Origin: a virus
IMG/VR virus record: IMGVR_UViG_3300047483_000537
Coordinates: 1 to 64,000 of that record
Length of the DNA stretch: 64,000 bases
Strand: one strand, 5' to 3'
Made by a program: the position numbers and the translations under genes. The first letter of the stretch is position 1. Each line of letters opens with the position of its first letter. This document shows, one piece after another, positions 1-64,000 of this stretch. The notes under the pieces are model-generated. The model was not told where the DNA came from and made no database searches. It was given only the letters and a program-made list of their open reading frames with translations.

Positions 1-3
1 CAC

Positions 4-78
4 GGACATATAGCACAGCGGTAGTGCACGGTCTTCATACGGCCTAGGTCAGTAGTTCGAATCTACTTATGTCCACCA
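4..78 (+). tRNA. tRNA-Met (CAT; Met/Ile2 identity uncertain)
   Basis: Acceptor GGACATA/TATGTCC, loop TTCATAC, T-loop TTCGAAT, encoded CCA. Confidence 0.9.
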
Positions 79-88
79 CAAATATCCT

Positions 89-119
89 GCCCCCCAAATT
101 AAATATTTGGGGGGCTTTA
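89..119 (+). terminator. GC-rich hairpin, probable intrinsic terminator
   Basis: GCCCCCCAAAT/ATTTGGGGGGC followed by TTTA. Confidence 0.55.
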
Positions 120-148
120 TGCTATTTATAAAATTATAGGTACCAACA

Positions 149-805
149 ATGAATATAGATTCCATAAGTAGTCTAATTTCTAGAATAGAAACGGACTTTG
201 GTTCCGAAAGTAAAATTTACGTAAAGCAAGATCGTGGAGAACCAGAATTAACTCTGAACTTACCAGAAAGTGAAAACTTTATAGGAACTATATATCCTAT
301 AGACATGCTTCATCCAGATGCATTCAAAAACATAACTCAAGCACCCAGCAACTACCTAGACAATAGACCTATTATTGTATATTCCAAAGGGTCACAGTTA
401 TATGATTTTTCAATACCACTGGAGTTTCAATTAAATACTCCGTACACTGGTAGACCCTTTATTCATACTAAATGGGATTGCTTTACTTTACTAAAAGATT
501 TCTATCAAAAAGAGCTCGGTATATCTATGCCAGATGTAAGCTATTTTGATGAGTGGTGGTCTAAAGGCAAAGACTTTTACATGGAAACCAGCGGCGTTGC
601 TGGATTTTATCCTACACTATCACTTAAAAAATACGATATTATTGCAATGCGAGTTAATTCGCATGTGTTTAATCATGCTGCAATTTATTTAGGTGAGAAC
701 AAAATCTTACACCACATGGGTGGAAAGTTTAGCTGTATCGAAGAAATAAGGCCTGCATACTTAAACATGCTATTTGGATACTTTAGACACAAAGATTTGG
801 TATAA
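149..805 (+). CDS. NlpC/P60 (C40) peptidase, lambda gpK-like tail assembly protein
   Basis: YTGRPF..WDCFTLLKDFY and NHAAIYLGENKILHH motifs (catalytic Cys/His); N-terminal JAB-like part lacks HSH. Confidence 0.75.
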   Translation: MNIDSISSLISRIETDFGSESKIYVKQDRGEPELTLNLPESENFIGTIYPIDMLHPDAFKNITQAPSNYLDNRPIIVYSKGSQLYDFSIPLEFQLNTPYTGRPFIHTKWDCFTLLKDFYQKELGISMPDVSYFDEWWSKGKDFYMETSGVAGFYPTLSLKKYDIIAMRVNSHVFNHAAIYLGENKILHHMGGKFSCIEEIRPAYLNMLFGYFRHKDLV

Positions 806-810
806 GTATT

Positions 811-2124
811 ATGGCTAAAACATTCTTTTCTGGTAAACACACAGACAATAATTTTTATACTGCTATATACTCAGGTACTAATGGTGCTGGCACAGAAGAC
901 TTACTTGCTAATCCATTAAACAGAATCAATGACGTACTATTCCATAGCAGTTTCTCCTATCTAAAATCAAACGTATCTTTTAGTGGTTCAATAAATCTAC
1001 CTAGTAGAGCCCCCACTTTTGTTAGTGGTAAAAAGAAAGGCCGAACCGTAGAAGTTCCTTCTTATGGTACTACAACATACCAAATCACATCAACAGATTA
1101 CACCAGTTCTGGGTTTCCGCCAATAGTGATACTTGTAGATACAACCAATAATGTAACTATATCCGGCACTGCACTAGTACAACAACAAAATGGTTCTACA
1201 GTTAGACAATTAACTGTTAGAGCAGAAGCAAGTGGAATATATGTTCAAGAATTTTACTTCGCCTATGGTTCTACTCTACCAGCCAAAACTTTTAATTACA
1301 AAGTTTATATATTAAAAGACCTTGCTGAAAAAACAGACGTAGGCAAACAACTATATATAAATGGTTCAAAGTTAACTGTTGCTGAAGGAAAGTTTAACAC
1401 AGATTTAGCTTATGTAAACTTAAAATCTGGTGCAGCAGCGGGCGGTACAACAACAAGCTATACTGAAACCACAAACCAATATTATGAGACAAGATTTGCT
1501 TTACGCAGATATTTAAAATATAGGCCAACTCAACCAGGTGGTGCAGTTACAGAAGTATCTTGGGATTCTTATATAAAATTTAATGGAAATATTGAAGGTG
1601 TATATGAATTAGTGCCAGGAGAAATTACCAGTTGGTATAATCCTGTAGACGGGTATACATATAAACGAGGTGATTTTGTAGAAACTTTGCTAGACTACAA
1701 TCACACCTGGAGAATGTATGCTTTAAACTCTAAGTCACAGTGGGTACTGATCAAAGAGACTATCCACGATAAAACTGTACTAGAAGCACTAGCAGATAGC
1801 GGTAGAGCAGCAATTCCTTATGGACCCTCAGCCGGATACTATCAAATGACTTCAAGTACTGGCAAATTTTTAGCAGTAGGAACTGTGGCCTCAAACTATA
1901 GCGGTAGTTATGTGCAGGCTTATAAAATTTATAGAAGTATGCCATATACACAAACAACTGGCAGAACAGGCGCGGCTTTTGTTAACGGAATAACTGTTAA
2001 CGTAGAGTCTGTGCCAGATAACACTTCTGCTGGCCTATCCTGGAACTTTGACGGGGTAAAAAACTCGTATGGAGAAGCAGCGGCTTTTCCAACAAATACG
2101 GTAATTGGAGTCAATTTACTATGA
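811..2124 (+). CDS. Putative tail/virion-associated beta-rich protein
   Basis: 437 aa, S/T/G/Y-rich, follows gpK-like gene. Confidence 0.45.
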   Translation: MAKTFFSGKHTDNNFYTAIYSGTNGAGTEDLLANPLNRINDVLFHSSFSYLKSNVSFSGSINLPSRAPTFVSGKKKGRTVEVPSYGTTTYQITSTDYTSSGFPPIVILVDTTNNVTISGTALVQQQNGSTVRQLTVRAEASGIYVQEFYFAYGSTLPAKTFNYKVYILKDLAEKTDVGKQLYINGSKLTVAEGKFNTDLAYVNLKSGAAAGGTTTSYTETTNQYYETRFALRRYLKYRPTQPGGAVTEVSWDSYIKFNGNIEGVYELVPGEITSWYNPVDGYTYKRGDFVETLLDYNHTWRMYALNSKSQWVLIKETIHDKTVLEALADSGRAAIPYGPSAGYYQMTSSTGKFLAVGTVASNYSGSYVQAYKIYRSMPYTQTTGRTGAAFVNGITVNVESVPDNTSAGLSWNFDGVKNSYGEAAAFPTNTVIGVNLL

Positions 2125-2669
2125 GTTTTGTATCTTCTCCAAATAGATTCGTTATCAGAGACGCTAACTCTAATGTTAAGTTTGATACCGATGAGCCACA
2201 CCCTATTGTGTATGCCAGAACTCAGGGTTCGATTACTATTACTGCGCAACCAACAGCTACCACATTTACTTTTCCAACTGGAGAATCAAGTACTGGTACG
2301 GAAACCAGATACAACAGTGCTCCTATAATATCTAGTACTAATATTTATACGGCCCCTCCAGGCGTTGCTTTAGATTTTTGTATATCTTCAATTAGACTTA
2401 CTTCTTGTAATGTTACAGGAGCGGATGGAAGTTATTACTACTTTAAATTACCTTTAAATGTATGGCATTCAGCAAATGGCAGTGTTGTTGTAGACCAGTC
2501 AATAACACAGACAGGTAAGATACAAAGAGCTTCAGTAGCTACAATATATACTGTTGGAAACACCATACAGTTTTATTTTAAACGTAATGGATTTAATGAT
2601 GATGTTAATTTATTACATACGTACGTTTTTGATTACAACGTTCTTAGTTGTAAAATAAAACAAACCTAA
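2121..2669 (+). CDS. Putative minor tail protein
   Basis: N-terminal FVIRDANSNVKFDT motif typical of phage tail-associated proteins; ATGA overlap. Confidence 0.4.
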   Translation: MSFVSSPNRFVIRDANSNVKFDTDEPHPIVYARTQGSITITAQPTATTFTFPTGESSTGTETRYNSAPIISSTNIYTAPPGVALDFCISSIRLTSCNVTGADGSYYYFKLPLNVWHSANGSVVVDQSITQTGKIQRASVATIYTVGNTIQFYFKRNGFNDDVNLLHTYVFDYNVLSCKIKQT

Positions 2670-2684
2670 TTACTAGGAACATAA

Positions 2685-2990
2685 ATGATTCAAATAACTA
2701 AAATAGAGAATGATTTTATCAATCAGTATACTATTGCTACAGTAAACGTATACGAAACAACTTTAGGTGTACAGCGTCTTAAAGATACTTTTATTATTAC
2801 ATTAACAGGTATTTACGATATCAGTGACCCACAACTGTTAGATTTAATATATGCTAGACTACACAACATTGGCTACGAAGTTGTAGTACAAACTAGTGCT
2901 CCGGTTACACCAACCACACCATTAGATAGCTCTATTCAAGATAGTTTAGATGCAGCAGCTGCAGAAGCTTCTGACCAAGGAACCGTATAA
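2685..2990 (+). CDS. Hypothetical protein (possible tail-fibre accessory)
   Basis: ORF with AGGA RBS in operon. Confidence 0.6.
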   Translation: MIQITKIENDFINQYTIATVNVYETTLGVQRLKDTFIITLTGIYDISDPQLLDLIYARLHNIGYEVVVQTSAPVTPTTPLDSSIQDSLDAAAAEASDQGTV

Positions 2991-2992
2991 TA

Positions 2993-3922
2993 ATGAAAAC
3001 GTACTTATTGCCATGTAGAAACGATTATAACAGTTTTTGGCATCCAATATGCAGTATGTATGGTGGAAATATACTAGACAGGACTAATACGTTATCTTTT
3101 GGTAACTTTAAGTACAAAACCTTAACTGCAATCCCAGAGATGAAACCGATGCCATATAGTTTTGCAGAACTAGCAGACATGCGCGGAGAACATTTGGGTG
3201 CACTGGCACAAAGCAAAAATTGCAGAATTAATTTAATGTGGAGTGGGGGAATAGACAGTACTGTAGCGGCAGTATCTTTTATGAAATCAAATTTAGCTAA
3301 AAAACACTTAGTTATCTTATTAAATAAAAATTCTATTGGCGAATATCCCCTATTTTTTAATGAGTTTATTAAAGACAAAGTAAAGTACGAGATAGTAGAT
3401 TCACCCAAGAATTTTATAAAATACGAAGATATTAATATAACTGGCGAGATAGGTGATCAACTATTTGGCAGTGCTATGTTTACTACAGCACACAGAGCTG
3501 AAAAACTATTCTCTGCTCCAGAAGCGTTCTTTTCAAAAGAGTTCTTGAATGTTATGGAACCACAGATAGTACATTCGCCATATGAGCTAAAACAAGTAAA
3601 AGATTACTTATGGTGGATGAATTTTTCTTTGAAATATCAAAACGTACAGTTAAGAATATACCCTAGTGTATTTATGCCGTATGGAGGAATTACTCACTTT
3701 TTTGATACTGAAGAATTTCAGCTATGGTCTATGAATAATCCCGACAATAAAATAAAAGATACTATGGCTAGCTATAAATGGCCAGCAAAAGACTACATAT
3801 TTGAATATACCCAAGATTCAGAATACAGAGACTTTAAGCTAAAAGTTGGTAGTTTAAAAATAGGCCCTATAAAATGTGCTATTGACGAAAACTTTAAGTA
3901 TGAGGTTTGCTATGTTAACTAA
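2993..3922 (+). CDS. PP-loop ATPase, asparagine-synthetase C-terminal-like
   Basis: LMWSGGIDST and ITGEIGDQLFGS motifs; no glutaminase domain. Confidence 0.7.
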   Translation: MKTYLLPCRNDYNSFWHPICSMYGGNILDRTNTLSFGNFKYKTLTAIPEMKPMPYSFAELADMRGEHLGALAQSKNCRINLMWSGGIDSTVAAVSFMKSNLAKKHLVILLNKNSIGEYPLFFNEFIKDKVKYEIVDSPKNFIKYEDINITGEIGDQLFGSAMFTTAHRAEKLFSAPEAFFSKEFLNVMEPQIVHSPYELKQVKDYLWWMNFSLKYQNVQLRIYPSVFMPYGGITHFFDTEEFQLWSMNNPDNKIKDTMASYKWPAKDYIFEYTQDSEYRDFKLKVGSLKIGPIKCAIDENFKYEVCYVN

Positions 3923-5051
3923 TTTAAATGAATTTTTATTATCTGCTAATTCTGACAACAGGCCCAGCAATGAAACTATATTAAGTAATATAAATCTACT
4001 AAGTGCAGAAGATTCAGAATATGCTGAAAAACTTACTCGTGAGTTAACTAATCTCTGTATAGTTAGACCATTGATAGTTAAATCTATTAAAATGGCTAAA
4101 ACTTTGGCTTGGCGAACTTACATAGATGATAATAATGTAAGCAAGACTAACAGTACAATGGCCAACGTAATAAAACTATTAGATAAGTCTGAAATAAATT
4201 TATGGACACTGGAGCTTTATGAAGAAGGTTCTCTAAATGTCCGCAATTTTGTACACAGAGTTAATGCCTTATCTGGATATAATAAAGTACCATATTTACA
4301 TATTCTATTAAAATCTTTAAATAAAAAGATTAATAGCACTAAAAAACTAAAAACCAAACAGGATGTAAAAAACTTATTTGACAATCCTGAGTTAGTACCA
4401 CAACTAGAAACTTGGATTGCTGCCGATGAAGTAAAAAGATATTCTGGCGAAACAGTAACTAATCCAAATATATACTCTTGGGTAGTTAAACAGTTTCCTT
4501 TAGATACACAAGCTATACAGTCTGCAGAAATTGGCTATGATTTAGGTGGTGGCTTTGCTACGCCCGGAATAAGTATACTGTTTAATAAACCAATGGTTTC
4601 ATTAGACGTAATTGACCCTAGCAATAATAGCGATGTAATACTAAGTGTGCCTGAACTTACAACATTAGCAGAGTATAGGGATTTACTAGCGCAACAACCA
4701 TACATCAGGTTCGATGTATTTGCTGACGACTTTCCAGACAATTATAATTCATATTTTATAACAAGTTTTGGTTTTGCCACTTCAACGGTTAGCTATACAG
4801 GTAACGAAACTGTAGCGGGAGCTGCCTGGGTAAATACTACTTATAATTCTATGAAACGTTTGGCTAATTTGATAGCAAAAAACAAAGATGTATACTTCTT
4901 GCTATATGGACGCCCAACAAACAGAATACACAGAAATAAAGTAATAGCAATGCGCTTTAATAACAGAGTAATGCAATCTGTAGAAATATACGAAGATAAC
5001 TATAGTACCAAAAACGATCATAGCTTTGGTATAACCCATGTGTTATTTTAA
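3912..5051 (+). CDS. Hypothetical protein with SAM-methyltransferase-like C-terminal domain
   Basis: IGYDLGGG motif I-like followed by VSLDV acidic strand. Confidence 0.45.
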   Translation: MLTNLNEFLLSANSDNRPSNETILSNINLLSAEDSEYAEKLTRELTNLCIVRPLIVKSIKMAKTLAWRTYIDDNNVSKTNSTMANVIKLLDKSEINLWTLELYEEGSLNVRNFVHRVNALSGYNKVPYLHILLKSLNKKINSTKKLKTKQDVKNLFDNPELVPQLETWIAADEVKRYSGETVTNPNIYSWVVKQFPLDTQAIQSAEIGYDLGGGFATPGISILFNKPMVSLDVIDPSNNSDVILSVPELTTLAEYRDLLAQQPYIRFDVFADDFPDNYNSYFITSFGFATSTVSYTGNETVAGAAWVNTTYNSMKRLANLIAKNKDVYFLLYGRPTNRIHRNKVIAMRFNNRVMQSVEIYEDNYSTKNDHSFGITHVLF

Positions 5052-5059
5052 GGATTAAT

Positions 5060-5674
5060 ATGTTATTTTGTTCATTTTTTAATTCCGAAAAATCATCCAT
5101 TGTAGAATCAACTGACACAGACCTGTATCAATATAAAGCATATATTGGACCACACAGTATATCTACTAATCCAAAGTCTAGTTACTGGTATATTAACGAT
5201 GCCGTAGTCGGGTGTTTAACAGGCAATTACACTACCATTGAATCCGAAAAGTTATGTGTAGAAATTATTGGATATACTCCTGAAGATAGAACTTCTAGTT
5301 ATCACAGGTATACAGATTTACCGTATATTAATGGGTGCAGTTCAAAACAACTAATACCGCCTAATAGATTAGGTGATCCAACATGGCAGATGTTGTATAT
5401 ACCTGAAAATACTTCGGAACAAGCTCATCATATTCATGCTACTACAAGAGTTGTATACGTGGCTAAAGGTTTTGGATTCTCTCATGTTGGTAATAGTGAT
5501 AAGGTCACTACTACAGCACTGTATCCAGGACAAGTAATTATCCTAGATAAAATGGTTCCACATCATTTTAGTACTGAGAACGATAGTTTAATAGTTATAC
5601 CCTTACACGTATTTAGCTCTATTGGCGGCGCTGAACATAATCATCCTATGTTTAATGGCACTCATAGAGTGTAA
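5060..5674 (+). CDS. Cupin-domain protein
   Basis: QAHHIH..RVVYVAKGFG ... PGQVIILDKMVPHHF cupin motifs. Confidence 0.75.
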   Translation: MLFCSFFNSEKSSIVESTDTDLYQYKAYIGPHSISTNPKSSYWYINDAVVGCLTGNYTTIESEKLCVEIIGYTPEDRTSSYHRYTDLPYINGCSSKQLIPPNRLGDPTWQMLYIPENTSEQAHHIHATTRVVYVAKGFGFSHVGNSDKVTTTALYPGQVIILDKMVPHHFSTENDSLIVIPLHVFSSIGGAEHNHPMFNGTHRV

Positions 5675-5698
5675 TCATATACCACAAAAAATTCAGAC

Positions 5699-5727
5699 TT
5701 GTTGTTTTAGTCAAAAGTCTGTATAAT
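5699..5727 (+). promoter_or_regulatory. Sigma70-type promoter
   Basis: (AC)TTGTTG-N17-TATAAT. Confidence 0.7.
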
Positions 5728-5781
5728 TAATGTTTTAGCGGCAAGAACAACAGTTCACCGACTAGTTCTAGAAAAATGAAC

Positions 5782-5810
5782 TTGTTCTTGCTGTCTATTT
5801 TTGATATAAT
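5782..5810 (+). promoter_or_regulatory. Sigma70-type promoter for the Y-RNA/Ro60 unit
   Basis: (AC)TTGTTC-N17-TATAAT. Confidence 0.75.
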
Positions 5811-5812
5811 AT

Positions 5813-6010
5813 ATACTTAAATTAAAGAGCTTAGTGTAGTGATTAGATTTCAGGTACTTCATAACTAAAGTACTCGTTAAATTCGTTAAATTCGCAACAT
5901 TCAGCAGGTCTTCGTTGCTCCTGCCTAAGTTTAAGGTAAGCGTTCTTTGATAAGTAAACGCTTCCAGCCCTGAGCTAGAGTGTTCTCTCTAGGTTCTTTA
6001 ATTTAGGTAT
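5813..6010 (+). ncRNA. Y-RNA-like element 1 within a 22-bp stem
   Basis: 5813-5834 pairs with 5989-6010 (3 G-U); inner AGTGAT..CAGGTACTTC ... CTGAGCTAGAGTGTTCT resembles the other elements. Confidence 0.55.
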
Positions 6011-6136
6011 AGTGAAAGAAACAGTTACTTCAATTGATAATGACGTGGTCGGTGGTTCGAGTCCACCCCAAGGCGCAAGCCAAAGTAGCTCAGTTGGTAG
6101 AGCACGAAAATCTCTGTTTCGCCTAGTTCTTACTTA
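6004..6136 (+). ncRNA. YrlA-like Y RNA (element 2) with permuted tRNA-like domain
   Basis: AGTGAAAG-GAAACAG/CTGTTTC stem; T-arm GGTGG-TTCGAGT-CCACC, GGC-GCAA-GCC, then D-arm TAGCTCAGTTGGTAGAGC; directly upstream of Ro60. Confidence 0.85.
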
Positions 6137-6151
6137 TTAAAAAGGAATCAA

Positions 6152-7462
6152 ATGTCTTCGATCAATCGCGTTGTGCGTAACCCTGTTTTCAATTCTGTTG
6201 GTACGCAAGTATCGCAAATTAGTGCAGAACGCCAGCTAAAGCGCGTAACCATGGCAGCAATGTTGTGGGAAAACCAGTTCTATATGGACGGCAAAACTCA
6301 CGCTGAGTTGGTCAAAGACCTTGTAGCTAAAGTCGCTCCTGAAAAGGTATCGGCTCTGGCTGAGGAAGCTCGTACTAAGTTTAAACTTCGTCACATTCCT
6401 CTGTTGCTTGCCCGCGAGTTAGCTCGAAACGGAAAACTGCAAGCACAAACCCTAACCAATGTTATTCAGCGTCCAGACGAAATGTCTGAATTTTTGAGTA
6501 TCTATTGGAAGGAAGGCAAAACTGCTGTCTCAAACCAAGTTAAAAAAGGCTTAGCGGCTTGTTTTAATAAGTTTTCAGAATACCAGCTTGCCAAATGGAA
6601 TAAGAATTCATCCGCAATTCGTTTGCGCGATGTAATGTTTATCTCCCACCCTAAACCGCAAAATGCCGAGCAAACAGCGTTGTTTCAACGCATTGCGGCT
6701 GATACACTTGAGACTCCTGACACATGGGAAACTCAATTATCTAGCGGCGCAGATAAGTGTGGTACGTTCTCCAGACTAATGTTGGAGAAAAAGCTAGGCG
6801 CTCTAGCTTTCTTGCGTAATCTGCGTAATATGCGCGACAGTGGTGTAGCGGATTCCCTTATCCGCAGTTATGCACAAACTGTTGACGTTAGTCGTGTCCT
6901 GCCTTTCCGCTATATTGCGGCGGCACGTATTGTTCCACAATACGAGGATATGCTAGAACAAATGATGTTCCGTAGCCTTGCTCAACATCAAAAAATTCCT
7001 GGAAAGACTGTTCTGTTGATCGACGTAAGTGGCTCAATGTTCGGTACCAGAATTTCCTCAAAATCAGATCTAGATCGCTTCGATGCGGCAGCTGCACTTG
7101 CTATGCTGTGCCGTGAAGTTTGTGAGGAAGTCGAGATTTATAGCTTTAGCAATAATGCTGTGCGCGTTGCACCTCGTCGTGGATTTGCTCTCCGCGAAGC
7201 TATTTCAAGCTCTCAAAGTCACGGTGGAACTGCTCTTGGCAATTCCATGAAGACTGTAGACAGCAACAGTTTGTACGACCGTTGTATTGTGTTTACTGAC
7301 GAGCAAAGCTATGATCGCCCAGGTGCTCCTCGTAACAAAGGCTACATTATCAATGTGGCTAGCTACGAAAATGGGGTTAACCACCAAGCATGGACTGAGA
7401 TTAATGGTTTCTCAGAGTCTGTAATTGATTACATCCAAGCGTTGGAGCAGGAAGCTGCTTAA
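6152..7462 (+). CDS. rsr: Ro60/Rsr-like TROVE-domain RNA-binding protein with vWA domain
   Basis: QRPDEM, FSEYQLAKW, LRDVMFISHPKP, TWETQLS, LRNLRN, SRVLPFRY; MIDAS DVSGSM and FTDEQ. Confidence 0.93.
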   Translation: MSSINRVVRNPVFNSVGTQVSQISAERQLKRVTMAAMLWENQFYMDGKTHAELVKDLVAKVAPEKVSALAEEARTKFKLRHIPLLLARELARNGKLQAQTLTNVIQRPDEMSEFLSIYWKEGKTAVSNQVKKGLAACFNKFSEYQLAKWNKNSSAIRLRDVMFISHPKPQNAEQTALFQRIAADTLETPDTWETQLSSGADKCGTFSRLMLEKKLGALAFLRNLRNMRDSGVADSLIRSYAQTVDVSRVLPFRYIAAARIVPQYEDMLEQMMFRSLAQHQKIPGKTVLLIDVSGSMFGTRISSKSDLDRFDAAAALAMLCREVCEEVEIYSFSNNAVRVAPRRGFALREAISSSQSHGGTALGNSMKTVDSNSLYDRCIVFTDEQSYDRPGAPRNKGYIINVASYENGVNHQAWTEINGFSESVIDYIQALEQEAA

Positions 7463-7524
7463 ATAACTATCTCACGACCCAAGCCTGTAGCCAGTCAGGT
7501 GTTAGAAAAGTGAGGCTCTAAGCT

Positions 7525-7623
7525 AAGGGCTTAGATTTGTTGATGGTGATAGAAACAGTTACTTCTTCTTATGGTGAAACTAACGAGCTGTTTCGACTTA
7601 TTCCTCAGCAAATCTAAGCCCTT
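7525..7623 (+). ncRNA. Minimal Y-RNA-like element 3
   Basis: GGTGATAGAAACAGTTACTTC...CTGTTTCGACTTATTCC closed by 19-bp stem AAGGGCTTAGATTTGTTGA/TCAGCAAATCTAAGCCCTT. Confidence 0.75.
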
Positions 7624-7691
7624 TGCGCTTTTATCGGTTACTTCTAGACTTTTAATCTAACCAAATCGCCGATAATACTTATTCAAGGGCT
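7617..7691 (+). ncRNA. Minimal Y-RNA-like element 4 with Lys(UUU)-like anticodon hairpin
   Basis: TTATCGG-TTACTTC...CCGATAA-TACTTATTC, compensatory stem changes; TAGA-CTTTTAA-TCTA inside. Confidence 0.7.
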
Positions 7692-7700
7692 GCTACTTAT

Positions 7701-7827
7701 TGCTTTGGCGATAGTTACAGTTTCATCAAAAGTTCGATTCTTTTATTACGCATCGCGTTATTAGCCTAGTGGTAAGGCACCGGAACTGATAATCCGGCAA
7801 AAACTCTGTAATGACTTATTCCAAGCA
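7701..7827 (+). ncRNA. YrlA-like Y RNA (element 5) with T, acceptor-like, D and anticodon arms in permuted order
   Basis: GGCGATAG-TTACAG/CTGTAA-TGACTTATTCC; AAAAG-TTCGATT-CTTTT; TAGCCTAGTGGTAAGGC; CCGGA-ACTGATAA-TCCGG. Confidence 0.8.
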
Positions 7828-7830
7828 TTT

Positions 7831-7904
7831 ATGTCCCTGGTGTAATGGCAGCACCCTGGTCTCCAAAACCAGCAGTCACGGTTCGAGTCCGTGGGGGCGT
7901 GCCA
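7831..7904 (+). tRNA. tRNA-Trp (CCA)
   Basis: CTGGT-CTCCAAA-ACCAG, cloverleaf, CCA end. Confidence 0.92.
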
Positions 7905-7914
7905 AAATTTAGAT

Positions 7915-7943
7915 TTGCCGCAATATGTTATTTGCGGTATAAT
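7915..7943 (+). promoter_or_regulatory. Sigma70-type promoter
   Basis: TTGCCG-N17-TATAAT, overlapping inverted repeat CCGCAA/TTGCGG. Confidence 0.65.
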
Positions 7944-7955
7944 TATTCTTTAAAC

Positions 7956-8037
7956 GGAGAAGATGTTCTAATGGTAGGACAGCGGCCTGTAAAGTCGTGG
8001 CTTCGGCAAGTGGGTTCGATTCCCTCCTTCTCCACCA
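7956..8037 (+). tRNA. tRNA-Tyr (GTA)
   Basis: GCGGC-CTGTAAA-GTCGT, variable arm, CCA. Confidence 0.9.
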
Positions 8038-8044
8038 AATATAT

Positions 8045-8128
8045 GCGACTGTGGTGGAATGGTATACACAGCAGACTTAAAATCTGCCGCTTCATTGATT
8101 GAGGGTTCAAGTCCCTCCAGTCGTACCA
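8045..8128 (+). tRNA. tRNA-Leu (TAA)
   Basis: GCAGA-CTTAAAA-TCTGC, CCA. Confidence 0.92.
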
Positions 8129-8135
8129 AAAATAT

Positions 8136-8210
8136 GGTCTTAAAGTGTTCATGGACGCACACAGCACTGTCACTGCTGTAGAAGGGGATCGTTACCCCTT
8201 AAGACCGCCA
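8136..8210 (+). tRNA. tRNA-Asp (GTC), non-canonical T-loop
   Basis: CAGCA-CTGTCAC-TGCTG; T-loop ATCGTTA; GCCA end. Confidence 0.88.
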
Positions 8211-8214
8211 AAAC

Positions 8215-8306
8215 CTGCCTTAGGTCCGTGCCGTTCCGGTTTAGAGCGTCCGTAACCCAATCGGTGGCCACGACAGTGCCACGCTGTATATCGTAAGCAG
8301 CAACCA
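8215..8306 (+). ncRNA. Unassigned structured RNA between tRNA-Asp and tRNA-Asn
   Basis: GC-rich spacer; CTGC(C)TTA/TAAGCAG, GTC(C)GTG/CACGAC, CCGGTT/AATCGG helices. Confidence 0.45.
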
Positions 8307-8307
8307 T

Positions 8308-8382
8308 TCCAGTGTAGCACAGCGGTAGTGCAGTTGACTGTTAATCAATTGGTCGTAGGTTCGATCCCTGCCACTGGAGCCA
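8308..8382 (+). tRNA. tRNA-Asn (GTT)
   Basis: TTGA-CTGTTAA-TCAA, GCCA. Confidence 0.93.
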
Positions 8383-8389
8383 GAATTAT

Positions 8390-8463
8390 TGGGGATTAGT
8401 TAAATGGTATAACCACGGATTTTGATTCCGTTGTCAGAAGTTCGATTCTTCTATCCTCTGCCA
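8390..8463 (+). tRNA. tRNA-Gln (TTG)
   Basis: ACGGA-TTTTGAT-TCCGT, GCCA. Confidence 0.9.
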
Positions 8464-8464
8464 C

Positions 8465-8541
8465 GGGTCTGTAGCTCAATGGATTAGAGCACTTGGCTAC
8501 GAACCAAGAGGTTGGGGATTCGACTTCCTCCAGACCCTCCA
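8465..8541 (+). tRNA. tRNA-Arg (ACG)
   Basis: CTTGG-CTACGAA-CCAAG, CCA. Confidence 0.92.
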
Positions 8542-8554
8542 CCTACTAAACATC

Positions 8555-9022
8555 ATGCACGAATTTAATTTACAAGAAGTCAAGGATTTTATTTCAGCAC
8601 AATCACCAGAAACTAAAATTTATCTTGGTGCTGATTCGGAGCGTGTAAAAGTTCATGGTGTATGGCACGCTGACTATACTCTAGCAGTTGTTGTTCATAT
8701 TGACGGCAATCATGGTTGCAAGATTTTTGGGTCGGTTAGTCGTGAACGCGACTTTGATCAAAAAGTATCAAAACCAGCATTGCGGCTAATGCAAGAAGTT
8801 TATAAAGTAAGTGATCTATTTCACGAATTATCGGATGTTTTACAAGATCGTCACGTTGAAGTTCACCTAGATATTAACCCTAACCTAATGTACGGCTCTA
8901 GCTGTGTTGTACAACAGGCTATCGGGTATATCAAAGGTACTTGCAATGTAGATGCTCAAGTAAAACCAAATGCTTTTGCAGCAAGCTATGCTGCTGATCG
9001 TTTAAAATTTATATTGGCTTAA
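8555..9022 (+). CDS. RNase H-like YkuK-family protein
   Basis: IYLGADS, RLMQEV..S, EVHLDIN, KP.AFAASYAAD pattern. Confidence 0.8.
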   Translation: MHEFNLQEVKDFISAQSPETKIYLGADSERVKVHGVWHADYTLAVVVHIDGNHGCKIFGSVSRERDFDQKVSKPALRLMQEVYKVSDLFHELSDVLQDRHVEVHLDINPNLMYGSSCVVQQAIGYIKGTCNVDAQVKPNAFAASYAADRLKFILA

Positions 9023-9025
9023 AAA

Positions 9026-9229
9026 ATGTCAGATCGTTTCGACTTAGAACAAAATATTATGCAATGCTGGAATGTTTGTGATGACATTCAGCTAATGTTA
9101 GATCATTGGGATAAATTAGACGAAGATCAAAAGCAAAATTACTTGATTGGACTCAAACAAATGTATCACATGAAGTTTGAGACACTTTGGGATACCTTTG
9201 AAAAGTGTATTCGCAGTAAACAAATCTAA
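9026..9229 (+). CDS. Hypothetical protein
   Basis: DRFDLEQ.IM.CW type small phage ORF. Confidence 0.65.
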   Translation: MSDRFDLEQNIMQCWNVCDDIQLMLDHWDKLDEDQKQNYLIGLKQMYHMKFETLWDTFEKCIRSKQI

Positions 9230-9230
9230 T

Positions 9231-9305
9231 GTAGGTGTGGCGGAACGGCTACGCGTCGGATTGCAAATCCGTTCAATGCAGGTTCGAGTCCTGTCACCTA
9301 CTCCA
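9231..9305 (+). tRNA. tRNA-Cys (GCA)
   Basis: CGGA-TTGCAAA-TCCG, U73-CCA. Confidence 0.92.
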
Positions 9306-9307
9306 TT

Positions 9308-9382
9308 GCCCTTGTAGCTCATCGGTAGAGCACTCGCCTTGTAAGCGATAGGTATGCGGTTCGATTCCGTACTGGGGCACCA
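9308..9382 (+). tRNA. tRNA-Thr (TGT)
   Basis: TCGC-CTTGTAA-GCGA, ACCA. Confidence 0.9.
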
Positions 9383-9490
9383 TATTATAACACATTACTC
9401 GCCACTTAATGCATAAATGCGGAGTCGTCGCGCGCATACCTTCCGCGGGTAATCAGGAGCACCTGACATGGGTAGTGTGTTATAATATGG
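9380..9490 (+). ncRNA. Unassigned RNA: 21-bp stem closing a GC-rich multibranch core
   Basis: 9380-9400 pairs with 9470-9490 (2 G-U); inner TCAGG/CCTGA, GCAT/ATGC hairpins. Confidence 0.55.
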
Positions 9491-9810
9491 TTGTATGAAG
9501 CAAAAAGAAAAGAGTTCTGGACGGCGGTTCGAATCCGCCCAGCTCCACCATAAGCACGTGTCTTAGATGAAAGAAACCTCTGAGGGCTCTAATGGGGCGT
9601 GCTTTTGATGGGGCTGCATTTGGTTTCGACAGGGTTACAAGTAAACGAGTGGACAACTAGGTAATGCAGAAGCCTTAGGATTGGGGTTGTTCCCAGTCGC
9701 AGAAGCACAACAAAAATAAACGCAAACGATCAAGTTTACGCTTTAGCAGCTTAATTGCCGCTTAGGGTTTTGTCAGTTTTTCCTCGTAACAGAATAAAGC
9801 TGACCCTAAT
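9491..9810 (+). ncRNA. ssrA: Circularly permuted (two-piece) tmRNA
   Basis: 3' TLD half GGACGGCGGTTCGAATCCGCCCAGCTCCACCA (ends 9550) precedes 5' half GGGGCTG..GGTTTCGAC (9610); G3-U70; tag 9722-9754 ANDQVYALAA*; outer ends approximate. Confidence 0.92.
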
Positions 9811-9825
9811 TTATTTAAGAAACTT

Positions 9826-10413
9826 ATGAAGAAAACAAACATTCTAGACCCTAAACTGTTTCAAACAGAAAAGTATTCAAATAACTTTTCTAAACCGGTA
9901 GCACAAGTTCATGAGTTTTATTTAAGTGGTCAAATTGAAGATGCTGATGAATACATTGAATGGTTTGATGTTATCAGGAACGCTTCTAGCACAGATACTA
10001 TTCGTATTTATATTAACAGTCCAGGTGGCGACCTATTTACCACACTACAGTTTTTGCGAGTTATGTCGGATACCGAAGCTACCATTGTTACCAGTGTTGA
10101 AGGCGCTTGCATGAGTGCTGCTACTATGATCTTTTTACATGGTCATATGCAAGAAGTAACACCACATAGCTTATTTATGTTTCATGACTATTCGTCAGGC
10201 ACATTTGGCAAAGGTGGCGAACAGTACGATCAAATTCAGTTTGAGCGTGGCTGGTCTCGAAAGTTTATGAAAGAAGTCTACAAAGACTTTTTAACTGAAG
10301 CTGAGATTGAGTCGATGATGCACAACAAAGACATTTGGATGGATTCAGATGAAGTTGTTAAGCGTCTTACTAACCTAATGGAAAAGCGCAAAACTGAAAA
10401 TCCAGAAGAATAA
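9826..10413 (+). CDS. clpP: ClpP-like protease subunit
   Basis: IYINSPGG, GACMSAAT (catalytic Ser), SLFMFHD (His), DIWMD. Confidence 0.85.
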   Translation: MKKTNILDPKLFQTEKYSNNFSKPVAQVHEFYLSGQIEDADEYIEWFDVIRNASSTDTIRIYINSPGGDLFTTLQFLRVMSDTEATIVTSVEGACMSAATMIFLHGHMQEVTPHSLFMFHDYSSGTFGKGGEQYDQIQFERGWSRKFMKEVYKDFLTEAEIESMMHNKDIWMDSDEVVKRLTNLMEKRKTENPEE

Positions 10414-10419
10414 AAACGT

Positions 10420-10511
10420 GGAAAGTAATGCAGCGGGGTTGGTCCTGCGACTGGCCTTGAAAACCAGGTTCTCTTAACAGGGATGGGGTTCGACTCCTCT
10501 GCTTTCCGCCA
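10420..10511 (+). tRNA. tRNA-Ser (TGA), 8/4 acceptor/T-stem type
   Basis: GGAAAGTA/TGCTTTCC 8 bp, GGGG/CCTC 4-bp T-stem, loop CTTGAAA, long V-arm, G73-CCA. Confidence 0.85.
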
Positions 10512-10582
10512 TAAGTAAGTCTACCGAGAACATCGAGCTAACACCGGTTAAAGTGCTTGTAACTTAGTAGGCTTTCTTATGG
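10509..10582 (+). ncRNA. Hairpin element starting at the tRNA-Ser CCA
   Basis: CCATAAG-T-AAGTCTAC / GTAGGCTT-T-CTTATGG. Confidence 0.45.
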
Positions 10583-10740
10583 TTAAAAAATTGTGGACAC
10601 TTTGGGCAAACGCCCTCGGCGCCAAAGCCGGAAAAACGGACAGCGAAGCTGATAAGGTAGCACTAATTCGCACAGCAATTGTATTCAGTTATATAGTCAC
10701 AAACTGCTTTATTGTAGCAGGCGTTATAAGGCATTGGTAA
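10579..10740 (+). CDS. Small membrane protein (53 aa; not in ORF track)
   Basis: MVKKLWTLWANALGAKAG..EADKVALIRT..TNCFIVAGVIRHW; resembles a common small phage family. Confidence 0.7.
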   Translation: MVKKLWTLWANALGAKAGKTDSEADKVALIRTAIVFSYIVTNCFIVAGVIRHW

Positions 10741-11036
10741 TGGCTATTGGATTTAAAAAATTACGAGACCCCAGATTGGGTTTAACAGATAAAATAACAT
10801 TTGGTAAACTAGCTGGATGCAGAATTTGCGATGTAGCTCAAGATCACTACGAATATCTAATCTGGGCAGAGAAGTCTGGTTTTGTTAAGTACCAACCAGA
10901 AGTAGTTGAGCTAATCCAAGAGCAAGCTAGTTTTGCTCGTTGGGAGATTCACCAAGCTGAAGAAGTCGATCCGTACAAAGACGATTTTGATCTTCCAAAG
11001 CCCGTTAGTTTTGAAGACGATGATGTACCATTTTAA
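10740..11036 (+). CDS. Hypothetical protein with FGK-x-x-G..D...YL-x-W module (ExoX C-terminal/DUF3820-like)
   Basis: ITFGKLAGCRICDVAQDHYEYLIWA; acidic DDDVPF tail. Confidence 0.6.
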   Translation: MAIGFKKLRDPRLGLTDKITFGKLAGCRICDVAQDHYEYLIWAEKSGFVKYQPEVVELIQEQASFARWEIHQAEEVDPYKDDFDLPKPVSFEDDDVPF

Positions 11037-11037
11037 T

Positions 11038-11113
11038 GCGTGCTTAGCTCAGCTGGTAGAGCAGTTCGTTGCCAACGAACAGGTCGCAGGTTCGAATCCT
11101 GTAGCCCGCACCA
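11038..11113 (+). tRNA. tRNA-Gly (GCC)
   Basis: GTTCG-TTGCCAA-CGAAC, ACCA. Confidence 0.92.
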
Positions 11114-11119
11114 AACACT

Positions 11120-11329
11120 ATGTATAAAATATATTTCACTGACCCTAAAACAAAGCAACCTTTTGCAACCACAACAGAGCACTTAGAGTATGCACTAAAG
11201 TACTGTGAGTCTCTACGACAGTCTGGTATGTTGTTTGTTACAATGGTTTCAGACTACCAAAACATGGTAGGCAAAGCTGGTGCACAAGGTGCTGGTACAG
11301 AATATGTGCCGCAAATGCTTAATCCATGA
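11120..11329 (+). CDS. Hypothetical protein
   Basis: ORF filling the inter-tRNA gap. Confidence 0.6.
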   Translation: MYKIYFTDPKTKQPFATTTEHLEYALKYCESLRQSGMLFVTMVSDYQNMVGKAGAQGAGTEYVPQMLNP

Positions 11330-11478
11330 GTGTGGAATCTCCTTGTGTAAAACTGTGTAAGATAGAAGCGGGTATCTGTGTGGGATGCAAACGAACCTTA
11401 GCAGAACTAACTGACTGGTACAAACTATCAGACCAACAAAAATTACAAATACTCAACAATATAAAAACGCGTGCTTAG
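11326..11478 (+). CDS. DUF1289/YdhL-like Cys-rich small protein (not in ORF track)
   Basis: MSVESPCVKLCKIEAGICVGCKRTLAELTDW (SPCxxxC..CxGCxRT..E...W). Confidence 0.8.
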   Translation: MSVESPCVKLCKIEAGICVGCKRTLAELTDWYKLSDQQKLQILNNIKTRA

Positions 11479-11542
11479 TTTAATGGTAAAATTCTTTCCT
11501 TCCAAGTAAGAGTCAAGGGTTCGATTCCCTTAGCCCGCACCA
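11469..11542 (+). tRNA. tRNA-Gly (TCC)
   Basis: loop CTTCCAA, T-arm AAGGG-TTCGATT-CCCTT, ACCA. Confidence 0.88.
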
Positions 11543-11543
11543 T

Positions 11544-11618
11544 GCATCCTTAGCTCAGTGGTAGAGCGTCTCGTTTACACCGAGAGGGTCGGCAGTTCGA
11601 AACTGTCAGGATGTACCA
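11544..11618 (+). tRNA. tRNA-Val (TAC)
   Basis: TCTCG-TTTACAC-CGAGA, ACCA. Confidence 0.92.
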
Positions 11619-11628
11619 AAATTCAAAC

Positions 11629-11657
11629 TTGAAGTACTTCCCCGAATCGAGTATAAT
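11629..11657 (+). promoter_or_regulatory. Sigma70-type promoter
   Basis: (AC)TTGAAG-N17-TATAAT. Confidence 0.7.
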
Positions 11658-11683
11658 AAGTACTTATTCGGGGATTTTTTATT

Positions 11684-11866
11684 ATGAAAACAGCTTTACA
11701 AATAACCATCTTAAATATTGCTATTTTTGTTATGATATGGTTAGCACTAATCATTGCTGTAACTCCCAAAGAAGGTCGCGTTATTGATTGTGGCATGGCC
11801 AGCTTCCATCCAGATTATACGCCTGAAATAAGGAAGGCGTGTCAAGAGCGCTTTATAAAGCAATGA
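11684..11866 (+). CDS. Small membrane protein
   Basis: N-terminal TM helix. Confidence 0.6.
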   Translation: MKTALQITILNIAIFVMIWLALIIAVTPKEGRVIDCGMASFHPDYTPEIRKACQERFIKQ

Positions 11867-12384
11867 ACATATTTTTTGCAAGTGATCACCACTTTCATCA
11901 CAAAAATATACTAACATTTAAACGTGCAGACGGTACAGCATTACGTGAGTTTGACGACATTGACCACATGAACGAACATATTGTTAACTGCCACAATTCA
12001 GTAGTACGTCCTGGTGACAAAGTATACTTTTTGGGTGATGTGTCAATGAGTCGTAATGCTAAGGGACTAGAAATCTTAGCGCGAATGAATGGAGAAAAAG
12101 TTTTGGTTAAAGGAAACCACGACTTGTGTACTCCAAAGCAGTACCTAGAGTACTTTAAAGATGTTCGTGGGTCACATCAATTTGAGGGTATGATTTTAAC
12201 ACATATACCTATTCACCCAGAAAGTTTAGCTCGCTGGGGTTTAAATGTGCACGGACACTTACACTATCAGGTAGTAGGTATGCAACTATCAAAAATTCCA
12301 GATAAGCGTTACTTTAATGTTTCAATGGAACGTATCAACTATACCCCTATTTCATTAGAAGAGGTCAAAAAACAATGTCGGTAA
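11863..12384 (+). CDS. Calcineurin-like metallophosphoesterase
   Basis: SDHHF, LGD, GNHD, THIP, HGHLH. Confidence 0.9.
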   Translation: MNIFFASDHHFHHKNILTFKRADGTALREFDDIDHMNEHIVNCHNSVVRPGDKVYFLGDVSMSRNAKGLEILARMNGEKVLVKGNHDLCTPKQYLEYFKDVRGSHQFEGMILTHIPIHPESLARWGLNVHGHLHYQVVGMQLSKIPDKRYFNVSMERINYTPISLEEVKKQCR

Positions 12385-12827
12385 CACTACAAAATTTGGA
12401 GAGCGCTCTAGCTGGTGAATCTATGGCATATACAAAATATATGTACTTTGCCAAGATTGCTCGCGAAGACGGCTTTGAAGATGTTGCAAAACACTTTGAA
12501 CACACTGCTCAACAAGAGCTAAAACACGCTTGGGGACACCTTGAGCTGCTTATTGGTCGCCCAAGTACTAAAGTTTGCTTGGAAAAAGCCATTGAAGGCG
12601 AAACTTACGAATACACAGAAATGTATCCAGTATTTGAGGCTAAGGCTATTCGTGAGGGCAATTATTTGGCAGCGCAAGAAGCTAAAAATCAAGCTAACGA
12701 ATCACGTGAACACGCAGAAGATTTTATTGCTGTTTTAGCCAAAGCACAAAAACGCTTTGCAGCACTAAAGCGAGTAGAGCAGCGTCATGCAGAAGCATAT
12801 CAACAAGTTTGGGAGACAGTAAAATGA
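12375..12827 (+). CDS. rbr: Rubrerythrin (ferritin-like di-iron domain)
   Basis: NLESALAGES, A.QELKHA, AIEGETYEYTEMYP, ESREHA. Confidence 0.9.
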   Translation: MSVTLQNLESALAGESMAYTKYMYFAKIAREDGFEDVAKHFEHTAQQELKHAWGHLELLIGRPSTKVCLEKAIEGETYEYTEMYPVFEAKAIREGNYLAAQEAKNQANESREHAEDFIAVLAKAQKRFAALKRVEQRHAEAYQQVWETVK

Positions 12828-12958
12828 CATATATTTGTGTAGTATGTGACCATGTTCACGATGAGGCTACTGAAGGCGCTTGGGATACACTTCCAGACGA
12901 CTTTGAGTGTCCAGAGTGTGGAGTTGGCAAAGAAGATTACGTTGAGTTCGAGGACTAA
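12824..12958 (+). CDS. Rubredoxin (44 aa; not in ORF track)
   Basis: MTYICVVCDHVHDE...WDTLPDDFECPECGVGKEDY. Confidence 0.9.
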   Translation: MTYICVVCDHVHDEATEGAWDTLPDDFECPECGVGKEDYVEFED

Positions 12959-13378
12959 ATGTTAGACTGCTTAATCATCGGCGATTCGATTGCTGTTGGT
13001 GTTAGTGCCAAGCGTCCAGAGTGTATTTCGTACTCAAAGGGCGGAATTAACACTTGGCAGTGGAATAACAAATACCTAACTAAAAATCTATCTGCAAAAA
13101 CAGTAATTATTAGTTTAGGTAGTAATGACCACAAATATGTTAAAACTCGTCGTGAGTTGGAAAATATGCGTGAGTTAGTTCAAGCTGACAGAGTTTACTG
13201 GATTCTTCCACACGGTAACTTAAAAGGCAGCGAAATACCTATTGAACGTATTCAGCAATATGTAAACGAAGTTGCTGAAATGTACCAAGATGTGGTACTG
13301 CCAATTAGATACCCAACCAAAGATAATATCCATCCCAGTGATCGCGGATACAAAGATTTAGCAGAAAAAACGCGCTGA
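12959..13378 (+). CDS. SGNH/GDSL hydrolase
   Basis: IGDSIA, LGSND, DNIHP. Confidence 0.85.
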   Translation: MLDCLIIGDSIAVGVSAKRPECISYSKGGINTWQWNNKYLTKNLSAKTVIISLGSNDHKYVKTRRELENMRELVQADRVYWILPHGNLKGSEIPIERIQQYVNEVAEMYQDVVLPIRYPTKDNIHPSDRGYKDLAEKTR

Positions 13379-13398
13379 TAGTTTAAACTCAATAAAAT

Positions 13399-13474
13399 CC
13401 GACCGTGGCCAAAAGGTTAAGGCAGCGTTCTCATAAAGCGTTGATTGCAGGTTCGAGTCCTGCCGGTTGGACCA
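13399..13474 (+). tRNA. tRNA (CAT), Ile2 or Met
   Basis: GCGTT-CTCATAA-AGCGT, ACCA. Confidence 0.88.
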
Positions 13475-13489
13475 TACCAAAATTTGGTA

Positions 13490-13518
13490 TTGCTTTTTTG
13501 AGTCAAATGCTCTATAAT
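13490..13518 (+). promoter_or_regulatory. Sigma70-type promoter for HNH gene
   Basis: TTGCTT-N17-TATAAT. Confidence 0.65.
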
Positions 13519-13545
13519 ATGTGTAATATAATTAATTTTACATAT

Positions 13546-14154
13546 ATGAAAAAACAAATAGCACTTATTGATGCTTTTGAAATATTTTACCCAAATGCAA
13601 AGAGCATATTGTTAAAATATTCAAAATCGTGTAAAAAACCTGAGCTATCCTTAGAGTTATTTATACAGATTATATCTAAAGATAGTTATAATCTTAAAGA
13701 GTTGGGACTATCTGCTGGGACTACGACTAAGTTACTAAAGGAACTATTCCCTGACAGGAATAGCAATAATAAACCTTGCACACATATTCTAGAACTTTCC
13801 GGAATGAAGCACTGTACTCACTGTAAAGAAACATTGCCTACAGAAGATTTTAGAAAAAATTCTGCAAGAAAAGATGGATATAATACATACTGTAAAAAAT
13901 GTCACCAAGAAACCACTACTAGCACACAAGCAGGTAGGCAATCTGAGTATAAATCTAACAGGATACAAAGGACCATGTCTTGGTCGGAACTAGAAGACAT
14001 AAAGGCTTTCTACAATAAGTGCCCTAGCGGATATCACGTGGACCACATAGTGCCACTAAATGGGCAGTTAGTATCAGGACTACACGTACTAGCTAATTTA
14101 CAGTATTTATCAGCAACCGAAAACTGCTCCAAAAATAATAAGTATATAGTATAG
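13546..14154 (+). CDS. HNH homing endonuclease with zinc ribbon
   Basis: CTHC..CKKC; [18 protein letters not shown]...N.SKNN. Confidence 0.85.
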
Positions 14155-14158
14155 ACCC

Positions 14159-14186
14159 AGCCCCTCGTCATGGAGGGGCTTTTTTG
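14159..14186 (+). terminator. Intrinsic terminator
   Basis: AGCCCCTC/GAGGGGCT + T run. Confidence 0.85.
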
Positions 14187-14203
14187 TTTGTAGAAATATT
14201 CAC

Positions 14204-14232
14204 TTGAAATATTGATTACTTTCGGATATAAT
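14204..14232 (+). promoter_or_regulatory. Sigma70-type promoter
   Basis: (AC)TTGAAA-N17-TATAAT. Confidence 0.75.
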
Positions 14233-14268
14233 TATTTTTTAACAACGCAACTCAACCTTTTAAAACAC

Positions 14269-14571
14269 ATGAAAATTAATTTTGCTCAAGTTCCTGCTGA
14301 CGACGTAGATATGTTTGGCGACGATGGTCTTTTTGGCCCTGACCATAGTGGTAACTTTTACTACAACTTTGTTGAGTTTGGTACCAATCCTGGAGGCACT
14401 GAAGAAATTGCCGTCCAAGATGGTTGTGGCCGTTATATGCCTATTGCAGTTGAACACATTCCTAGTTTGATTGATGCACTACTTACTGCATACCGTATGC
14501 ATTTGACGCAAGAATCTGCTAAGAACGAACTAGACCTGATCACCAGCGATCACGAAATGTTTATTGACTAA
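14269..14571 (+). CDS. Hypothetical protein
   Basis: ORF downstream of promoter; start moved to MKINF. Confidence 0.6.
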   Translation: MKINFAQVPADDVDMFGDDGLFGPDHSGNFYYNFVEFGTNPGGTEEIAVQDGCGRYMPIAVEHIPSLIDALLTAYRMHLTQESAKNELDLITSDHEMFID

Positions 14572-14580
14572 GGAAATACA

Positions 14581-14967
14581 ATGGCTACAAAATCTAAAAC
14601 ACCAGCTACAGCCGCAGCAACTCCCGCAGGCGTTAGCCGCACACAAGCTAACCGTAAGCGTCGTCTAGAGCGCACACTTAAGGCACAGCCTAATAACAAG
14701 CAAGTACAGCTAGCGCTACTAGACACTGGTTCAAAGCGTAAAGCTCCCGTATCTCCTCAGTGGTCACACTCAGCAATTCGACTGGCTAAACTATTCAAAG
14801 AGTTTACTGGTCGCGCTCCCAAAGAATTGTTTAGTTCTAACCCTAAAGTGCAGCAAGCTGCTATGACTGTACCTAGTACCAGAGTCTTTGTAAATCTGCC
14901 ACAAGGCAAGGTTGATTTCTCTCTTGCAGCTCGTGCGTTTATGCGTAAAGGCAGTACATGGAACTAA
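14581..14967 (+). CDS. Basic hypothetical protein
   Basis: AGGA RBS; K/R-rich. Confidence 0.65.
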   Translation: MATKSKTPATAAATPAGVSRTQANRKRRLERTLKAQPNNKQVQLALLDTGSKRKAPVSPQWSHSAIRLAKLFKEFTGRAPKELFSSNPKVQQAAMTVPSTRVFVNLPQGKVDFSLAARAFMRKGSTWN

Positions 14968-15233
14968 TTGGATACTACTTGCTGTTTGCATTTAGTATCT
15001 CGCTAACTGCCGCATTTTATTGGTTTATACCGCTGCTTCGAGAAGCACACGCACAAGGAATCTCAAATTCAATGACACAAAATCCCAAGCTGTCGTTTGT
15101 GGTGTATGTTTTAATTTCAGCAGTGGTTGCTCCGCTACTGATCTTTCCAATGTTTAGTAGTAATCTAGAGCAGCATTTTGTGGCAGGTTTGCGTAAAGAA
15201 ATGTTATCACCAGATCAAGAAAAACAGACTTGA
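14958..15233 (+). CDS. Membrane protein
   Basis: Two hydrophobic helices. Confidence 0.6.
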   Translation: MELIGYYLLFAFSISLTAAFYWFIPLLREAHAQGISNSMTQNPKLSFVVYVLISAVVAPLLIFPMFSSNLEQHFVAGLRKEMLSPDQEKQT

Positions 15234-15258
15234 GTCATGAGTCTAATCTCTGTATAAT
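15230..15258 (+). promoter_or_regulatory. Sigma70-type promoter
   Basis: (AC)TTGAGT-N17-TATAAT. Confidence 0.7.
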
Positions 15259-15289
15259 ATAGGCTTAGATTGATACAAAAAGGCAAAAC

Positions 15290-15562
15290 ATGAAACTCGT
15301 AGAATTCAATTATACAAAAGCTGATGGCACTGCAAGTGCACGTGCAGTTATCGAAGTACTGCAACCCAACCAGCACTTCGAAGGTATTGACGTTAGTCAA
15401 ATGCCTGAAGATGACTTTGCTGAATTCACCCGCGAATATCGTGACTTGCTTGAACAGCAATATAATGCTAAAATAGCTGTTATGCAAAAATATGATTTGA
15501 AGCATAACTATCGTCGTTTTACTCCTGAAAAAATGACTGATGTAACCGCAACCCACATTTAA
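15290..15562 (+). CDS. Hypothetical protein (FxYxKxDG..R, WYL/SH3-like start)
   Basis: FNYTKADGTASAR ... YRRF. Confidence 0.6.
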   Translation: MKLVEFNYTKADGTASARAVIEVLQPNQHFEGIDVSQMPEDDFAEFTREYRDLLEQQYNAKIAVMQKYDLKHNYRRFTPEKMTDVTATHI

Positions 15563-15585
15563 ACAAAACATACTGAAAGAAAATT

Positions 15586-15951
15586 ATGGCTGGAACTTGG
15601 ACAGACGAACTTAAACAAGAAGTTATTGCAAAATACGAAGGCGCAGGCCCAACACCCGATAACTCAACTGAAATCATCAAAGACATTGCCGAAGAAATCG
15701 AAATGTCTCCTAACGGCGTGCGTATGGTGCTAGTGCAAGCTGGCGTATACGTTAAGAAAGACCCAGCTGCTGGTTCTACATCTAAGACTAAAACTACTGC
15801 AACTGGCGATAAGCCAGCTCGTGTTAGTAAAGAATCTGCGATTGCTGATTTGAAAGCTGCTATCGAAGATATGGGCAAGCCTGTTGACGAAGACATTTTG
15901 TCTAAATTGACTGGCAAAGCCGCAGTGTACTTCCTGAGCGTATTGAAGTAA
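15586..15951 (+). CDS. T5 D3-like protein
   Basis: WTDEL, SPNGVRM.L..AGVYVKK, I.SKLTGKAA. Confidence 0.8.
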   Translation: MAGTWTDELKQEVIAKYEGAGPTPDNSTEIIKDIAEEIEMSPNGVRMVLVQAGVYVKKDPAAGSTSKTKTTATGDKPARVSKESAIADLKAAIEDMGKPVDEDILSKLTGKAAVYFLSVLK

Positions 15952-15955
15952 TTCC

Positions 15956-15978
15956 AGGCGGCTTTATGCCGCCTTTTT
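15956..15978 (+). terminator. Intrinsic terminator
   Basis: AGGCGGC/GCCGCCT + T run. Confidence 0.8.
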
Positions 15979-15994
15979 CTATTTAAGGACTAAT

Positions 15995-16621
15995 ATGGCA
16001 ACACGCAAGAAATCTGCTAGTGAAGAAGAATTGATGACAGACGCTAACATTAGCCGAGTCATTCGCCTACTTGAGCCTCAGGAAGAAGGTGTCAAACCTA
16101 TTACCAAGAAGGACGCTTGTCAGATTCTTGGTATGTCATACAACACTACCAGACTTGGTGCAATTATTGAAGAGTTTAAGCAAAAGCAAGCGCGTACTGC
16201 GCAACGCAAAGCTGAACTTCGTGGCAAGCCTGCTAGTCGTGAAGACGTTGTTTATATTATTTCAGAATACTTGAGCGGTGAAACTGTGGATGCTATTTCC
16301 AAGATGACATATCGTTCACCTACATTTATCAAGCGTATTCTAGAAGAAAACTCAGTGCCAATTCGTGTACCTGGAAGCAGCTACTTTAATCCTGAAATGG
16401 TTCCTGACGGTGCACAGCGTGATCGTTTTAAAATTGGTGAAGTTGTTTACTCTACCAAGTACGATTCGACTGCGCTAATTGAGTCTGAAAAACTAACAGA
16501 AAAGTACGGTTATATTTACCGCATCTTTTTGCTATCAGACAAGTGGCTTCAAAGTGCTTGGCAAGAACACTATGAGTTGGCTAGCTTACAACACCTTCGT
16601 GATCTAGGAGTACGAATATGA
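15995..16621 (+). CDS. T5 D2-like DNA-binding protein
   Basis: TKKDAC.ILG, YLSGE...I....YRS, YELASL.HL..LGV. Confidence 0.8.
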   Translation: MATRKKSASEEELMTDANISRVIRLLEPQEEGVKPITKKDACQILGMSYNTTRLGAIIEEFKQKQARTAQRKAELRGKPASREDVVYIISEYLSGETVDAISKMTYRSPTFIKRILEENSVPIRVPGSSYFNPEMVPDGAQRDRFKIGEVVYSTKYDSTALIESEKLTEKYGYIYRIFLLSDKWLQSAWQEHYELASLQHLRDLGVRI

Positions 16622-16863
16622 GATACTGGATATACTGCGAGCCTGTAAACGAGAAATCCAGTGAAGCAGTATGGCAAGTATGGTCTGATTCGGCTATACT
16701 TGCCGACTACTGGACTCGTTGGTGTAACCTTATGCGAATAGCAGGACGGGAGTCTCAGATCTCAGAAAACAACTGTGTTACAGATTGGGCAGCTACACAT
16801 TGGGCGGAGCCGGCAACACACGAAAACCTGCAAAGAATTATATCGGCGCCAAAAGGCCAATAA
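16618..16863 (+). CDS. Hypothetical protein
   Basis: ATGA-coupled ORF. Confidence 0.55.
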   Translation: MRYWIYCEPVNEKSSEAVWQVWSDSAILADYWTRWCNLMRIAGRESQISENNCVTDWAATHWAEPATHENLQRIISAPKGQ

Positions 16864-16865
16864 TT

Positions 16866-17144
16866 ATGGATGAAAATATTTTATACAGCAAGATAATTGA
16901 AGAAAACATGGACAAAGGTTTTCAGGTTCGTCTTGCAGTTAACGACTTTCGCGAAGTCACGTATATTCAGCTTCGTAAGTTCTTTTTGAGCTATGAAGGT
17001 GACTGGGTTCCAAGTCGTGAAGGCATTAGTATTCCTGCTAGTACAGAAAATATTTATGCCATACTTGACGGACTATTTGAGATTTGTAGTGTAGCTGAAG
17101 GCGAAGAAATTATCAAACGCTATAGCGAGCGGCTAAAATCCTAA
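16866..17144 (+). CDS. PC4-family ssDNA-binding protein
   Basis: V.DFRE..YIQLRKFF...GDW.PSREGIS. Confidence 0.8.
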   Translation: MDENILYSKIIEENMDKGFQVRLAVNDFREVTYIQLRKFFLSYEGDWVPSREGISIPASTENIYAILDGLFEICSVAEGEEIIKRYSERLKS

Positions 17145-17145
17145 C

Positions 17146-17174
17146 TTGTTTCTGTGACCTTAAACTGTTATAAT
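17146..17174 (+). promoter_or_regulatory. Sigma70-type promoter
   Basis: (AC)TTGTTT-N17-TATAAT. Confidence 0.7.
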
Positions 17175-17181
17175 AATATCT

Positions 17182-18132
17182 ATGAACAAAATTACACAAT
17201 ATTTAGATTCGGCTTCAGCGGCTTATTATGCAGGCTCACCCTTCATCACAGATGCTCAGTTTGATGCGCTTGCTGATAGCGTAGGGTATTATGCAGTAGG
17301 CGCTAAGCAAAATTCCAAAACCGAGAAACATCTGTATCAGATGTATTCGCTACAAAAGTATTACGAAGATGAAGGTACCCAACCTCTCCAAGGTATTCGA
17401 TCTATTGCTACAAGCATTAAGCTTGATGGGGCAGCTCTTAGCTTGCTTTATGTTGATGGTAATCTTGTTCGAGTTCTTACCCGTGGCGACGGTGTAGAAG
17501 GTCAAATTGTTACTGACAAGTTCTTGGGCAATCCTATTGTTCCACAAACAGTACCATTTCAAGGCATTTATCAAATCACTGGCGAGATTGTAGCTCCTAT
17601 AAACATTGATAACGCTCGTAACTATGCTGCAGGTGCTCTTAACTTAAAAGATGTCGCCGAGTTCAAGTCGCGTGCACTCAGTTTCTTTGCTTATGGTGTA
17701 CAGCCTAGCCTACAAGATACATTTAATGCAGACTTAAATGAACTCCGTCTAGCTGGCTTTGGAGTAATCAATGAACCAGACTTGGACAAAATCTTTCCTT
17801 GTGATGGTGTTGTATTTCGTGTGAATGACAACCATGAGTTTTATGCCATGGGCTATACAGCCAAACATCCCAGAGGTGCATATGCTAAAAAAGAACGGGC
17901 AGCCCATGTTGAAACAAAACTACTTGCAGTTGAGTGGCAAGTCGGCAAGTCTGGCAAAGTTAGTCCAGTTGCTATTCTGGAGCCTGTTTATATTGGCGAT
18001 GCCCTCGTCAGTCGTGCTACTCTTAATAATCCTGGTTTTATTGAAATGCTAGACTTGCGTATTGGTGATACAGTTGCTGTTATTCGTGCTGGCGAAATTA
18101 TCCCTTGCATCCTACACAAAGTAGATGCTTAA
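17182..18132 (+). CDS. ligA: NAD-dependent DNA ligase subunit A (split)
   Basis: KLDG, TRGDG, DGVV, GKSGK.SPV, RATLNN, RAGEIIP. Confidence 0.92.
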   Translation: MNKITQYLDSASAAYYAGSPFITDAQFDALADSVGYYAVGAKQNSKTEKHLYQMYSLQKYYEDEGTQPLQGIRSIATSIKLDGAALSLLYVDGNLVRVLTRGDGVEGQIVTDKFLGNPIVPQTVPFQGIYQITGEIVAPINIDNARNYAAGALNLKDVAEFKSRALSFFAYGVQPSLQDTFNADLNELRLAGFGVINEPDLDKIFPCDGVVFRVNDNHEFYAMGYTAKHPRGAYAKKERAAHVETKLLAVEWQVGKSGKVSPVAILEPVYIGDALVSRATLNNPGFIEMLDLRIGDTVAVIRAGEIIPCILHKVDA

Positions 18133-18164
18133 ATTTTCCATGCTCGGGCAGCTGAAATTTACAC

Positions 18165-18193
18165 TTGTCCTTACAGTCCCAATCGGGTATAAT
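18165..18193 (+). promoter_or_regulatory. Sigma70-type promoter between ligase halves
   Basis: (AC)TTGTCC-N17-TATAAT. Confidence 0.7.
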
Positions 18194-18217
18194 ACTTATA
18201 TAAATTGATAAAGCAAC

Positions 18218-18985
18218 ATGAAGATCGAAATCCCAACAACCTGCCCCTGCTGTAGCTACAAACTTGAATTGGTCAACGATCAATTATTTTGTCGCAACAC
18301 GGCTTGCGGTGCTCAACTTACTAAAAAAGTTGAACACTTCTGCAAGACTCTAGGCATCAAAGGTATGGGGCCTAAGTCAGTTGAAAAGCTAGACTTGCAA
18401 GATTTGACTGAACTATTTTATCTTGATTTAGAAACAGTTTCGGAAGCCTTAGGTAGTGAAAAAACTGCCGCAAAACTACTTGATGAAATCGAACGCAGTA
18501 AGTCTGCTGATTTAGCCACAGTGTTGGCAAGTTTTTCGATTACCCTAGTTGGTCAAACGGCTTCTAAGAAAATTTGTGAAGTAGTTGACCATGTTGATGA
18601 AATCACTTATGAAACGTGCAAAGCCGCAGGTCTTGGTGACAAAGTTACTGAAAACCTGATTACTTGGCTAGAGACAGATTTCCCTGATTTACGAGAGTTT
18701 TTGCCGTTCTCTTTTAAATCCAATCGTAATTCCACTACAAGCAGTAATAATAATTCCAAGACTGTCTGTATCACTGGAAAGTTATCTTCTTACAAAAACA
18801 AAGCAGAAGCATATCAAGCTCTGGAAGCTGCTGGCTACAAAGCAGTAGAGTCTGTAACAAAAACCACAGACTATTTGGTTGATGAAGAAGATAAAGCTAG
18901 TACAAAACGCAAAAAAGCCGAATCACTTGGCATCCCAATTATTACAAACCTAAATACTTTCTTGAAAGAAACAAAAAATGACTGA
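18218..18985 (+). CDS. ligB: NAD-dependent DNA ligase subunit B (Zn finger, HhH, BRCT)
   Basis: PTTCPCC..FCRN..C, IKGMG, VCITGKL, SVTKTTDYLV, K.KKA..LG. Confidence 0.92.
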   Translation: MKIEIPTTCPCCSYKLELVNDQLFCRNTACGAQLTKKVEHFCKTLGIKGMGPKSVEKLDLQDLTELFYLDLETVSEALGSEKTAAKLLDEIERSKSADLATVLASFSITLVGQTASKKICEVVDHVDEITYETCKAAGLGDKVTENLITWLETDFPDLREFLPFSFKSNRNSTTSSNNNSKTVCITGKLSSYKNKAEAYQALEAAGYKAVESVTKTTDYLVDEEDKASTKRKKAESLGIPIITNLNTFLKETKND

Positions 18986-19727
18986 AAAAGCTACTAAAAA
19001 CTGGTCCGATGAAGCCGTTGACCAACTGATGAGCATCGTTGGTTCACAAAGCCCCGTTAGCGTTGAGTCTGTTGAGCGTGCCGCTGAACAACTTGGTAAA
19101 ACTACTCGTAGTATCGCTTCTAAGCTGCGTCAACTAGACCGTGAAGTTGCTAGTCTTGCAAAAGAAAAAACATCTGCTTTTACTGCTGACGAAGGCGCTG
19201 ATCTCGCTGATTTCGTTGAAGCAAATGCAGGTAATCTGACTTACAAAGAAATTGCTGAAAGCTTTGCTGATGGTAAGTTCAGTGCAAAACAAATCCAAGG
19301 TAAATTGCTTGCTTTGGAACTGACTGGTTCTGTGAAGCCAGCTGAAAAAGTTGAAGTTGCTCGTACTTACACAGAAGCCGAAGAAGCTACTTTTGTTCGT
19401 ATGGCTGAAGCCGGTAGCTATATCGAAGATATTGCCGCTAAGTTGAACAAGACTGTTGCCTCAGTTCGTGGTAAGGCTTTGAGCCTGACACGCAAAGGTC
19501 AAATTGCTAAGATTCCAGCACAAAAAGAATCTCATGCTAAAGAGTCTATTGATCCTGTAACTGCATTGGGCGACAAAATCGCTACTATGACTGTTGCTGA
19601 AATTGCTGCAGCTGTTGACAAAACAGAGCGTGGTCTGCGTACATTGCTGACACGTCGTGGTATCAAAGTTGCCGATTATGACGGTGCTGCTAAGCGTGCC
19701 AAGGCCGAAGCTAAAGCTGCTGCTTAA
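18978..19727 (+). CDS. T5 D5-like DNA-binding transcription regulator
   Basis: AKQIQGKLLALELT, RGKALSL, ERGL..LL.RRG..VADYDGAAKRAK. Confidence 0.88.
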   Translation: MTEKATKNWSDEAVDQLMSIVGSQSPVSVESVERAAEQLGKTTRSIASKLRQLDREVASLAKEKTSAFTADEGADLADFVEANAGNLTYKEIAESFADGKFSAKQIQGKLLALELTGSVKPAEKVEVARTYTEAEEATFVRMAEAGSYIEDIAAKLNKTVASVRGKALSLTRKGQIAKIPAQKESHAKESIDPVTALGDKIATMTVAEIAAAVDKTERGLRTLLTRRGIKVADYDGAAKRAKAEAKAAA

Positions 19728-19742
19728 TTTGGTTTAACCTAT

Positions 19743-19776
19743 AGCCCGGGAGTCCCATAAAGCTCCCGGGCTTTTT
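19743..19776 (+). terminator. Intrinsic terminator
   Basis: AGCCCGGGAG/CTCCCGGGCT + T run. Confidence 0.85.
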
Positions 19777-19795
19777 CTGTTTGGAGGTTCATAGT

Positions 19796-20095
19796 ATGAA
19801 AGTAACTATTACATACCATGACAACGAGTCTTTCACAATGGAAGAGGTTGTAAAACAAGCTGTACATAACTACGGCAAAGCAGCAAAAGTAGATGTTATG
19901 CCTGAATCCACTATGGCATACGATTATATCTATTTTGGGTTACAACAACTGTTAACCCATGAGCAACTTAGTTTGCTATACGACAGTGGAGCAACATATC
20001 AGCAAGACATTAAGAAACTACGCGATCAGGTAATGTACAAGATTACTGAAATCGTTGACCAAGTTATTATTGACAATGAATCGAAAGTAGGGTAA
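19796..20095 (+). CDS. Hypothetical protein
   Basis: GGAGG RBS before ATG. Confidence 0.65.
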   Translation: MKVTITYHDNESFTMEEVVKQAVHNYGKAAKVDVMPESTMAYDYIYFGLQQLLTHEQLSLLYDSGATYQQDIKKLRDQVMYKITEIVDQVIIDNESKVG

Positions 20096-20097
20096 TC

Positions 20098-21486
20098 TTG
20101 GATACTTCAGCAGTAGTCTTAAACAAATTATTAACAGAGCGAAACCTAGATATCTGGGCCAAACTCAAGTTGGTATTCTTAGACCCTGCGTACTCCTCCC
20201 TTTATAGCGTAATTAATAAGTACTATGATAAGTACAGCGCTATGCCGTCATTTGACGATCTTGAGCTAACCTTGAGGGAGGGTCCAGCGTCTAAGACATT
20301 GGCAACTCTCCGGTTAACCGAGGTGCCTGACGTTTCAGCAGAAGTTGCATTGGATGCACTAATCGACCAGTACACTCAGAGTGAAACGGTAAAATTATTG
20401 GATAAATTCGTAGATAAACTACCACTCTACGATACAAACGAAATAAAAGATAATTTAGCGACTATTGCGCTAACTATCGAAGAAAAAACACACACCTCTG
20501 AAAAAGTATTTACTATGGCTGACTTGATGATGTTCAGTCACCCAGAAGATTTGGAGAAAGAACGTGTTTATCTTGGACTTAACAACAGCTTTGACAGTGT
20601 GCTTGGCGGTGTTGCTCGCCAGGAACTTATATTACTTGGAGGCAAGAGGGGCTCTGGTAAATCTATTTCTTGTAGCAATCTGTTTATTAATCAGTACGAA
20701 TCTGGCAACTCAAGCATTTATTTCAGCATTGAAATGACTGCAAAAGAAACCATGGAACGTAACCTAGCCATCTTAGCAAATGTTAATCTCCAAAACTTAA
20801 AACAGCATAAACTAACAGACGACGAAGTATTGCGTGTAGTAAAAGCACGCGCTGGAATGTTTCAAGATGCAGACGAAACTGTTAGTGAGTTTCTACGACA
20901 TCGTGATAGATTCAAGTTTGAAGAATTATTAGTACGAAACTTTCAACTAAAAGCAGACAATCAAATGATTATTGTAGATGATCGTGACTTGACCCTAAGT
21001 AGCATCGACTTGCATATTGGCAAAGCCAAAGCAAAGTTTGGTGATAAACTAAAAGTTGCGGTTGTTGACTACTTAAACCAAATTGTACTAGAAGGTAACG
21101 ATCAATATGATTGGAAACCACAAATCGAAGTTTCAAAGAAACTCAAAAATCTTGCACGTAAGTACGAGATTGTTATGGTTAGTCCGTATCAGATCGACAA
21201 AGACGGAGAAGCCCGTTTTGCCAAAGGTATTTTGGATGCCGCAGATATCGCACTTACAATGGAAGCTCATGATAAAGAAACCAATGCGATTTCATTTGAA
21301 ACCACTAAAATCCGAGGCGGTAAAGAAATGGCGTTTACATGCCCGATTGACTGGGATACACTACGTATCTCGCCACAGAGTGTGGACAGGCCTGCTGCTA
21401 AAGAAACGATTAAAAAAGTAAAGAAATCCCAAGAAGAGGCAGCTCCAGTAAATGATACAGGAGCAGATTTGCCTTGGAACGCATAA
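20098..21486 (+). CDS. DnaB-like replicative helicase (T5 D6-like)
   Basis: GGKRGSGKS, FSIEM, VVDYLNQ, SPYQ. Confidence 0.9.
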   Translation: MDTSAVVLNKLLTERNLDIWAKLKLVFLDPAYSSLYSVINKYYDKYSAMPSFDDLELTLREGPASKTLATLRLTEVPDVSAEVALDALIDQYTQSETVKLLDKFVDKLPLYDTNEIKDNLATIALTIEEKTHTSEKVFTMADLMMFSHPEDLEKERVYLGLNNSFDSVLGGVARQELILLGGKRGSGKSISCSNLFINQYESGNSSIYFSIEMTAKETMERNLAILANVNLQNLKQHKLTDDEVLRVVKARAGMFQDADETVSEFLRHRDRFKFEELLVRNFQLKADNQMIIVDDRDLTLSSIDLHIGKAKAKFGDKLKVAVVDYLNQIVLEGNDQYDWKPQIEVSKKLKNLARKYEIVMVSPYQIDKDGEARFAKGILDAADIALTMEAHDKETNAISFETTKIRGGKEMAFTCPIDWDTLRISPQSVDRPAAKETIKKVKKSQEEAAPVNDTGADLPWNA

Positions 21487-21487
21487 T

Positions 21488-22342
21488 ATGTCAGACCCAG
21501 TACTAGAGCTAATTCAAAAGAACGGCCTGTCATATAATGTGTCGGGCCGTGACTATCTTATCAAATGTTTAAACCCAGAGCATCCTGACTCAAATCCCAG
21601 CTTTCGAGTTGACAGAGTTAGTGGTGTAGCACATTGCTTTGCTTGCGGGTTTAAAACCAACTTGTTTAAATTTTATGGGGTTTTTACAAATCCCGTGCCA
21701 ATGAAAATTGCGGCACTAAAAGAAAAGCTGGCAGCACTAAAAACATTTGGTCAAGACTTAGAACTTCCACAAGGTTACACGCCTTGGACAAAAACATTTC
21801 GTGGCGTTAGTCCTGCAACTCTTAAACATTTTGGTGCTTTTTACACAAATCAAGTAGAAAAGCTACAAGATCGTATTATTTTTCCTGTTAAAGATATTAC
21901 GCAAAAAACTGTTGTGTTTGTTGGTCGACACACAATGTCCAAAGGTAATCCCAGATACCTTAACTATCCTAGTGGTGTAAAGATTCCGCTTTATCCTGCA
22001 CACTTACCAAGCGGATATAGATCAATGGTTATCGTAGAAGGCTTATTTGATATGCTTAACCTATACGATAATGGTTGTGAAAATGTAGTCTGTGCTTTTG
22101 GTACTAACACACTACAAAACGATACAAAACAAAAACTATTGCCATTCCGTGCACAAGGTATTACACACATATATCTATTATTTGACGGAGACGAAGCAGG
22201 TCGTAGTGCTGCAAAACTTCTTAAGCCTTTGATTGAGGCTGAGGGATTTATTGTAGAAATAGTTGATTTGCCTGACGGTACAGACCCAGGCGAACTTGAT
22301 GCAGAAAATGTTCGGTCAATAGCCGAGTATGTAAATAAATAG
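21488..22342 (+). CDS. DNA primase (CHC2 Zn finger + TOPRIM)
   Basis: C..EH.DSNPS, HCFACG, VEGLFD, FDGDEAG, DPGE. Confidence 0.92.
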   Translation: MSDPVLELIQKNGLSYNVSGRDYLIKCLNPEHPDSNPSFRVDRVSGVAHCFACGFKTNLFKFYGVFTNPVPMKIAALKEKLAALKTFGQDLELPQGYTPWTKTFRGVSPATLKHFGAFYTNQVEKLQDRIIFPVKDITQKTVVFVGRHTMSKGNPRYLNYPSGVKIPLYPAHLPSGYRSMVIVEGLFDMLNLYDNGCENVVCAFGTNTLQNDTKQKLLPFRAQGITHIYLLFDGDEAGRSAAKLLKPLIEAEGFIVEIVDLPDGTDPGELDAENVRSIAEYVNK

Positions 22343-22344
22343 AC

Positions 22345-22373
22345 TTGAATAACTAGCTTAGATACGCTATAAT
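22345..22373 (+). promoter_or_regulatory. Sigma70-type promoter
   Basis: (AC)TTGAAT-N17-TATAAT. Confidence 0.75.
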
Positions 22374-22394
22374 AAAGTATCACAAGGATTATAA

Positions 22395-24683
22395 ATGAAA
22401 ATTGCGCTAATTGATAAAGCACCCAACCGTACACGTTATAGTGACTATTTCGAGTTTGAATTCGATCACTATCATATGAGTTCAGTGCCTATTACAAAGC
22501 TACTAAAGAAAGATGTAGATTTGGAAGTAGATCTAACAGAATACGACTATGTTATTCTTGTTGGAGCAGAAGCTGCCAAAGAATATGCTAAAATTACATC
22601 AGTAACAAATATGGCTGGTCAGCTAGTAGACGATAAATTTATTGCTATTAGTAATCCGGCAATGCTTAGCTTTAAACCAGAAGGCAAGCCTGACTTTCAG
22701 CGTGCTTGTGACAAGATTCACAAGTATATCAAAGGCGAACTAAAACCGAAATCTACTGGCGACTATGCCGGTATTCAGGATACTGCTGAAGCAAAACGAT
22801 ATTTGCGTGAAATCCTTGAAAATGCTCAAGGCTACGTTGCGTGGGACACGGAAACAACTGCACTTTATCCACGTGATGGGTACGTGCTTGGCCTATCACT
22901 TACATACAAAACGCACCAAGGCAGATACATTGAAACTGATTGCCTAGACGATGTGTGCTTGGACTTGTTGCGTAAAATTGCCAAGCAATTCTACACAGTA
23001 TTTCACAACATGAAGTTTGACTTCAAGATGATTAAATACCATCTTGATATTGACTTTGATCGTACACGTGTACATGATACAATGGTCATGCACTATGTGC
23101 TTGACGAAACAGACTCACACGGTCTAAAACCATTAGCTCTAAAGTACACCGACTATGGTGACTACGACTCAGAGCTAGATGACTTTAAAAAGGAATACTG
23201 TGCACAGCATGGTATTCTACAAGACGATTTCACTTATGACCTTATCCCGTTTGACGTTATTAGTAAGTACGCTAGTATTGACACTGCGGTTACATTCGAC
23301 CTGTTCAATAAATTCTGGCCTATTGTTCAAGCGAACGAAAAACTACGCAAGGTTTATGAAGAAATCTTGATTCCTGGTACACTGTTCCTAATGGACATGG
23401 AAGAAGTTGGTATTCCTGTTAGCACAGAGCGTATGGCTGCTGCATCAAAGTATCTAGATTATGAAATCGAAGAAGCTAAAAAAGTAGTTTATGGCTTTGA
23501 GGCAGTTCAGCGTTTTGAAAAAGACACTGGCAAAATCTTTAATCCCAATTCAGTAATGCAGCTTCGCGTTGTGCTTTTTGACTACTTGGGCTTAAATCCA
23601 ACTGGCAAGAAAACAGCAACTGGAGCAGTGTCTACTGATGCGGAAGTATTGGGCGAGTTGTCGGATGAACACCCACTGCCAGCAGCTATTCTAAAGGTAC
23701 GACAGCTTGGAAAAATTCAGAACACCTATATTTCAAAGATTTTACCGGAAATTGACCGTGATGGTCGTATTCGTACAAATTTTAATCTTATCTTTACTAC
23801 TAGCGGTAGGCTTAGTAGTTCTGGGAAGTTCAACGCTCAGCAAATACCTCGCGACAATCCTATTATCAAAGGTTGCCTCAAGGCTCCAGCTGGCTATAAG
23901 ATTGTATCGCAAGACTTGACCACAGCCGAAATGTACTATGCGGCCGTATTGTCTGGTGATAAGAATCTACAAGAAGTTTTTAGCAGTGGCGGTGACTTTC
24001 ACTCAACGATTGCTAAAATGGTATTTAACTTGCCTGGCCCTGTGGACGAAGTTAAGAAGAAATACGGCAGTATGCGTCAGAGTGCTAAGGCTATTAGTTT
24101 TGGTATTTTGTACGGCTCAGGTGCTAACAAAGTATCGCAGACTGTTACTAAAGCAACTGGTGAAGACTATCCAGTTGAGCAGGCCCGTGATGATATTAAA
24201 CAATACTTTACAAAATTCAACAAGCTAAAGCGTTGGCTTGATGATCGCAAAAAATTCATTGAAACTAATGGTTACACATACTCATTCTTTGGTAGGAAAC
24301 GCAGACTACCTAATGTCTTTAGCTCGGATAAAGGCATTGCCGCTCACGAAGTCAGGTCAGGCATCAATGCCGAAGTACAAAGTCTCGCAAGTGACGTTAA
24401 CCTACTTGGAGCTATGCGAACAGCGAATGAGATTAAAGCAAAAGGTCTAGACGCTAATATCTTTATGTTGGTACATGACTCGGTGGTTGCGCTAGTAAAA
24501 GACGAAGATGTGGTGGAATACTGCGAGATCCTAAAGCGTAACACACAACACCAGTGGGGTTGTGAGATTCCAGGCACACCTATTGGTGTAGATCAAGATA
24601 TTGGCGATGACTATAGCTTTGGAGATTGGGAAAGCTTCTATGAATTTAATGGAGATACACTGGCCCGTGTTCAAGCTGGGTGA
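22395..24683 (+). CDS. Family A DNA polymerase with 3'-5' exonuclease
   Basis: DTETT, HN.KFD, TSGRLSS, D...AEM, R..AKAISFG.LYG, VHDS. Confidence 0.95.
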   Translation: MKIALIDKAPNRTRYSDYFEFEFDHYHMSSVPITKLLKKDVDLEVDLTEYDYVILVGAEAAKEYAKITSVTNMAGQLVDDKFIAISNPAMLSFKPEGKPDFQRACDKIHKYIKGELKPKSTGDYAGIQDTAEAKRYLREILENAQGYVAWDTETTALYPRDGYVLGLSLTYKTHQGRYIETDCLDDVCLDLLRKIAKQFYTVFHNMKFDFKMIKYHLDIDFDRTRVHDTMVMHYVLDETDSHGLKPLALKYTDYGDYDSELDDFKKEYCAQHGILQDDFTYDLIPFDVISKYASIDTAVTFDLFNKFWPIVQANEKLRKVYEEILIPGTLFLMDMEEVGIPVSTERMAAASKYLDYEIEEAKKVVYGFEAVQRFEKDTGKIFNPNSVMQLRVVLFDYLGLNPTGKKTATGAVSTDAEVLGELSDEHPLPAAILKVRQLGKIQNTYISKILPEIDRDGRIRTNFNLIFTTSGRLSSSGKFNAQQIPRDNPIIKGCLKAPAGYKIVSQDLTTAEMYYAAVLSGDKNLQEVFSSGGDFHSTIAKMVFNLPGPVDEVKKKYGSMRQSAKAISFGILYGSGANKVSQTVTKATGEDYPVEQARDDIKQYFTKFNKLKRWLDDRKKFIETNGYTYSFFGRKRRLPNVFSSDKGIAAHEVRSGINAEVQSLASDVNLLGAMRTANEIKAKGLDANIFMLVHDSVVALVKDEDVVEYCEILKRNTQHQWGCEIPGTPIGVDQDIGDDYSFGDWESFYEFNGDTLARVQAG

Positions 24684-25176
24684 GAAACAGCCTGAACAGC
24701 GGGAAGGATTGGTGTTCTATTACAGCGAATATGCTGACAAGGATAATAACACTCCAGGCTTCTCGTTTAGAGTTGTAGACGATCAGAACGAAAAAGGGGC
24801 TACTTTAGGGTTGCGTAGGCTTAGGCTAAAATCAGACCCTAAAGTAAAGCTATTTCCTATTCGCACAGCAATTTACTTTGTGGCAGATTTGGTTAAGTTA
24901 GCCAAATCGACCACTTGGTTTATTGATAATAGCGGGCGAGTATTTCACTACGAAAAAAATACTCGCGCCAAACTGATTACAAAAAAGATCAAACAAGTTT
25001 TACCTGCGGCAGGGCTAGGGTGTGTCGTTGAGTTGGAAGGGTTGTCTACCAGATTCAAATCAATGCACAAGCCCAGTGAGTTTCAGCAATATGCCAGAGT
25101 TCTACAAACAGGTATGGCACACATTTTTTATGGATTCTGTGATAAAAAGTATCCAGATAGTTGGAGGATGGTGTAA
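24640..25176 (+). CDS. Conserved T5-like hypothetical protein between pol and D10
   Basis: Synteny; WPVF..., FIDNSG.VF. Confidence 0.65.
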   Translation: MNLMEIHWPVFKLGEKQPEQREGLVFYYSEYADKDNNTPGFSFRVVDDQNEKGATLGLRRLRLKSDPKVKLFPIRTAIYFVADLVKLAKSTTWFIDNSGRVFHYEKNTRAKLITKKIKQVLPAAGLGCVVELEGLSTRFKSMHKPSEFQQYARVLQTGMAHIFYGFCDKKYPDSWRMV

Positions 25177-26471
25177 TGCCAAAAGCAGTTATATCAAATC
25201 GCATTTATATGGATAACCCTGGTGTTGAACATACCAAGCACATTATCAAAGAGCTAACATATAAAATCAAAAAAGACACTGGTAGCAAACAATTTGCCAA
25301 GATTGAAACTATCAAGAACTATAAAGTGTTACCAAAAGGTATTCTATCAATCCCACAAGGACGACTAGACCTAATACCCGAAGGTTACGAAATAGTAGAT
25401 AAGCGAATAGTTGAAAACATACCTTTTCCAGACCCACTGTTTCCACTACGCCCAGAACAGCAAGTAGTATATGACCCAATCGACGATACTTGTTTCATCA
25501 ACGCACTGGTTGGATGGGGCAAAACATTCACCGCATTACACCTGGCACATAAGTTTGCTCAAAAAACTTTGGTTATCACGCACACGGCAGCTCTGCGAGA
25601 CCAGTGGTGTGAAGAAATCGAAGTCTTATTCGGGCACAAGCCCGGAGTTATTGGTGGTGGACGAGTTGACTACGCCGACCACTTTATTACAGTTGCCAAC
25701 ATACAAACCCTTGCTAAAATTGCTGGTGATTTATCTAAAGAGTTTGGGACTATTATCCTTGACGAAGCCCACCACTGTCCTGCCACTACATTTGCACAAA
25801 CAGTGGACGTTTTTCATGCCCGTTACAGGATTGCGCTAAGTGGCACAATGATTCGTAAAGACGGCAAGCATATACTATTCCAAGACTACTTTGGCCCATT
25901 AGTATACAAACCGTCACAGTCTAATACACTAACACCCACAGTGCACATTGTGCGTAGTGGCATTACACTCAAGCCTGGCGTACCTTGGGTAGATAAAATA
26001 ACTGACTTATGCGAGTCAGAAAACTACAGAGAATTTATAGCTAGTATAGCTAAGATGCACATAAAAAGCGGCCACTCAGTATTGGTTATTGCTGACCGAG
26101 TGGAATTTTTACACAAAGTGAAAGAATACATTGGCGAAGATTGCGCGGTTGTTACAGGCGACACAGAATACGAAGAACGACAACTTGTCAAACAACAAGT
26201 CCTTGACGGAAGCAAAAAAGCCATTTGTGGCTCAAGGCAAATCTTCTCAGAAGGCATTTCTATTAACGCACTCAGCTGTGTTATCTTAGCAGTACCAATG
26301 AGTAATGATAGTCTACTAGAACAAATTGTAGGGCGGGTACAGCGACTACACGAAGCTAAATTAGACCCGCTGGTTGTAGACATTAACTTTGCTGGTTATG
26401 CCGATAAAAAGCAAAACAACGATAGGCTTGCGCTTTACTTACGCAAGGGATGGCAGGTTATATCAGCATGA
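25176..26471 (+). CDS. SF2 DEAH helicase (T5 D10-like)
   Basis: GWGKT, DEAHH, LSGT, EQIVGRVQR. Confidence 0.92.
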   Translation: MPKAVISNRIYMDNPGVEHTKHIIKELTYKIKKDTGSKQFAKIETIKNYKVLPKGILSIPQGRLDLIPEGYEIVDKRIVENIPFPDPLFPLRPEQQVVYDPIDDTCFINALVGWGKTFTALHLAHKFAQKTLVITHTAALRDQWCEEIEVLFGHKPGVIGGGRVDYADHFITVANIQTLAKIAGDLSKEFGTIILDEAHHCPATTFAQTVDVFHARYRIALSGTMIRKDGKHILFQDYFGPLVYKPSQSNTLTPTVHIVRSGITLKPGVPWVDKITDLCESENYREFIASIAKMHIKSGHSVLVIADRVEFLHKVKEYIGEDCAVVTGDTEYEERQLVKQQVLDGSKKAICGSRQIFSEGISINALSCVILAVPMSNDSLLEQIVGRVQRLHEAKLDPLVVDINFAGYADKKQNNDRLALYLRKGWQVISA

Positions 26472-26482
26472 TAAATTTTGAC

Positions 26483-26511
26483 TTGTCAGATAAAGCCTAC
26501 TATGTTATAAT
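26483..26511 (+). promoter_or_regulatory. Sigma70-type promoter
   Basis: (AC)TTGTCA-N17-TATAAT. Confidence 0.75.
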
Positions 26512-26531
26512 AGAATCTCATTTTGCAGATA

Positions 26532-26909
26532 ATGTCAATACTATTTTTTAATTTAGAATTGTTAGAGGCAAAATCACAATGTGATCCTACATTAATGTTA
26601 TCAATGATTAAGGCCCACTTCGATAAAAAACTAATACCTAAAAACAACAGAGACAAAACCGTACTCAAATCCCTAGTAGGCAACAGTTACTTATTGAATG
26701 TGGAACCCTTATTTAGCGACTCCGCAGATATTGTGTATAAAGCACAATACATAAGACTAGCAGGTAGACGTGATTACACAGCGTTTAAATTTTATTCTCA
26801 CAGACACTTAGACCTTTCATTCTTCAGTGACTTAGACCTAGACGCTATAAAACACAACCCACTGCTCAAAATCACAGACAACAAAATATATTTCAAATAC
26901 GAGAATTAA
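26532..26909 (+). CDS. Conserved T5-like hypothetical protein
   Basis: Synteny before D11; NPLL.....I.FKYE end. Confidence 0.65.
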   Translation: MSILFFNLELLEAKSQCDPTLMLSMIKAHFDKKLIPKNNRDKTVLKSLVGNSYLLNVEPLFSDSADIVYKAQYIRLAGRRDYTAFKFYSHRHLDLSFFSDLDLDAIKHNPLLKITDNKIYFKYEN

Positions 26910-26912
26910 AAC

Positions 26913-27557
26913 ATGGCAATTTCATTTAAAAATACAAAAGGCAAAGCACAGTCTAACAAAGTTGATGCTTATGAGTACAAAGACGGTGAAAACACTGTTC
27001 GACTAATTGGCGGCGTGCTCCCACGTTACATTTACTGGGTTAAAGGCAGCAACAACAAAGACATTCCAATCGAGTGCTTGGCTTTTGATCGTGAAGCCGA
27101 AAAGTTCAACAATCTTGAAAAAGATCATGTTCCAGCCTTCTACCCAGAACTGAAGTGCTCTTGGAGCTACACAGTTAACTGTATCGACCCTAGAGACGGT
27201 AAAGTTAAAGCCTTGAACTTGAAAAAGAAACTGTTTGAACAGATTCTTAGTACCGCAGAAGACCTGGGCCTAGACCCTACAGATTACGACGAAGGTTTTG
27301 ATATTGTATTCAATCGTGTTAAAACCGGCCCATTGGCGTTCAACATCAGCTATGACTTGAAGCCATTGAAGTGCAAAAAGCGTGCTTTGTCTGAAGACGA
27401 GCGAGCTGCTGCCGATGCAGCTAAGTCTATTGACGAAAAATACCCACGCCCAACCGAAGCCGAAGTATTGGCACTGTTGGAGAAAATCAATTCTAATACT
27501 GAAGACGGCGATGTTGGCGATGATGCCGCTCAAGAAGCTGTTAAAGAACTAGGTTAA
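26913..27557 (+). CDS. ssDNA-binding protein (T5 D11-like)
   Basis: G.N.VRLIGGVLPRY.YW, LKKKLF, KTGPL, acidic tail. Confidence 0.85.
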   Translation: MAISFKNTKGKAQSNKVDAYEYKDGENTVRLIGGVLPRYIYWVKGSNNKDIPIECLAFDREAEKFNNLEKDHVPAFYPELKCSWSYTVNCIDPRDGKVKALNLKKKLFEQILSTAEDLGLDPTDYDEGFDIVFNRVKTGPLAFNISYDLKPLKCKKRALSEDERAAADAAKSIDEKYPRPTEAEVLALLEKINSNTEDGDVGDDAAQEAVKELG

Positions 27558-27566
27558 TAAACTCAT

Positions 27567-27601
27567 AGCCCGCTAATCTTAAAAGCTTAGCGGGCTATTT
27601 T
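27567..27601 (+). terminator. Intrinsic terminator
   Basis: AGCCCGCTAA/TTAGCGGGCT + ATTTT. Confidence 0.8.
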
Positions 27602-27613
27602 GTCTAGTAAAAC

Positions 27614-28585
27614 ATGAAAATACTTTTTACAGCCGATGTTCACATTAAATTAGGTCAGAAAAATGTGCCAGTAGATTGGTCTAAAAACCGATTTGCTTTG
27701 TTCGTAGATCAGTTTGCTGAAATGCAAAACTCAGCAGACTTTGTAATTGTTGGTGGTGATATATTTGACCGACTACCAACAATGGATGAAGTAGAACTAT
27801 ACTTCGACTTTGTTGCTTCTATGAAAAAGCCCACGATTATCTTTGATGGTAATCACGAGGCAACTAAAAAAGCTCAGACTTTTTTAACTTATTTGAAAAA
27901 AGCTACTAATCGTTTAAATCCGCTTGTGCGTGTTGTTGATGATTACGAATACTTTGTTGGATTTGACTTAGATGTTATTCCTTACTGCAAACTAAAAGAT
28001 TTTGAAAAGAATCACGGCTCAACGGATTTTAAGGGACGTATTCTTTGCAGCCACTTTCGCGCGGAGATTCCTCCACACGTAAAGCCAGAAATTGACTTAG
28101 ATTTATTTAATCGCTGGGATGTTGTTTTAGCAGGTGACTTACATAGTTATGAAAACTCTCAGCGCAATATTCTTTATCCTGGCAGTCCTTATACTACTAG
28201 CTTTCATCGAAGCAGAGTCGATACTGGCGCTATTATCCTTGATGTTGATACTCTTAGTCATGAATGGAGAAAGTTCGACTTACCGCAGCTTATCAAGAAA
28301 ACGATCACTGCCGAAGAGGCCACCACCTCCGCCAATGCCACCTCCTTTGACCACACAATCTACGAAGTCGAAGGAGACATACAAGAACTTGGAGCACTTG
28401 AAGACTCCGCACTAATAGCCTCAAAAGTTATCAAGCGAGACACAGATTCGGCTCTTATTCTTGACCCAGAAATGAGCTTGGACGAAGAAGTCCGAGAATA
28501 CTTAACCTATATATTAGAACTTCCAGAAGCTACAGTCGATAAAGTTCTCAAGGAGATGCAAGATCATGCAGACAAACTTAACTAA
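27614..28585 (+). CDS. SbcD/Mre11-like nuclease (T5 D12-like)
   Basis: ADVH, GGDIFD, GNHE, AGDLH, YPGSP. Confidence 0.9.
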   Translation: MKILFTADVHIKLGQKNVPVDWSKNRFALFVDQFAEMQNSADFVIVGGDIFDRLPTMDEVELYFDFVASMKKPTIIFDGNHEATKKAQTFLTYLKKATNRLNPLVRVVDDYEYFVGFDLDVIPYCKLKDFEKNHGSTDFKGRILCSHFRAEIPPHVKPEIDLDLFNRWDVVLAGDLHSYENSQRNILYPGSPYTTSFHRSRVDTGAIILDVDTLSHEWRKFDLPQLIKKTITAEEATTSANATSFDHTIYEVEGDIQELGALEDSALIASKVIKRDTDSALILDPEMSLDEEVREYLTYILELPEATVDKVLKEMQDHADKLN

Positions 28586-28838
28586 AACAGCAGAAGTATG
28601 GTCTCAAACTAACTGCCCAGCGTGCACAGAAGCCAAAAGGTTACTAGAGCGTAGTGGGATAAAAATAGTTGAGAAAATGCTTGGCATTAATGGTTTTACC
28701 AAAAAAGACCTAATTGAAAAAGTCCCTGATGCTCGAAGCGTACCACAAATCTTTGTAGATGGTGAGCATATTGGTGGGCTAAACGAATTAAAACGAAAAT
28801 TAGCAAATGATAACAATAAAAACACTAGCATGGTCTAA
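28566..28838 (+). CDS. Glutaredoxin
   Basis: CPAC, RSVPQIFVDGEHIGG. Confidence 0.9.
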   Translation: MQTNLTKTAEVWSQTNCPACTEAKRLLERSGIKIVEKMLGINGFTKKDLIEKVPDARSVPQIFVDGEHIGGLNELKRKLANDNNKNTSMV

Positions 28839-30645
28839 CGCATTTAGTTACGGCTCAGACAACAAAATTGACTTTACTAATGCTCCGCTAACTCAACTTG
28901 TTGGCAAAAATGGACATGGAAAAAGTTCTATTGCTCTAGTGTTAGAAGAAGTTTTATTTAACAAGAACTCTAAGTCTATTAAAAAGGCAGACATTCTTAA
29001 CCGATATGTTAAAGATAAGGCTTATAGCATTAACCTAGTATTCGAGCGAGACGGTATAGAGTACACTATTGATACAAAGCGTGGTAGTACTCAAACTGTT
29101 AAACTTTACAAAAATGGTAATGATATTAGTGCCCATACTGCCACACAAACTTACAAAATAATTGAAGAAGTCCTAGGCTTTGATCATAAAACCTTTTCGC
29201 AGATTGTGTACCAAAGCAATGCTAGTAGTCTAGAGTTTTTAACGGCGCCTGATACTGCTCGTAAGAAGTTTCTTATTGAGATTTTAGATCTAGGTAGATA
29301 TACTCAGGCGCAGGAAGTTTTCAAAGAAACTGCTCAAGAGCTTGGCAAAGATATTACCACAGTACAGTCCCAGGTCAACACAGTAACAGCCTGGTTAGAC
29401 AAATACGAAAAAATGGATCTAACTCCGCAAGTTTTGCAGTCAGTAATTGCTGTAGATGCAGAGCAATTGGTAGAGCTAGATAAACTGGACAGCTCGATTA
29501 AAAACATCGAGACCACAAATAAAAAGATCACACAAAATAACACTTACAAGCAATTACAAGCTAAAATTAAACTATTTCCTATTCCTGAGAAACCAACTGA
29601 GGATACAAAGCCATTAGTATCCGAAGCAGGTAAGCTAAATACAGAATCAGTTGAGCTATCTAAAACTATTCGAGATTCACAAGCATTTGTTAAAAAGATT
29701 GGTGCTTTGCACGGAACGTGCCCAACTTGTTTGCAAGATATTGATGAAGCTAAAATTAGCGAATTGATTGAAGAACAGCAAAAGATTCAAGAGACCGCCA
29801 GTATTAGTAGTGCTAGAATTGCTGCTAGAATAAGTGAAATTGACGCTATACGTGCAGATATTACAAAACGTATGCAAGCCTGGGAGTCTGCTAGTAAATC
29901 GATGGAAGAGTGGGAAAAGTATCACTCACTGATTGACACAGATATTCAAGAAGACTTACTAGATAAAAATGAACTAGAGTCTAAGTTTATTGGGCTGCAA
30001 AAAGCAATAGCAACTCTAAAAGATACTATTGCCAGAGCTGAAAAACATAACCTAGCTGCCAGTGCTCATAATGCAAAAATCGATACTATTTCAAAGCAGA
30101 TAGTAGACATGAATGAAGAGTTGGAAACATACAGTGGTAAGCTGCATGAACTCTCAGAGCGAATGAGTATTATTAATGTTCTAACAAAGACATTTTCTAC
30201 TACTGGATTAGTGGCTTATAAGATTGAGTGTTTAGTAAAAGACTTAGAAGAAATAACAAATAAATATCTTGTAGATTTGAGTGACGGTAGATTTCAAATA
30301 TCGTTCAAGGTATCTACTAGCGATAAACTTAATGTCATTATTACTGATAATGGTAAGGATATCGAAATGTTGGCATTAAGTGGTGGCGAGCGTGCTAGAG
30401 TTAACGTAGCTACACTACTTGCAATTCGTAAGTTAATGCAAACTTTAAGTGCATCTAGAATTAACTTACTGATTCTAGACGAGACTGTAGAAGCTCTGGA
30501 CGTGGACGGAAAAGAGCGATTAATCGAAGTCTTATTAAAAGAAGAGCATCTGAATACGTTTCTAGTGTCTCACGGCTTTAGCCACCCACTACTTGAAAAA
30601 GTCAATGTAGTGAAAAACAATAATATATCTCAGATTGAATCATGA
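28807..30645 (+). CDS. SbcC/Rad50-like ATPase (T5 D13-like)
   Basis: GKNGHGKS, CPTC zinc hook, LSGGE, LILDE, SH. Confidence 0.92.
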   Translation: MITIKTLAWSNAFSYGSDNKIDFTNAPLTQLVGKNGHGKSSIALVLEEVLFNKNSKSIKKADILNRYVKDKAYSINLVFERDGIEYTIDTKRGSTQTVKLYKNGNDISAHTATQTYKIIEEVLGFDHKTFSQIVYQSNASSLEFLTAPDTARKKFLIEILDLGRYTQAQEVFKETAQELGKDITTVQSQVNTVTAWLDKYEKMDLTPQVLQSVIAVDAEQLVELDKLDSSIKNIETTNKKITQNNTYKQLQAKIKLFPIPEKPTEDTKPLVSEAGKLNTESVELSKTIRDSQAFVKKIGALHGTCPTCLQDIDEAKISELIEEQQKIQETASISSARIAARISEIDAIRADITKRMQAWESASKSMEEWEKYHSLIDTDIQEDLLDKNELESKFIGLQKAIATLKDTIARAEKHNLAASAHNAKIDTISKQIVDMNEELETYSGKLHELSERMSIINVLTKTFSTTGLVAYKIECLVKDLEEITNKYLVDLSDGRFQISFKVSTSDKLNVIITDNGKDIEMLALSGGERARVNVATLLAIRKLMQTLSASRINLLILDETVEALDVDGKERLIEVLLKEEHLNTFLVSHGFSHPLLEKVNVVKNNNISQIES

Positions 30646-30989
30646 TTAAAATTGAACAACTTAAAAGTGGCTGCACCGCCACTATTCAACGCAACGGTGT
30701 TAGACAACCAGTATACGTAGGTATGGTTGTAACTAAAGCGGAAGTAGATAGCTTAGAACTTGCTCAAGGTACATTGGTGTATACAATTGACGAAGAGCAA
30801 GTTGTAGAACTAAGTCAAGGGTCTCCCGTAGAAGTAACTATCAGCGATACGGTAGTTGCTACCGAAATTCCCAGCACTGAAGTCCAGGATACCATTACCA
30901 TGGAACTTACAAGTCAAGAAGACGAAGCTCCGAAGCCGGTAACAAAACCAGCAATTGTCAAGCCTGCGCCAAGAGCTAAAGCTAAGTAA
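30642..30989 (+). CDS. Hypothetical protein
   Basis: Coupled ORF. Confidence 0.6.
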   Translation: MIKIEQLKSGCTATIQRNGVRQPVYVGMVVTKAEVDSLELAQGTLVYTIDEEQVVELSQGSPVEVTISDTVVATEIPSTEVQDTITMELTSQEDEAPKPVTKPAIVKPAPRAKAK

Positions 30990-31447
30990 TGGTTGTTGAT
31001 GCTAGAGCCAAAGGAGCACGTACTGAAACTACAGTACGTGATCTTTTGAAGAAACACACAGGTTTAGGGTGGGAAAGAGTACCTGGCTCTGGTGCACTAG
31101 ATCCTAAACACTTGCTTAAAGGCGATCTCTATGTACCAGGACGCACTAATCTTTGGTGTGTGGAGGTAAAAGGATATGCTGAAGACCATTTAACTTCGCA
31201 GCTATTAACTTCTAAAAATCCACAACTTGTTGAGTTCTGGGAACAGACTTTGCGTCAAGGTAAGCAAGTAGATAAAAAACCACTACTAATATTTAAATTT
31301 AATCGTAGCAAAGTATTCGTAGCTTTTGACGATATGCCTAATAGTCAAAACTACCGTTGCGTATACTATAACCATGAAACGCATGAATTCTATGTGGCGC
31401 TCTTAGAAGATTGGTTAAAGTATGAGCAACCTGAATTTGTAACTTGA
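30989..31447 (+). CDS. PD-(D/E)xK Holliday-junction-resolvase-like protein (T5 D14-like)
   Basis: RAKGAR.E, RVPGSGA, KGD, VEVK. Confidence 0.85.
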   Translation: MVVDARAKGARTETTVRDLLKKHTGLGWERVPGSGALDPKHLLKGDLYVPGRTNLWCVEVKGYAEDHLTSQLLTSKNPQLVEFWEQTLRQGKQVDKKPLLIFKFNRSKVFVAFDDMPNSQNYRCVYYNHETHEFYVALLEDWLKYEQPEFVT

Positions 31448-31472
31448 ATACTTATGTCTAATAGTGTATAAT
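31444..31472 (+). promoter_or_regulatory. Sigma70-type promoter
   Basis: (AC)TTGAAT-N17-TATAAT. Confidence 0.75.
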
Positions 31473-31498
31473 ATACACTTAACCACAGAAATATACAC

Positions 31499-32344
31499 AT
31501 GAGTATTACATTTAAACAAGCAGCCGCAACAAATAACACACTACTGGTAGTAGATGCACTAAACTTAGCTTTCCGCTATAAACACAGCGGTGCTACGGAT
31601 TTTGCCACAGACTATATCCGCACAATTGATAGCTTGAAAAAATCTTACAAAGCTTCGCACGTTATCGTTGCTTGCGATCAAGGGTCAAGTGCTTATCGTA
31701 AAGCTCTGAGTCCAGAATATAAGCAAAATCGTAAAGATAAACAAGAACAACAAACTGATGCTGAAAAAGCAGCTTTTGAATTATTCTTTGAAGATTTTCA
31801 GGCAACTATCAAACAGATCGAAGATACTACAAGCTATCCTGTTTTGCGCTTCCAAGGTGTAGAGGCTGACGATATTGCTGCATATATTGTGTCGCAAAAA
31901 TCTAATCTGAGCACAGACGACATTTGGCTTATCTCTAGTGACCGAGATTGGGACTTACTAATACAGCCAGGAGTTAGTCGCTTCAGTTACGTAACTCGCA
32001 AAGAAGTAACAATTGATAATTGGAACGATCACTATGACTTTGAACCGGAAGATTATATTTCTATTAAGTGTCTTACCGGCGATACTGGAGATAACGTTTT
32101 TGGTGTTCCCGGCATTGGCCCCAAGCGCGCTCAATCACTTGTTAGTGAGTACGGTAGTACCTATGACATTATTGCCAGTTTACCTATTGCTGGTAAATAC
32201 AAGTATATTCAAGAACTCAACAAGTGTAAAGACTTGTTGATGCTTAATTACCAACTAATGGACTTGGTCACACATTGTGAAGAAGCCATTGGAGCAGACA
32301 ATCTGCAAACAATCAACGAAACCTTAGAACTTTATTTAAAATGA
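31499..32344 (+). CDS. Flap endonuclease / 5'-3' exonuclease (T5 D15-like)
   Basis: VD.LNLAFR, YK.NR, GVEADD, SSDRD, GD.GDNV.GV.GIG.KRA. Confidence 0.93.
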   Translation: MSITFKQAAATNNTLLVVDALNLAFRYKHSGATDFATDYIRTIDSLKKSYKASHVIVACDQGSSAYRKALSPEYKQNRKDKQEQQTDAEKAAFELFFEDFQATIKQIEDTTSYPVLRFQGVEADDIAAYIVSQKSNLSTDDIWLISSDRDWDLLIQPGVSRFSYVTRKEVTIDNWNDHYDFEPEDYISIKCLTGDTGDNVFGVPGIGPKRAQSLVSEYGSTYDIIASLPIAGKYKYIQELNKCKDLLMLNYQLMDLVTHCEEAIGADNLQTINETLELYLK

Positions 32345-32814
32345 ACAACAGCGCATATCTCTCCTACGATCCTAATACAATGAACTATCGTAGCTATCCT
32401 AAAATTCAATGCCAAGTCCAGCCAGGAGCTAAGCTTCCAGAACGAGCTCATCCCACAGATGCAGGTGCTGATCTTTTTGCACTTGAAAGTTATGAAATTT
32501 ATCCTGGTGAACAAAAACTTGTGGATACGGGTATAGCGGTCAAAATTCCAGAGAACTTCGTAGGCCTTATTTATAATAGGAGTTCGCAAGGGAAAAAAGG
32601 TATTACAATCCCACACTCTGTTGGAGTCATTGATTCCGATTATCGTGGAAATTTAAAAGTTTTGCTAAAAAATATTTCGGAAGATCCTTACCTTGTTCAG
32701 GAAGGTGACCGAATCGCACAGCTAGTCATTCAACCAGTCCAGCTTGTGGACTTTGTAGATAGTTGGAATGACACAAAACGTGGTACTGGTGGATTCGGTT
32801 CCACTGGACAATAA
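32341..32814 (+). CDS. dut: dUTPase (trimeric)
   Basis: AGADL, RSS, GVIDSDYRG, GDRIAQL, RG.GGFGSTG. Confidence 0.95.
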   Translation: MNNSAYLSYDPNTMNYRSYPKIQCQVQPGAKLPERAHPTDAGADLFALESYEIYPGEQKLVDTGIAVKIPENFVGLIYNRSSQGKKGITIPHSVGVIDSDYRGNLKVLLKNISEDPYLVQEGDRIAQLVIQPVQLVDFVDSWNDTKRGTGGFGSTGQ

Positions 32815-32830
32815 ATAAGAAAGATCATTA

Positions 32831-34798
32831 ATGACAGCAGTTTCAACACGAGCACAAGTAATTACACGTCGTACGTACAATCGCCCTACATCAGACGACG
32901 GAAAACAATTTGAAACATGGGAAGAAACGGTAGCCCGCGTTATTGACCACCAACAGTGGTTATGGGAACGAGCAGTCGGACGCGACTTAAATGACGTAGA
33001 ATACGCAGAACTTTACGATCTTGAGCAACTGATGCTAGATCGCAAAGTTTTAATGAGCGGTCGCACACTTTGGCTTGGTGGAACTAATGTTGCCAAAACC
33101 CGTGAAGCATCCCAATTTAATTGCTCGTTTACACACGTTGAAACAATCTATGACGTAGTTGACGTCCTATGGCTGTTATTACAAGGTTGTGGTGTTGGCT
33201 TTAAGCCAATTGTTGGAACACTAAATGGTTTCTCAAAACCGATCAAAAATATTCGTGTAGTACGTAGTACTCGCACTGAAAAGGGCGGAAATGAGTATAA
33301 CACAGAAACATTTGATGAAGAAACAAAAGTCTGGACTATCCAGGTTGGAGACAGTGCAGAAGCTTGGGCAAAATCTATTGGAAAGTTGCTTGCGGGTAAG
33401 TATCCTGCTGATACTTTGGTACTTGATTTTAGCCAGCTACGACCAGCAGGTGAAAGGTTAAAAGGTTATGGATGGATTAGCTCTGGAGATTCGGCAATTA
33501 GTACTGCTTATACTGCTATCGCCAATATACTTAATGGGCGTGCTGATAGCTTGCTTACTCGCATGGACATTCTTGACATTGTTAATCATCTGGGTACCAT
33601 TCTATCTAGTCGCCGCAGTGCTGAAATCGCACTATTCGACTACGACCAACCGGAATGGGAAGAATTTGCCGTAGCCAAAAAAGATTGGTGGCTACATAAC
33701 AATGCACACCGTACACAATCCAATAACAGCTTGGTATTTAAAAAGAAACCACTAAAATCTGACCTAGAACGTATCTTTGGTATGATGGTTGAGGCGGGCG
33801 GAAGTGAGCCAGGATTTATCAATGAAGTTGAAGCATTACGTCGCGCTCCATGGTTCAAAGGTGCAAACCCTTGCGTGGAAATCTTACTTGGTAACAAAGC
33901 TTTTTGTAATCTTACCGAGACCGATATTGCTAAGTTCAAAGGGGACACAGCTGGTTTACATAACGCAATTAGACTTGCAGCCCGTGCAAACTATCGTCAA
34001 ACCTGCGTTAACTTGCAAGACGGAATTCTTCAAGAATCTTGGCATCTCAACAACTATTTCTTGCGTCTTTGCGGAGTTGGCTTAACTGGTATTGCTATGC
34101 GTCCAGATATGGGTGCTTATGATTACGAGTACTTGAAGCGTACCGCTACTGGAGCAGCTATCGGTATGAGTTTAGAACTAGGATTGCCAGCTCCTAAAAA
34201 TGTAACTTGTATCAAGCCATCAGGTACATTGTCAAAAATCATGGATACCACAGAAGGTGTTCACAAACCTCTAGGAAAGTACATTTTCAATAATGTTCAA
34301 TTTAGCAAGCATGACCCGGTGGTTGAAAAACTACGTGAAGCGGGTTACCGTGTTATTAATCATCCTGTTGATGATTCTGGAGTGCTTGTTACGTTTCCGG
34401 TAATGTGGGACGGAGTTCCGTTTGACAAAGTAGATGGTAAAGAAGTTAACATTGAATCAGCAGTTGTACAGCTTGAGCGCTATAAATTGCTACAAACATC
34501 CTGGAACCAGCAGAATACTTCGGTAACTATTAGTTACGATCCAAGTGAAGTACCTGCAATTATTGATTGGTTGCTAGACAACTGGGATTGTTATGTTGGT
34601 GTGAGTTTTATTTACCGCACAGACCCAACCAAGACTGCCAAAGACTTGGGTTATCTATACCTTCCACAAGAAGTTGTAACCGAGCAAGACTACAAAGAGT
34701 ATGTGCAAGAACTAAGTTTAGTAGACTTGAACAATACCAATAGTTTTGATGAAATCACAGACGCAGAGTGTGCCACAGGTGCATGCCCTATTAAATAA
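32831..34798 (+). CDS. nrdJ: Class II (B12-dependent, monomeric type) ribonucleotide reductase
   Basis: RRTYNR, FNC, RRSAEIA, NPCVEI, TCIKPSGT, C-terminal CATGACPIK. Confidence 0.9.
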   Translation: MTAVSTRAQVITRRTYNRPTSDDGKQFETWEETVARVIDHQQWLWERAVGRDLNDVEYAELYDLEQLMLDRKVLMSGRTLWLGGTNVAKTREASQFNCSFTHVETIYDVVDVLWLLLQGCGVGFKPIVGTLNGFSKPIKNIRVVRSTRTEKGGNEYNTETFDEETKVWTIQVGDSAEAWAKSIGKLLAGKYPADTLVLDFSQLRPAGERLKGYGWISSGDSAISTAYTAIANILNGRADSLLTRMDILDIVNHLGTILSSRRSAEIALFDYDQPEWEEFAVAKKDWWLHNNAHRTQSNNSLVFKKKPLKSDLERIFGMMVEAGGSEPGFINEVEALRRAPWFKGANPCVEILLGNKAFCNLTETDIAKFKGDTAGLHNAIRLAARANYRQTCVNLQDGILQESWHLNNYFLRLCGVGLTGIAMRPDMGAYDYEYLKRTATGAAIGMSLELGLPAPKNVTCIKPSGTLSKIMDTTEGVHKPLGKYIFNNVQFSKHDPVVEKLREAGYRVINHPVDDSGVLVTFPVMWDGVPFDKVDGKEVNIESAVVQLERYKLLQTSWNQQNTSVTISYDPSEVPAIIDWLLDNWDCYVGVSFIYRTDPTKTAKDLGYLYLPQEVVTEQDYKEYVQELSLVDLNNTNSFDEITDAECATGACPIK

Positions 34799-34811
34799 CC
34801 TTAAATAAAAT

Positions 34812-34997
34812 ATGAACGATCTAAAATTCAACCTATCCGATCTAACTCTTGACGAAGTAAATGCTATTTTAGCAGGCTTACAAGAATTGCCAGGTAAAAT
34901 TTGCAATCCAGTATCACAAAAGATTCGCCAACAGGCCGAAGCTCAGATACCAAAGCAAGAACCTTCAATGCAAGACTTAGCTCAACCAGCTGAGTAA
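34812..34997 (+). CDS. Small hypothetical protein
   Basis: LTLDEVNAILAGL.ELP..KI..QA..Q. Confidence 0.65.
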   Translation: MNDLKFNLSDLTLDEVNAILAGLQELPGKICNPVSQKIRQQAEAQIPKQEPSMQDLAQPAE

Positions 34998-35007
34998 TTA
35001 GCCAAAC

Positions 35008-35043
35008 AAAAAGCCCCTGTATAGCAATATACAGGGGCTTTTT
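35008..35043. terminator. Bidirectional terminator at the early/late convergence
   Basis: A5-GCCCCTGTATA/TATACAGGGGC-T5. Confidence 0.9.
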
Positions 35044-35045
35044 GT

Positions 35046-35684
35046 TTACAGCGGTGTATCTTCTGTGCTATCTTCGTCATCAACGTTTTCGTAATCTACA
35101 ACGTCTTCTGGTGCTAGTTCGCTGAATACTAAAACTAATATATCACGATATGGTTGTTCTACAAGATGTAAATCTAACAAATAAGTATCTAAATGATTGT
35201 TTCGTAACAACTGAGCATGGTACATAAACTGACCAAAAGCATCCAGTGATTCTGAAATATTTTCGTTAGCATAATTTTCTAAAGTTTGTGCTGCAGCTTG
35301 CAGCATTACCTTGGGTACTTGAGATTTTGTAACTGTTAGCAATCTAATTGCTTTGGCTTCACGTGCTCGCATAATCTGGTTGCGTTTTGCAGTACTCCAA
35401 GAGTAACCACCGTCACCACCCCATAAGTCCCAAGCTACTCTGCCTTTACTTGGAAAACCTTCTTCACCACTGCGAAAACCAGTTGCTTGTTTGTCTGGCT
35501 CGTGTCGGCTAAAAAAGCTGTACATTCGTAATACAACGCTTTCTGATAGTGGCTCACGGTCTTTTAGTTGATTAGCACGAGCCAAACCAACAAGCGTACC
35601 GCCAGGCTGACCTTCGTCTTTCCACTTTAAAGCACGTTTGGCAGCACTTGCCATGCCCGTTGTTGGTTTGTATGTTTTTGCCAT
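35046..35684 (-). CDS. Conserved phage protein of unknown function
   Basis: P..GM...A.RAL.W..GGT.VG..RANQL..RMYSFFSRH..PS.GRVAW.LWGGD motif. Confidence 0.7.
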   Translation of the reverse strand: MAKTYKPTTGMASAAKRALKWKDEGQPGGTLVGLARANQLKDREPLSESVVLRMYSFFSRHEPDKQATGFRSGEEGFPSKGRVAWDLWGGDGGYSWSTAKRNQIMRAREAKAIRLLTVTKSQVPKVMLQAAAQTLENYANENISESLDAFGQFMYHAQLLRNNHLDTYLLDLHLVEQPYRDILVLVFSELAPEDVVDYENVDDEDSTEDTPL

Positions 35685-35693
35685 ACTAGTCCT

Positions 35694-36452
35694 TTAATTA
35701 TTATAAGCTAAAATAACTTGCTTACACATTTGTGATCTAACAATATCTTCATCACGAAAACTAACGACACTAACTCCTTCAATATGTTGTAAACGCTTTA
35801 CAGCGTCCATAAGACCTGAATCTGAAATGTCTGTTTGTTTTGGATCTCCTGATAGGATTACTTTACAGTTTTTTCCGATGCGTGATAAGAGCATCTTGAA
35901 TTCTGTTTTGGTTAAGTTTTGGGCTTCGTCTACAAGAATAATACAATTCTCAAAACTAGCTCCACGCATAAACCCCAGCGGTTTAGGATCAATATCTTTA
36001 GCCCTCAAGGAATATTCATAAAAACCTTTGCCAAGTGCTTTAGTAAACACTTGGTCAAAAGGTTGTAGATATGGTGCATATTTCTCGTCCAGCTCTCCTG
36101 GCAAGAATCCCATACCGCGTCCTGTTTCTACGTTAGGACGTGTTAGAATAATTTTATTTACACGTTTGTAATACAGTTCTGCTGCAGCGTAACTAGCAGC
36201 TATATATGTTTTACCTGTACCGGCGCTGCCTATGCCAAAGATAATATCTGAATCTTCGATTGCATTTAGGTACTCGCTTTGAATGAAGTTTAGTGGCTGA
36301 ACTTCTTTAAACGTATAATTACGTTGAGGTATTGGTTCTGCAAACCCTTCCTCGTGCTCTTTACGCAGCCTGGCTTTTTCCTCATTAGATATGTGGTTGC
36401 CGGACTTTTTACTTGGAAATGTGCGATGTGTTTTACCACTATTTCTTGCCAT
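35694..36452 (-). CDS. phoH: PhoH-family ATPase
   Basis: GSAGTGKT, TRP.VE, GFLPG, FMRGASF, DEAQN, GD..QTD, DIVRS. Confidence 0.95.
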   Translation of the reverse strand: MARNSGKTHRTFPSKKSGNHISNEEKARLRKEHEEGFAEPIPQRNYTFKEVQPLNFIQSEYLNAIEDSDIIFGIGSAGTGKTYIAASYAAAELYYKRVNKIILTRPNVETGRGMGFLPGELDEKYAPYLQPFDQVFTKALGKGFYEYSLRAKDIDPKPLGFMRGASFENCIILVDEAQNLTKTEFKMLLSRIGKNCKVILSGDPKQTDISDSGLMDAVKRLQHIEGVSVVSFRDEDIVRSQMCKQVILAYNN

Positions 36453-36493
36453 GAACTTCCTTATTTTTGGATAGACGTTGAAGTGAATATTAA

Positions 36494-36522
36494 ATTATAC
36501 CACCTCAACACCTTGTGGTCAA
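36494..36522 (-). promoter_or_regulatory. Sigma70-type promoter with extended -10
   Basis: TTGACC-N17-TATAAT, GTGG before -10. Confidence 0.75.
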
Positions 36523-36530
36523 TATAAAAT

Positions 36531-36716
36531 TTACTTAGCCTGTTTGTCCGGTACTTTAGTACCTTCTAACTTCTTGTGTACTTTGACGTCTTTACAAACT
36601 TCCTTGACTTTTTTAGTTTTAGGATCGGTTTGCTCTACACAAACTTTCTTTGTTTCCGCAGCAAAAATGCTGGCGCCAAAGCAAGTTAATGCTACTGCTA
36701 AAATTATTGATTTCAT
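36531..36716 (-). CDS. Small exported protein
   Basis: Signal peptide, Cys pair, K-rich. Confidence 0.65.
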   Translation of the reverse strand: MKSIILAVALTCFGASIFAAETKKVCVEQTDPKTKKVKEVCKDVKVHKKLEGTKVPDKQAK

Positions 36717-37172
36717 TTAAATCTCCGGTTGAGGTGCTGGTTGAGGTGCTGGCTTACCATTAATCATACGAACTTCCATTACTGCGGTACCGTTAAACCC
36801 TGCTGTAGTAGATAGTCCTGGTGAAAAAGTAGGCTCCTGTCTGGGAGGTACATAGCTGGTTTTTGCAGCTGCTGCGGCGTTATCTTGTGCTTGCTTCATT
36901 AATGCGATTGAAGCATCAACTTCTTCTTTACTGCCGCCTGCCAACATAATTCCCGATAACGTGCCTGTTAAAAATGTAGCAATTGGTACAATTAGTTCAA
37001 AAAACTTTTGATCAATAGGACTAATAGCATTTAGTGGTTGTGTTACAAAGATTAGGCTGTAAAGCACAACAAAAACAATTCCTGTTAGTGTAAGTGCCAA
37101 GCACACACCAATAAAGAATTTAAGACGAGCCATCAATTGCTCGTCTGTGTATAAGATAACATTATTTTGCAC
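36717..37172 (-). CDS. Two-TM membrane protein (possible holin)
   Basis: Two TM helices; ATFLTGTLSGIML. Confidence 0.65.
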   Translation of the reverse strand: MQNNVILYTDEQLMARLKFFIGVCLALTLTGIVFVVLYSLIFVTQPLNAISPIDQKFFELIVPIATFLTGTLSGIMLAGGSKEEVDASIALMKQAQDNAAAAAKTSYVPPRQEPTFSPGLSTTAGFNGTAVMEVRMINGKPAPQPAPQPEI

Positions 37173-37431
37173 AAGTAACTCCTGTGGTTGGTGTGGGTGT
37201 GGCTGCCGCTGGCGTTGCCTGAGGGTCTATACGTGGGTCTCGTTGACCTTTAAAAACGTGGTCTGGGCATGTGCGAGTTACATCACAGATAGGTCGCTTG
37301 CACTGAGGTGTATCCCAGTTTTCTGGATTTTGACATGGGTAACGAAAACGATCTCCACCAAAAAATGCAAGTGCAACTGGTAGTATTAATAATACTCCTA
37401 GCCACTTAAATAGTTTTAAATCTACATTCAT
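37162..37431 (-). CDS. Membrane-anchored Cys-rich protein
   Basis: DRFRYPCQNP.NW...C..P.C....TCP. Confidence 0.65.
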   Translation of the reverse strand: MNVDLKLFKWLGVLLILPVALAFFGGDRFRYPCQNPENWDTPQCKRPICDVTRTCPDHVFKGQRDPRIDPQATPAAATPTPTTGVTCAK

Positions 37432-37432
37432 A

Positions 37433-37996
37433 TTATTTTCCTGCTAGTGGATTGTCGATTGCTTTTTGAATCTTATCATCAACACTTTTATTTAAGCGTT
37501 CTAGTTTTGTTTCTAAATCGCGCTTTAATTTGTCCATGTCATCTCTGTTACGATCTAAACTATTACGCAAGTCTTTTTGAGCTGTTTTTAAATCTTGATC
37601 AGTTTCTCGCTGAGCCTGCTTAACGCTTCGCTCTATTTGTTCGGTTACGCTCTCATTACGACGTAGATCAGTTTTAAGATCATTTTTTATATCGCGAGTA
37701 TAGTCACTGGTTTTTTGCGAGTTTTCTTCAATAACAGCTAACCGCTTGTCAAATTCACTAAGATCTGGAGCCGAGTATTCGGCAATCTTTTTCTTCATGC
37801 TCTGGTAGTCTTTGTAAACTTCAAAAGCACCGTATAGTCCGCCCAATGTAGAGCTAACAATTGTAAAAGCTACCATTAATTTAGCAGGAGTAAATTCATA
37901 TCCGCCAATACTAATAACGGTATCTTTACTAGCATATTTTTTAGCGGCTGCTTCTAGTTCAGCAACTTTTTTGTCTATATTTTTATCATCAGACAT
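37433..37996 (-). CDS. Membrane-anchored coiled-coil protein
   Basis: TM helix, long heptads, C-terminal KAIDNPL. Confidence 0.7.
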   Translation of the reverse strand: MSDDKNIDKKVAELEAAAKKYASKDTVISIGGYEFTPAKLMVAFTIVSSTLGGLYGAFEVYKDYQSMKKKIAEYSAPDLSEFDKRLAVIEENSQKTSDYTRDIKNDLKTDLRRNESVTEQIERSVKQAQRETDQDLKTAQKDLRNSLDRNRDDMDKLKRDLETKLERLNKSVDDKIQKAIDNPLAGK

Positions 37997-38004
37997 TATA
38001 CCTC

Positions 38005-38415
38005 CTATTTGTTCTCAAATTTTAAATTTTTGAGATTTTCCAGCTCTCGCTCTAGTTTTTGAATTTCTATACGTTTTTTTCGCAGTTCCAACTGGTAAAG
38101 CTCATTACAATCTAGTCGATCTTTTGGAGCTCCTATTGGTATAGTAATTCTTCCGTAAACACCGACATTTCTGCTCGGATCATTTGTAGCAGTACTAACA
38201 ATAGTAGTATCTCTATTTATAACACCTACTACGCCAAACTCAACGTTAGTACTAGAACCTATAGCCATTGAGCAGTCAAGACCATTGGCACGAAAGCTAT
38301 CGGATTGATAACTACTGTACGAACCTGGTAGTGCTAAATTTAGTGAACCTGTTTGAGCATTTACTATTGAAGTTCCTAACAAGCAAATAAATAAGAGGTA
38401 CTTGTTAATATTCAT
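38005..38415 (-). CDS. Exported protein: Cys-beta-hairpin-Cys + coiled coil
   Basis: Signal peptide; VEFGVVGVI...VGVYGRITIPIG; DCNELYQLEL. Confidence 0.7.
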   Translation of the reverse strand: MNINKYLLFICLLGTSIVNAQTGSLNLALPGSYSSYQSDSFRANGLDCSMAIGSSTNVEFGVVGVINRDTTIVSTATNDPSRNVGVYGRITIPIGAPKDRLDCNELYQLELRKKRIEIQKLERELENLKNLKFENK

Positions 38416-38801
38416 GGTTTAACTTTTGAACAAATTTTACTAGCTATAAGGCTCTGTCTAGTGTTATTTCGAAACAGTCTAGATTCTGTACATATATACA
38501 CCACACGTTTAACATCTTGAGTTTTAACATATATATCTATATTTTTAGTCTCAAGATATTCTACACGTAAAATCTTGCTATCGGAACTAGCAAAAGTTAC
38601 AGGCCGCCAATCTTCATCAAATACACCAAGCTCATAGTAAGAAACCTCTTGTCGCTTGTTAAATAGTTCCATTTTTGTTTGCATTACTCCGTCTATAAAT
38701 GACGTCTCAAACTTAGGATAAGTAGGAGTGAACTGGTGAGCAGAAACCTGCCCACCAAATAAAAATAGTACAAACACTAATAAAGTGTAGTAAAAACGCA
38801 T
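38412..38801 (-). CDS. Exported Ig-like protein, possible pilus-chaperone-like
   Basis: Signal peptide; MELFNKR..VSYYE, YICTES, SKICSK. Confidence 0.5.
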   Translation of the reverse strand: MRFYYTLLVFVLFLFGGQVSAHQFTPTYPKFETSFIDGVMQTKMELFNKRQEVSYYELGVFDEDWRPVTFASSDSKILRVEYLETKNIDIYVKTQDVKRVVYICTESRLFRNNTRQSLIASKICSKVKP

Positions 38802-38805
38802 TATA

Positions 38806-39303
38806 TTACAGAGCTATACACTCCGCTAACACTACAGCTCGATACTCTCCTGCAGGGAAAGATTTATCGTAGCCGTATTCTGCTTTTGATGTTGCGGCAA
38901 ACCAAACAGTACCTGGTACAGTTAAATTGATTTCGGTAATATTATTATATACGCGCTTGTTAGTGGTATAGGCTGACATAGCTGGATCTGTAACACGGCT
39001 TACAGTAACGGCACCTGCCCAATTTACAACATCCGTTAATCCTGGACTTGAAGTAAATGCATTTGGCGTTGTTATTGTTGCTTTGTAGTATCCTGCTTGA
39101 ACTACGTCATAGCGAATAACAGCTGGAGCACCACCGTCTACGGCGGCCGTGCTTAAGACATTTGGTGTAGGGTTACCATAAATACCTACTGTATCTGTGT
39201 TAATAACACATTTAGAAGATACAACTCCACGGATTGGCACTTCGGCTGAATTTACGCCGAATGAGATAGCTAGTGCCATTGCTAATAGTATCGATTTAAT
39301 CAT
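38806..39303 (-). CDS. Exported pilin-like protein (chaperone-usher/SCPU subunit-like)
   Basis: Signal peptide; I.G.V.SKC.I near N-terminus; C-terminal PAGEYRAVV. Confidence 0.55.
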   Translation of the reverse strand: MIKSILLAMALAISFGVNSAEVPIRGVVSSKCVINTDTVGIYGNPTPNVLSTAAVDGGAPAVIRYDVVQAGYYKATITTPNAFTSSPGLTDVVNWAGAVTVSRVTDPAMSAYTTNKRVYNNITEINLTVPGTVWFAATSKAEYGYDKSFPAGEYRAVVLAECIAL

Positions 39304-40150
39304 TTCTTGGTCCTCTGAGATTATATTGTGACTCAACCATTGTATTATGCAACTGCTGCTGGCTTAGATTTAGTCTTTGACTATTTCGGCTGTCGGGCAG
39401 AACTTTGTCCCTATACTTTATGGTTTCTTGATAAACACCACCAGGTAAAGCTACTGTGTATAGTTTAAAATCTGGTATATTATTTAGTGCTTCAAGTGCA
39501 GCGGCTTGAGCAGCTGCTTGTGCAGTTATCAAAGAGTTGCTGCTCTTATTGTCTTTAAGCTTCTTTTCTTTCGGCTCAGTTAATCCGAAACGACGATTTG
39601 TTTCTAGGGCTTCTTCACTATCATAGCTGTACTTAGCAAATTGTGGCAATGTGTCAGAGTTTAGTTCTGGTAATTTTGTTTGCGGTAATTTATAGTTTGG
39701 ACAACTTGTGTCAGTAACGGGCTCTAATTTACAAGTATCATACCTATACCCATAGCTTACAAAAGGGTCTGTGACACTGCCTTGTCCTTGAACAGTGATT
39801 TCTCCACGACCCCAGCTTGTAACCGGAATATTATCAACTGGTACTATTTTTGTTATAGTATTTCCAGGCCTTGCTGTCCAATCGTCCACACTACGAAAAA
39901 CATATCCGTTGCCATTTGTATGAAGGTTTTGTATACTAACCACCATTGGATCTTCTGTATTTTTAACAGTAGTATATCGGTAATTAACACTGTTTACTGT
40001 TAACCCTGTGTACTGTGGAAGTACTTTGGTCATAGTCCACGATAAACCAAAAGCGGCGGCATTTGAAGTTTTATCAGTAATAGTTTCAGAGTAAGAGTAG
40101 CAAGAGCAGAACCATAAGGCCACCACCACCAAGTAGTGTTTTAGTTTCAT
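39296..40150 (-). CDS. Exported beta-rich protein (possible adhesin/tip)
   Basis: Signal peptide; beta-rich N-terminal domain, DTC..P.TD.SCP.Y. Confidence 0.55.
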   Translation of the reverse strand: MKLKHYLVVVALWFCSCYSYSETITDKTSNAAAFGLSWTMTKVLPQYTGLTVNSVNYRYTTVKNTEDPMVVSIQNLHTNGNGYVFRSVDDWTARPGNTITKIVPVDNIPVTSWGRGEITVQGQGSVTDPFVSYGYRYDTCKLEPVTDTSCPNYKLPQTKLPELNSDTLPQFAKYSYDSEEALETNRRFGLTEPKEKKLKDNKSSNSLITAQAAAQAAALEALNNIPDFKLYTVALPGGVYQETIKYRDKVLPDSRNSQRLNLSQQQLHNTMVESQYNLRGPRND

Positions 40151-40631
40151 TGCTTATACCTCCACTGTTTGTTTTGGTACTTGGCTGTAGGCCTTCATTA
40201 GCCTTCCAAGCAGCACGTGCTTCCGAACCAATCGACCCGTCAAATGGACAAGGGGTACCTGCCATCATCATAGCATCAAACACTCGTCTGTCTTGGCATA
40301 GCGTGCTTACCGCAGCTACTTTCATACCCATGTCATAAAGTGTTTTTGATAATTTTAGTCGTTCACAATTAAGGTCCACTACTGTAGCACCAGCACTAAT
40401 ACCCAGGATTTGAGTTTGTACAGCACCGGCTACACCAACAGTACACAAGTCACTATTGGCTGTATTAATAGTAGGACTAATAGCGGATGCTGGTGGTGAT
40501 TTAATAGTGCTGTTACTATCGGATTTAGTAGTAACAGTGCTATTGGTATTTACTACTGCATCTTGAGCTAATACTCCACTTGCAAATAGTACTAGAAGTA
40601 GTATTGCTACAAAATATTTAAGTTGAAGCAA
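40086..40631 (-). CDS. Exported Cys-rich protein with C-terminal hydrophobic tail
   Basis: Signal peptide; SPP.SAISP, DLC...GAVQTQILGISAG...NCERLK, LCQD.RV, GTPCP. Confidence 0.7.
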   Translation of the reverse strand: MLQLKYFVAILLLVLFASGVLAQDAVVNTNSTVTTKSDSNSTIKSPPASAISPTINTANSDLCTVGVAGAVQTQILGISAGATVVDLNCERLKLSKTLYDMGMKVAAVSTLCQDRRVFDAMMMAGTPCPFDGSIGSEARAAWKANEGLQPSTKTNSGGISNETKTLLGGGGLMVLLLLLLL

Positions 40632-40632
40632 C

Positions 40633-41259
40633 TTATCCTCCTAGTACATGCAATGCATGTTCGTAGTGTTTTTTCCGATCTTCTAGGCCGATAGTGCCGC
40701 CATTAATGCGCTTAGTTAGCATTAGAATATCACCAGCATCTGCCCATTGATTTAGTTTATTGGTTTCCCAAAACCAGCAGGCTGATTGTGCTGCACCTTC
40801 AAATGTTTCCAAGTATTCTGCAGCTTCTTCTACACTAATACCTAGTGAGGCTGCAAACCAAGTGTAGTTATCCTTGCCAGTTAACTGAATTAGGCCTTTA
40901 CCTGCAAAACGCCAGCCATCACCGGATTCTGGAGGTCCGTTGCCCATGCGATTAGCATATACTAAGTTGGCAATTGCTTGTTGCTTGTTGGGCATTGTGG
41001 CATATTTCTGTGCCATTTCATCCGTGGGAAAATACTTGGGAAATATTTTTCGTAGCGTGACTGCTTTGTAGTTTAGATTTTCACGTAGCGCAGTAAAGTT
41101 TCCGGATTCGTGAGCACACTGTGCTACAAAAGCAGCAATACGACGCGGAGTGTTAATCTCGTAGTCTGGCAGTAATTGAGCTAACGCCTGATGCCACTGT
41201 TTGACATAAGGGTTTTTAGGGATCAATTGTTGCAATTGAGATAATGTTAGTTCTGTCAC
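40633..41259 (-). CDS. Endolysin, glycoside hydrolase family 19
   Basis: AQCAHES, ENLNY, YANRMGN, DGWRF.G.GLIQLTG, INGG..GL.DR. Confidence 0.92.
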   Translation of the reverse strand: MTELTLSQLQQLIPKNPYVKQWHQALAQLLPDYEINTPRRIAAFVAQCAHESGNFTALRENLNYKAVTLRKIFPKYFPTDEMAQKYATMPNKQQAIANLVYANRMGNGPPESGDGWRFAGKGLIQLTGKDNYTWFAASLGISVEEAAEYLETFEGAAQSACWFWETNKLNQWADAGDILMLTKRINGGTIGLEDRKKHYEHALHVLGG

Positions 41260-41522
41260 TTTAGTCCCTTATGGATAAGTTGTTGTTGTTGATACCACTG
41301 CTGCCAGGCTTCTAATTTAACTACACACTGATAGTATTGTGTATAGTTACGATTAATAATTTGAGCTACTTGACTCAACGTAGGGTTTTCTGCAAGAGCT
41401 TCAAGTTCTGGGCAAGGTTGCTGGCTTTGCAGACCTGGGGGCTCCGGCCACTTCTGGGTAACGGGTACAACTGTGGAGCACCCAGTTAAAAATAGTGTTA
41501 ATACTAGCAGTGCAATTTTCAT
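41256..41522 (-). CDS. o-spanin (lipoprotein)
   Basis: Lipobox LTGC, Pro-rich, adjacent to endolysin. Confidence 0.8.
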   Translation of the reverse strand: MKIALLVLTLFLTGCSTVVPVTQKWPEPPGLQSQQPCPELEALAENPTLSQVAQIINRNYTQYYQCVVKLEAWQQWYQQQQLIHKGLK

Positions 41523-41938
41523 TTAGGTGCCTTTGCTGCTAAGTTATGCGCTGTAACAAACTCAACAGGTATCTGACAGCCTGAGTCGTGTTTTGTTATT
41601 TCGCGGGTAATATATTCAACTGTGGCTTCACCACGTTGTTTTATAATCTGAGTTTTAGTAACTACACGCTCTTTTATAACTTCATTTACTTGTTGTGACT
41701 TTGCTTCTGCAACTTCAACTTTATGTTGCAAATCTTTGGCGGCTTGTTTCCATACACCATTAGCATATAACAGTCCAATTATAAAAATTATTACGCATGC
41801 CAGTATACCACTAACAATTTTGACAGGCAGTTGATATGTTTTTATAGGAACCAAATGCGATAAAAAATATCCGGAAAATCCAGCTATTAATAACAACCCC
41901 CACAACCAATGTGGAAAAATTTCTAAAATCCAAAACAT
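41519..41938 (-). CDS. i-spanin
   Basis: N-terminal TM, helical periplasmic part, C-terminal Cys; precedes o-spanin. Confidence 0.75.
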   Translation of the reverse strand: MFWILEIFPHWLWGLLLIAGFSGYFLSHLVPIKTYQLPVKIVSGILACVIIFIIGLLYANGVWKQAAKDLQHKVEVAEAKSQQVNEVIKERVVTKTQIIKQRGEATVEYITREITKHDSGCQIPVEFVTAHNLAAKAPK

Positions 41939-41961
41939 TTATTTTGCCTTTGTAAATTTAA

Positions 41962-42720
41962 TTACGATTTTATTAATCGTATTACCCTCCAACTTACATC
42001 CAGCTCCCACCATTTTTCACCAAAATTGGGTCTGCCAGGAAACCGGTGATGATTATTATGCCAGCCTTCGCCCCACGAGAAAAAAGCCAATAAAGGATTA
42101 TTTCTACTATCGTCGGAGGTTGCATATCGTTGCATACCGTAAGTGTGTCCAAAAAAGTTAGCTGCAGCGCTGCCTAAAAAAACAAATGCCACTGGTACAA
42201 AGTGTCCAAAGATTACGCCGTTGAGTCCAAATAGCGCATACAAAGCCAGCACCCACACAATATGCAATGCTAAAAAATACTTGTGTAGTATGCGATAAAA
42301 CGGATCACGAAGCATTCTAAATACGGTTTTGCTGCGCGTTTTTTCGGAAGTTTTATAATTAAGCATCCACATATTTAGCGCACCGTTTTTAGGCGAATGA
42401 GGATCGCGGCTAGTATCAGAAAACTTATGATGATTGATGTGTTCAGCAACCCAGGAAATTGCACTACCAGTACCTGCCAAATGACCAAAAAACGCAAACA
42501 CGCGCTCTTTCCAAATAGACATTTTAAAACTATTGTGGGTAAGGTACCTGTGAAAAGTTACTGCAATACCTAAACATCCATATAAAAAGTAAAGCGCTAC
42601 TGCAAGTGCCCAATGTGCTGCAGAGCCTCCTTGGTACAAAGCGTACGCAAGCATTGCAGTAGAGATCGCCCCAACAATCCTAAACTTTACAGGGGTCATT
42701 GTAAAAAATGAATTAATCAT
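41962..42720 (-). CDS. Membrane fatty-acid (delta-9 type) desaturase
   Basis: His boxes HRYLTH, HINHH, GEGWHNNHH; DPHSP. Confidence 0.92.
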   Translation of the reverse strand: MINSFFTMTPVKFRIVGAISTAMLAYALYQGGSAAHWALAVALYFLYGCLGIAVTFHRYLTHNSFKMSIWKERVFAFFGHLAGTGSAISWVAEHINHHKFSDTSRDPHSPKNGALNMWMLNYKTSEKTRSKTVFRMLRDPFYRILHKYFLALHIVWVLALYALFGLNGVIFGHFVPVAFVFLGSAAANFFGHTYGMQRYATSDDSRNNPLLAFFSWGEGWHNNHHRFPGRPNFGEKWWELDVSWRVIRLIKS

Positions 42721-43400
42721 TTGGTTCTCTTTATAAGATGATCTCGAATCATATCTCTGGCTTGGGCTTTTGTTTCTGGAGTTTTGATATTTAACTTTTT
42801 TACTGCTGCTTGTCGACGAGCTAACTTTTCCTTGAACACAGCATCTACAACTGTCCAGACCATAGTGCGATTTTTACCATAAGGCGTATCTGCACTGTCT
42901 CCACGCTGTAAGTATTCAGAAAAGTTCATGGTCTGTGGAACTTTGTAGCAAACACCATTGTTTTGATTTTTGCAAGTTTCACAGATTGTGGTATGTGGTT
43001 TTACATAAAACCGCCAGTTAGCCTTGCGAAAGCCATGCATAAACAGTGTAGTAGTACCAAGGCTTACACCGGTAAGTCTGTGAGTCTGTTTGTAACTTAA
43101 ACGCGCAAAGTTCCACTTTTTTGTAGTACGTTGTTCCGTATAGTTAATACTTTCGGTATACTCACCTTGAAGTAGTAAACTAACACTATTCCAAGGATGG
43201 CTATGCTCGTCTTCACCATCAGGTTCTGAACTTTTAAAAATATGTATATAAGCGTTTGGTAAGTAGTCTAACCATCTTGGATTATCCATGCGATCGCGGT
43301 ATAAAAGATAGTATCTATGCCAGTAAACTTTCCCATAGGCATCAACAAGTGCCTCATGCCTGCCAAGTTTTTCAAGCAGCATTAATAAAAATTTAAGCAT
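42717..43400 (-). CDS. Cupin-like protein
   Basis: YIH.F..S.PD..HSHPW..S.LL.G.Y.E ... THR; C-terminal CxxC. Confidence 0.65.
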   Translation of the reverse strand: MLKFLLMLLEKLGRHEALVDAYGKVYWHRYYLLYRDRMDNPRWLDYLPNAYIHIFKSSEPDGEDEHSHPWNSVSLLLQGEYTESINYTEQRTTKKWNFARLSYKQTHRLTGVSLGTTTLFMHGFRKANWRFYVKPHTTICETCKNQNNGVCYKVPQTMNFSEYLQRGDSADTPYGKNRTMVWTVVDAVFKEKLARRQAAVKKLNIKTPETKAQARDMIRDHLIKRTK

Positions 43401-43402
43401 AT

Positions 43403-43909
43403 TTATTCTAAAAACGCAAAACCATATACATTGTTAAAAGCAACAATTTCAATAGCAGAATTACTGGTTTGTAAGCAACCTGGAGTGGTCACTGCTTGAC
43501 CATTTACTGTGGCAGTACCGTCACATAAAAACAGTTTGCTGCCAACTGGAAAGGATTGTGAAGCTCCGGCAGCTATATTAATAGGCAGTACATTTGGCAA
43601 CTGTTTTTGATTAAAAACATAGTTAATACACCACCACTGTGTATTTCCTACTGCAGTAAATTTAAACTGCCCTTGTCTGATAGGGTTTAAGTTTTGACTG
43701 AACGTACCTGGCGGTCTATCAAGAACAGGCAAGTTATCTGTTATAGCTTCACCTATTAATAATCCTTTAGTGTATAAAGTAATATTAGCTGCTTCTGTAC
43801 GAGAACCAGTTTTGCTTGTTGTAACAAGAAATGAATACCCATCCAGACACTCTGCTTTATGCACTTTCCAATCAAATGCTTTGTAAACGGTGTATACAAT
43901 ATTAGACAT
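43403..43909 (-). CDS. Hypothetical beta-rich protein
   Basis: ORF in late operon. Confidence 0.65.
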   Translation of the reverse strand: MSNIVYTVYKAFDWKVHKAECLDGYSFLVTTSKTGSRTEAANITLYTKGLLIGEAITDNLPVLDRPPGTFSQNLNPIRQGQFKFTAVGNTQWWCINYVFNQKQLPNVLPINIAAGASQSFPVGSKLFLCDGTATVNGQAVTTPGCLQTSNSAIEIVAFNNVYGFAFLE

Positions 43910-44211
43910 TACACGTCCGTTATAGTAAGATTAATTACACTAGAAGAATCATCTGGTTGAACAACTGCTGGAACTACTGTTGCAGCAACTGTGCCTGTTA
44001 TGCCTATACTAGGTACGACTACCGGCTGTGAAAGCTCTTGCCAGTAAGCGACGGGAGCATACATCTGGATAACTGCTTCAAGAGTTTCTCCTTCGTATGG
44101 CAACCTTGTTCCAATATGCATAGTTGGATGTCCCGTGGCAGAGTATACAACCTCCATGCAACGGGCTGTTGGATCGACTGAAATAATTTCGTATGTGTAT
44201 TCAATGCTCAT
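43909..44211 (-). CDS. Tail-fibre-associated small protein
   Basis: Follows Gly-rich tip gene; Y.IISVD....MEV.Y. Confidence 0.55.
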   Translation of the reverse strand: MSIEYTYEIISVDPTARCMEVVYSATGHPTMHIGTRLPYEGETLEAVIQMYAPVAYWQELSQPVVVPSIGITGTVAATVVPAVVQPDDSSSVINLTITDV

Positions 44212-45146
44212 GCAATTGCTCCTAAGCGTGTTCCTGTGGCAAGCCACGTAATGTTTGCGTTACCAGCTACGGCAGCACCTGCACCACCGCCACTGCCTCC
44301 AGCTGTTACTGGATAGCTTGGTCCAGCACCACTTGCACCAGCCGAGCCAGCTGCACCCCAACCGCCGCCAGCTCCACCAGCACCACCTTGATACTGAGAG
44401 TTAGGTGCAGCACCAGATTGGCCACCACTACCAGCTGCAGTAGTTGTTCCAGAGCCGCCTGCGGTAGCTGATCTAGATTGTGATCCATATGAGTTACCAG
44501 CAGGACCGCCTGTGGAACCAGTGCTGCCGCTGCGGCCACCGCCACCACCACCACCGCCCCAGCCGAATGAGGCCGGATTGTTTTTGTCACCAAGTTCGTA
44601 AACTTGGCCACCACCACCGCCACCGCCACCACCACCACCTATTGTTCCGTTGTTTCGTATTGCAACAGCCACAGAAGCAATCAATGCACGTCCACCAGTT
44701 GCACCGGCACCACCAACAGAACCTTGTGTCATACCTGCAGCACCGTTGCCGCCGAAACCACCCATACCAACGATAAATCCGTTGTTTACAAGTTCTACAC
44801 CATTAGGAAACGATCCGTTAATGGTCAGAGCTGTAGTTCCAGTATTACTACTACTAATATAAACACCACTGTTTATAGTAGCAACAACCTTAGTAGACTG
44901 ATTCCAGCCAGCATTTACTGCTAGTGTACGCAGGTTTGCCGCAGTTTGATTAGCGGATATAGTAAATGCAAATTGGTTGACTTTGCCATAACCACTTTGC
45001 ATTGAAATAGTGGTTGTAGGGTTTGAGACTCCCAAAAACAAAACACGAACCGCTGGATCGTTCATGCTGATTGCAGCAGTAGCAGAACGCCCCAGTTCAA
45101 CGTTGACCTGAGACAGCGAAATTGCACCGGATGCTGGTAATGCCAT
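44208..45146 (-). CDS. Glycine-rich tail tip/adhesin (gp38-like polyglycine)
   Basis: MALPASGAIS N-terminus; NNGFIVGMGG, GGGGGGGGG, G.RLGA end. Confidence 0.75.
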   Translation of the reverse strand: MALPASGAISLSQVNVELGRSATAAISMNDPAVRVLFLGVSNPTTTISMQSGYGKVNQFAFTISANQTAANLRTLAVNAGWNQSTKVVATINSGVYISSSNTGTTALTINGSFPNGVELVNNGFIVGMGGFGGNGAAGMTQGSVGGAGATGGRALIASVAVAIRNNGTIGGGGGGGGGGGQVYELGDKNNPASFGWGGGGGGGGRSGSTGSTGGPAGNSYGSQSRSATAGGSGTTTAAGSGGQSGAAPNSQYQGGAGGAGGGWGAAGSAGASGAGPSYPVTAGGSGGGAGAAVAGNANITWLATGTRLGAIA

Positions 45147-45170
45147 ATATAAATCCTTATAGCTTAAATA

Positions 45171-45193
45171 AAAGCGGCACTAGGCCGCTTTTG
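45171..45193. terminator. Intrinsic terminator
   Basis: AAAAGCGGC/GCCGCTTTT. Confidence 0.7.
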
Positions 45194-45196
45194 TAA

Positions 45197-45592
45197 TTAG
45201 GCTGCGGGAGCCTCTGGTGCTGCGGGCACTTCTGCAACCGGTGCCCAAGGCATTGTGGTTGAGGTTAGTGCAGCTTTGGCTACTTCACGATCAAGTACCA
45301 GCTGAATATGTGCTTTGATACCTGGAATACGTGTTTCGTGAGCTTCAATCCACGCAATTACTTGCGCTTCTGTTAAACTAGCTAGTGGCACAAATCCCTC
45401 CGATTGAGGGTCGGGTACTGTGGTAGACTGAGGCAGTTCAAATGTTTGATCTGCTTCTGTACCTTTCATAGTCCACTCTACTTGTTTAACCGCATTTTCA
45501 ATGCCGTTAATGGTAGCTGTACGTAAACCAGTTACTTTGATTGTGAATGTTGCAGTAAAATCACTTGGTTGTGGTGCTGCTTCGATTGTCAT
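45197..45592 (-). CDS. Tail-fibre-associated small protein
   Basis: V..V.W, FVPL..LTEAQVIAWI, PW motifs. Confidence 0.65.
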   Translation of the reverse strand: MTIEAAPQPSDFTATFTIKVTGLRTATINGIENAVKQVEWTMKGTEADQTFELPQSTTVPDPQSEGFVPLASLTEAQVIAWIEAHETRIPGIKAHIQLVLDREVAKAALTSTTMPWAPVAEVPAAPEAPAA

Positions 45593-45594
45593 GT

Positions 45595-48500
45595 TTATTC
45601 CTTGTTTAGGAGTTGTTCAATAAGTGATTCTAAGCGCTCAATACGAGCACGAAGTTCAACGTTGTCTTTGGCTAGCTCTACGGCTGAGGCGAGTGCTGCA
45701 TTACCATACGAAACGGATAATGTCTGCATGTCATCTTTGGCAGTCATAATTGCTTGTGGAAGCAATTGTTGAAATGACTGTGCACTAACACCAACTTGTG
45801 TACTATCTTCCTCATCTAAGCGATCATAAATACCAACTTTGACTTTGGCTAAACGAGCCACATAGTTCTCTGGCATTGAACGCCAGTTGGTTTTTAAACG
45901 CTCATCTGAATATGCAGTAATGTTTCCTGATGCAACAATCGAATTAGATATAGCACATTTGAAAACGCCGTTGTTGATGACAAGCAAACCGTGGTCGGTT
46001 AAGTTACCAGCAGCACCGCCAGCGTTGGGATGTGACCACGCCAAGCCATATAAACTACCCGTTGTTGTACCATCTGCAGGCAACTTGTAACTGTCACCCA
46101 TGGCAAACACGCCTTGATAACGTGTAGATGCATAAGCACCAACAATACCACAACCATAGTTGTCATCAATATAGAAGTTACCATTAGCACGGTTAGACCT
46201 GCCAGACAGCGCTACATAACAAGCAGCATGGTAGTTGTCGTTGTAGTAGCCGCGCAAAGACCAATAACCGCTGGCATCTGAACTCCACGTTGTCTGAACG
46301 TTGTAACCACTATCATCTTCGTTGCGATACAGCTTGGTGACGCCCGGGCGGTTTCCACTAGTACGTGCAGTTGCATAGCTTGTGTAGTTACCTGCGTGCA
46401 ACATTACGCTGTTATTTACGTACCAGTCTTGGTTTGTATAAAACGCCTTGTCGGAATAAACGTGCGTCCAACTACTATTCTGAGCACCAAAATTAACCCA
46501 ACCATAAGCGGTGGTAATCCGGAGCCCAGTGCCATCACCTTGACTTAGTTTTAAGTTGCTATTGGCTAGTTGCAGACTATTATTTATTACTACATCTGAA
46601 CCACCAGCATGACCACCAATAGTCATCAATAACGCTTCGCCGCCGTCGCCATTACCGTCGTTGTTAGCGTCAGTGGTTGGTGAGTTGTTGTAGAAGCGGA
46701 TACCAGAATAAGCAGCACCAATACGAATACCAGTGTGGTATCCAATAATCAAGTCAGAGTAGTGTGGATGTGACCAACCACCGTTGGCATAGTCCTTGCC
46801 CATTGAATAATGGCTAGAGCCAAAACTATGTCCGCCACCACCAGAAAGAAAGTTAGTTCTAAGATCACCAACTGTTCCGCCGCTTAAGGGTAGAGCATAT
46901 GAGCTGTAGTTACCTGCGTGTAATACTAAGTGTGAACTATCAGTTGCATAAAAGTTACCGTCAGCGTATACACTAACAACACCGCTAGTAGACGAGAAGC
47001 CAAATCTGTAATCACCACCATTAAACTGGTACCCGTGGTAACCAGCACCACCAGCCCAAGAGTTGTTGGTAATAGTATGACCTGAACCTCCCAGATTAAG
47101 GTTGATACTCCAAGTACCTGAAGCCCCACCACCTGTTAATGTGGGTGCCCAAGTATTGTAGTTATGATCAGTTAATATGCGTTTCCATGACATCCAAGAA
47201 CCAGCATCACCATTACGGCTACGGATCGAAAATTCGTGGCCACTATATTGACCATTGATCTGCATATCATAACCGCCAGCTGGCGCACTAAATAATGGGC
47301 CAGTCCATGGCGCATTATTAGAGTATGTAAACGATGAACGTAACCAACTACCGCCTAAGAAAGTATTCGCATCTGCTCCTGGCGAACCTGGCCAACCTGT
47401 ATAAGGGATTTGAACGTAATTGCTCCAATTACTTGCAGTCAATAAGCTCAGCTGATTAATAACATGAGACTTTGACGACTTGCGTGACCACCCATCACCA
47501 TTGCTGGTGATAAAAGAGTTGATTGTGGGGTTTTCGGTTTCGCCGGTGCTAAAGTTAACATGGTTGGCATAGATATATCCATTACCATCGCGCTGAACAA
47601 TGTGACTGCCAGTGACACCACTAGACCATGTTGGGAAATAACTAGTGTAGTTGTTTGCAGTTAAAACTTCCGACCAACCGTTCCAAACCCCTGTACTACT
47701 GCGCGATCTAATCGCCATTCTATTGGTAGGGTCTGTGTCCACCCAAATTTGAGCACCATAAACAGACGTGGTATTAGCCCACGACATACCAATAATATGT
47801 CCATCATTACCGCTTGGACCTGTTGCCAGAGTATGTATTAAGGAGTTTCCTGTGCCTGGCATTGCTGTAGCAGCATCACCACTAACAACAGTTGCAGCAT
47901 TTGGGCTATATAGGTTTGTTGTAGCTGTAGCAGCAACTGACCCTGCAGAACCAGTAATATTAATAGGCCAAGTGCCTGAAGCATTGCCCCCGGTTAGGGT
48001 TGGTGAATAGCTGTTATAATTACCGGCATGTAGAACTTGATTGCCTGCTTGCTGAAGTGCAACTAATGAATTAACTACACTACCTATGGATAATGCTTTA
48101 GTATTGCCTGAAACAAAACTAAAAGTACCACCACTACTGCCGCTTGACTGAAATTGAATATTTGTTGCAGAAACTGCTGGAGTAGCGGTTCCGTCGGTAT
48201 CATAACCAGCGCGAACCCATAAAGACTGTGTACCTGTAGATGTATTTATACGTAAACCAGTTGCAGCTCCAGTAGCAATGGTTAACTCGCCAGTTAATGT
48301 TCCGCCACTTAGTGGTAAATAACTGTGAGTATGGGATGCAGGTGGATATGTATAACTATCTTTGTTCCCTGCATGAATCAAAGCACGCTGGGCTGTGCCA
48401 TCATAAAAAGACCCACCACCATAGATATATGTGCTACCTGTGCCTTTGATATAAGTACCAAGACCGCTAGTGGCGTTGTAACCAACAGTATCTGACTGAC

Positions 48501-49452
48501 CAGCAAAGTTAATTACCGATCCAGTATTAATACTTAGGTTACCTGTTAATGTACCACCACTTAATGGAAGCGCATAACTGCTGATATTACTTGCGTGAAG
48601 TACAATACTGTTGTTAACACGTACATTCCACGAAACGTCATCAGAGCGGAAGTTAAAATACGCAGCATCTGAGGTTGTGTTAACGTATTCTAAAATTGAT
48701 GTTGAAATATTTGGGTTGTGAAATACAACACCAGATTTATTGGTAGCACCGCCTGCTCCGGCTACAATTTCCAAGTAACCGTCATGTGCTGCAATTACCG
48801 CATTAGGAGCACCTGCTGGAGATCCACCAACGGTAAGTGCACGACCGCCTACGTTAACAATTGTTCTACCTGTTAGTGTACCGCCGCTTAAGGGCAAGTA
48901 GTCGTGCGTGTGCGAAGTAGAGGCAGCGTAGCTACCAACGTTACCTGCATGAACCGCTACATTGCCGTTAATAAGTAAGTTCTGAGGAGCATTTGTATAG
49001 TTATAGTGAAATAACTCAAGGTTCTCAGTTGCAGAGTTGTGATAAAGTTCCCATGCACCGTCTAAATAAACACTACTTGAGACGCTAAGATTAGACGTAT
49101 TAACTTGCTCAGTTTGAGTACTATAAGCAGTAAGAATATTGAATGGTAAACTTACGTCGCCAGTTAAACTACCGCCAGCTAGGGGTAAATAACTTGTAGT
49201 GTTACTTAGTGGGGTAAAGCCCAAAGCACCTGTGACGTCACCAGAGCTTAGTGTAACCGCACCGGTACGAGTGTTAAAGCTAGCCACTCCTGCTGCGCTG
49301 CCACCTATTTCAACAACAGCATCTGTACCATTGTTTCTTTTTAAAAACAGCTTGCCATCAAAGGTGTTGATGGCAAGCTCGCCTAAGGCAAGGTCACTGG
49401 TTGTGGGTACACGACCAGTTACATTGCTGCGCTTTATTTTTATTTCTGCCAT
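45595..49452 (-). CDS. Long tail fibre with C-terminal intramolecular chaperone (peptidase S74)
   Basis: IKIKRS..G..P....GELAIN N-terminus; repeated HAGNY/LPLSGG; SDERLKTN...coiled coil. Confidence 0.9.
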   Translation of the reverse strand: MAEIKIKRSNVTGRVPTTSDLALGELAINTFDGKLFLKRNNGTDAVVEIGGSAAGVASFNTRTGAVTLSSGDVTGALGFTPLSNTTSYLPLAGGSLTGDVSLPFNILTAYSTQTEQVNTSNLSVSSSVYLDGAWELYHNSATENLELFHYNYTNAPQNLLINGNVAVHAGNVGSYAASTSHTHDYLPLSGGTLTGRTIVNVGGRALTVGGSPAGAPNAVIAAHDGYLEIVAGAGGATNKSGVVFHNPNISTSILEYVNTTSDAAYFNFRSDDVSWNVRVNNSIVLHASNISSYALPLSGGTLTGNLSINTGSVINFAGQSDTVGYNATSGLGTYIKGTGSTYIYGGGSFYDGTAQRALIHAGNKDSYTYPPASHTHSYLPLSGGTLTGELTIATGAATGLRINTSTGTQSLWVRAGYDTDGTATPAVSATNIQFQSSGSSGGTFSFVSGNTKALSIGSVVNSLVALQQAGNQVLHAGNYNSYSPTLTGGNASGTWPINITGSAGSVAATATTNLYSPNAATVVSGDAATAMPGTGNSLIHTLATGPSGNDGHIIGMSWANTTSVYGAQIWVDTDPTNRMAIRSRSSTGVWNGWSEVLTANNYTSYFPTWSSGVTGSHIVQRDGNGYIYANHVNFSTGETENPTINSFITSNGDGWSRKSSKSHVINQLSLLTASNWSNYVQIPYTGWPGSPGADANTFLGGSWLRSSFTYSNNAPWTGPLFSAPAGGYDMQINGQYSGHEFSIRSRNGDAGSWMSWKRILTDHNYNTWAPTLTGGGASGTWSINLNLGGSGHTITNNSWAGGAGYHGYQFNGGDYRFGFSSTSGVVSVYADGNFYATDSSHLVLHAGNYSSYALPLSGGTVGDLRTNFLSGGGGHSFGSSHYSMGKDYANGGWSHPHYSDLIIGYHTGIRIGAAYSGIRFYNNSPTTDANNDGNGDGGEALLMTIGGHAGGSDVVINNSLQLANSNLKLSQGDGTGLRITTAYGWVNFGAQNSSWTHVYSDKAFYTNQDWYVNNSVMLHAGNYTSYATARTSGNRPGVTKLYRNEDDSGYNVQTTWSSDASGYWSLRGYYNDNYHAACYVALSGRSNRANGNFYIDDNYGCGIVGAYASTRYQGVFAMGDSYKLPADGTTTGSLYGLAWSHPNAGGAAGNLTDHGLLVINNGVFKCAISNSIVASGNITAYSDERLKTNWRSMPENYVARLAKVKVGIYDRLDEEDSTQVGVSAQSFQQLLPQAIMTAKDDMQTLSVSYGNAALASAVELAKDNVELRARIERLESLIEQLLNKE

Positions 49453-49490
49453 ATGGCTACCTTTCGTGCTTATATAAGCAGGTGTCTATA

Positions 49491-50813
49491 TTAGTAAGTT
49501 CCGCCGTCTACTGCTGTAATTGATACTAAACCATTAACAACTGAAAAATTAGTGTTTACAAAACTTGCTAAACCTTTTACAATACTTGTTGCAATAGGTA
49601 TTGCGGTACTACCTGCTGCGGTAATTAAACCTTTTGCATTGACTGTGAAATTAGGTACAGTTACTGAGTCACCAAAACTTCCAACATTGCTGTTAACTGT
49701 TGCAAGAGTACCTACACCAGTTACGTTTGCACTACCGTCTAAACTAGCGGAAGTGTAGCTAATATCTCCAGTAATTGCAACGGTACGGCCAGTAGCCCAC
49801 TTAGTAGCTGTAGCAGCATTACCATTTAACGCACCATGTACTGTAGATACCACTAAGTCTTTGTTAAAGTTCCAACGGTCGTTAGCGCTTGTGTATGTTA
49901 AAGTTGCCCCTGCTCCAGCAACAGTTAAACCAGCACCTTCGGCAGCGGCAGCGTTAGCTGCATCTTTTGCTAGTGTAATATTAATATCTGCTACTGCAAC
50001 GGCTGTTGAGTTGACTGTTGTTGTAGTACCTTGTACTGTTAAGTTACCTGTGATAACAGCGTTACCGTCAACACTAATATTTGCGGCAGTAATGTCATCA
50101 GAAGTTAAGGTTCCGTTTACTGTAACATTGTTAAAAGTTACGTTGTCTGTTGTACCAACCGCTTGACCGATAGCAAAACTAACTTGATTATTTGTAACTG
50201 TGGTAGCAACACCAATACCACCGGCAAATGTTAGCGTATCTGTTCCAAGTGCAACAGCATCACTGCCTGTTCCACCAGCAATATTCAAGCTAGTTGAAAT
50301 AGAGGCTGTTGTAACGCCAGTCACTAAGCCTTTGGCATTTACAGTTACCACAGGGATTTGTGTTGTACTACCAAAAGTACCTACGTTGCTGTTAACTGTA
50401 GCCAATGTAATTGCTGTACTTAAATTCTGAGTACCATCAACACCGGTAAAAGTAGCAGTCGCATCACCAGTTAGTGCTAAACTACGTGCATTTAGCCATG
50501 CAGTAGCTGTTGAAGCATTACCAGTTACATCGCCGGTAATATCTAAGAAAACGCTGCCTGCATTGTCTCGACGAACAATAGTATTAGCAGTATTTAAATT
50601 TGTAGCTGCGTCAACTAAATCAGTATAACGCTTACCACCAATTACAACGTGATTAACTGCATTACCTGCAGTCTCGGTTCCCATACCAATGTATAAACGG
50701 TCGCCTCCGTTGGATCCGTTGTCAGCAAGTGCCGTATAAGCTAACTCACCAGCACCTAATACAGCTGGGTTACCACTAACCTCACTGCGCTTAATTCTTA
50801 AAATAGAAGCCAT
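49491..50813 (-). CDS. Tail fibre-like structural protein
   Basis: IKRS..GELAY N-terminus; GNLTVQGTTTTVNST; VNAKGL.T repeats; DGGTY end. Confidence 0.75.
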   Translation of the reverse strand: MASILRIKRSEVSGNPAVLGAGELAYTALADNGSNGGDRLYIGMGTETAGNAVNHVVIGGKRYTDLVDAATNLNTANTIVRRDNAGSVFLDITGDVTGNASTATAWLNARSLALTGDATATFTGVDGTQNLSTAITLATVNSNVGTFGSTTQIPVVTVNAKGLVTGVTTASISTSLNIAGGTGSDAVALGTDTLTFAGGIGVATTVTNNQVSFAIGQAVGTTDNVTFNNVTVNGTLTSDDITAANISVDGNAVITGNLTVQGTTTTVNSTAVAVADINITLAKDAANAAAAEGAGLTVAGAGATLTYTSANDRWNFNKDLVVSTVHGALNGNAATATKWATGRTVAITGDISYTSASLDGSANVTGVGTLATVNSNVGSFGDSVTVPNFTVNAKGLITAAGSTAIPIATSIVKGLASFVNTNFSVVNGLVSITAVDGGTY

Positions 50814-50824
50814 GTTCTTTTCCT

Positions 50825-51061
50825 TTAAAATTGTCCTGACTCAACAATTTGTTGGTCTAAGAGTGTGGTTGCGGTCCATTTTTGTGTTTGATTATTGTAT
50901 ACTAATAAGGACCCTTGACCTAGCTGAGCTAGATCTATATCTTGTAATTGTGCGAAGCTAGACGCACCTCTTGGGCCCAGTAGCCCAGTTACAACTGTTT
51001 GAGGACGTGAATCTTCAACAACAACTGTTTGACCTTGCTCAGTTACTACTACTCTGGTCAT
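50825..51061 (-). CDS. Small tail-associated protein
   Basis: L.D.D...GS.LVYN...KW; ESGQF end. Confidence 0.6.
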   Translation of the reverse strand: MTRVVVTEQGQTVVVEDSRPQTVVTGLLGPRGASSFAQLQDIDLAQLGQGSLLVYNNQTQKWTATTLLDQQIVESGQF

Positions 51062-51954
51062 CTTGTAACCTCCTGAACCAGTGTTAAGTTACCTGTTAAG
51101 AACGGAACAACTAAGCCTCCGGCTTCATAGAGTTCTAAGCTGTAAACAGCTGTTGCAAAATCAAAAGTTTGAGTAACTGCTGCAGGAATTGTAATAGTTA
51201 TAGAATTTAACTCTAAGTCTATGATAATATGACCACCTGGACCGCTAGTAGTGGAGTATATAACATCTTCGCTGTCAGAAGTCTCCCGTATCTGCATACG
51301 AGCACTATAACTAATTAAAGGCACTGGCTGATTGTACTCAACAACGCCACCATTTGTATAAGCAGTATATTGAAGACTATTTACTTGGTTGATTTCAATC
51401 TTGTTTGCTGCTGCAGCTTGTGCTGCGGCAACAGTTGCCTGATTAGCTGTAACTGCATTTTGCCAGGTCGTATAGGAATTATTTAAATTGTGCAATGTCG
51501 GCGCAAAGTTACTTGGCACTGGAGGGCTTATTTGTTGGCCACTTGACATTATTAGCTGATAAGTTGCTACTGGTGTTAAGTTTACCCAAGGTCTGATTGT
51601 TGGGGCGACAATTTGAGCATCTTGAATTTTCATTTCGTTCCAAATGTCAAGTTGCCCAAGATAAATCTCTTCTAGTTCTTGCACATCTATAAGTGTTGGT
51701 GCAACAGCACTATAAGCTGTAGACAAATAATATGTTTCACCTACATTATTAAGCTCTTTCATACCGCCAGCACCTACTACTCTAAACCTCCAACCTAATG
51801 GAAGGTTGTGGTTTACTGTGGTACTTATAACACAAGGAGCGCTTTTTTGAATAGCCTGAATTGGAACATAAACTTTTGTTTCTGATTCCCAACGATAGCT
51901 TTCTTGAAACGTACTGCCTTGGTAAATTTTATAATTTATTTTAGCTGGTTGCAT
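51058..51954 (-). CDS. Baseplate/tail adaptor-like protein
   Basis: IYQGSTF, YSARMQIR, AVYSLEL, G...L..EVTR. Confidence 0.6.
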   Translation of the reverse strand: MQPAKINYKIYQGSTFQESYRWESETKVYVPIQAIQKSAPCVISTTVNHNLPLGWRFRVVGAGGMKELNNVGETYYLSTAYSAVAPTLIDVQELEEIYLGQLDIWNEMKIQDAQIVAPTIRPWVNLTPVATYQLIMSSGQQISPPVPSNFAPTLHNLNNSYTTWQNAVTANQATVAAAQAAAANKIEINQVNSLQYTAYTNGGVVEYNQPVPLISYSARMQIRETSDSEDVIYSTTSGPGGHIIIDLELNSITITIPAAVTQTFDFATAVYSLELYEAGGLVVPFLTGNLTLVQEVTR

Positions 51955-51955
51955 T

Positions 51956-52297
51956 TTAACCACCTCTCTTTGTGGCAGATAGCTGCTTGAACTTTACTAC
52001 TTCTTGAGTTAAGGCCGCTACTTCAGTTCGTAGATGTTGGTTTTCTACAGTTAATTTTTGTAGTTCACTATTTAATGCTATTACTTCTGAATGTAGCCTA
52101 CCCAATTCAATGCTAAGCTTTGTATTTTGCTGACTCATACGCTCCAATTCTGTATGCATGAGCGTTATAATACTAGTCTCTGCTTCGGTACTTCGCCAAT
52201 TTTTTAATATTTTTTGCGCACCTATAAAAACAGCCATTACTGCGATTGCAATTAGGCTAATAGCTTGTAGGCTTTGCTCAAAACTAGATTCTAACAT
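51956..52297 (-). CDS. Membrane-anchored coiled-coil protein (possible holin)
   Basis: N-terminal TM + heptads. Confidence 0.5.
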   Translation of the reverse strand: MLESSFEQSLQAISLIAIAVMAVFIGAQKILKNWRSTEAETSIITLMHTELERMSQQNTKLSIELGRLHSEVIALNSELQKLTVENQHLRTEVAALTQEVVKFKQLSATKRGG

Positions 52298-52422
52298 AAA
52301 CTAATTCTCCCCGTTTTATAGTGGATATAAACTACTTAGCCACTAACTTTATTTAACTGATTGTAATATAGCGCAATCCCTATTTGAACTTAAAAGTTGG
52401 GAGACTACAGACATTTTGGTAT

Positions 52423-52451
52423 ATTATAGCACAAGGGCATAGTAAAGTCAA
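52423..52451 (-). promoter_or_regulatory. Sigma70-type promoter with extended -10
   Basis: TTGACT-N17-TATAAT, GTGC before -10. Confidence 0.75.
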
Positions 52452-52455
52452 CACA

Positions 52456-52486
52456 AAAAAATACCCACCTTTTATGGCGGGTATTT
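52456..52486 (-). terminator. Intrinsic terminator
   Basis: ATACCC/GGGTAT stem with A run on +. Confidence 0.65.
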
Positions 52487-52491
52487 AATTT

Positions 52492-53205
52492 TTAAAACTC
52501 TTCTAAATCAACTGAACTAGTATACCTGGTGTATTGTGCGTAGCTAATCCCATTTAAATTAGTTAACTTACCATATATACTATACATTTGCTCTCGACTT
52601 TTGTCTACATCTTCGGGAAATGCTGACACAAAAACGCAGCCAAGCTTTCCTGTGTTTTTTAATATGTTAAAAAACTCATACTTGTCTGTATCCGTTAAAT
52701 ACTCAAGCGCAAATTGTAGTGTTTTGTTACGAGGTCCTGGCGTGGTATACAGATCTCCACTCTGTAGTCGTTCTGAGATACTAGTATCCGCATATCCAGC
52801 AGTAATTCCAAAAGGAATATTATGTTGAGGACTCCAATAGTTTCCGACAATAAATCTACTAACTTTTACACTTGTGCTAAAAGTTACAGTAAAGTTTGTC
52901 TGATTACTTAGTCCAGTTAGATACGCTACCACATACTTACCTCCACCATAAGCATTTTGTAAGTTTACACTAGAGCTTACAGTGGTCTCTATTACTGGTG
53001 CGAATCCAGCAACTGTCATTGTTATAGCAGAAGTATGTTCTGGTAAATAAGCTACTACTGCTACACTTCCTGAAACCGGTACAGTAGTTAAGGTAAAACT
53101 TGTACCTGTAGAAGTCTGCGATTTGTAGTCGTTAGTAGTTGGGTGTGCAGCTGAACCAGATACCTGTGTCAACTTGTTGCTATAAACTATCCTTAAATGT
53201 GCCAT
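52492..53205 (-). CDS. Minor tail protein
   Basis: R..VG.YWSP..N, Y.D.S..R..SG, IYG.L, LEE end. Confidence 0.6.
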   Translation of the reverse strand: MAHLRIVYSNKLTQVSGSAAHPTTNDYKSQTSTGTSFTLTTVPVSGSVAVVAYLPEHTSAITMTVAGFAPVIETTVSSSVNLQNAYGGGKYVVAYLTGLSNQTNFTVTFSTSVKVSRFIVGNYWSPQHNIPFGITAGYADTSISERLQSGDLYTTPGPRNKTLQFALEYLTDTDKYEFFNILKNTGKLGCVFVSAFPEDVDKSREQMYSIYGKLTNLNGISYAQYTRYTSSVDLEEF

Positions 53206-53214
53206 TGTACTCCT

Positions 53215-55068
53215 TTATACACTAATACTGATAAACTTGTTGGCAAAATCTATTCTAAATAATCCGTCAGTACTAGTTATATTTAGTCCGACATTAATAG
53301 TGCCTGCGTTGATTTGGTTTGCTTCTACGCTATTAATATATGTACTATTAAGTTTCTGTGTAGTACTTAATATTACGCTACCATCAGTGGCCCTAACCTC
53401 TAGGCCGTTAGAGTTTATTTTTGCTGCAGTTACAGACCCTGTTACCAATAAGTTGCCATCAATTACAGTACCTGGAGTTACCCACTGTTGCGTGCTTGCA
53501 TTATAAGTAATAGTATATACGTAAGTTGTGCCGTTAGTGAATGTAACTGTATCACCTTCTATAGGTGTAGTAGGTATACTACCAGAAGTTGCTGCAGCAA
53601 TCAGTTGATTAGCTCTAACTGCATAGCTTGCAGCTCCTGCTGAATTTGGGGACAAAGTGTAAGTATTGACATATATAGAGCTATTAGAAAATAACTGTCG
53701 ACTGCCTCTAGTACCGTTAGTACCGTTAGTACCGTTAGTGCCATTAGTGCCATTAGTGCCATTAGTACCATTAGTACCTGGAGTGCCTTGATCGCCTTTT
53801 TGTGCTAGTACTTTAGCTGTACTCCACTCAGTATTAGCTATAGTATCTGTAGTACTAGAGCTGGCAGCTGTAGCTTGTACTACCCAAATTACCGTTCCAT
53901 TACTAGCGTCAGGTATTGTTTGAGTCCAGCCACTAGGTATAGTTCCACTCAATACTGTTGTGGAAAAAGTATAAGTACTACTACCTGCAGTACTTAATGT
54001 TGGTGCTGTACTAGAATTATTATTGCGAGCATATAAAAATACACTTGCTGTGTTAATACCGTCAGTACCGTTAGTACCGTTAGTACCGTTAGTACCATTA
54101 CTACCGTTAGTACCATTACTACCGTTTTGTACTAACAATACTGGGCTAGCCCATTCTGTTGCAGCAATACTATCTGTTCCAGTAGTAGAACTAGCAGTAG
54201 CTATTGTAACGTACAAAGGATTACTTCCACTAGGAATACTTTTTGACCAGCTATTAGCTAAAGTAGCTGTTGTGATAACATTAGTAGAAAAACTATAGTC
54301 TACAGCGCCAGGGTTATCTGTGGGTGCTGCAGCAGATCGTTTATATGCATATACCAAAGCTGTACTAGATCCAGCACCTCCTGGAGTGCCGTCTATACCG
54401 TCTTGCGCAAAAAGTACCGGAGCTGACCATAAGGTATTAGAAAATTGATAGCTAAGCCCTATACCTGCGGCTAAAACTTGTGTAGTCCATAAGTATTTAC
54501 CAGCAGTTGACGAAGGTATATTTTGAGACCATCCGCTAGGCTGTCCAACTACTTGCGCAGAGTTGAAAGTATACGTGGAGTCGCCTGTAGTAGGTAATTC
54601 TGGTGCTTGGTTACTAGAGGTTCTTCTATATAGCACAACTTGAACGCTATTTATAGCATCTATACCATCTAAACCTTCTCGCAGAACTGGTATTGAAAGT
54701 ATTGCTTCGCTTTGATTTACCCCAATATTACTAGTAGTTTCTGATACAATTACTTTATATTGTACGACCGTACCGGTACCCAAAGCTGTTAAAAAAGCAC
54801 TGTCTAGGTTTAATACTAAAGGATTAGTTGTGCTTGTAATATTTGTAAAACTACTCGTATTACCGAATCTATAACTCCAGGAATATGCAGGAGTTATATA
54901 CCCTACAACATTGGCTGAAATAGTTATAGATGCAGGGGTAGGTACTAAAGCTTCTTTAGGTACTATAAGTGAAGTTGCTGCTCCGGAATCTAATGTAACA
55001 CTAGCTCCAGTTATCCTACTAGAAGATGCAAATAGTAGTTCGTTTCTATCGTTTAATAGTTGTGCCAT
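53215..55068 (-). CDS. Tail fibre/tip protein with three internal repeats and G-X-Y runs
   Basis: Repeated Y.R....P..Y.F...GW...P...W..WS.P units; (GTN)n; IDG.LLV.GSVTA. Confidence 0.75.
   Translation of the reverse strand: MAQLLNDRNELLFASSSRITGASVTLDSGAATSLIVPKEALVPTPASITISANVVGYITPAYSWSYRFGNTSSFTNITSTTNPLVLNLDSAFLTALGTGTVVQYKVIVSETTSNIGVNQSEAILSIPVLREGLDGIDAINSVQVVLYRRTSSNQAPELPTTGDSTYTFNSAQVVGQPSGWSQNIPSSTAGKYLWTTQVLAAGIGLSYQFSNTLWSAPVLFAQDGIDGTPGGAGSSTALVYAYKRSAAAPTDNPGAVDYSFSTNVITTATLANSWSKSIPSGSNPLYVTIATASSTTGTDSIAATEWASPVLLVQNGSNGTNGSNGTNGTNGTNGTDGINTASVFLYARNNNSSTAPTLSTAGSSTYTFSTTVLSGTIPSGWTQTIPDASNGTVIWVVQATAASSSTTDTIANTEWSTAKVLAQKGDQGTPGTNGTNGTNGTNGTNGTNGTNGTRGSRQLFSNSSIYVNTYTLSPNSAGAASYAVRANQLIAAATSGSIPTTPIEGDTVTFTNGTTYVYTITYNASTQQWVTPGTVIDGNLLVTGSVTAAKINSNGLEVRATDGSVILSTTQKLNSTYINSVEANQINAGTINVGLNITSTDGLFRIDFANKFISISV
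53711..53778. repeat. 9-bp tandem repeat encoding (GTN)n
   Basis: (GTACCGTTA/GTGCCATTA)n. Confidence 0.85.
54065..54127. repeat. 9-bp tandem repeat encoding G(T/S)N
   Basis: (AGTACCGTT/ACTACCGTT)n. Confidence 0.85.
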
Positions 55069-56588
55069 TAAATTAATACCCCAATCTCAATATTACCACG
55101 TAGCCAATTAGGTTTAGCAGACACTACTAAACCAACACTTCCTGAATTTAGCCCAAATCTAGTGGTAGTTAGTGTAACAGCATCCCCAACTTGAACATTT
55201 AAAAATTTTGCGGTACATACCATTCTATATATTCTTCGTTGTGTTTTAAATAGCTGTAGTTTTTTTAATGCTACAGCATCTGCTTGCGTTTTATCAATAA
55301 GATAAGTAGATTCTAGTGTCGGTTCTACAGTAATTTCGTATGCTATTTTTGAAGCAGCATCCTTGCTTGTACTCTCTAACCATTCTGTTGAATAGAGCAC
55401 TTTATGCTGTTCAGGTATTCCGGTTAATAAGTTGTTTTGAACTGTCCAATTTTTAGCATAACCTAGTTTAACTGCTGCTATAACCGGTAGTTTTTCTACT
55501 AATTGTAAAGAATTTAGTAGCATGTCACTATCTTGAATGTTTATATTTGCTGAAACAGGGATTTTTAAATCTACTAGTTTAACTTTCCCTGTTCGGGTCG
55601 TAGATACGATTAACCCGCTACTTTTCGCTATTTCTTGGCAAATACTTAAAACATTTTGTCTGTCAGAAATATATACGCCAACAGCTTCTGTACCCAAGTT
55701 TTGAAAACTTGTGTTATCTAATTCTGTATATTCTAATTGCTCACCGTAAAACTTTAAAAGAGTGGCAATAGTATTACTAACAGTATTTGTATATATATCT
55801 ACGGCTGTAGAGTTTTGTATATTTACAGTACGTTTTACACCTTGAACAGAACATGTTATTGCGCCGACAGGTGCGCGCAACAACCTAAAACTCCCGGGAG
55901 GTATTACTACTGTACCAGAAATTTCGAAAGGCACAGGTACACCGTTATCACGCACTTCTATAATCTGCTCAACTGCCTCAGCATTTACCATGTACTCTAA
56001 TAAGGTAGGGTCTGTTAGTAAGGGAGTAATATTATGTACTTCTCCAAATACTAATGGCTTTAAATTATTACGAAACTGATTAACGGTAGTAGTTTCGGAC
56101 ACTATAGTGCCTTGAAAATAATTTCCTAATAAATCTTCGCTTACAGAAGTATTGAGCTTCTGTAGTTTATCTCGTATTTTTATATTTAACTCGGATCTAC
56201 TCTTGGAATCAATATCTGCAACTACTCCATCAAAAATTAATTCAAAGTCCAATAGTGTATTTGATACTCCTGTGGCAGGTAGTGAGCCTATATAAATTTT
56301 TATAGGTTTGTTTACCCAGACATTGTCCAGCCAACTATCGTACTGTCCGGAGGAGTTCGCTATTTCAATGTCCCCAAAACTAATAGCAGCTGAGTAGTTG
56401 GTAGATATTGACTCTTCTAGCGTTATTGTACCTTTAATTACTGGTAGGTACTCTATACCGTCTACTGTTACTGCATGCGTTGATAGGTATTTAGTAGTTA
56501 GTACTCCGCCTACAAGCACTTGTACTTGCACAATAGCTATTCTAACTGTATTAGGTGTTTCTAACCAAGTCTGATAATTATTCATCAT
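55068..56588 (-). CDS. Tail tip/hub protein
   Basis: Follows TMP; KPL.FGE.HNI.P, EVRDNG. Confidence 0.7.
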   Translation of the reverse strand: MMNNYQTWLETPNTVRIAIVQVQVLVGGVLTTKYLSTHAVTVDGIEYLPVIKGTITLEESISTNYSAAISFGDIEIANSSGQYDSWLDNVWVNKPIKIYIGSLPATGVSNTLLDFELIFDGVVADIDSKSRSELNIKIRDKLQKLNTSVSEDLLGNYFQGTIVSETTTVNQFRNNLKPLVFGEVHNITPLLTDPTLLEYMVNAEAVEQIIEVRDNGVPVPFEISGTVVIPPGSFRLLRAPVGAITCSVQGVKRTVNIQNSTAVDIYTNTVSNTIATLLKFYGEQLEYTELDNTSFQNLGTEAVGVYISDRQNVLSICQEIAKSSGLIVSTTRTGKVKLVDLKIPVSANINIQDSDMLLNSLQLVEKLPVIAAVKLGYAKNWTVQNNLLTGIPEQHKVLYSTEWLESTSKDAASKIAYEITVEPTLESTYLIDKTQADAVALKKLQLFKTQRRIYRMVCTAKFLNVQVGDAVTLTTTRFGLNSGSVGLVVSAKPNWLRGNIEIGVLI

Positions 56589-56663
56589 ACTCCTTTCATT
56601 ATTCTTAAAAACCAATGTACTAAGATTCTTAAGAATAAGGCCTCTTTCGAAGCCTTATCTATC

Positions 56664-59600
56664 TTACTTAATTTCAGATTTTGAACGATTAATCCAAACA
56701 GCTTCTCCGTTAGTATCTACTACTGCAGATACTACTTCCTGAGAGGCTTTCTGATTTGCGTCATAGTTACTTAATATTAAGTCACCAGTCTGCTGTTTTT
56801 GCTCTTTGCGTAATTGTGCTAATTCTTGTTTTACTTGTCGCAGTTCTTGAACTACCTGACCCATGTTACTATTTGCACTTGCTTGAGGTGTAAACATACC
56901 ACGAGTCTGATCTGCTGGATAAACCATACCTGGATAAGTAAAGTCAACAAGTTCAGGACCTAATTCACCAACTAATGTTAGCCCGCTTGCGCGTCCTCCA
57001 CGAGCTTTTTGAGGTACTCCAGCAATAATAGCTATATTACTATTAATTTCTTCTAATAAAGTAGTTTGAATACTTAAGTTAGTTAATTGAAGCTCAGCCA
57101 CACTAGCACTGGCACTGGCACTTATAGTAGCATCATCTAATTTAGTTAACACACTGTTAAAATCAGAAGTATAAGCCTCACTACTAGCAAAATAAGTTCT
57201 TGAAGCTTCTAAGAAACTTTGTGCAGAACTTGTTACTTTGCTCATAGCAACAGTATCACCAGCCACAGCTTGCGCGTAGATATCCTCAAACTGAGATCTT
57301 GCTTGAGCATATTTTTGCTCTGGCGTTAGAGTTGAACTAGCTCCAAGTAGTAAGGATTCCTTAAAATCTTTGATTTGCTGTATAAAGTCACGGAAACCTT
57401 GTGCAGCATCTTCTAAAGCTTGGCTCTGATCTTCGACAGCACTGATAACAGTACTGAAACCTGGTGCTAGATCCATTAGACTTTGGTAAGTACTAATACC
57501 GGACAAAGTAGTTAAATCCAAGCTTTTTACAAGGGCTACAAACTCCGCTTTAGTATCTACACTAGCATAACCTAATTGAGCTAGTCTAGTTACGACTGCT
57601 TTTTGAACAGGTGCTACGCGCTCTGCTTCTGTTAAAAAGTTTTCAGCAAAGTATCTGCTTTGATCTAAAAACTCTTCTAGCCCACCGGCTGCTTCTGCTA
57701 AAGCTTCTGTTACTCCATATAGTGTTGTTAAGTCAACTGTTAAACCTAGATTTTTTACGGCTTGATTTATCTTTTCATTGGTATCAACTACACGAATTAC
57801 GGTTTCTAACATACCTTCGCCAAATTCCGCAAACTTTTCAAAGTTTCTGAATATGGCGAGACTTGCGTCATCTAGTATAGTGCCTATAATTGCACTTAAC
57901 TCTTGCTGGAATTCTTCGCCTTTTAGACCGCGTAAACTTGCGAACTCTTTGCCTACATTTAAATTATTAAGAACACTAGTTACAACATTTTCATCTATAC
58001 CTGCTTTTGAACCAACTTCAATAAATAGTTTGGTAGCGTTACCAAATATATCTTTAAAGAAGCTACTTGTAGCATCGTCAACCTCTTGGCGTTTAGTTTC
58101 AACCCAAGTACTTGTTTTACCGTACCAAGTTTTCTTTGAAACAGTTACTTGCTCAAAAAAGTCAATAACTGCCTTATTAGTATCACTAGCGAGCTGTCCG
58201 AACGTGCCTTCGATAATTAAACCACTATCAGTAATATTACGAGTAGTTTTACTACCAAAAACACCAGTTCCAAGCAATCCGCCCCCACTTTGTGTTCCAG
58301 TTACTGTACCAAACATACTGCCGCTACGCAGGCCTTCAATAGAGTATAAACCTTTAGCAGTTTTATTAATACCGGAATCAATACTTGTTAGCAAAGCTAC
58401 CATTTTATTGTCGTAACTTAAGCCATCAACACTAGTTTCACGAATTAATTCTAAGCTATTAGCAATCGACTCAGACTTAGCTTCAGTATCACCAAATACT
58501 CCGCGACGAACCTGTATTTTTGCACCTTCACTATTCCAACCCATTGCAGTACCTTGGGTTTCTTGGCGCTGTTCTGAACTAGGTACAAATCCGCCCTTAG
58601 CCCCACCTTTACCAAACATAGCAAACATAGCAGCTACTAAAGCTGTTGCAACTGCAGGTCCGGCAATAGGCCCTAATTGACCAATAGTTTTACCGTATAT
58701 TTCTGCTGCATAAGCAGGTAATCTGCCAATAGTACCTGCAAAAGTTAAACTAGTATCTGCCGCTTCTGCCCCTGCTTTAGCTGCTGTTCCAGTAGCTAAA
58801 CTACCTAATTTTACAGCCAACTCTTTTGCATCCATAGCTAATTTAGTTATGTGCATTACTTTTTCAATACCATTAAGTATCTTATAAGCAGCTGTTTTTT
58901 CTTTGAACAGTTTTTTAGCAGAATTAACAGTTTTTATATCATCTGCTAGCTCTTGTTTAGCATTTAGTTTCTTGGTTTTTGCTAGATTTTCTTCTGCAGC
59001 GCTGACTGCGTCGTAGTCCATGGTTTCCCATGCTTTATCAACACTTGCCTGTGCTGCCTTTTCAGACTTAGCACGTTTATCTGCGTTAATAGCTACTTCA
59101 GTCATTGTTGTAGCAACGTCGCCAAGCGCAGATGCTATACGCACTGAACTTTCTGCCGCACCCTCAAAGGCACCTTTTAGGCTGTTAGAAAAATCATTTG
59201 CTGTAGTAAGTAATTGATTATATCGTTCTTGCTCTGCATTAGTTTCGCGAGTAATACCCAGAATCTGCAATAATACATCTAATGTAGCTTTTGCTTTTTT
59301 GGTGCTATTATCATAAGTATCTTGAATTTTTGTGCGTTCAGCGGTTAATTCCTTTTGTGCAGTTAGTTCGGCCTCTGTATACTGTACGGCAGAATCAAAT
59401 CCCTGCGCTTCCTTATCAAATTGTGCAATACGCGCATCGCGAGTAGCATTAAGCTCTTCTTCTTTACGCTTAATTTCCTCTATAGCTGTTTTTTGCGTGT
59501 TTTGTGCAACCACAGACTCCTTGGCAAACTCAAGCTGAGCTTTCTTTTCTGCTAGAACGCTTTTTTCTCGTAAAATATATTCGGCGGACAGCAAACCTGT

Positions 59601-62600
59601 GGCTGCTTGAACGTCCAATAATTTTTCACTAGTATCTAATTGCTGGGCCTTTGCTTCTAGTGTTCTTGTATCTGCTGTAAACTGATCGTTTATAGCTTTT
59701 ACAGTAGACTTATTAGCAGCATTAATTAGTTCTAGTCTGTTCTTTAGACCTTGTGTAACAATAGATCCGGCATAAGCGGCCTCATTTGCTTCTCTAACCT
59801 GCTCTACACTTGCGATTTCTTTGTCTATATCTGCAAGCTTATTCTTGCTATCTTTGTCTTTTGTACTAACAGCTTTTTTAGACTCTTTAAAACGTTCTAT
59901 CTGCACTTCGGCAGCTAGGGCGCTCTTTTGGTAATTAAACTGCGCAATACGCGCATCTAGCGCTTGTTTTTCTAAGATAGCAGCGGTGTTAGTTTCTGAA
60001 TTTAAAGTCTTACTTACTGCTAAACGTTCTTGGTCAACTTTTAGTGCATCCAGTGTAAGCTGTAGATTCTCTCCACGTTTCTTGAAGTCTAATTGTATTA
60101 AACTATCACTTGTACTAACGTCAATTGCCTTAAATTGAGCATTAATATTTGCCAACTGTGCTCCACTTGCTTCCAAACTTTGGGCTAAGTTAAGCATGTC
60201 ATTAGTAACTCCAGGTACTCCTTTGGTTATTTGTGTAACCAAGTCTGCATACATACCTTTTTGTGAACCACCTTTTTGTGCTGATTGAACCTGTTCTTTG
60301 CGCTTGTCTAAGGCGAACTGTCTGGTTGCAATCTCTTTTCCTGCTGCGTCTGCTGCGCTGCCCTTTAAGTCCATATTCTGCTTGTCACGATCTAAAGAGC
60401 TTTGCTCTAGTGCAATAGTATTAGCTTCGGTGGCAAGTATTGCAGCTCGTTGAACTTTTATTTGCTGAGCCTGTACGCTTAACATAAGCTTTTCGGCTTG
60501 TGCTCGCATTTTAATTCCGGTTTCAGTTCCTGATAGTACTGTAGCTACTGCGTTAGTAACAGTAACACCGGCTTTAGCCCACTCAGTAGATAGTTTGCTG
60601 GATACTATATCAGCACCTGTTTTAAAAACAGCTAGCTGTGCTTGGCTAACAAGCGTACTTGCATTATCTATTTGTGCACGCATGTCTAGCTGAACTTGTA
60701 CTTTTACATCGCGATTTGCTTTTAATGCAGCAATCTGTGCATTAACGTTTCGCAATGCCTGTCCAGCACTTATATTTGAAGCAGTAGCAAGTTTTGTTAG
60801 GGCAATTTGACTATTTGCAGTATCTTGCAGTTTAGAAATTTCTACGTCAATATCTGCAATAGATTTAGCTACATAGTTTAGACTATCTATGTCTCGACTA
60901 ATATCTTGCAATGCAACAACTAGGCCAGTTGGGGCGTCTACATCACGAATACGTTCTGCTAAAGTTCTAATTGCTTGCAGTTTCTGTTCAGGATCTTTGA
61001 GTGCTTGGTCTAACTTAAAGAAAGCATCTACTAAACTTTGGCCATATTCGGTGGTAGGATCTTTTTGTATAAAGTTTGTTCTAAACTTTGTTAAAGCGTC
61101 TTTGGCTTTGTCAAAAGCAGCTACAACTTCGGTACCACGAGATGCACTAACTTGCATTTCGTAGCCCATTGTTTTAATGCTTGCGCTAATAAGGTCTAAG
61201 GCACGACGGCGTTCGCCTGAGCTCATTGCATCCAAAGCATCGTTAACAGCATCTACTGAACTTAAATCTTCAACTTTTAAAATATCTTGAATAGTTTTAG
61301 CAGCGGCTTTACCAGCACTAGTAGATTGATCGATTGTTTTGAATACGCGAGCTAAACCTTGCGACACTTTGTCTGATAGTTCTGACTCTACATCACCATC
61401 CCATAGTTTTGTTACCCAATTAACAAAACGGTCGCTACCACCCATTTTATCAAGCTCTTTATAAGCGCTTTCAAATCCTTTGCGAATCTGCGAAGTTAAG
61501 TCTGCTATGGCTGTTGCTTTAGCAGCTATTGATTTAGGGTCAAATTGTTCTAATATAGATTTCTTATTGATAGCATCAATTGTATCAGATAAGTTTTTAG
61601 TAGAATCTTTGATTGCTGTTAGTGCTGTTGAAGTAGCTGCGGACTCTTCTTGGGTTTTAGACATCCAAGAAATAAGTGCTCCACCTGCGGCTACAACTAA
61701 ACCAATTACTTGCAACCAAGGAGCAAATGCGTTAATAGCTGTACCAAGTGCAGCTGTCATACCAACAGCTGCATTTTTAGCCAAGTTTAAACTACGACTA
61801 AATAAGCCTAGGCCTTTTGTAGTTGTTGTTAGTGTAGTACCAGTCTTTTGACCGGACTCGTCCAATAAGTCCATTGTGGTAACTATACCATCTTTGGAAG
61901 CAGAAAACTCTTTTACAGCTTCGCGCATACCCGCCATAAACCCACGAGTACTAGAAGTATAAGCTATCTGACTACTAGCGGAACGCTGACGCGAAGCATT
62001 GACCTCATCGTGGTATACTTTTTCATTTTGACCAATTGTAGTCCACAGAGGGTGTTGTTCGGTTAGAATAATATTGCGATCTTTTTGCGCTTTATTATAT
62101 TCTTCTTCTACCTTTTTATAAGCAGAAATGTCAACTGCAATCTGTTTGTATACTTCCGATACTTTTGTTTGTTTCTTAGCTAAATTTTCCAGATAAGCAA
62201 TATTCTCTGGAGTAATATCCACAGGGTCTAGCTGAGATATTCTTAGAGCTTCTTTATCGTACTTGGCTAACTTTTTAGCATTTGTTGCTTTTAAGTCTAC
62301 TAGCTTTTTACTACTGGCTTCGAACTTAGCAAACTCTGCTTCTGCGGCATCATCTAATGCCTGAATTCTCATTGCCATTTCGGCGCCAAGAGAAGTTTTA
62401 ACGTCCTGTAGTTTCTTTTGTGAAACTGCCTTGGATTCTTCAGCAGCTTTAGCTAAACCAGCTCGAAAGTCTGAAATAGCTGGGATTGCTTGTTTTACTA
62501 GTGTGGCGGCGATACCGCTTAATACAACGGCTAAAGCTGTCGGACTAGCGGACAATAGGTTAACCAGTGGGGTTAGTCCTTTGTTAACTAACTCAAGAGT

Positions 62601-63473
62601 ATCCTGAGCTAAGTTTGAAATAGTGGCAGCTAGTTTTGTATATGGATTAGTGTCAAGATCGATAGCCCCAAACTTCTTTTCAGCTTGATCTAGTACAGCA
62701 TTTGCAAATGCCTGACGTTTTTCAAAGTCAGTAACAGCACTAGCAGCTTTTCCTGTTGATTCTGCATACTTTTTAACCACGTCATCAACGCGTACAAAAA
62801 TACCCAATTCATCTAGTAATTCAGGCTCTAGTTTAGTAATACCGCGGCTGATACGACTAACAGCATCACTCATGTTAACACCAAGAGCCTGTGAAGCTTT
62901 TAGTGCAGCTTGACCCATTCGCAAAATATTTTCGCTACTCATACCACTAGAGCTTGCCTTGGCTGTTGCTTCCATGGCTTCACGTAAGCTAATAGCCCCA
63001 CCTGTTGTGTTAGCTAGTTGTTTACTTAAGCTTCCCAGAGCTGTTCCGCTTGCAGCACCTAATTGGTCTAATCCGCGTACCATGTTACTAGTATCCATAG
63101 CACCGCTTAATGCTCGAAATGCTGCACCTACAGCGAATACGTTAGCAGCGTATGTAGCATACAATCTAACAATACCGCCTAAACCTTGCGCTTGATTTGC
63201 GAAATCACGGGCACTAGCACCGGTTGTGCCTGCACTGCCACGAGCACGGCCATAGTCTTCTCCACTCATTAGTCCCTGAACACCGCTAGGCGCACCTTTT
63301 GCGTATACAGCGCGCGAGCCTGGAGTACCGCCTGCAGGCTTACTTGCGGTTTCTGCAGCTTTCTGAGCCCTATTAGCTGCCGATTCTATTTCTTGAAAGT
63401 TTTTTACAACTTTCTTGGCTGTGCCGTTATCACTAACGTTTACGCCAATATTTACAGTATTTTGTGTGGCCAT
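56664..63473 (-). CDS. Tape measure protein
   Basis: 2269 aa Ala-rich helical; T5-like ARDFA.Q..GLGG.V..YA..AAN.FA and EPELLDELG. Confidence 0.92.
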   Translation of the reverse strand: MATQNTVNIGVNVSDNGTAKKVVKNFQEIESAANRAQKAAETASKPAGGTPGSRAVYAKGAPSGVQGLMSGEDYGRARGSAGTTGASARDFANQAQGLGGIVRLYATYAANVFAVGAAFRALSGAMDTSNMVRGLDQLGAASGTALGSLSKQLANTTGGAISLREAMEATAKASSSGMSSENILRMGQAALKASQALGVNMSDAVSRISRGITKLEPELLDELGIFVRVDDVVKKYAESTGKAASAVTDFEKRQAFANAVLDQAEKKFGAIDLDTNPYTKLAATISNLAQDTLELVNKGLTPLVNLLSASPTALAVVLSGIAATLVKQAIPAISDFRAGLAKAAEESKAVSQKKLQDVKTSLGAEMAMRIQALDDAAEAEFAKFEASSKKLVDLKATNAKKLAKYDKEALRISQLDPVDITPENIAYLENLAKKQTKVSEVYKQIAVDISAYKKVEEEYNKAQKDRNIILTEQHPLWTTIGQNEKVYHDEVNASRQRSASSQIAYTSSTRGFMAGMREAVKEFSASKDGIVTTMDLLDESGQKTGTTLTTTTKGLGLFSRSLNLAKNAAVGMTAALGTAINAFAPWLQVIGLVVAAGGALISWMSKTQEESAATSTALTAIKDSTKNLSDTIDAINKKSILEQFDPKSIAAKATAIADLTSQIRKGFESAYKELDKMGGSDRFVNWVTKLWDGDVESELSDKVSQGLARVFKTIDQSTSAGKAAAKTIQDILKVEDLSSVDAVNDALDAMSSGERRRALDLISASIKTMGYEMQVSASRGTEVVAAFDKAKDALTKFRTNFIQKDPTTEYGQSLVDAFFKLDQALKDPEQKLQAIRTLAERIRDVDAPTGLVVALQDISRDIDSLNYVAKSIADIDVEISKLQDTANSQIALTKLATASNISAGQALRNVNAQIAALKANRDVKVQVQLDMRAQIDNASTLVSQAQLAVFKTGADIVSSKLSTEWAKAGVTVTNAVATVLSGTETGIKMRAQAEKLMLSVQAQQIKVQRAAILATEANTIALEQSSLDRDKQNMDLKGSAADAAGKEIATRQFALDKRKEQVQSAQKGGSQKGMYADLVTQITKGVPGVTNDMLNLAQSLEASGAQLANINAQFKAIDVSTSDSLIQLDFKKRGENLQLTLDALKVDQERLAVSKTLNSETNTAAILEKQALDARIAQFNYQKSALAAEVQIERFKESKKAVSTKDKDSKNKLADIDKEIASVEQVREANEAAYAGSIVTQGLKNRLELINAANKSTVKAINDQFTADTRTLEAKAQQLDTSEKLLDVQAATGLLSAEYILREKSVLAEKKAQLEFAKESVVAQNTQKTAIEEIKRKEEELNATRDARIAQFDKEAQGFDSAVQYTEAELTAQKELTAERTKIQDTYDNSTKKAKATLDVLLQILGITRETNAEQERYNQLLTTANDFSNSLKGAFEGAAESSVRIASALGDVATTMTEVAINADKRAKSEKAAQASVDKAWETMDYDAVSAAEENLAKTKKLNAKQELADDIKTVNSAKKLFKEKTAAYKILNGIEKVMHITKLAMDAKELAVKLGSLATGTAAKAGAEAADTSLTFAGTIGRLPAYAAEIYGKTIGQLGPIAGPAVATALVAAMFAMFGKGGAKGGFVPSSEQRQETQGTAMGWNSEGAKIQVRRGVFGDTEAKSESIANSLELIRETSVDGLSYDNKMVALLTSIDSGINKTAKGLYSIEGLRSGSMFGTVTGTQSGGGLLGTGVFGSKTTRNITDSGLIIEGTFGQLASDTNKAVIDFFEQVTVSKKTWYGKTSTWVETKRQEVDDATSSFFKDIFGNATKLFIEVGSKAGIDENVVTSVLNNLNVGKEFASLRGLKGEEFQQELSAIIGTILDDASLAIFRNFEKFAEFGEGMLETVIRVVDTNEKINQAVKNLGLTVDLTTLYGVTEALAEAAGGLEEFLDQSRYFAENFLTEAERVAPVQKAVVTRLAQLGYASVDTKAEFVALVKSLDLTTLSGISTYQSLMDLAPGFSTVISAVEDQSQALEDAAQGFRDFIQQIKDFKESLLLGASSTLTPEQKYAQARSQFEDIYAQAVAGDTVAMSKVTSSAQSFLEASRTYFASSEAYTSDFNSVLTKLDDATISASASASVAELQLTNLSIQTTLLEEINSNIAIIAGVPQKARGGRASGLTLVGELGPELVDFTYPGMVYPADQTRGMFTPQASANSNMGQVVQELRQVKQELAQLRKEQKQQTGDLILSNYDANQKASQEVVSAVVDTNGEAVWINRSKSEIK

Positions 63474-63540
63474 CTGTTCTCCTAATAGCTAAACACGGTC
63501 CTCAGCTTTAAAATTAAAACAGGGATTTATAGTTTACACG

Positions 63541-63569
63541 ATTATATCACACAGGCACAGATTTGTCAA
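63541..63569 (-). promoter_or_regulatory. Sigma70-type promoter with extended -10
   Basis: TTGACA-N17-TATAAT, GTGA before -10. Confidence 0.8.
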
Positions 63570-63588
63570 ACCGAAATTTTTTAGCTAC

Positions 63589-63622
63589 AAAAAAGCCCAC
63601 AGCATATTACTGCTGTGGGCTA
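63589..63622 (-). terminator. Intrinsic terminator
   Basis: AGCCCACAGCA/TGCTGTGGGCT with A6 on +. Confidence 0.8.
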
Positions 63623-63999
63623 TTTGCTTTGATTTTTTGCTGTATTATTTTCTGTCGCACACTGTCCATGTGCTGTAAGAAATCAAGTGCCAGTAGTATT
63701 TCTTCGTGATCTGTTATAGTATATACATTAAATAAGTTAAAGACTATGGCATAGTCTTTGCCCATATAACCGCCACCCATCGAATCCCAGCAATCAGGCA
63801 GTATTCCGTATATAACAAAACACTGCTGCACCAAGTTTGGAAAGTCTCCAAGCTCTATGGGGATTTCTTCTTCGATAGGTTCTTGGTTTAGGGCCTCACA
63901 CATTTCAAAATAAGCATCCTTGCTCATATGAATATCTAAGTTTTGATAGTATCTACGTAACTGATCTTTTATTACTGTTACTTGTTCGCTGAAAAGTTT
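63607..63999 (-). CDS. Tail assembly chaperone, frameshifted C-terminal part (5'-partial)
   Basis: Upstream of TMP; frame open from window edge; YFEMCE.L..EP, W..M.G.Y.GKD. Confidence 0.7.
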   Translation of the reverse strand, partial: KLFSEQVTVIKDQLRRYYQNLDIHMSKDAYFEMCEALNQEPIEEEIPIELGDFPNLVQQCFVIYGILPDCWDSMGGGYMGKDYAIVFNLFNVYTITDHEEILLALDFLQHMDSVRQKIIQQKIKANSPQQ

Positions 64000-64000
64000 C

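What the first reader, a model, noticed from the sequence alone, without database searches (positions are those of the whole stretch)
5813..7827. Phage Ro60 flanked by five modular Y-RNA-like elements with one scaffold and different cargo
Seen: five elements (5813-6010, 6004-6136, 7525-7623, 7617-7691, 7701-7827) share 5'-G-YG(A/C)W-stem-TTACTTC-like ... stem-RMCTWRTT-C-3' (element 1 is the loosest match). Stems covary (GAAACAG/CTGTTTC, TTATCGG/CCGATAA, TTACAG/CTGTAA). Cargo differs: permuted T-acceptor-D domain (2); full permuted tRNA including an anticodon arm (5); bare anticodon hairpin (4); short loop (3); multi-hairpin (1). Established: bacterial Ro60 (Rsr) binds adjacent YrlA RNAs with tRNA-like domains, and some phages carry such pairs. 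Inference: one protein with an interchangeable set of RNA adaptors. An array this size with minimal members is not something I recognise as described.
Basis: partly seen in the sequence, partly recalled or inferred. Interest (0 to 1): 0.92.

Follow-up and report, generated by a model that had tools for sequence, protein, structure and literature searches.

The report
Phage Ro60 with modular Y-RNA array
A T5-like phage carries a Ro60 RNA-binding protein gene flanked by four to five small RNAs that share one conserved docking stem and carry different tips (tRNA look-alikes, a bare anticodon-loop copy, a short loop); this is a larger, more modular form of the known bacterial Y-RNA system.

Summary
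ORF 6152-7462 is a Ro60 homologue: TROVE plus vWA domains, and its best solved relative is Thermus phage phiLo Ro60. Elements 2-5 share a covarying scaffold. It runs closing helix, 5' loop UGGYGAUAG-like, 7-bp helix, UUACUUC, cargo, helix, (G)ACUUAUUC(C), closing helix.

A covariance model built only from short-cargo members recovers elements 2 and 5. It gave 253 hits in 1.1 Mb of Ro60 loci, all on the Ro60 strand. Element 1 is a real RNA with a covarying closing stem but lacks the 3' half of the scaffold.

The 5' motif and UUAC match the published YrlA motifs GNCGAAN0-1G and YUAY. These are therefore divergent YrlA/YrlB-type Y RNAs, although Rfam's YrlA model does not reach its threshold.

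What looks new: arrays of three to six members are common in this Ro60 clade, in cultured phages and in bacterial genome assemblies. Cargo is swapped, gained and lost between close relatives. Element 5 is a permuted tRNA mimic that keeps an anticodon arm. Element 4 is an anticodon stem-loop alone, and its "anticodon" differs between relatives. I found no description of these features in the literature searched.

Ro60 binding, transcripts and function were not tested.

The parts
5802..5810 (+). Extended -10-like box TGATATAAT, directly upstream of element 1. The element-1 start ACTTAAATTAAA follows it in 12 relatives.
   Evidence: Read directly from the sequence and conserved in the upstream alignments. 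The simple promoter scan did not list it because there is no -35 match. Inferred promoter.
5818..6005 (+). Element 1: a large multi-hairpin RNA closed by a ~17-bp terminal stem. It has the 5' half of the scaffold (UAGUGAUUAG, stem UUCAGG, GUACUUC). Its 3' side is a separate hairpin rather than the CUUAUUC strand.
   Evidence: Closing stem 92.5% paired with 5 compensatory pairs in 11 loci; folds; not matched by model R1.
6002..6137 (+). Element 2: YrlA-type Y RNA. Scaffold plus V hairpin (loop AUUGAUAA), T arm (GGUGG/CCACC), closed acceptor-like stem and D arm (GCUC/GAGC).
   Evidence: R1 45.8 bits, E 1e-8, although not in the training set. Rfam YrlA 30.8 bits, E 4e-4, below the gathering score of 69. 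The scaffold is invariant while the cargo varies in 7 orthologues.
6152..7462 (+). Ro60 (Rsr) homologue, 436 aa: TROVE ring plus vWA domain with a DxSxS MIDAS motif.
   Evidence: Pfam TROVE 33.2 bits (cut-off 23) and vWA_Ro60 28.0 bits (cut-off 27.7). phmmer hit to Thermus phage phiLo Ro60 (9KOP/9L5Y), E 2.5e-22, over residues 33-432.
7471..7514 (+). It does not have the Y scaffold.
   Evidence: Inner hairpin: 3 of 4 pairs compensatory in 9 loci; loop UAG(C/U)CAG conserved.
7525..7623 (+). Element 3: minimal, YrlB-like Y RNA. 19-bp closing stem, scaffold, and a short pyrimidine-rich loop UUACUUCUUCUUAUGG.
   Evidence: RNAfold z = -7.7. 26 pairs, 100% paired, 11 compensatory in 13 loci. R1 78.8 bits (this element was in the training set).
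7617..7691 (+). Element 4: scaffold carrying only a 4-bp hairpin, UAGA-CUUUUAA-UCUA. Its 7-nt loop is identical to the anticodon loop of the phage's own tRNA-Lys(UUU). Its 5' closing strand (7617-7623) is shared with the 3' closing strand of element 3.
   Evidence: The loop positions corresponding to anticodon bases 33-35 vary (UUU, CUU, GCU, UGU) in orthologues that are otherwise 94% identical.
7700..7827 (+). Element 5: scaffold carrying a circularly permuted tRNA mimic. Order: T arm (AAAAG/CUUUU), 7-bp acceptor stem closed by the loop AUC, D arm (GCCU/AGGC), then an anticodon-like arm (CCGGA/UCCGG, 8-nt loop ACUGAUAA). The scaffold enters at the variable-loop position.
   Evidence: 35 pairs, 96.6% paired, 10 compensatory, every arm supported. 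R1 39.3 bits, not in the training set. Rfam tRNA 23.6 bits, below 29.
7831..7904 (+). tRNA-Trp, the first gene of the downstream tRNA/tmRNA array, 3 nt after element 5. It probably defines the 3' end of element 5 through RNase P cleavage (inferred).
   Evidence: ARAGORN and Rfam.

Best explanation
The region is a Ro60/Y-RNA locus of a T5-like phage. It probably forms one operon with the tRNA/tmRNA array. The protein is a Ro60 ring protein.

Elements 2-5, and more loosely element 1, are Y RNAs of the YrlA/YrlB kind. Each carries the same roughly 45-nt docking module:
- a closing helix;
- a GG/CC pair;
- an asymmetric internal loop (5' YGAUAG, 3' GACUUAUU);
- a 7-bp helix;
- single-stranded UUACUUC.

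By homology with the published YrlA motifs, this module is where Ro60 binds. The variable tip is the effector or mimic part:
- element 2: a YrlA-type tRNA elbow (T arm, closed acceptor stem, D arm);
- element 3: a short pyrimidine-rich loop;
- element 4: an anticodon stem-loop copy;
- element 5: a near-complete permuted tRNA.

The RNAs would be cut out of a polycistronic transcript, for example by RNase P at the adjacent tRNA-Trp. Once loaded on Ro60 they would tether or gate it towards different partners. By analogy with D. radiodurans and phage phiLo, those partners include host PNPase, and also tRNA-binding enzymes. The likely purpose is to handle structured or damaged RNA during infection.

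Shown here: protein family, shared covarying structure, strict linkage to Ro60 in position and strand, and cargo modularity. Inferred: transcription, processing, Ro60 binding and partners.
For: Protein: Pfam TROVE and vWA_Ro60 above their cut-offs. PDB hit to phiLo Ro60, E 2.5e-22. That protein was shown to bind two upstream Y-like RNAs and to form a complex with host PNPase (PMC12135203).

Scaffold: covariation.

Model R1: trained on short-cargo members only, it finds the long-cargo elements 2 and 5. All 253 hits lie on the Ro60-coding strand and none on the other. This holds across 17 sources (window plus 16 loci), 4 cultured-phage loci, 64 further phage loci and 80 bacterial loci. In whole-genome scans the hits sit only beside Ro60 in phages Tabio, Mvi-JY20 and CcrColossus.

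Homology to YrlA:
- The 5' loop reads GGCGAUAG, GGUGAUAG or AGUGAAAG, against the published GNCGAAN0-1G. A relative (L016) has the exact form GGCGAAUG.
- UUAC corresponds to the published YUAY that opens the V loop. The V stem-loop upstream of T is as published.
- Rfam YrlA aligns element 2 end to end at E 4e-4. It scores up to 52 bits on the corresponding RNAs of phage Tabio.
Against: - No element reaches Rfam's YrlA gathering score: 30.8 against 69.
- The 5' motif is a variant of GNCGAA. Element 4 (UGCGCUUU) is well off it.
- No expression or binding data could be obtained.
- Element 1 lacks the 3' half of the module.
- Elements 3 and 4 share 7 nt of closing-stem strand, so both full helices cannot form on one molecule.
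- Ralstonia phage RsoM2USA has the closest cultured Ro60 (56% identity) but no model hit adjacent to the gene. Its nearest hit is about 5 kb away.
Confidence: 0.8

Rival explanations
1. The elements are processing or stability signals of the operon and not Ro60 ligands. On this view, tRNA-like and hairpin punctuation recruits RNase P, Z, E or III to release the Ro60 mRNA and the downstream tRNAs.
For: - They sit between a promoter-like box, the Ro60 ORF and a tRNA array. Element 5 ends 3 nt before tRNA-Trp.
- Element 3 has a 19-bp perfect duplex of the kind RNase III cuts.
- M. smegmatis YrlA is an RNase P substrate (Chen 2014).
Against: - Punctuation does not explain a conserved asymmetric internal loop and UUACUUC shared by all members. 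These motifs match the published YrlA motifs, of which GNCGAAN0-1G is the one assigned to Ro60 (Rsr) binding.
- It does not explain the strict co-occurrence with Ro60 in phages of unrelated hosts and in bacterial chromosomes.
- The many tRNA spacers in the same arrays lack the scaffold.
Confidence: 0.08
2. The scaffold is the binding site of another protein of the tRNA island, or it marks a small mobile tRNA-derived cassette that duplicates within tRNA arrays. Its link to Ro60 would then be only positional.
For: - Extra scaffold copies lie 1.1-1.5 kb away inside the tRNA array in seven relatives.
- In RsoM2USA the copies lie 5 and 30 kb from Ro60.
- Members are gained and lost quickly.
- The published origin model derives YrlA from tandem tRNAs.
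Against: - In three complete cultured-phage genomes all hits lie in the gap next to Ro60.
- 59 of 64 further phage Ro60 loci carry at least one hit within 3 kb, always on the Ro60 strand.
- No other gene is consistently adjacent. The upstream and downstream genes differ between loci.
Confidence: 0.07
3. The similarity is a chance match or a low-complexity repeat.
For: TTACTTC alone occurs at the chance rate in the window.
Against: - Model E-values range from 1e-8 to 1e-19.
- 253 hits on the Ro60 strand against 0 on the other.
- Compensatory changes occur in every helix.
Confidence: 0.01

Closest known systems
YrlA (Rfam RF02553; S. Typhimurium, M. smegmatis and 22 phages; Chen et al. 2014, PMC4201824; structure in Wang et al. 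2018, bioRxiv 10.1101/312249)
   Same: - Encoded next to Ro60 on the same strand.
- A 5' GNCGAA-like motif, and a YUAY that opens a V stem-loop.
- T arm, closed acceptor-like stem and D arm.

Element 2 has all of these. The ACUU(A/G)U 3' strand is also shared with the Rfam consensus.
   Different: - The score is far below Rfam's threshold.
- The helix between module and cargo is a fixed 7 bp followed by UUACUUC.
- The V hairpin carries an exact anticodon-loop sequence.
- Published YrlA 'lacks the anticodon loop', whereas element 5 has an anticodon-like arm and joins the module at the variable-loop position rather than through the anticodon stem.
YrlB (Salmonella, M. smegmatis) and D. radiodurans Yrn2: second, minimal Y RNAs
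   Same: [quoted passage not shown] Element 3 fits this description.
   Different: No sequence homology was tested, because YrlB has no Rfam model hit here. This locus has four to five members rather than two, and one of them (element 4) carries an anticodon stem-loop copy.
Thermus phage phiLo Ro60 with Yrl1/Yrl2 (NAR 2025, PMC12135203)
   Same: It is the closest solved protein (E 2.5e-22). It is a phage Ro60 with Y-like RNAs upstream that have a stem-bulge-stem shape and a CGAA motif. Binding and a complex with host PNPase were shown experimentally.
   Different: phiLo has two RNAs, both upstream, and the passages I read mention no tRNA-like cargo. This locus has RNAs on both sides of the gene and diverse cargo.
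D. radiodurans Yrn1
   Same: A Y RNA that can be drawn with a T arm and a potential 5-bp 'anticodon arm'.
   Different: In Yrn1 that arm lies between the T and D elements, its loop has 6 nt, and the D arm is incomplete. Element 5 has all four arms in tRNA order, and all four covary.
Phage tRNAs that evade or titrate anticodon nucleases (from my own knowledge: T4 against PrrC, T5 tRNA-Lys against PARIS). Hughes et al. 2020 suggested that YrlA might competitively inhibit an anticodon nuclease (PMC7790460).
   Same: The setting is the tRNA island of a T5-like phage. The displayed loops equal real anticodon loops and differ between relatives.
   Different: These are not tRNAs: the acceptor end is closed, or only a hairpin is present. 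No nuclease interaction has been tested.

Membership tests
Ro60 / Rsr (TROVE) protein | TROVE HEAT-repeat ring domain | tested here: met
   PF05731 scores 33.2 bits against a cut-off of 23. phmmer aligns residues 33-432 to phage phiLo Ro60, E 2.5e-22.
Ro60 / Rsr (TROVE) protein | C-terminal vWA domain with a MIDAS motif | tested here: met
   PF25045 vWA_Ro60 scores 28.0 bits against a cut-off of 27.7. A DVSGS (DxSxS) motif is read from the sequence at 7021-7035.
Ro60 / Rsr (TROVE) protein | Binds Y RNA | not testable with these tools
   Needs gel-shift or pull-down assays.
YrlA (Rfam RF02553) | Covariance-model score at or above the gathering score (69 bits) | tested here: not met
   Element 2 scores 30.8 bits, E 4e-4. 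The other elements have no hit, and none of the 16 relatives scanned has a hit at the gathering score.
YrlA (Rfam RF02553) | Encoded within 4 kb of Ro60 on the same strand (criterion of Chen 2014) | tested here: met
   All five elements lie within 370 nt of the ORF on the + strand. All 253 model hits are on the Ro60 strand.
YrlA (Rfam RF02553) | GNCGAAN0-1G motif near the 5' end | tested here: inconclusive
   Near-matches only: GGCGAUAG (element 5), GGUGAUAG (element 3), AGUGAAAG (element 2), AGUGAUUAG (element 1), UGCGCUUU (element 4). A relative, L016, has the exact form GGCGAAUG.
YrlA (Rfam RF02553) | Conserved YUAY at the start of the V loop | tested here: met
   UUAC in elements 2-4, UUUC in element 5, GUAC in element 1. 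The position is invariant in the scaffold alignment.
YrlA (Rfam RF02553) | tRNA-like domain: T arm, closed acceptor-like stem, D arm | tested here: met
   Met for elements 2 and 5. Not present in elements 1, 3 and 4, which therefore fall outside YrlA proper.
YrlB-type minimal Y RNA | Long hairpin with the Ro-binding motif and a small pyrimidine-rich loop, encoded beside YrlA | tested here: met
   Element 3 has a 19-bp closing stem, the scaffold and a UUACUUCUUCUU loop. This is a structural resemblance only, because the family has no sequence model.
tRNA (RF00005) | Contiguous cloverleaf with free acceptor ends and a score at or above 29 bits | tested here: not met
   Element 5 scores 23.6 bits and only over the D and anticodon arms. 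The order of arms is permuted and the acceptor stem is closed by a loop. ARAGORN does not call it.

The most novel reading that the evidence does not exclude
The array is a set of Ro60-docked tRNA and anticodon-loop decoys. The displayed loops are exact copies of the anticodon loops of ANN-decoding tRNAs (C-U-N-N-U-A-A: Lys, Ile, Thr, Asn, Ser, Arg).

These loops change rapidly between near-identical phages. That could reflect tracking of host anticodon nucleases, or of other anticodon-loop readers such as the t6A machinery. Ro60, with PNPase, would hold, protect or dispose of the bait.

The two arrangements, anticodon arm before the T arm (element 2 type) and after the D arm (element 5), would also be living intermediates of the proposed origin of Y RNAs from tandem tRNA dimers.
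Probability: 0.18. Interest if true: 0.85.

Novelty: new variant of a known kind. Interest (0 to 1): 0.62.

Why it matters
What bacterial and phage Ro60/Y-RNA particles do is still largely open. [quoted passage not shown]

This clade offers a natural experiment: one docking module with many tips, exchanged between close relatives. Some tips are exact anticodon-loop copies, and one is a near-complete tRNA mimic. That turns "what does the Y-RNA effector domain bind?" into a set of direct comparisons in one system.

It supplies a searchable model. That model already marks unannotated RNA arrays in cultured phages (Tabio, CcrColossus, Mvi-JY20) and in many bacterial genome assemblies.

It also gives sequence-level support to the tandem-tRNA origin model of Y RNAs. 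One piece of that support is a GCC(A) remnant after the 3' acceptor strand in relatives of element 5.

A phage Ro60 homologue has been reported to counter a defence system (Bas63 gp130, PMC11482910). The RNAs may therefore be part of a counter-defence device.

Tried and rejected
- **Rfam at gathering score.** Neither the window nor 16 relatives gave a YrlA or Y_RNA hit. Only sub-threshold matches appeared.
- **The 7-mer alone.** TTACTTC is not enriched in the window.
- **Do the displayed anticodons fill gaps in the phage's tRNA set?** Rejected. The record also encodes tRNA-Lys(UUU), Arg(UCU) and Ser(GCU) at its other end, and relatives encode Ile(GAU).
- **Does an extended closing stem of element 2 sequester the Ro60 ribosome-binding site?** It pairs in the window, but the pairing is not kept in relatives such as L003 and L005, so I dropped the idea.
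Model R1 has no hit there, and the consensus fold has little covariation. Undecided; not included.
- **Element 1 as a full scaffold member.** Not supported. Its 3' side is a separate hairpin, with a UUCG-type loop in relatives, that covaries by eye.
- **Scaffold pattern scan of the whole viral collection.** Not run. A pattern general enough to catch the family would give thousands of chance matches by my estimate.
- **Ralstonia phage RsoM2USA.** It has no adjacent hit.
Full report
**What is there**

The window is the first 64 kb of a 96.6-kb IMG/VR virus record. Its family-A DNA polymerase is 49% identical to those of T5-like Vibrio phages.

ORF 6152-7462 (+) hits Pfam TROVE and the Ro60-type vWA domain above their curated cut-offs. 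Its best solved relative is the Ro60 of Thermus phage phiLo, E 2.5e-22 over residues 33-432. The gene sits inside a tRNA island: tRNA-Trp starts at 7831, 14 further tRNAs follow or precede, and there is a permuted tmRNA at 9489-9754.

**Checking the observation**

The five elements and the quoted stems are in the sequence as described. On their own, only element 3 (z = -7.7) and element 4 (z = -2.8) fold better than shuffles. The heptamer TTACTTC is not enriched in the window. The evidence therefore has to come from comparison with relatives.

Two scans of IMG/VR gave 80 loci with Ro60 at 47-96% identity. In the 16 closest, the same elements recur at the same positions on both sides of the gene.

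- Element 3 orthologues keep all 26 proposed pairs in all 13 sequences, with compensatory changes at 11 pairs.
- An alignment mixing paralogues (elements 2, 3 and 4 types, plus members from loci with only 50-52% Ro60 identity) keeps 93.8% of cells paired in the two scaffold helices. Sliding the partner strand gives 35-46%. Twelve of the 13 pairs covary.
- Element 5 keeps 96.6% of 35 pairs. There are 10 compensatory pairs, spread over the scaffold helix and all four tRNA-like arms.
- The roughly 17-bp closing stem of element 1 is 92.5% paired with 5 compensatory pairs.

**An independent test with a covariance model**

I built model R1 from 14 short-cargo members only. In the window it finds elements 3 and 4, which were in the training set. 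It also finds, end to end, the long-cargo elements 2 (45.8 bits, E 1e-8) and 5 (39.3 bits, E 5e-7). It finds nothing else in the 64 kb at E ≤ 1 on either strand.

It does not find element 1. Inspection shows why. Element 1 has the 5' half of the scaffold (UAGUGAUUAG, a short helix, GUACUUC). Its 3' side is a separate hairpin next to the closing stem, not the CUUAUUC strand.

Over all searches R1 gave 54 + 7 + 113 + 79 = 253 hits in 1.1 Mb, searched on both strands. Every hit is on the Ro60-coding strand. A stricter regular-expression descriptor gave 127 hits on that strand and 3 on the other. In the complete genomes of phages Tabio (43 kb), Mvi-JY20 (108 kb) and CcrColossus (280 kb), the hits lie only in the gap beside Ro60.

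**What the scaffold is**

The consensus runs in this order:

1. closing helix
2. a GG that pairs with the CC of UUCC
3. 5' loop YGAUAG
4. 7-bp helix
5. UUACUUC
6. cargo
7. 7-bp helix (3' strand)
8. (G)ACUUAUU
9. CC
10. closing helix

Chen et al. (2014) defined YrlA by several features. These are a GNCGAAN0-1G motif near the 5' end that they assign to Rsr binding, and a conserved YUAY that begins the V loop. Next come a less-conserved V stem-loop upstream of T, then the T arm, a closed acceptor-like stem and the D arm.

The phage scaffold matches piece by piece. GGCGAUAG, GGUGAUAG and AGUGAAAG correspond to GNCGAA(N)G, and relative L016 has the exact form GGCGAAUG. UUAC corresponds to YUAY. The 3' ACUUAU corresponds to the ACUUGU of the Rfam consensus.

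Rfam's YrlA model aligns element 2 over its full length, but at 30.8 bits against a gathering score of 69. It never reaches the threshold in any relative. It reaches 52 and 42 bits on the corresponding RNAs of phages Tabio and CcrColossus.

My conclusion is that these RNAs work like, and are very probably homologous to, YrlA/YrlB-type Y RNAs. By Rfam's own criterion they are not members of RF02553.

**The cargo**

- **Element 2** is the canonical YrlA layout: V hairpin, T arm, closed acceptor stem, D arm.
- **Element 3** is a long hairpin with a pyrimidine-rich loop, as described for YrlB and Yrn2.
- **Element 4** carries only the V hairpin, UAGA-CUUUUAA-UCUA.
- **Element 5** has no V hairpin. 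It runs T arm, 7-bp acceptor stem closed by a 3-nt loop, D arm with a canonical AGUGGUAA loop, then a 5-bp arm with the loop ACUGAUAA. The scaffold therefore enters where a tRNA has its variable loop.

The published YrlA structure paper states that YrlA lacks the anticodon loop, so element 5 is a more complete mimic. In relatives, the 3' acceptor strand of element 5 is followed by GCC or GCCA. The same structure paper describes the origin of YrlA from a tandem tRNA dimer. On that model, the first tRNA would leave exactly this trace: its discriminator base plus encoded CCA. The phage's own tRNA genes do encode CCA.

**Anticodon-loop copies**

The V hairpins have 7-nt loops of the form C-U-N-N-U-A-A. 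Several equal the anticodon loops of the phage's own tRNAs:

| Loop | Found in | Matches |
|---|---|---|
| CUUUUAA | element 4 of the window | tRNA-Lys |
| (A)UUGAUAA | element 2 of the window | loop of a relative's tRNA-Ile(GAU) |
| (A)CUGAUAA | element 5 of the window | anticodon GAU; differs from that tRNA-Ile loop at position 32 (C for U) |
| CUUGUAA | relatives | tRNA-Thr |
| CUGUUAA | relatives | tRNA-Asn |

In six element-4 orthologues that are 94% identical overall, the three loop columns read UUU, UCU, UGC, AGC, UUU and UUG. With the fixed U that follows, the triplets at the anticodon position are UUU, CUU, GCU, GCU, UUU and UGU. Across the wider set, 29 of 127 descriptor hits have such a first hairpin. 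Of these, 23 read NNU followed by AA.

Whether this variability is selection or mere tolerance cannot be decided here. From memory, U36-A37-A38 are the determinants of t6A formation. That is a lead, not a test.

**Modularity**

- Orthologous element 4 carries the anticodon-like hairpin in W, L001, L002, L004, L006 and L012. It carries an unrelated two-hairpin insert of about 50 nt in L003, L005, L007, L010, L011 and L017. The scaffold is kept in both groups.
- Element 5 is absent from L002, L007-L010, L012 and L017. Element 4 is absent from L008 and L009.
- A further member, with a T arm plus a GCUGGUGCAU hairpin, lies 1.1-1.5 kb downstream in seven relatives but not in the window.
- L014 has at least six members, and L016 has four upstream.
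- Among 64 further phage loci, 59 have at least one R1 hit, 39 have at least two and 11 have at least three.
- Bacterial Ro60 loci also show up to four tandem hits. Most of these are genome assemblies of Acidobacteriota and Alphaproteobacteria.
- Phage Tabio has three R1 hits plus one further Rfam YrlA-like match in an unannotated 650-nt gap. CcrColossus has three R1 hits plus three YrlA-like matches in 1.3 kb.

**How it probably works**

An extended -10-like box (TGATATAAT, 5802-5810) is followed in all relatives by the conserved start of element 1. No convincing terminator separates the elements, the ORF and the tRNAs. Element 5 ends 3 nt before tRNA-Trp. I infer one precursor transcript that is cut by the tRNA-processing enzymes.

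In D. radiodurans, the Y RNA tethers Rsr to PNPase (Chen 2013, cited). In phiLo, binding of two Y-like RNAs and a complex with host PNPase were shown. By analogy, the shared module would dock each RNA on Ro60, and the tips would select partners. Element 3 is the best candidate for a PNPase tether. The tRNA-like tips would engage tRNA-binding proteins.

Two reports suggest an anti-defence or RNA-damage role. The Salmonella rsr-yrlBA-rtcBA operon is switched on by cleaved tRNAs, and its authors proposed that YrlA might competitively inhibit an anticodon nuclease. A Ro60-like protein of phage Bas63, encoded just upstream of its tRNA genes, counters the ppl defence system. None of this was tested on the present sequences.

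**Unresolved points**

- The 3' closing strand of element 3 (AAGCCCUU, 7616-7623) is also the 5' closing strand of element 4. All three partner strands covary together in relatives. Either the two RNAs are alternative products, or element 3 uses only its upper 12 bp.
- A further conserved hairpin (7471-7514, loop UAGCCAGU) lies between the stop codon and element 3. It lacks the scaffold.

**Novelty**

Y RNAs beside phage Ro60 genes are known, as are pairs made of one tRNA-like and one minimal Y RNA. Three full-text searches found no description of the following:

- arrays of four to six members;
- cargo exchange on a fixed scaffold;
- a Y RNA that keeps an anticodon arm;
- a Y RNA whose only cargo is an anticodon stem-loop.

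The library does not cover most subscription journals, and the 2020 Annual Review on bacterial Ro60 could not be read. A prior description cannot be excluded.

Noticed in passing
window 7471-7514: A conserved structured element between the Ro60 stop codon and element 3: CUCAC...GUGAG enclosing a hairpin with the conserved loop UAG(C/U)CAG(U). The stem covaries in 9 loci. It has no Y scaffold and its function is unknown.
   Followed up: partly
window 5700-5810: Two -10-like boxes (TGTATAAT near 5722-5729, TGATATAAT at 5802-5810) bracket a long conserved hairpin (about 5738-5797, GCAAGAACAA/UUGUUCUUGC). The hairpin covaries in relatives by eye and is followed by a U run. This could be a small RNA or an attenuator ahead of the Y-RNA/Ro60 operon.
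   Followed up: partly
window 7525-7532, 7616-7623, 7685-7691: One strand (AAGCCCUU) can pair with either of two flanking AAGGGCU(U) copies, closing either element 3 or element 4. An upstream CUCUAAGC (7506-7514) can also pair with GGCUUAGA of element 3. This chain of mutually exclusive helices is conserved in relatives.
   Followed up: partly
window 8211-8307: The spacer between tRNA-Asp and tRNA-Asn is about 81% conserved in five relatives and folds into several hairpins. The scaffold model has no match there and covariation is weak.
   Followed up: partly
L020 (Xanthomonas phage Tabio) 1789-2379; L022 (Caulobacter phage CcrColossus) 1260-2456: Unannotated gaps upstream of the Ro60 genes of two cultured phages hold four and about six tandem Y-RNA-like elements. 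These are a mix of scaffold-model hits and sub-threshold Rfam YrlA hits.
   Followed up: partly
L089-L168 (bacterial genome contigs), e.g. L115 1773-2265 and L117 1778-2268: Ro60 loci in bacterial genome assemblies (Acidobacteriota, Hyphomonadaceae, Bradyrhizobium and others) carry up to four tandem scaffold hits upstream of the gene, all on its strand.
   Followed up: partly
L088 14007-14098 (same virus record, 96.0 kb): A 92-nt tRNA called Ile(UAU) has a long extra arm between the anticodon arm and the T arm. That is unusual for tRNA-Ile, and it is the same position at which the Y scaffold enters element 5.
   Followed up: no
window 8555-9022, 9489-9754, 9826-10413: An RNase H-like ORF (PF04308), a permuted tmRNA (115.6 bits, tag ANDQVYALAA) and a ClpP-like protease lie in the same tRNA island as the Ro60 locus.
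   Followed up: no
window 149-5674: In this phage, tail-like and cupin/other ORFs are inserted between tRNA-Met (4-78) and the Y-RNA promoter region. In relatives, tRNA-Met directly precedes that region.
   Followed up: no

What the first reader, a model, noticed from the sequence alone, without database searches (positions are those of the whole stretch)
5938..7797. Y RNAs display Ile(GAU) and Lys(UUU) anticodon loops: possible decoys for anticodon nucleases
Seen: TTGATAA in hairpin 5938-5963; TCA-ATTGATAA-TGA at 6030-6043, followed by tRNA-Ile-like GGTCGGTGGTTCGAGTCCAC; CCGGA-ACTGATAA-TCCGG at 7780-7797; TAGA-CTTTTAA-TCTA at 7645-7659. Two Ile loops are 8 nt, not 7. No intact Ile(GAU) or Lys(UUU) tRNA is in this window, though the cluster may extend upstream. 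Established: PrrC and PARIS AriB cleave tRNA-Lys(UUU). Inference: non-chargeable anticodon mimics held on Ro60 may titrate or tether tRNA-targeting defence nucleases or t6A/synthetase machinery.
Basis: partly seen in the sequence, partly recalled or inferred. Interest (0 to 1): 0.82.

Follow-up and report, generated by a model that had tools for sequence, protein, structure and literature searches.

The report
Anticodon-arm mimics in phage Y RNAs
The small RNAs flanking this phage's Ro60 gene are tRNA look-alikes that keep a real anticodon arm: its frame (U33, U36-A37-A38) is conserved while the "anticodon" changes freely between relatives, which published descriptions of these Y RNAs do not mention and which narrows the search for what they bind.

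Summary
Three of the four hairpins are real, conserved anticodon-arm mimics. They belong to Y-RNA modules beside a phage Ro60 gene (6152-7462). The fourth (5938-5963) is a conserved hairpin with a 12-nt loop; its UUGAUAA is incidental.

- **Conservation.** In 36 viral modules the stems covary. C32, U33 and U36-A37-A38 are kept. Positions 34-35 vary at about the neutral rate. So "Ile" and "Lys" are not conserved identities; the mimic is of the class of tRNAs that read ANN codons and carry t6A37.
- **Module 1 (YrlA-like, 6002-6135).** The hairpin is the published "V" stem-loop. Its 3' strand runs on into two pairs formed with the bases just after the D arm. All 34 RNAs tested, from phages and bacteria, keep these pairs with compensatory changes. 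The result is a 5-bp anticodon stem with the Ro60-docking helix branching from it.
- **Module 4 (7710-7815).** This is a second, differently permuted, complete tRNA mimic. Its anticodon loop is irregular in relatives.
- **Phage versus bacteria.** Bacterial relatives show many anticodon classes (UAA in 14/41). Viral ones strongly favour UAA (29/36).
- **Function.** The decoy idea fits published PrrC and AriB determinants but is untested.

This scan noted the same feature on other DNA (e1-5802954).

The parts
5938..5963 (+). Upstream hairpin: 7-bp stem with a 12-nt loop that contains UUGAUAA. Not an anticodon mimic.
   Evidence: Sequence. The stem is kept in relatives but the loop is not.
6002..6135 (+). 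Module 1: a YrlA-like Y RNA that is a complete tRNA mimic with a closed acceptor.
   Evidence: Rfam YrlA gives 30.8 bits, E 4e-4, below the gathering score of 69. Homologous RNAs lie beside Ro60 in 17 viral loci. The structure is supported by covariation.
6018..6024 (+). 5' strand (GAAACAG) of the presumed Ro60-docking helix. It pairs with CUGUUUC at 6114-6120. GUGAAAG just upstream (6012-6018) resembles the published GNCGAA(N)G motif.
   Evidence: The same helix recurs in module 2 (7552-7558 with 7588-7594) and in relatives.
6025..6031 (+). UUACUUC, which contains the conserved YUAY motif of YrlA RNAs.
   Evidence: Columns 2, 4, 6 and 7 are invariant in the 34-sequence alignment A3. The YUAY motif is described in PMC4201824.
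6030..6043 (+). Anticodon-arm hairpin of module 1 (positions 29-41): UCA, 8-nt loop AUUGAUAA, UGA.
   Evidence: Relatives carry 7-nt loops at this place: CUUCUAA, CUGUUAA, CUUGUAA, AUGCUAA, CUGCUAA, CUGAUAA. Their stems covary.
6044..6045 (+). Positions 42-43 (CG). They pair with CG at 6105-6106 just after the D arm and complete a 5-bp chimeric anticodon stem.
   Evidence: Paired in 34/34 sequences: AU 12, GC 12, CG 10 at one pair; GC 32, AU 2 at the other.
6051..6067 (+). T arm of module 1: GGUGG-UUCGAGU-CCACC.
   Evidence: stem 100% paired, four pairs with compensatory changes.
6068..6085 (+). Acceptor-like stem closed by a GCAA loop. No free 3' end and no CCA.
   Evidence: The outer pairs covary in A3.
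6088..6106 (+). D arm (GCUC-AGUUGGUA-GAGC), A26, and the CG (27'-28') that pairs with 6044-6045.
6152..7462 (+). Ro60 (Rsr) homologue, 436 aa, with TROVE and vWA domains.
   Evidence: Pfam TROVE, vWA_Ro60. Full-length match to Thermus phage phiLo Ro60, PDB 9L5Y/9KOP, E 2.5e-22.
7525..7623 (+). Module 2: Y-RNA-like, with a 15-bp outer stem and the same GAAACAG/CUGUUUC helix. Its cargo hairpin is not anticodon-like.
7631..7675 (+). Module 3: mini Y-like RNA. It has the stem UUAUCGG/CCGAUAA and UUACUUC, and carries only an anticodon-type hairpin.
7645..7659 (+). Anticodon-type hairpin of module 3: UAGA, loop CUUUUAA, UCUA.
   Evidence: The same stem carries the loops CUCUUAA, CUGCUAA, CAGCUAA, CUUGUAA, CUUCUAA, CUACUAA and CUUUAAA in relatives.
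7710..7815 (+). Module 4: a circularly permuted complete tRNA mimic. In order: UUACAG/CUGUAA stem, T arm 7728-7744, closed acceptor 7745-7761, D arm 7764-7778, anticodon arm.
   Evidence: The Rfam tRNA model gives 23.6 bits (gathering score 29) on 7755-7818. Homologues are listed.
7780..7797 (+). Anticodon arm of module 4: CCGGA, 8-nt loop ACUGAUAA, UCCGG.
   Evidence: The stem is conserved. In relatives the loop is irregular, 7-9 nt: AGCAUAU, UCUUAAAC, UGUUAAAC, CUAAUAC, UGCAUAA.

Best explanation
The loops are the anticodon arms of tRNA-mimicking Y RNAs of the YrlA kind, encoded around a phage Ro60 gene.

**Shown**
- In module 1, the hairpin that the literature calls the 'V' stem-loop supplies positions 29-41 of a tRNA.
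- Its 3' strand continues into two pairs made with the bases that follow the D arm. The RNA therefore has a 5-bp anticodon stem, a variable loop, a T arm, a loop-closed acceptor and a D arm.
- The docking helix, which carries the RNA's two ends, branches from the anticodon stem between positions 28 and 29.
- Module 3 carries the same hairpin alone on a similar helix.
- Module 4 is a second permutation, with its ends in the variable-loop region.
- In this phage clade, selection keeps the loop frame (C32, U33, U36-A37-A38, usually U39). Positions 34-35 change at about the neutral rate. What is mimicked is the class of ANN-decoding, t6A37-bearing tRNAs, not tRNA-Ile or tRNA-Lys.

**Inferred**
- The helix docks on Ro60.
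- The RNAs cannot be charged or decode.
- The arm is held out to a host protein that reads the U36-A37-A38 frame and ignores 34-35.
- I think the most likely effect is competitive binding (bait or decoy) of anticodon-loop nucleases of host defence. PARIS AriB (shared U36-A-A-U39) and PrrC (needs t6A37) are the known examples. The RNA would probably first be made tRNA-like by host modification enzymes, including the t6A synthase TsaBD.
For: **Family and setting**
- Ro60 identity.
- A sub-threshold YrlA match covers module 1.
- The same modules flank Ro60 in 17 viral loci with 50-96% protein identity.

**Structure**
- On 34 RNAs from phages and bacteria, 95.3% of cells pair, against 76.3% in shuffles. 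The covariation score is 0.473 against 0.117, and no slid version exceeds 51% paired.
- The distal 2-bp helix pairs in 34/34 with AU 12, GC 12 and CG 10.
- Pair 31:39 reads CG 15, AU 7, UA 4.

**Loop frame**
- Among 46 unique viral modules with a 7-nt loop after the motif, 26 end in UAA. Of these, 25 have C32, 24 have U33 and 23 have U39.
- They sit on nine different stems and show 11 different anticodons.

**Rate at positions 34-35**
- Fourfold-site divergence between these phages is 0.11-0.58.
- Positions 34-35 show 2-4 states, at the upper end of fourfold sites.
- Module 3 of L002 and L004 differs from the window only at positions 33-35.

**Breadth**
- The same arm occurs in Xanthomonas phage Tabio, Caulobacter phage CcrColossus, Brevundimonas phage Kikimora and Gordonia phage VanLee.
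- ARAGORN even calls tRNAs on three of them.

**Phage bias**
- UAA occurs in 29/36 viral modules against 14/41 from bacterial genomes, Fisher p 7e-5.
- U39 occurs in 26/30 against 5/14.

**Literature**
- Bacterial TsaBD needs 36-UAA-38 plus the D-stem shape, holds 34 and 35 in non-specific pockets, and does not touch the acceptor or T arm (PMC13276492).
- AriB's targets share U36AAU, and PrrC needs t6A (PMC12409363).
- YrlA is already known to be modified by TruB and DusA (PMC4201824).
- YrlA has been proposed as a competitive inhibitor of an anticodon nuclease (PMC7790460).
Against: - There is no RNA, binding or cleavage evidence of any kind.
- The host and its defence systems are unknown.
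- Known anticodon nucleases also read anticodon identity or distal tRNA features. For AriB, restoring the site in T5 tRNA-Lys did not restore cleavage (PMC12409363). A free 34-35 fits a frame reader such as TsaBD better than it fits a specific nuclease.
- Variation at 34-35 is not clearly above neutral, so an arms race is not demonstrated.
- In bacterial relatives the same hairpin carries non-ANN frames such as CAC, GGA and AAC. A t6A-linked role therefore cannot be general to the family.
- The phage-versus-bacteria counts are not corrected for shared descent.
- Both 'Ile' loops in the window have 8 nt, and module 4 loops are irregular in relatives.
- Module 3 has no D stem, and only full-length tRNAs are reported as t6A substrates (PMC13276492).
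- No RNA-repair genes (RtcB, Rnl2) were found in the genome. The Rnl1 search was uninformative.
Confidence: 0.45

Rival explanations
1. Modification mimicry without a defence role. The U36-A37-A38 frame is kept because the RNA must be handled by host tRNA enzymes, with t6A added by TsaBD and perhaps others. This would let it fold, be stable, or be recognised by the still unknown YrlA effector, which binds elsewhere (the elbow). Alternatively, the RNA tethers or titrates the t6A synthase itself.
For: - The conserved set (36-UAA-38 with 34-35 free, plus a D stem in tRNA geometry in modules 1 and 4) is the determinant set reported for bacterial TsaBD (PMC13276492).
- YrlA is a substrate of TruB and DusA (PMC4201824).
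- Wang et al. expect the effector to bind the conserved elbow (10.1101/312249).
Against: - Module 3 and other mini-modules keep the frame without any D stem or tRNA body.
- Bacterial relatives do well with non-UAA frames.
- This reading does not explain the phage-specific bias towards UAA and U39.
Confidence: 0.25
2. Relic with a structural role only. The hairpin is the leftover anticodon arm of the tRNA, or tRNA dimer, from which YrlA arose. It is kept as a helical arm of the three-way junction, and the loop frame persists only because a U-turn loop is a stable cap.
For: - The dimeric-tRNA origin model of Sim and Wolin predicts leftover anticodon arms on either side (10.1101/312249). Modules 1 and 4 have the arm on the 5' and the 3' side respectively.
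- Positions 34-35 evolve near neutrally.
- Module 4 loops are irregular in length.
- Many YrlA paralogues lack the hairpin altogether.
Against: - U36, A37 and A38 are kept across nine unrelated stem sequences, and across phages of Proteobacteria and Actinobacteria. Neighbouring fourfold sites are up to 58% diverged. A mere cap would not need these three bases.
- Mini-modules consist of little else than this hairpin.
Confidence: 0.2
3. One reading: decoys that imitate tRNA-Ile(GAU) and tRNA-Lys(UUU) in particular, aimed at nucleases or synthetases that read those anticodons.
For: - The loops read GAU (twice) and UUU in this genome.
- The 8-nt AUUGAUAA loop recurs in L008, and ACUGAUAA recurs in L003.
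- CUUUUAA recurs in L006, L154 and L170.
- PrrC and AriB target tRNA-Lys(UUU) (PMC12409363).
Against: - Relatives with 90-96% identical Ro60 show other anticodons on the same stems.
- Ser-type loops (GCU) are common, although seryl-tRNA synthetase does not read the anticodon (from memory).
- The first 'Ile' hairpin is not an anticodon loop at all.
Confidence: 0.06
4. They are working, permuted or split tRNAs that are processed and charged.
For: - The same genome holds a circularly permuted tmRNA.
- ARAGORN calls tRNAs on homologues in other phages.
- M. smegmatis YrlA is cut by RNase P and accepted by the CCA-adding enzyme (PMC4201824).
Against: - The acceptor is closed by a 3-4-nt loop with no discriminator base or CCA, whereas this phage's true tRNAs encode CCA.
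- The acceptor stem of module 1 has three mismatches.
- Two loops have 8 nt.
- tRNA models score below threshold, and ARAGORN finds nothing there.
Confidence: 0.03

Closest known systems
YrlA (Y RNA-like A; Rfam RF02553; Chen et al. 2014, PMC4201824; structure in Wang et al. 2018, 10.1101/312249)
   Same: - Encoded next to Ro60 on the same strand.
- T arm, loop-closed acceptor and D arm in that order.
- YUAY motif.
- RNA ends in a long helix.
- A stem-loop ('V') upstream of the T arm is mentioned as present in many members.
   Different: - The literature treats that stem-loop as a poorly conserved variable arm and states that YrlA 'lacks the anticodon loop'.
- Here it has anticodon-arm geometry (7-nt loop, C32, U33). 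It also completes a 5-bp stem with the bases after the D arm.
- The window's copy scores only 30.8 bits against the model (gathering score 69).
- The published GNCGAA(N)G motif is replaced by GUGA(A/U)AG.
Deinococcus radiodurans Yrn1
   Same: Chen et al. model it with a possible 'anticodon arm' that has a 5-bp stem.
   Different: - That loop has 6 nt.
- The D arm is incomplete.
- The arm lies between the T and D elements.
- No conserved anticodon-loop frame was reported.
Phage tRNAs that neutralise tRNA-targeting defence (T5 tRNA-Lys against PARIS; PMC11464382, PMC12409363)
   Same: - Phage-encoded.
- Located in or beside tRNA clusters.
- Concern the same tRNA class (Lys, Thr, Asn; U36-A-A-U39).
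[quoted passage not shown]
   Different: - Those are chargeable tRNAs that replace the cleaved ones and escape cleavage through changes at positions 39 and 41.
- These RNAs cannot be charged, mostly keep U39, and sit on a Ro60 scaffold.
Thermus phage phiLo Ro60 with Yrl1/Yrl2 (PMC12135203)
   Same: A phage Ro60, the closest solved structure to this protein, with two Y-like RNAs encoded upstream. It forms a complex with host PNPase.
   Different: No tRNA-like or anticodon-like element is described for Yrl1 or Yrl2.
tRNA-shaped 'inside-out' Y RNAs noted earlier by this scan (for example e1-5642982), seen here in crAss001 (L198:3588-3731)
   Same: Ro60-linked tRNA mimics that carry the UUACUUC motif.
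   Different: They have an open acceptor in normal order, and the docking module takes the place of the anticodon loop. Here the acceptor is closed and the anticodon loop is kept.

Membership tests
YrlA-type Y RNA | Encoded within 4 kb of a Ro60 gene on the same strand | tested here: met
   Modules lie 20-360 nt from the Ro60 ORF on the + strand. The same holds in 17 viral and many bacterial loci.
YrlA-type Y RNA | T arm, loop-closed acceptor-like stem and D arm in that order, with tRNA-like conserved bases | tested here: met
   Module 1. Module 4.
YrlA-type Y RNA | Score at or above the Rfam RF02553 gathering threshold (69 bits) | tested here: not met
   30.8 bits, E 4e-4. Other phage copies score 31-52 bits.
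YrlA-type Y RNA | Conserved YUAY before the stem-loop that precedes the T arm | tested here: met
   UUAC at 6025-6028, 7559-7562, 7638-7641 and 7715-7718. Nearly invariant in A3.
YrlA-type Y RNA | GNCGAA(N)G motif near the 5' end (presumed Ro60 contact) | tested here: not met
   GUGAAAG (6012-6018) and GUGAUAG (7546-7552) stand at the equivalent place. Bacterial relatives have GGUGAAGA. These are similar to the motif but do not match it.
YrlA-type Y RNA | Binds Ro60/Rsr | not testable with these tools
   No RNA-protein tool was available and no RNA data.
Functional tRNA | Open 7-bp acceptor stem with discriminator base and 3' CCA | tested here: not met
   The acceptor is closed by GCAA (module 1) or AUC (module 4), with no CCA. 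The phage's true tRNAs encode CCA.
Functional tRNA | Detected by tRNA finders or models | tested here: not met
   ARAGORN finds nothing at 5900-7830. The Rfam tRNA model gives 23.6 bits (gathering score 29) on module 4 only.
Substrate class of the t6A37 synthase (ANN-decoding tRNAs) | 36-UAA-38 in a 7-nt anticodon loop | tested here: met
   Module 3 has CUUUUAA. Modules 1 and 4 have UAA in 8-nt loops. 26 of 46 unique viral 7-nt loops end in UAA; these are 26 of the 32 that are anticodon-like.
Substrate class of the t6A37 synthase (ANN-decoding tRNAs) | D stem stacked on the anticodon stem in a full tRNA body | tested here: inconclusive
   The secondary structure of modules 1 and 4 allows it, but 3D geometry at the three-way junction is unknown. 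Module 3 has no D stem.
Substrate class of the t6A37 synthase (ANN-decoding tRNAs) | A37 actually carries t6A | not testable with these tools
   Needs mass spectrometry or primer extension.
Decoy or inhibitor of an anticodon nuclease | Carries the sequence read by a known nuclease (AriB: U36-A-A-U39 and the site at 40/41) | tested here: met
   UAAUGA in module 1, UAAUCU in module 3, UAAUCC in module 4. U39 occurs in 23/26 viral UAA loops. The motif is taken from PMC12409363. AriB also needs distal features that were not examined.
Decoy or inhibitor of an anticodon nuclease | Binds the nuclease, or protects tRNA or the phage | not testable with these tools
   The host and its defence genes are unknown, and no assay was possible.

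The most novel reading that the evidence does not exclude
Phage Ro60 particles are an anti-defence device. Each Y RNA holds out an uncleavable or sacrificial anticodon arm of the t6A class, which soaks up PARIS-, PrrC- or RloC-like anticodon nucleases. The free 'anticodon' positions are retuned, phage by phage, to the nuclease specificities of the local hosts. The same principle, with other loop frames, would explain the long-unknown effector of bacterial YrlA.
Probability: 0.2. Interest if true: 0.88.

Novelty: new variant of a known kind. Interest (0 to 1): 0.62.

Why it matters
The partner of the tRNA-like domain of bacterial and phage Y RNAs has been unknown since 2014.

If many of these RNAs carry a true anticodon arm with a selected frame, the candidate partners narrow to proteins that read anticodon loops: modification enzymes and anticodon nucleases. 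Loop point mutants then become an obvious experiment.

It flags a practical problem as well. tRNA finders annotate some of these Y RNAs as tRNA-Arg, tRNA-Ser or tRNA-Asn in published phage genomes.

If the decoy reading holds, it would be a new kind of phage counter-defence against the growing list of tRNA-cleaving immune systems.

Tried and rejected
- **'T-arm-less tRNA fragment' for 7755-7818.** This was my first reading, from the Rfam tRNA alignment. I dropped it when relatives showed a T arm and a closed acceptor directly upstream.
- **Local 5-bp hairpin using the UU of UUACUUC.** This is possible in some sequences. In the window it fails (U opposite C), while the distal pairing holds in 34/34.
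- **Hypervariability as proof of an arms race.** Positions 34-35 are at the upper end of, but not clearly beyond, fourfold-degenerate sites, so I do not claim diversifying selection.
- **Avoidance of UAAU in the phage's own ANN-class tRNAs.** No consistent pattern: Asn and Ser keep UAAU, while Lys, Thr and Met do not.
- **RNA-repair partners.** RtcB and Rnl2 were not found. The Rnl1 search was uninformative because its controls did not ring.
- **Promoter and terminator scan.** Nothing above chance.
- **An automatic loop parse on bacterial loci.** It mis-registered some hairpins, so I replaced it with a stricter parse.
- **The 15-mer scan of viral contigs.** It gave mostly chance matches. I used those only as a negative control.
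- **Supplementary alignments of Chen et al. 2014.** They are not held.
Full report
**Setting**

The window is the first 64 kb of a 96.6-kb, single-contig virus record. It carries 22 tRNA genes and a permuted tmRNA.

The ORF at 6152-7462 is a Ro60/Rsr homologue. It has TROVE and Ro60-type vWA domains and a full-length match to the solved Ro60 of Thermus phage phiLo (E 2.5e-22). Ro60 homologues occur in 95 phage records. The non-coding stretches on both sides of the gene, 5780-6150 and 7463-7830, hold the finding.

**Checking the observation**

All four motifs stand where stated.

- Hairpin 5938-5963 has a perfect 7-bp stem but a 12-nt loop. The stem recurs in relatives. The UUGAUAA word does not: it is already altered in the closest relative.
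- The other three are hairpins with 3-5 bp stems and 7- or 8-nt loops.
- Taken alone they prove little. Shuffled versions of the window give about 14 hairpins per strand with a YUNNUAA loop and at least 3 bp.
The rest of the genome holds tRNA-Lys(UUU) and no Ile(GAU).

**What the RNAs are**

Rfam's YrlA model aligns to 6021-6133 at 30.8 bits, below its threshold of 69. That alignment includes a T arm followed by a D arm, which is the YrlA signature.

I fetched 17 viral loci through the Ro60 protein (50-96% identity). More came from DNA-pattern scans of viral and metagenome contigs. The same set of modules flanks Ro60 in these loci.

Each module has a closing helix, then the motif UUACUUC, then a 'cargo'. 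UUACUUC contains the YUAY motif that Chen et al. 2014 reported for YrlA. In the window:

- Module 1 (6002-6135) carries an anticodon-type hairpin plus T arm, closed acceptor and D arm.
- Module 2 (7525-7623) carries an unrelated hairpin.
- Module 3 (7631-7675) carries only an anticodon-type hairpin.
- Module 4 (7710-7815) carries T arm, closed acceptor, D arm and then an anticodon arm.

My first reading of module 4 as a T-arm-less tRNA fragment was wrong.

**Structure of module 1**

The hairpin after UUACUUC is the stem-loop that Chen et al. called 'V' and read as a variable arm. Wang et al. 2018 state that YrlA lacks the anticodon loop.

In a 34-sequence alignment of such RNAs from phages and from Acidobacteriota, Alphaproteobacteria and other genomes, I counted the following:

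- The two bases after the hairpin's 3' strand pair with the two bases that follow the D arm and position 26. They pair in 34 of 34 sequences, with AU 12, GC 12 and CG 10 at one pair and GC 32, AU 2 at the other.
- The loop-closing pair reads CG 15, AU 7, UA 4.
- The whole structure is 95.3% paired, against 76.3% in shuffles and at most 51% when the partners are slid.

In the window, three hairpin pairs plus two distal pairs give a 5-bp anticodon stem. A 5-nt variable loop ending in C follows, then the T arm. This is the geometry of a tRNA. The helix that holds both RNA ends branches from the 5' strand of the anticodon stem.

Position 26 and position 44 also change together (A with U, or G with A).

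Module 4 is the other permutation: its ends lie where the variable loop would be. Both arrangements are what the tRNA-dimer origin model cited by Wang et al. would leave behind.

**The loops**

I looked at unique viral modules that have a 7-nt loop right after the motif.

- 26 of 46 end in U-A-A.
- Of those 26, 25 begin with C, 24 have U at the second place, and 23 are followed by U.
- They sit on nine different stem sequences and show 11 different middle triplets: GUU, GCU, CUU, UCU, UGU, UUU, GAU, AUU, UAU, ACU and CAU.
- The remaining 20 are other cargo types (the module 2 hairpin, T loops) or near variants.

Module 3 of L002 and L004 is identical to the window's except at loop positions 33-35. 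Module 1 of L003, L147 and L150 shares one stem and differs only at position 35: GUU, GAU, GCU.

So the loop frame is conserved and the 'anticodon' is not. The window's Ile and Lys readings are incidental.

The fourfold-degenerate sites of Ro60 differ by 0.11-0.58 between these phages. Positions 34-35 show two to four states, at the upper end of what fourfold sites show. That means they are free or mildly diversifying. I cannot say more.

The 8-nt loop of module 1 is shared with L008, and that of module 4 with L003, so the extra base is tolerated. Module 4 loops are irregular in relatives, at 7-9 nt, and look least constrained.

**Breadth**

The same arm, with the same frame, occurs in the YrlA-like RNAs of four further phages:

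- Xanthomonas phage Tabio and Caulobacter phage CcrColossus (CUGUUAA)
- Brevundimonas phage Kikimora (CUGCUAA)
- Gordonia phage VanLee (CUUCUAA)

ARAGORN calls tRNA-Asn, tRNA-Ser and tRNA-Arg on three of these. GenBank annotates two as tRNAs.

In bacterial genomes, 41 of 73 YrlA-type RNAs have the arm (C32 in 33, U33 in 31). Only 14 of those end in UAA. Others end in CAC, GGA, AAC and so on, with anticodons of many classes.

The viral bias to UAA is 29/36 against 14/41, Fisher p 7e-5. The bias to U39 is 26/30 against 5/14, p 0.001. Both are suggestive. Both treat related sequences as independent.

**How it may work**

*Shown:*
- the fold
- the conserved frame
- the closed acceptor without CCA
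- the link to Ro60

*Inferred from the family:*
- The closing helix and the GUGA(A/U)AG element dock on Ro60.
- phiLo Ro60 binds two phage Y-like RNAs and host PNPase (PMC12135203).

The conserved set (U36-A37-A38 with 34-35 free, plus a D stem in tRNA position) is the determinant set reported for the bacterial t6A synthase TsaBD. That enzyme does not touch the acceptor or T arm (PMC13276492). The same frame is read by defence nucleases. AriB's major and minor targets share U36-A-A-U39, and PrrC needs t6A37 (PMC12409363). Hughes et al. proposed YrlA as a competitive inhibitor of an anticodon nuclease.

I therefore rank the readings as follows:

1. Bait or decoy for anticodon-loop nucleases, probably after host modification. 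This includes the shown structural part, and I give it 0.45 overall.
2. Modification mimicry without a defence role, 0.25.
3. A structural relic, 0.2.

The Ile/Lys-specific version and a decoding role are unlikely. The main weaknesses are these:

- There are no RNA or binding data.
- The host is unknown.
- Bacterial relatives use other frames.
- Free 34-35 positions fit a frame reader better than a specific nuclease.

**Novelty**

Phage Ro60 genes, YrlA RNAs and the 'V' stem-loop are published. In the papers I could search, I found none that identifies that stem-loop as an anticodon arm, describes the distal pairing, or reports a conserved t6A-class frame.

This scan reached the same idea on another phage (e1-5802954) and on a giant-virus RNA (e1-5536715). 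I saw those notes after my own analysis, and they are not independent evidence.

Noticed in passing
L146:1311-1385; L202:1551-1622; L143:1258-1328: ARAGORN calls tRNA-Ser(gct), tRNA-Arg(tct) and tRNA-Asn(gtt) on what are YrlA-like Y RNAs next to Ro60 in phages Kikimora, VanLee and Tabio. The first two are annotated as tRNAs in GenBank. In VanLee the acceptor 5' strand UGGUCG occurs twice, as a tRNA-dimer origin would leave it.
   Followed up: partly
window 9458-9845 and 9826-10413: A circularly permuted (two-piece type) tmRNA with tag ANDQVYALAA, directly followed by a ClpP-like protease gene.
   Followed up: no
genome 96007-96098 (outside the window): A 92-nt tRNA called Ile(UAU), with an A-C mismatch in the anticodon stem, the loop UUUAUAU and a long unstructured variable region. 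It may be another non-standard tRNA-like RNA.
   Followed up: no
L002, L004, L006 upstream of Ro60 (compare window 6012-6120): Module 1 is cleanly absent in three close relatives while its flanks are kept, so the modules are gained and lost as cassettes.
   Followed up: partly
L003, L005, L007, L010, L011, L017, at the place of window 7645-7668: In these relatives the anticodon-type hairpin of module 3 is replaced by a roughly 45-nt cargo that looks pseudoknotted (CUCC ... GGGAG).
   Followed up: no
L002:4858, L004:5826, L007:5394, L011:6317, L175:4225, L151 (- strand): A further module type about 1.5 kb downstream of Ro60: AAAUCAG-UUACUUC, then a 5-6 bp A/U stem with the loop CUGUUAA, CUCUUAA or CUGUGAA, then a T arm. 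It is absent from the window.
   Followed up: partly
L198:3588-3731 (Bacteroides phage crAss001): A tRNA in normal order with an open acceptor, whose anticodon region is replaced by about 70 nt ending in AGUUACUUC. This is the 'inside-out' Y RNA design this scan has noted elsewhere.
   Followed up: no
window 5890-5935: GCAAC...GUUGC overlaps GCAGG...CCUGC, a possible pseudoknot just upstream of hairpin 5938-5963. GGUACUUC at about 5865 suggests a fifth, degenerate module.
   Followed up: no
window 30338-30362 (+): A 6-bp hairpin with the exact Ile-type loop CUGAUAA, far from the RNA cluster. It is probably chance, given the background rate.
   Followed up: no
window 8555-9022: An RNase H-like (PF04308) ORF embedded in the tRNA cluster.
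   Followed up: no

Follow-up and report, generated by a model that had tools for sequence, protein, structure and literature searches.

A widespread phage module of exported envelope proteins within lysis gene clusters

An uncultured marine phage (IMG/VR record IMGVR_UViG_3300047483_000537, positions 1 to 64,000; this 64,000-nt stretch is referred to below as the window) carries on its minus strand nine tightly packed ORFs at 36531-40631, located after a GH19 endolysin gene and numbered here g1 to g9 from the endolysin side. Are they used to build a pilus-like appendage on the infected cell, as was proposed in a sequence-only reading of this locus, or do their products act on the envelope in another way? 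The comparative analysis identifies g1-g9 as a Sec-exported envelope module embedded in a lysis cassette and not as a chaperone-usher pilus operon.

Gene order and export signals

The nine genes are real and tightly coupled, as had been noticed: neighbouring genes overlap by up to 65 nt (g1/g2) or are separated by at most 8 nt, a single nucleotide separates the endolysin stop from the g1 start, and the block looks co-transcribed. The start of g3 is most likely the ATG at 39303 (MIKS...) and not the TTG at 39336, because all homologues start at the former position. A sigma-70-like site is located directly after the g9 stop. Three genes precede the block on the same strand. The i-spanin-like protein of 139 aa (41519..41938), which matches phrog_4952, combines a coiled coil with N-terminal membrane segments (by hydropathy) and a Cys motif at the C-terminus; its position ahead of the block is conserved in 13-14 close relatives. 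It is followed by an o-spanin-like outer-membrane lipoprotein of 88 aa (41256..41522), with lipobox LTGC and similarity to phrog_456 "Rz-like spanin" (6e-7), and by the endolysin of the GH19/chitinase-like type (40633..41259), which lacks a signal peptide, matches phrog_181 endolysin (3e-75), and has a weak PF00182 match. The order in the window is hence Rz-like pair, GH19 endolysin, g1.

The expectation that each product is exported or membrane-bound was confirmed by a crude hydropathy scan, which found a signal peptide or a membrane segment in all nine. N-terminal hydrophobic cores are present in g1-g5, g7, and g9; the C-terminal tail of g1 is also hydrophobic, g8 has two membrane segments, and g6 has one weakly hydrophobic Gly/Ser-rich segment (approximately residues 38-60) that is kept in every homologue. 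Cleavage sites were inferred from AXA-like motifs and their conservation. Strong hydrophobic stretches occur in 16 of the 77 ORFs of the window, and since 10 of these 16 fall within 36.5-42.7 kb, the clustering of exported genes is not a matter of chance. The paired cysteines noticed initially are conserved in the alignments, four in g1 and two each in g2 (in the mature part), g3, g4, and g5. Searches of g1-g9 against Pfam, NCBIfam, PADLOC, and PDB sequences yielded no match for any protein. No enzyme domain was found among the products of the block, and none of them is a lipoprotein.

Core, insert, and clade-specific layers

Comparison of loci divides the block into three layers: an ancient core (g1, g2, and g6), an optional insert (g3-g5), and clade-specific genes (g7-g9). 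The order of the core genes is kept in 86 distinct IMG/VR loci, so the cluster is indeed syntenic, and the core is also found in cultured SAR11, Roseobacter, and freshwater phages. Of the 86 distinct loci, 52 have the insert, situated between g2 and g6, and 34 lack it; in the latter, g6 comes immediately after a long g2 (before removal of duplicates, 61 fetched loci had g1-g6 in order and approximately 35 had g1-(g2)-g6 without g3-g5). The g3-g4-g5 trio also stands alone in Vibrio siphophages and is autonomous in 182 Vibrio phage records. The most conserved and ancient genes are those of the core and not the "pilin-chaperone" trio. Among 185,579 species, each represented by one genome, only three hits were obtained, all on MAG contigs; the module appears to be phage-restricted, and its carriers appear to be virulent. 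The block is usually located just after tail-fibre genes. A small OMP-like gene adjoins it in six loci.

The core protein g1 (181 aa, 40086..40631) consists of a signal peptide, a Ser/Thr/Asn-rich tract, a nearly invariant 4-Cys domain, and a C-terminal hydrophobic anchor, a GGGG-L-rich tail. In the AF2 model (mc47636194c53; core pLDDT 80-96) the 4-Cys domain is a disulfide-bracketed amphipathic beta-hairpin with four helices; the mean hydropathy of its two faces is 3.05 vs. -0.2 in the first strand and 3.08 vs. 0.38 in the second. The model has no match among PDB folds. Thus, g1 is a predicted periplasmic hairpin-plus-helix domain on a flexible tract, anchored here in the membrane at its C-terminus. 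Its homologues form 1609 clusters at 50% identity and were found in at least 600 IMG/VR stretches. The g2 protein (284 aa, 39296..40150) combines a signal peptide, a variable, beta-rich N-terminal domain with one Cys pair, an acidic low-complexity linker, and an invariant C-terminal segment ending in ...LH..MV.SQY; in loci without g3-g5 it is far longer (485-792 aa), with the C-terminal motif unchanged. The third core protein, g6 (187 aa, 37433..37996), is a predicted N-in inner-membrane protein with a cytoplasmic N-terminus, a membrane segment, and a long periplasmic coiled coil. The coiled coil varies in length (homologues are 144-249 aa), the C-terminal DNPLA is invariant, and searches with g6 returned matches of the coiled-coil type only. 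The extreme C-termini of both g2 and g6 are conserved in all lineages.

Within the insert, g3 (165 aa, 38806..39303) has a signal peptide followed by a conserved N-terminal segment and an Ig-like beta-sandwich (AF2 model mca49673a5a2f, pLDDT 87), which the Cys32-Cys162 pair closes; the chain stops directly after the last strand. The mature N-terminal segment, unstructured in the monomer model, contains an invariant I-x-G-x-V, with the counterpart F-x-S/T-x-V/L in the Vibrio-phage homologues. None of the 1863 clusters of g3 at 90% identity has a Pfam domain. The pilin-like motifs initially quoted, RGVVSSKC ... FPAGEY, are present, and the expected Ig fold is supported by the model; the likeness to pilins is weak and unspecific. 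The Foldseek list for g3 includes the chaperone-usher pilins CfaB, CupE, CsuA/B, PapK, and FimG (E 2e-3 to 1e-2, TM 0.4-0.55, probability 0.97-1.00), whereas the top VIA-align rows are MSCRAMM N-domains, integrin calf domains, and CBM3 (Z 6-7.7), and no chaperone-usher pilin is among the top 50 rows. The g3 model also aligns with donor-strand cannula fibres over 138 residues (Z 5.9-6.4).

The adjacent g4 (129 aa, 38412..38801) consists of a signal peptide and a small, presumably all-beta domain with one Cys pair; its first mature residue is an invariant His in the window's clade. The assignment of g4 as a pilus chaperone is not supported, as it has a single small domain instead of two, no Pfam match, and no relation to the PapD_N profile. 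Comparison of g3 and g4 with E. coli Fimbrial and PapD_N alignments by hhalign detected no profile-profile relation (probability 2.4% and 0.4%). The last protein of the insert, g5 (136 aa, 38005..38415), contains a signal peptide, the conserved motif SLNL.LP...YQSD near the N-terminus, a Cys-clamped hairpin, a coiled-coil helix, and a FEN motif at the C-terminus, and its homologues occur in the same 182 Vibrio phage records. Column identity is 0.79-0.81 in the hairpin strands and 0.38 in the tip of 14-24 residues, and the alternate strand faces differ in mean hydropathy (2.43 vs. 0.03 in the first strand, 3.58 vs. -1.48 in the second). Such a disulfide-clamped amphipathic hairpin with a variable tip is of a kind that can enter the outer membrane as an oligomer.

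The clade-specific layer begins with g7 (89 aa, 37162..37431), which has an N-terminal signal or anchor and a Cys-rich periplasmic part and directly follows g6 in 15 loci. Next to it, g8 (151 aa, 36717..37172) has two membrane segments and a Pro-rich tail, and matches phrog_25359 of unknown function (1.5e-17). In 18 loci it lies downstream of g6, at a site occupied by holin-like genes in other clades; by position and topology, g8 may be a holin. The small Lys-rich g9 (61 aa, 36531..36716), with a signal peptide and one Cys pair, is present in 15 loci.

Linkage to lysis genes

An endolysin-like gene is found within 3 kb of the block in 31 of the 86 distinct loci, and in 25 of these within 1 kb. 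Where the flanks reach at least 3 kb on both sides, the fraction is 20 of 47 loci; a rough estimate for one endolysin placed randomly in a 40-150 kb genome is 10-15%. These endolysins belong to three unrelated families and occur on either side of the block. In one clade (L028/L024/L031/L032/L025), the genes after g6 encode, in this order, a membrane protein of 62 aa, a holin-like protein of 158 aa, and a T4-lysozyme-like endolysin; in another (L095), g1, g2, and g6 are succeeded by a membrane protein and then a GH19 endolysin. Other examples are provided by locus L037, with membrane proteins and spanin-like lipoproteins after g6, by the freshwater podophage MW202481, with a PF00959 lysozyme approximately 750 bp after g6, and by Vibrio phage Ceto, where the g3-g5 trio precedes a holin (phrog_860) and an M15 endolysin. 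The holin-like neighbors come from at least four unrelated families (g8, phrog_1544, phrog_32327, and a 155-169-aa type), with the block unchanged.

The window's clade retains a canonical Rz/Rz1-like pair beside the block. In a home-made lipobox scan of flanks of up to 7 kb, covering 3.5 kb upstream and 4.5 kb downstream, no ORF with a lipobox was found in 33 of 35 loci without g3-g5 and in 44 of 61 loci with them, and a relaxed scan of both strands in 15 loci yielded no credible one. No annotated lysis gene is near the block in pelagimyophage Mosig, HTVC202P, and Ralstonia phage RSP15. Lysis genes of T7-like and lambdoid genomes adjoin tail-fibre or terminase genes anyway, and general late-operon layout may account for part of the linkage; exclusion genes (cor and llp, for example) are found at this position as well.

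Possible functions of the module

Our preferred reading, put forward tentatively, is that the module forms a complex that bridges the envelope and acts during lysis, at the outer-membrane step. Late in infection, its proteins would assemble and link the inner membrane to the wall and the outer membrane; g2 and g6 would make contact in the periplasm through their invariant C-termini, like two spanin subunits, and at the last step of lysis the complex would breach or detach the outer membrane. It would work beside the canonical Rz/Rz1 spanins in the window phage, and in place of spanins in the many carriers that show none. The retained pair means that in the window's clade the block is not simply a spanin substitute. 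According to a bioRxiv report (10.1101/515445), spanins are missing from approximately 15% of the phages that infect Gram-negative hosts, and the outer membrane can be disrupted by other routes; spanin-less phages use other lysis-cassette products, such as the spanin-independent disruptor disruptin (phiKT gp28). Disruptin is one small cationic peptide, whereas the block encodes a set of structured exported proteins.

The similarity to spanins, as represented by lambda Rz/Rz1 and the unimolecular T1 gp11, is in position and plan. The block likewise resides in lysis cassettes, and its persistence with changing holin and endolysin types is as expected of proteins acting on host structures, like spanins. 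Also counted in favor of outer-membrane lysis are the i-spanin-like topology of g6 (an N-terminal membrane segment, a periplasmic coiled coil, and a conserved C-terminal end), the amphipathic hairpins of g1 and g5, the conserved C-termini of g2 and g6, the lack of a nearby lipobox ORF in most loci, and the restriction of the module to phages. In topology g1, whose signal peptide and membrane anchor are at opposite ends, is reminiscent of gp11. However, the block shows no sequence relation to spanins, comprises three to six proteins (spanins have one or two), includes Ig-like and hairpin proteins that have no spanin counterpart, and coexists with a canonical pair in the window phage. It also has no lipoprotein partner.

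Another explanation, which we consider unlikely, is superinfection exclusion or receptor masking: by occupying or changing the infected cell's envelope, the exported proteins would prevent injection by other phages and the loss of progeny on cell debris. This is how T5 Llp, T1/phi80 Cor, and T4 Imm/Sp work, which are likewise small exported proteins without enzyme domains, near tail-fibre or lysis genes of virulent phages; cor and llp follow the tail-fibre genes in their phages, as the block usually does, but this is the normal place of lysis genes too. The divergence of the g2 N-terminal part and the g5 hairpin tip among lineages would be expected of parts facing host-specific surface molecules, the absence of the block from cellular genomes and the apparent virulence of its carriers agree with exclusion, and the OMP-like neighbor in six loci is similar to lom in lambda. 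However, each known device is one protein (Llp and Cor are lipoproteins) fitted to one receptor or entry step, whereas three to six proteins, far more than in any known exclusion device, are encoded here, with g1, g3, and g6 nearly invariant across unrelated tails and hosts (SAR11, Roseobacter, and freshwater). None is a lipoprotein, and none is similar to Llp, the profile match (E = 0.76) being over signal peptides. A lysis-timing device, in which a periplasmic sensor or antiholin complex with membrane-anchored g6 and g1 would delay or trigger the holin, has a known parallel in lysis inhibition by T4 RI/RIII. It would account for the location inside lysis cassettes, for the small membrane proteins (g7-g9 or counterparts) after the block, and for the weakly hydrophobic, Gly-, Ser-, and Thr-rich membrane segment of g6, similar to the releasable SAR anchors of antiholins and some endolysins. 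Still, a holin-binding regulator should co-vary with the holin, whose family changes beside an unchanged block, and six exported proteins are many for a timer; we regard this role as very improbable.

The remaining alternative refines the initial proposal. In a chaperone-subunit assembly without an usher, g3 would polymerize or be held by g4 through beta-strand complementation, and an oligomeric pore of g5 hairpins would replace the usher, producing a fibre or coat in or on the envelope. Indeed, as in chaperone-usher pili (classical Fim/Pap, alternate CFA/I, and archaic Csu), an operon encodes Sec-exported proteins with Cys pairs, and a small all-beta protein is encoded beside a pilin-sized Ig-like sandwich that has a conserved N-terminal segment, ends with its last strand, and weakly matches the five pilins named above in Foldseek. 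The alignment of g3 with cannula fibres, the unstructured I-x-G-x-V segment with its Vibrio-phage counterpart, the autonomy of the trio in Vibrio phages, and the membrane-type hairpin of g5 also fit such an assembly. On the other hand, as noted initially, the cluster contains no usher-sized ORF (the largest is 284 aa); a two-domain PapD-like chaperone and any Pfam or profile relation are lacking as well. Unrelated sandwiches match the g3 structure at least as well as pilins do, and the disulfide usual in pilins differs from Cys32-Cys162, which connects the first and last strands. The g3-g5 genes are missing from approximately 40% of the module loci; the genes are phage-borne, and their expression beside the lysis genes leaves little time for a useful appendage. 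We thus consider this assembly distinctly unlikely.

The pilus reading of the nine-gene block is weakly supported; "chaperone-like", "adhesin-like", and "lytic phage" are interpretations and not observations. Because the pilin likeness is unspecific, no usher is encoded, g3-g5 are optional, and the block accompanies holin and endolysin genes, it is not the most economical explanation that an appendage is assembled on the cell surface minutes before lysis. In summary, g1-g6 constitute a very widespread, previously undescribed phage module within lysis gene clusters, whose products are more likely to affect the envelope when the cell is opened than to build a pilus.

The late operon and its nine-gene block

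The window comes from a 96.6-kb IMG/VR virus record and encodes a siphovirus-type tail module, a 2269-aa tape measure protein, tail-fibre proteins, DNA polymerase A, DnaB, and SbcC. The late minus-strand genes follow in the order tail-fibre genes, two small ORFs, a 227-aa ORF, a desaturase, a spanin-like pair, an endolysin, the nine genes g1-g9 (36531-40631), and phoH. The fatty-acid desaturase (41962-42720, minus strand; PF00487, 1e-21) and the 227-aa ORF, which belongs to no family (42717-43400, minus strand), share this operon, between the tail-fibre and spanin-like genes. Upstream of the endolysin, on the same strand, an i-spanin-like gene lies next to a gene for an o-spanin-like lipoprotein (41256-41522, minus strand; phrog_456), which is separate from g1-g9. 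The gene for a GH19-type endolysin (minus strand; phrog_181) is directly upstream of g1, whose start is only 1 nt past the endolysin stop. Within the block, neighboring genes overlap by at most 65 nt or are separated by at most 8 nt.

The sequence-only reading described nine tightly packed ORFs with exported products, and this description holds. All nine are present, as judged from ORFs, hydropathy, Cys counts, and homologue alignments; hydropathy and alignments bear out a signal peptide or membrane segment in each product, and the paired cysteines are conserved among homologues. Signal peptides and lipoboxes were called with simple home-made rules. By hydropathy and alignments, g1-g5 carry cleavable signal peptides, and the predicted signal peptide of g9 is probably cleavable as well. 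The g7 product has a signal or anchor, g8, a possible holin, has two membrane segments, and g6 has a single weakly hydrophobic, Gly/Ser-rich segment. Ten of the 16 strongly hydrophobic ORFs in the window (77 ORFs in all) are found in one 6-kb stretch with g1-g9. The ATG at 39303 is most likely where g3 begins. In g4 (38412-38801, minus strand), the residue immediately after the predicted signal-peptide cut is His in 25 of 25 aligned homologues, and this His is absent from the Vibrio-phage homologues; it may form part of a metal site or of an N-terminal contact. Immediately past the g9 stop, before phoH, lies a near-consensus sigma-70-like site (36522-36494, minus strand; TTGACC and TATAAT spaced by 17 nt, plus an upstream TG), possibly where the late unit ends.

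Distribution, modularity, and gene neighborhood

The order g1-g2-g3-g4-g5-g6 is kept in 61 loci found by tblastn and profile searches of IMG/VR, at identities down to 26-60%. In a second architecture, observed in about 35 loci, a long g2 (485-792 aa) is followed directly by g6, without g3-g5. After removal of duplicates, 52 loci with g3-g5 and 34 without them give 86 distinct loci. Thus, g1, g2, and g6 form a core, and g3-g5 an optional trio. The remaining genes, g7-g9, as well as the GH19 endolysin, the Rz-like pair, and phoH, accompany the block in close relatives only. The trio also stands alone in Vibrio siphophages and T5-like phages; g5 matches 182 records, and profile matches in Ceto, D93, and 51E28.4 confirm the trio. 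Tandem duplicate g6 genes occur in two loci without g3-g5, L090 (about 10057/10710) and L115 (about 9803/10429).

The carriers are sipho-, podo-, and myoviruses, including cultured SAR11 phages; cultured examples are Vibrio phages Ceto and 51E28.4, Roseobacter phage CRP-810, and the HTVC pelagiphages. Homologues of g1 and g6 occur together in the Pelagibacter phages HTVC115P and myophage Mosig (where the g6 match is marginal, E 1.3e-3), in CRP-810, and in a freshwater podophage. Profile searches found g1 alone in Pelagibacter phage HTVC202P and Ralstonia phage RSP15, and tblastn alone matched g1 in five further records, among them three pelagiphages and Roseobacter phage CRP-207. The g1 family comprises 1609 clusters at 50% identity and was seen in 600 or more IMG/VR stretches, and 1863 clusters at 90% identity make up the g3 family. 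In cellular genomes, g3 was found in three MAG contigs only (one genome each of 185,579 species), which are probably mis-binned phage DNA. Therefore, the module is restricted to phages.

The block is often, and in varied ways, associated with lysis genes. In the clade of the window, the order is Rz-like pair, GH19 endolysin, block, g7, g8, and g9. A podovirus-like clade has the block followed by a 62-aa membrane protein, a 158-aa holin-like protein, and a T4-lysozyme-like endolysin, and a clade without g3-g5 has g1, g2, g6, a membrane protein, a GH19 endolysin, and a small membrane protein. In locus L037, membrane proteins and spanin-like lipoproteins are encoded 3' of g6; in the L022 type, a SleB-like hydrolase is encoded 1.4 kb upstream; in freshwater podophage MW202481, a Pfam-confirmed lysozyme gene lies ~750 bp past g6; and in Vibrio phage Ceto, the trio is followed by a lipoprotein, a holin, and an M15 endolysin. 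Overall, an endolysin-like gene lies within 3 kb in 31 of the 86 distinct loci (within 1 kb in 25 of 86); among the 47 loci flanked by 3 kb or more on each side, 20 have such a gene within 3 kb. These counts were made with five seed endolysins, the g6-like gp51 of CRP-810 being left out as a seed, and with flanks of up to 7 kb. Chance placement of an endolysin near the block is roughly estimated at 10-15%. No lysis gene is annotated near the block in Mosig, HTVC202P, or RSP15, and a home-made scan found no lipobox ORF near the block in most loci.

Several neighboring genes deserve separate mention. Vibrio phages D93 and Ceto contain a g5-like ORF that is not annotated as such (L002:4962-5351 and L003:4917-5294); its 3' end is overlapped, in a different frame, by a gene for a small lipoprotein (phrog_16916), much as Rz and Rz1 spanin genes overlap. 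D93 also has a PagP-like gene ~4 kb downstream. In six loci (L022:4160-4525 and five others), a gene for a small OMP-like beta protein of 115-121 aa, with a signal peptide and the C-terminal motif ...GVSFAF / GVGFNF, is directly upstream of g1. In Pelagibacter phage HTVC115P, gp46 (L044:8511-8960, minus strand) is a lysine acyltransferase of the HlyC/RTX-toxin type (PF02794, 1e-15) encoded two genes past the g6-like gene; between them is a gene for a 685-aa protein without a Pfam match, and a protein-lipidation route within the same late cluster is conceivable. Finally, two public annotations in CRP-810 (L124) look wrong: gp51 (6219-6641), annotated as 'lysozyme', is matched by the g6 profile (7.6e-7) and shows no lysozyme domain in Pfam, and gp53 (4833-5588), annotated as 'OmpA family protein', lacks an OmpA domain and is a g1 homologue (1e-19).

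Protein folds and the pilus interpretation

Scans of all nine proteins against Pfam, NCBIfam, and PADLOC gave nothing except coiled-coil noise for g6, and PHROGs scans gave only families of unknown function. Profile searches with g1-g5 against PDB sequences yielded no significant match and no solved relative. In the ESM Atlas, g5 matched viral hypothetical clusters only and the g1 core had no usable match; the g3 model matched only uncharacterised proteins among viral models, and Pfam added no domains to the longer g1 homologues. Two candidate relationships within the block, g1 with g5 as paralogues and g3 with g4 as relatives, were rejected, as the hhalign overlap in each case covers signal peptides only; for g1 and g5, homology is undetectable.

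The g1 model, built from 88 sequences and with pLDDT 80-96 in its core, combines a beta-hairpin bracketed by a disulfide with four helices and a membrane helix at the terminus. Foldseek (best E 0.6) and VIA wide (best Z 2.6) brought up nothing similar among solved structures, and the confidently modeled core is possibly a new fold. The strands of the g5 hairpin are conserved and amphipathic, and its tip varies in sequence and length, as is typical of a hairpin that crosses a membrane and exposes its loop. In g1, too, the hairpin is amphipathic.

A possible phage-encoded pilus or surface structure, with a pilin-like subunit, an Ig/chaperone-like protein, and an adhesin-like protein, had been proposed from the sequence. 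The hallmark of chaperone-usher operons is an outer-membrane usher of about 800 aa (PF00577), and their chaperone is a two-domain PapD-like periplasmic protein (PF00345 plus PF02753). By sequence, neither component has a counterpart in the phage module. No usher is encoded in g1-g9, where the largest ORF is 284 aa and none of the nine products has a Pfam match, and none was seen in the 86 related loci. By sequence, g4 does not resemble such a chaperone either: the protein has a single domain of ~105 mature residues and no Pfam match at E <= 0.1, and the alignment of its homologues gave an hhalign probability of 0.4% against 11 E. coli PapD_N domains. For g3 as a pilin-like subunit, the signals are mixed. 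The AF2 model of g3 is an Ig-like beta-sandwich (pLDDT 87), and Foldseek listed CfaB, CupE, CsuA/B, PapK, and FimG together with domains of staphylococcal adhesins; E ranges from 2e-3 to 1e-2 throughout, and TM is 0.4-0.55 for the chaperone-usher pilins. This resemblance is weak: g3 has no Pfam match, its hhalign probability against 28 E. coli Fimbrial domains is 2.4%, and pilins are absent from the best 50 VIA-align rows by Z, where scores reach 7.7 at most and the top rows are adhesin N-domains, integrin, and CBM domains.

A possible role at the outer membrane

The block remains constant while the nearby holin and endolysin families change, which speaks for a target in the host envelope and against one among the phage's own proteins. 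The i-spanin-like topology of g6, the invariant C-terminal ends of g2 and g6, the tether and anchor of g1, and the membrane-type hairpin of g5 suit an envelope-bridging complex. Based on these features and on the constancy of the block, we tentatively favor a function in the outer-membrane step of lysis, an assignment that is somewhat less likely than not but more likely than any single competitor. The comparison with Rz/Rz1 is mixed. Like these spanins, the block is positioned within or beside a holin-endolysin cassette, and g6 follows the i-spanin plan in topology only, with one conserved hydrophobic segment and then 100-190 residues of coiled coil; however, g6 has no sequence relation to Rz families, and g1-g9 have no lipobox, whereas the o-spanin is a small outer-membrane lipoprotein. 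The main objection to the outer-membrane role is the canonical Rz/Rz1-like pair in the window's own phage. A broader claim is more doubtful: that g1-g2-g6, with or without g3-g5, represents a new class of lipoprotein-independent, multi-protein machinery for this step. Such machinery would account for the way in which many 'spanin-less' marine phages, SAR11 and Roseobacter phages among them, open their hosts; in it, g5, and perhaps g1 too, would enter the outer membrane via oligomeric beta-hairpins, and g6 would form the bridge from the inner membrane.

Receptor masking or superinfection exclusion is an unlikely alternative. The best row for the g4 profile against PDB sequences is T5 Llp (8a60_B), at E = 0.76 and over the signal-peptide region; T5 Llp/Cor are exclusion lipoproteins, unlike the lipobox-free g1-g9, and PADLOC matches of the nine proteins amount to coiled-coil noise. 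Assembly of g3-g5 by strand complementation without an usher has a slightly smaller chance. In the g3 model, the mature N-terminal segment, with an invariant I-x-G-x-V, is unstructured and could be a donor strand, which is no more than a lead; the weak pilin resemblance of g3 is described above. A literature search for exported pilin-like phage proteins yielded nothing relevant. A function as a lysis timer is the least probable of these specific explanations, and the remaining weight falls to something else. Compared with all of these, the outer-membrane step of lysis is still the role we prefer.

We found no description of these families in the literature, within a coverage short of all journals. 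The module is one of the commoner uncharacterised gene sets in aquatic phages, and Pfam, NCBIfam, and PHROGs give no annotation for it. A structured, Sec-exported complex encoded in the lysis cassette would, if confirmed, be a new answer to the question of how spanin-less phages get through the outer membrane, with a bearing on carbon release by marine viral lysis. SAR11, among the hosts of the cultured carriers, are the most abundant marine bacteria. Even as an exclusion device or a route of assembly without an usher, the module would represent a new kind of phage-built envelope structure.
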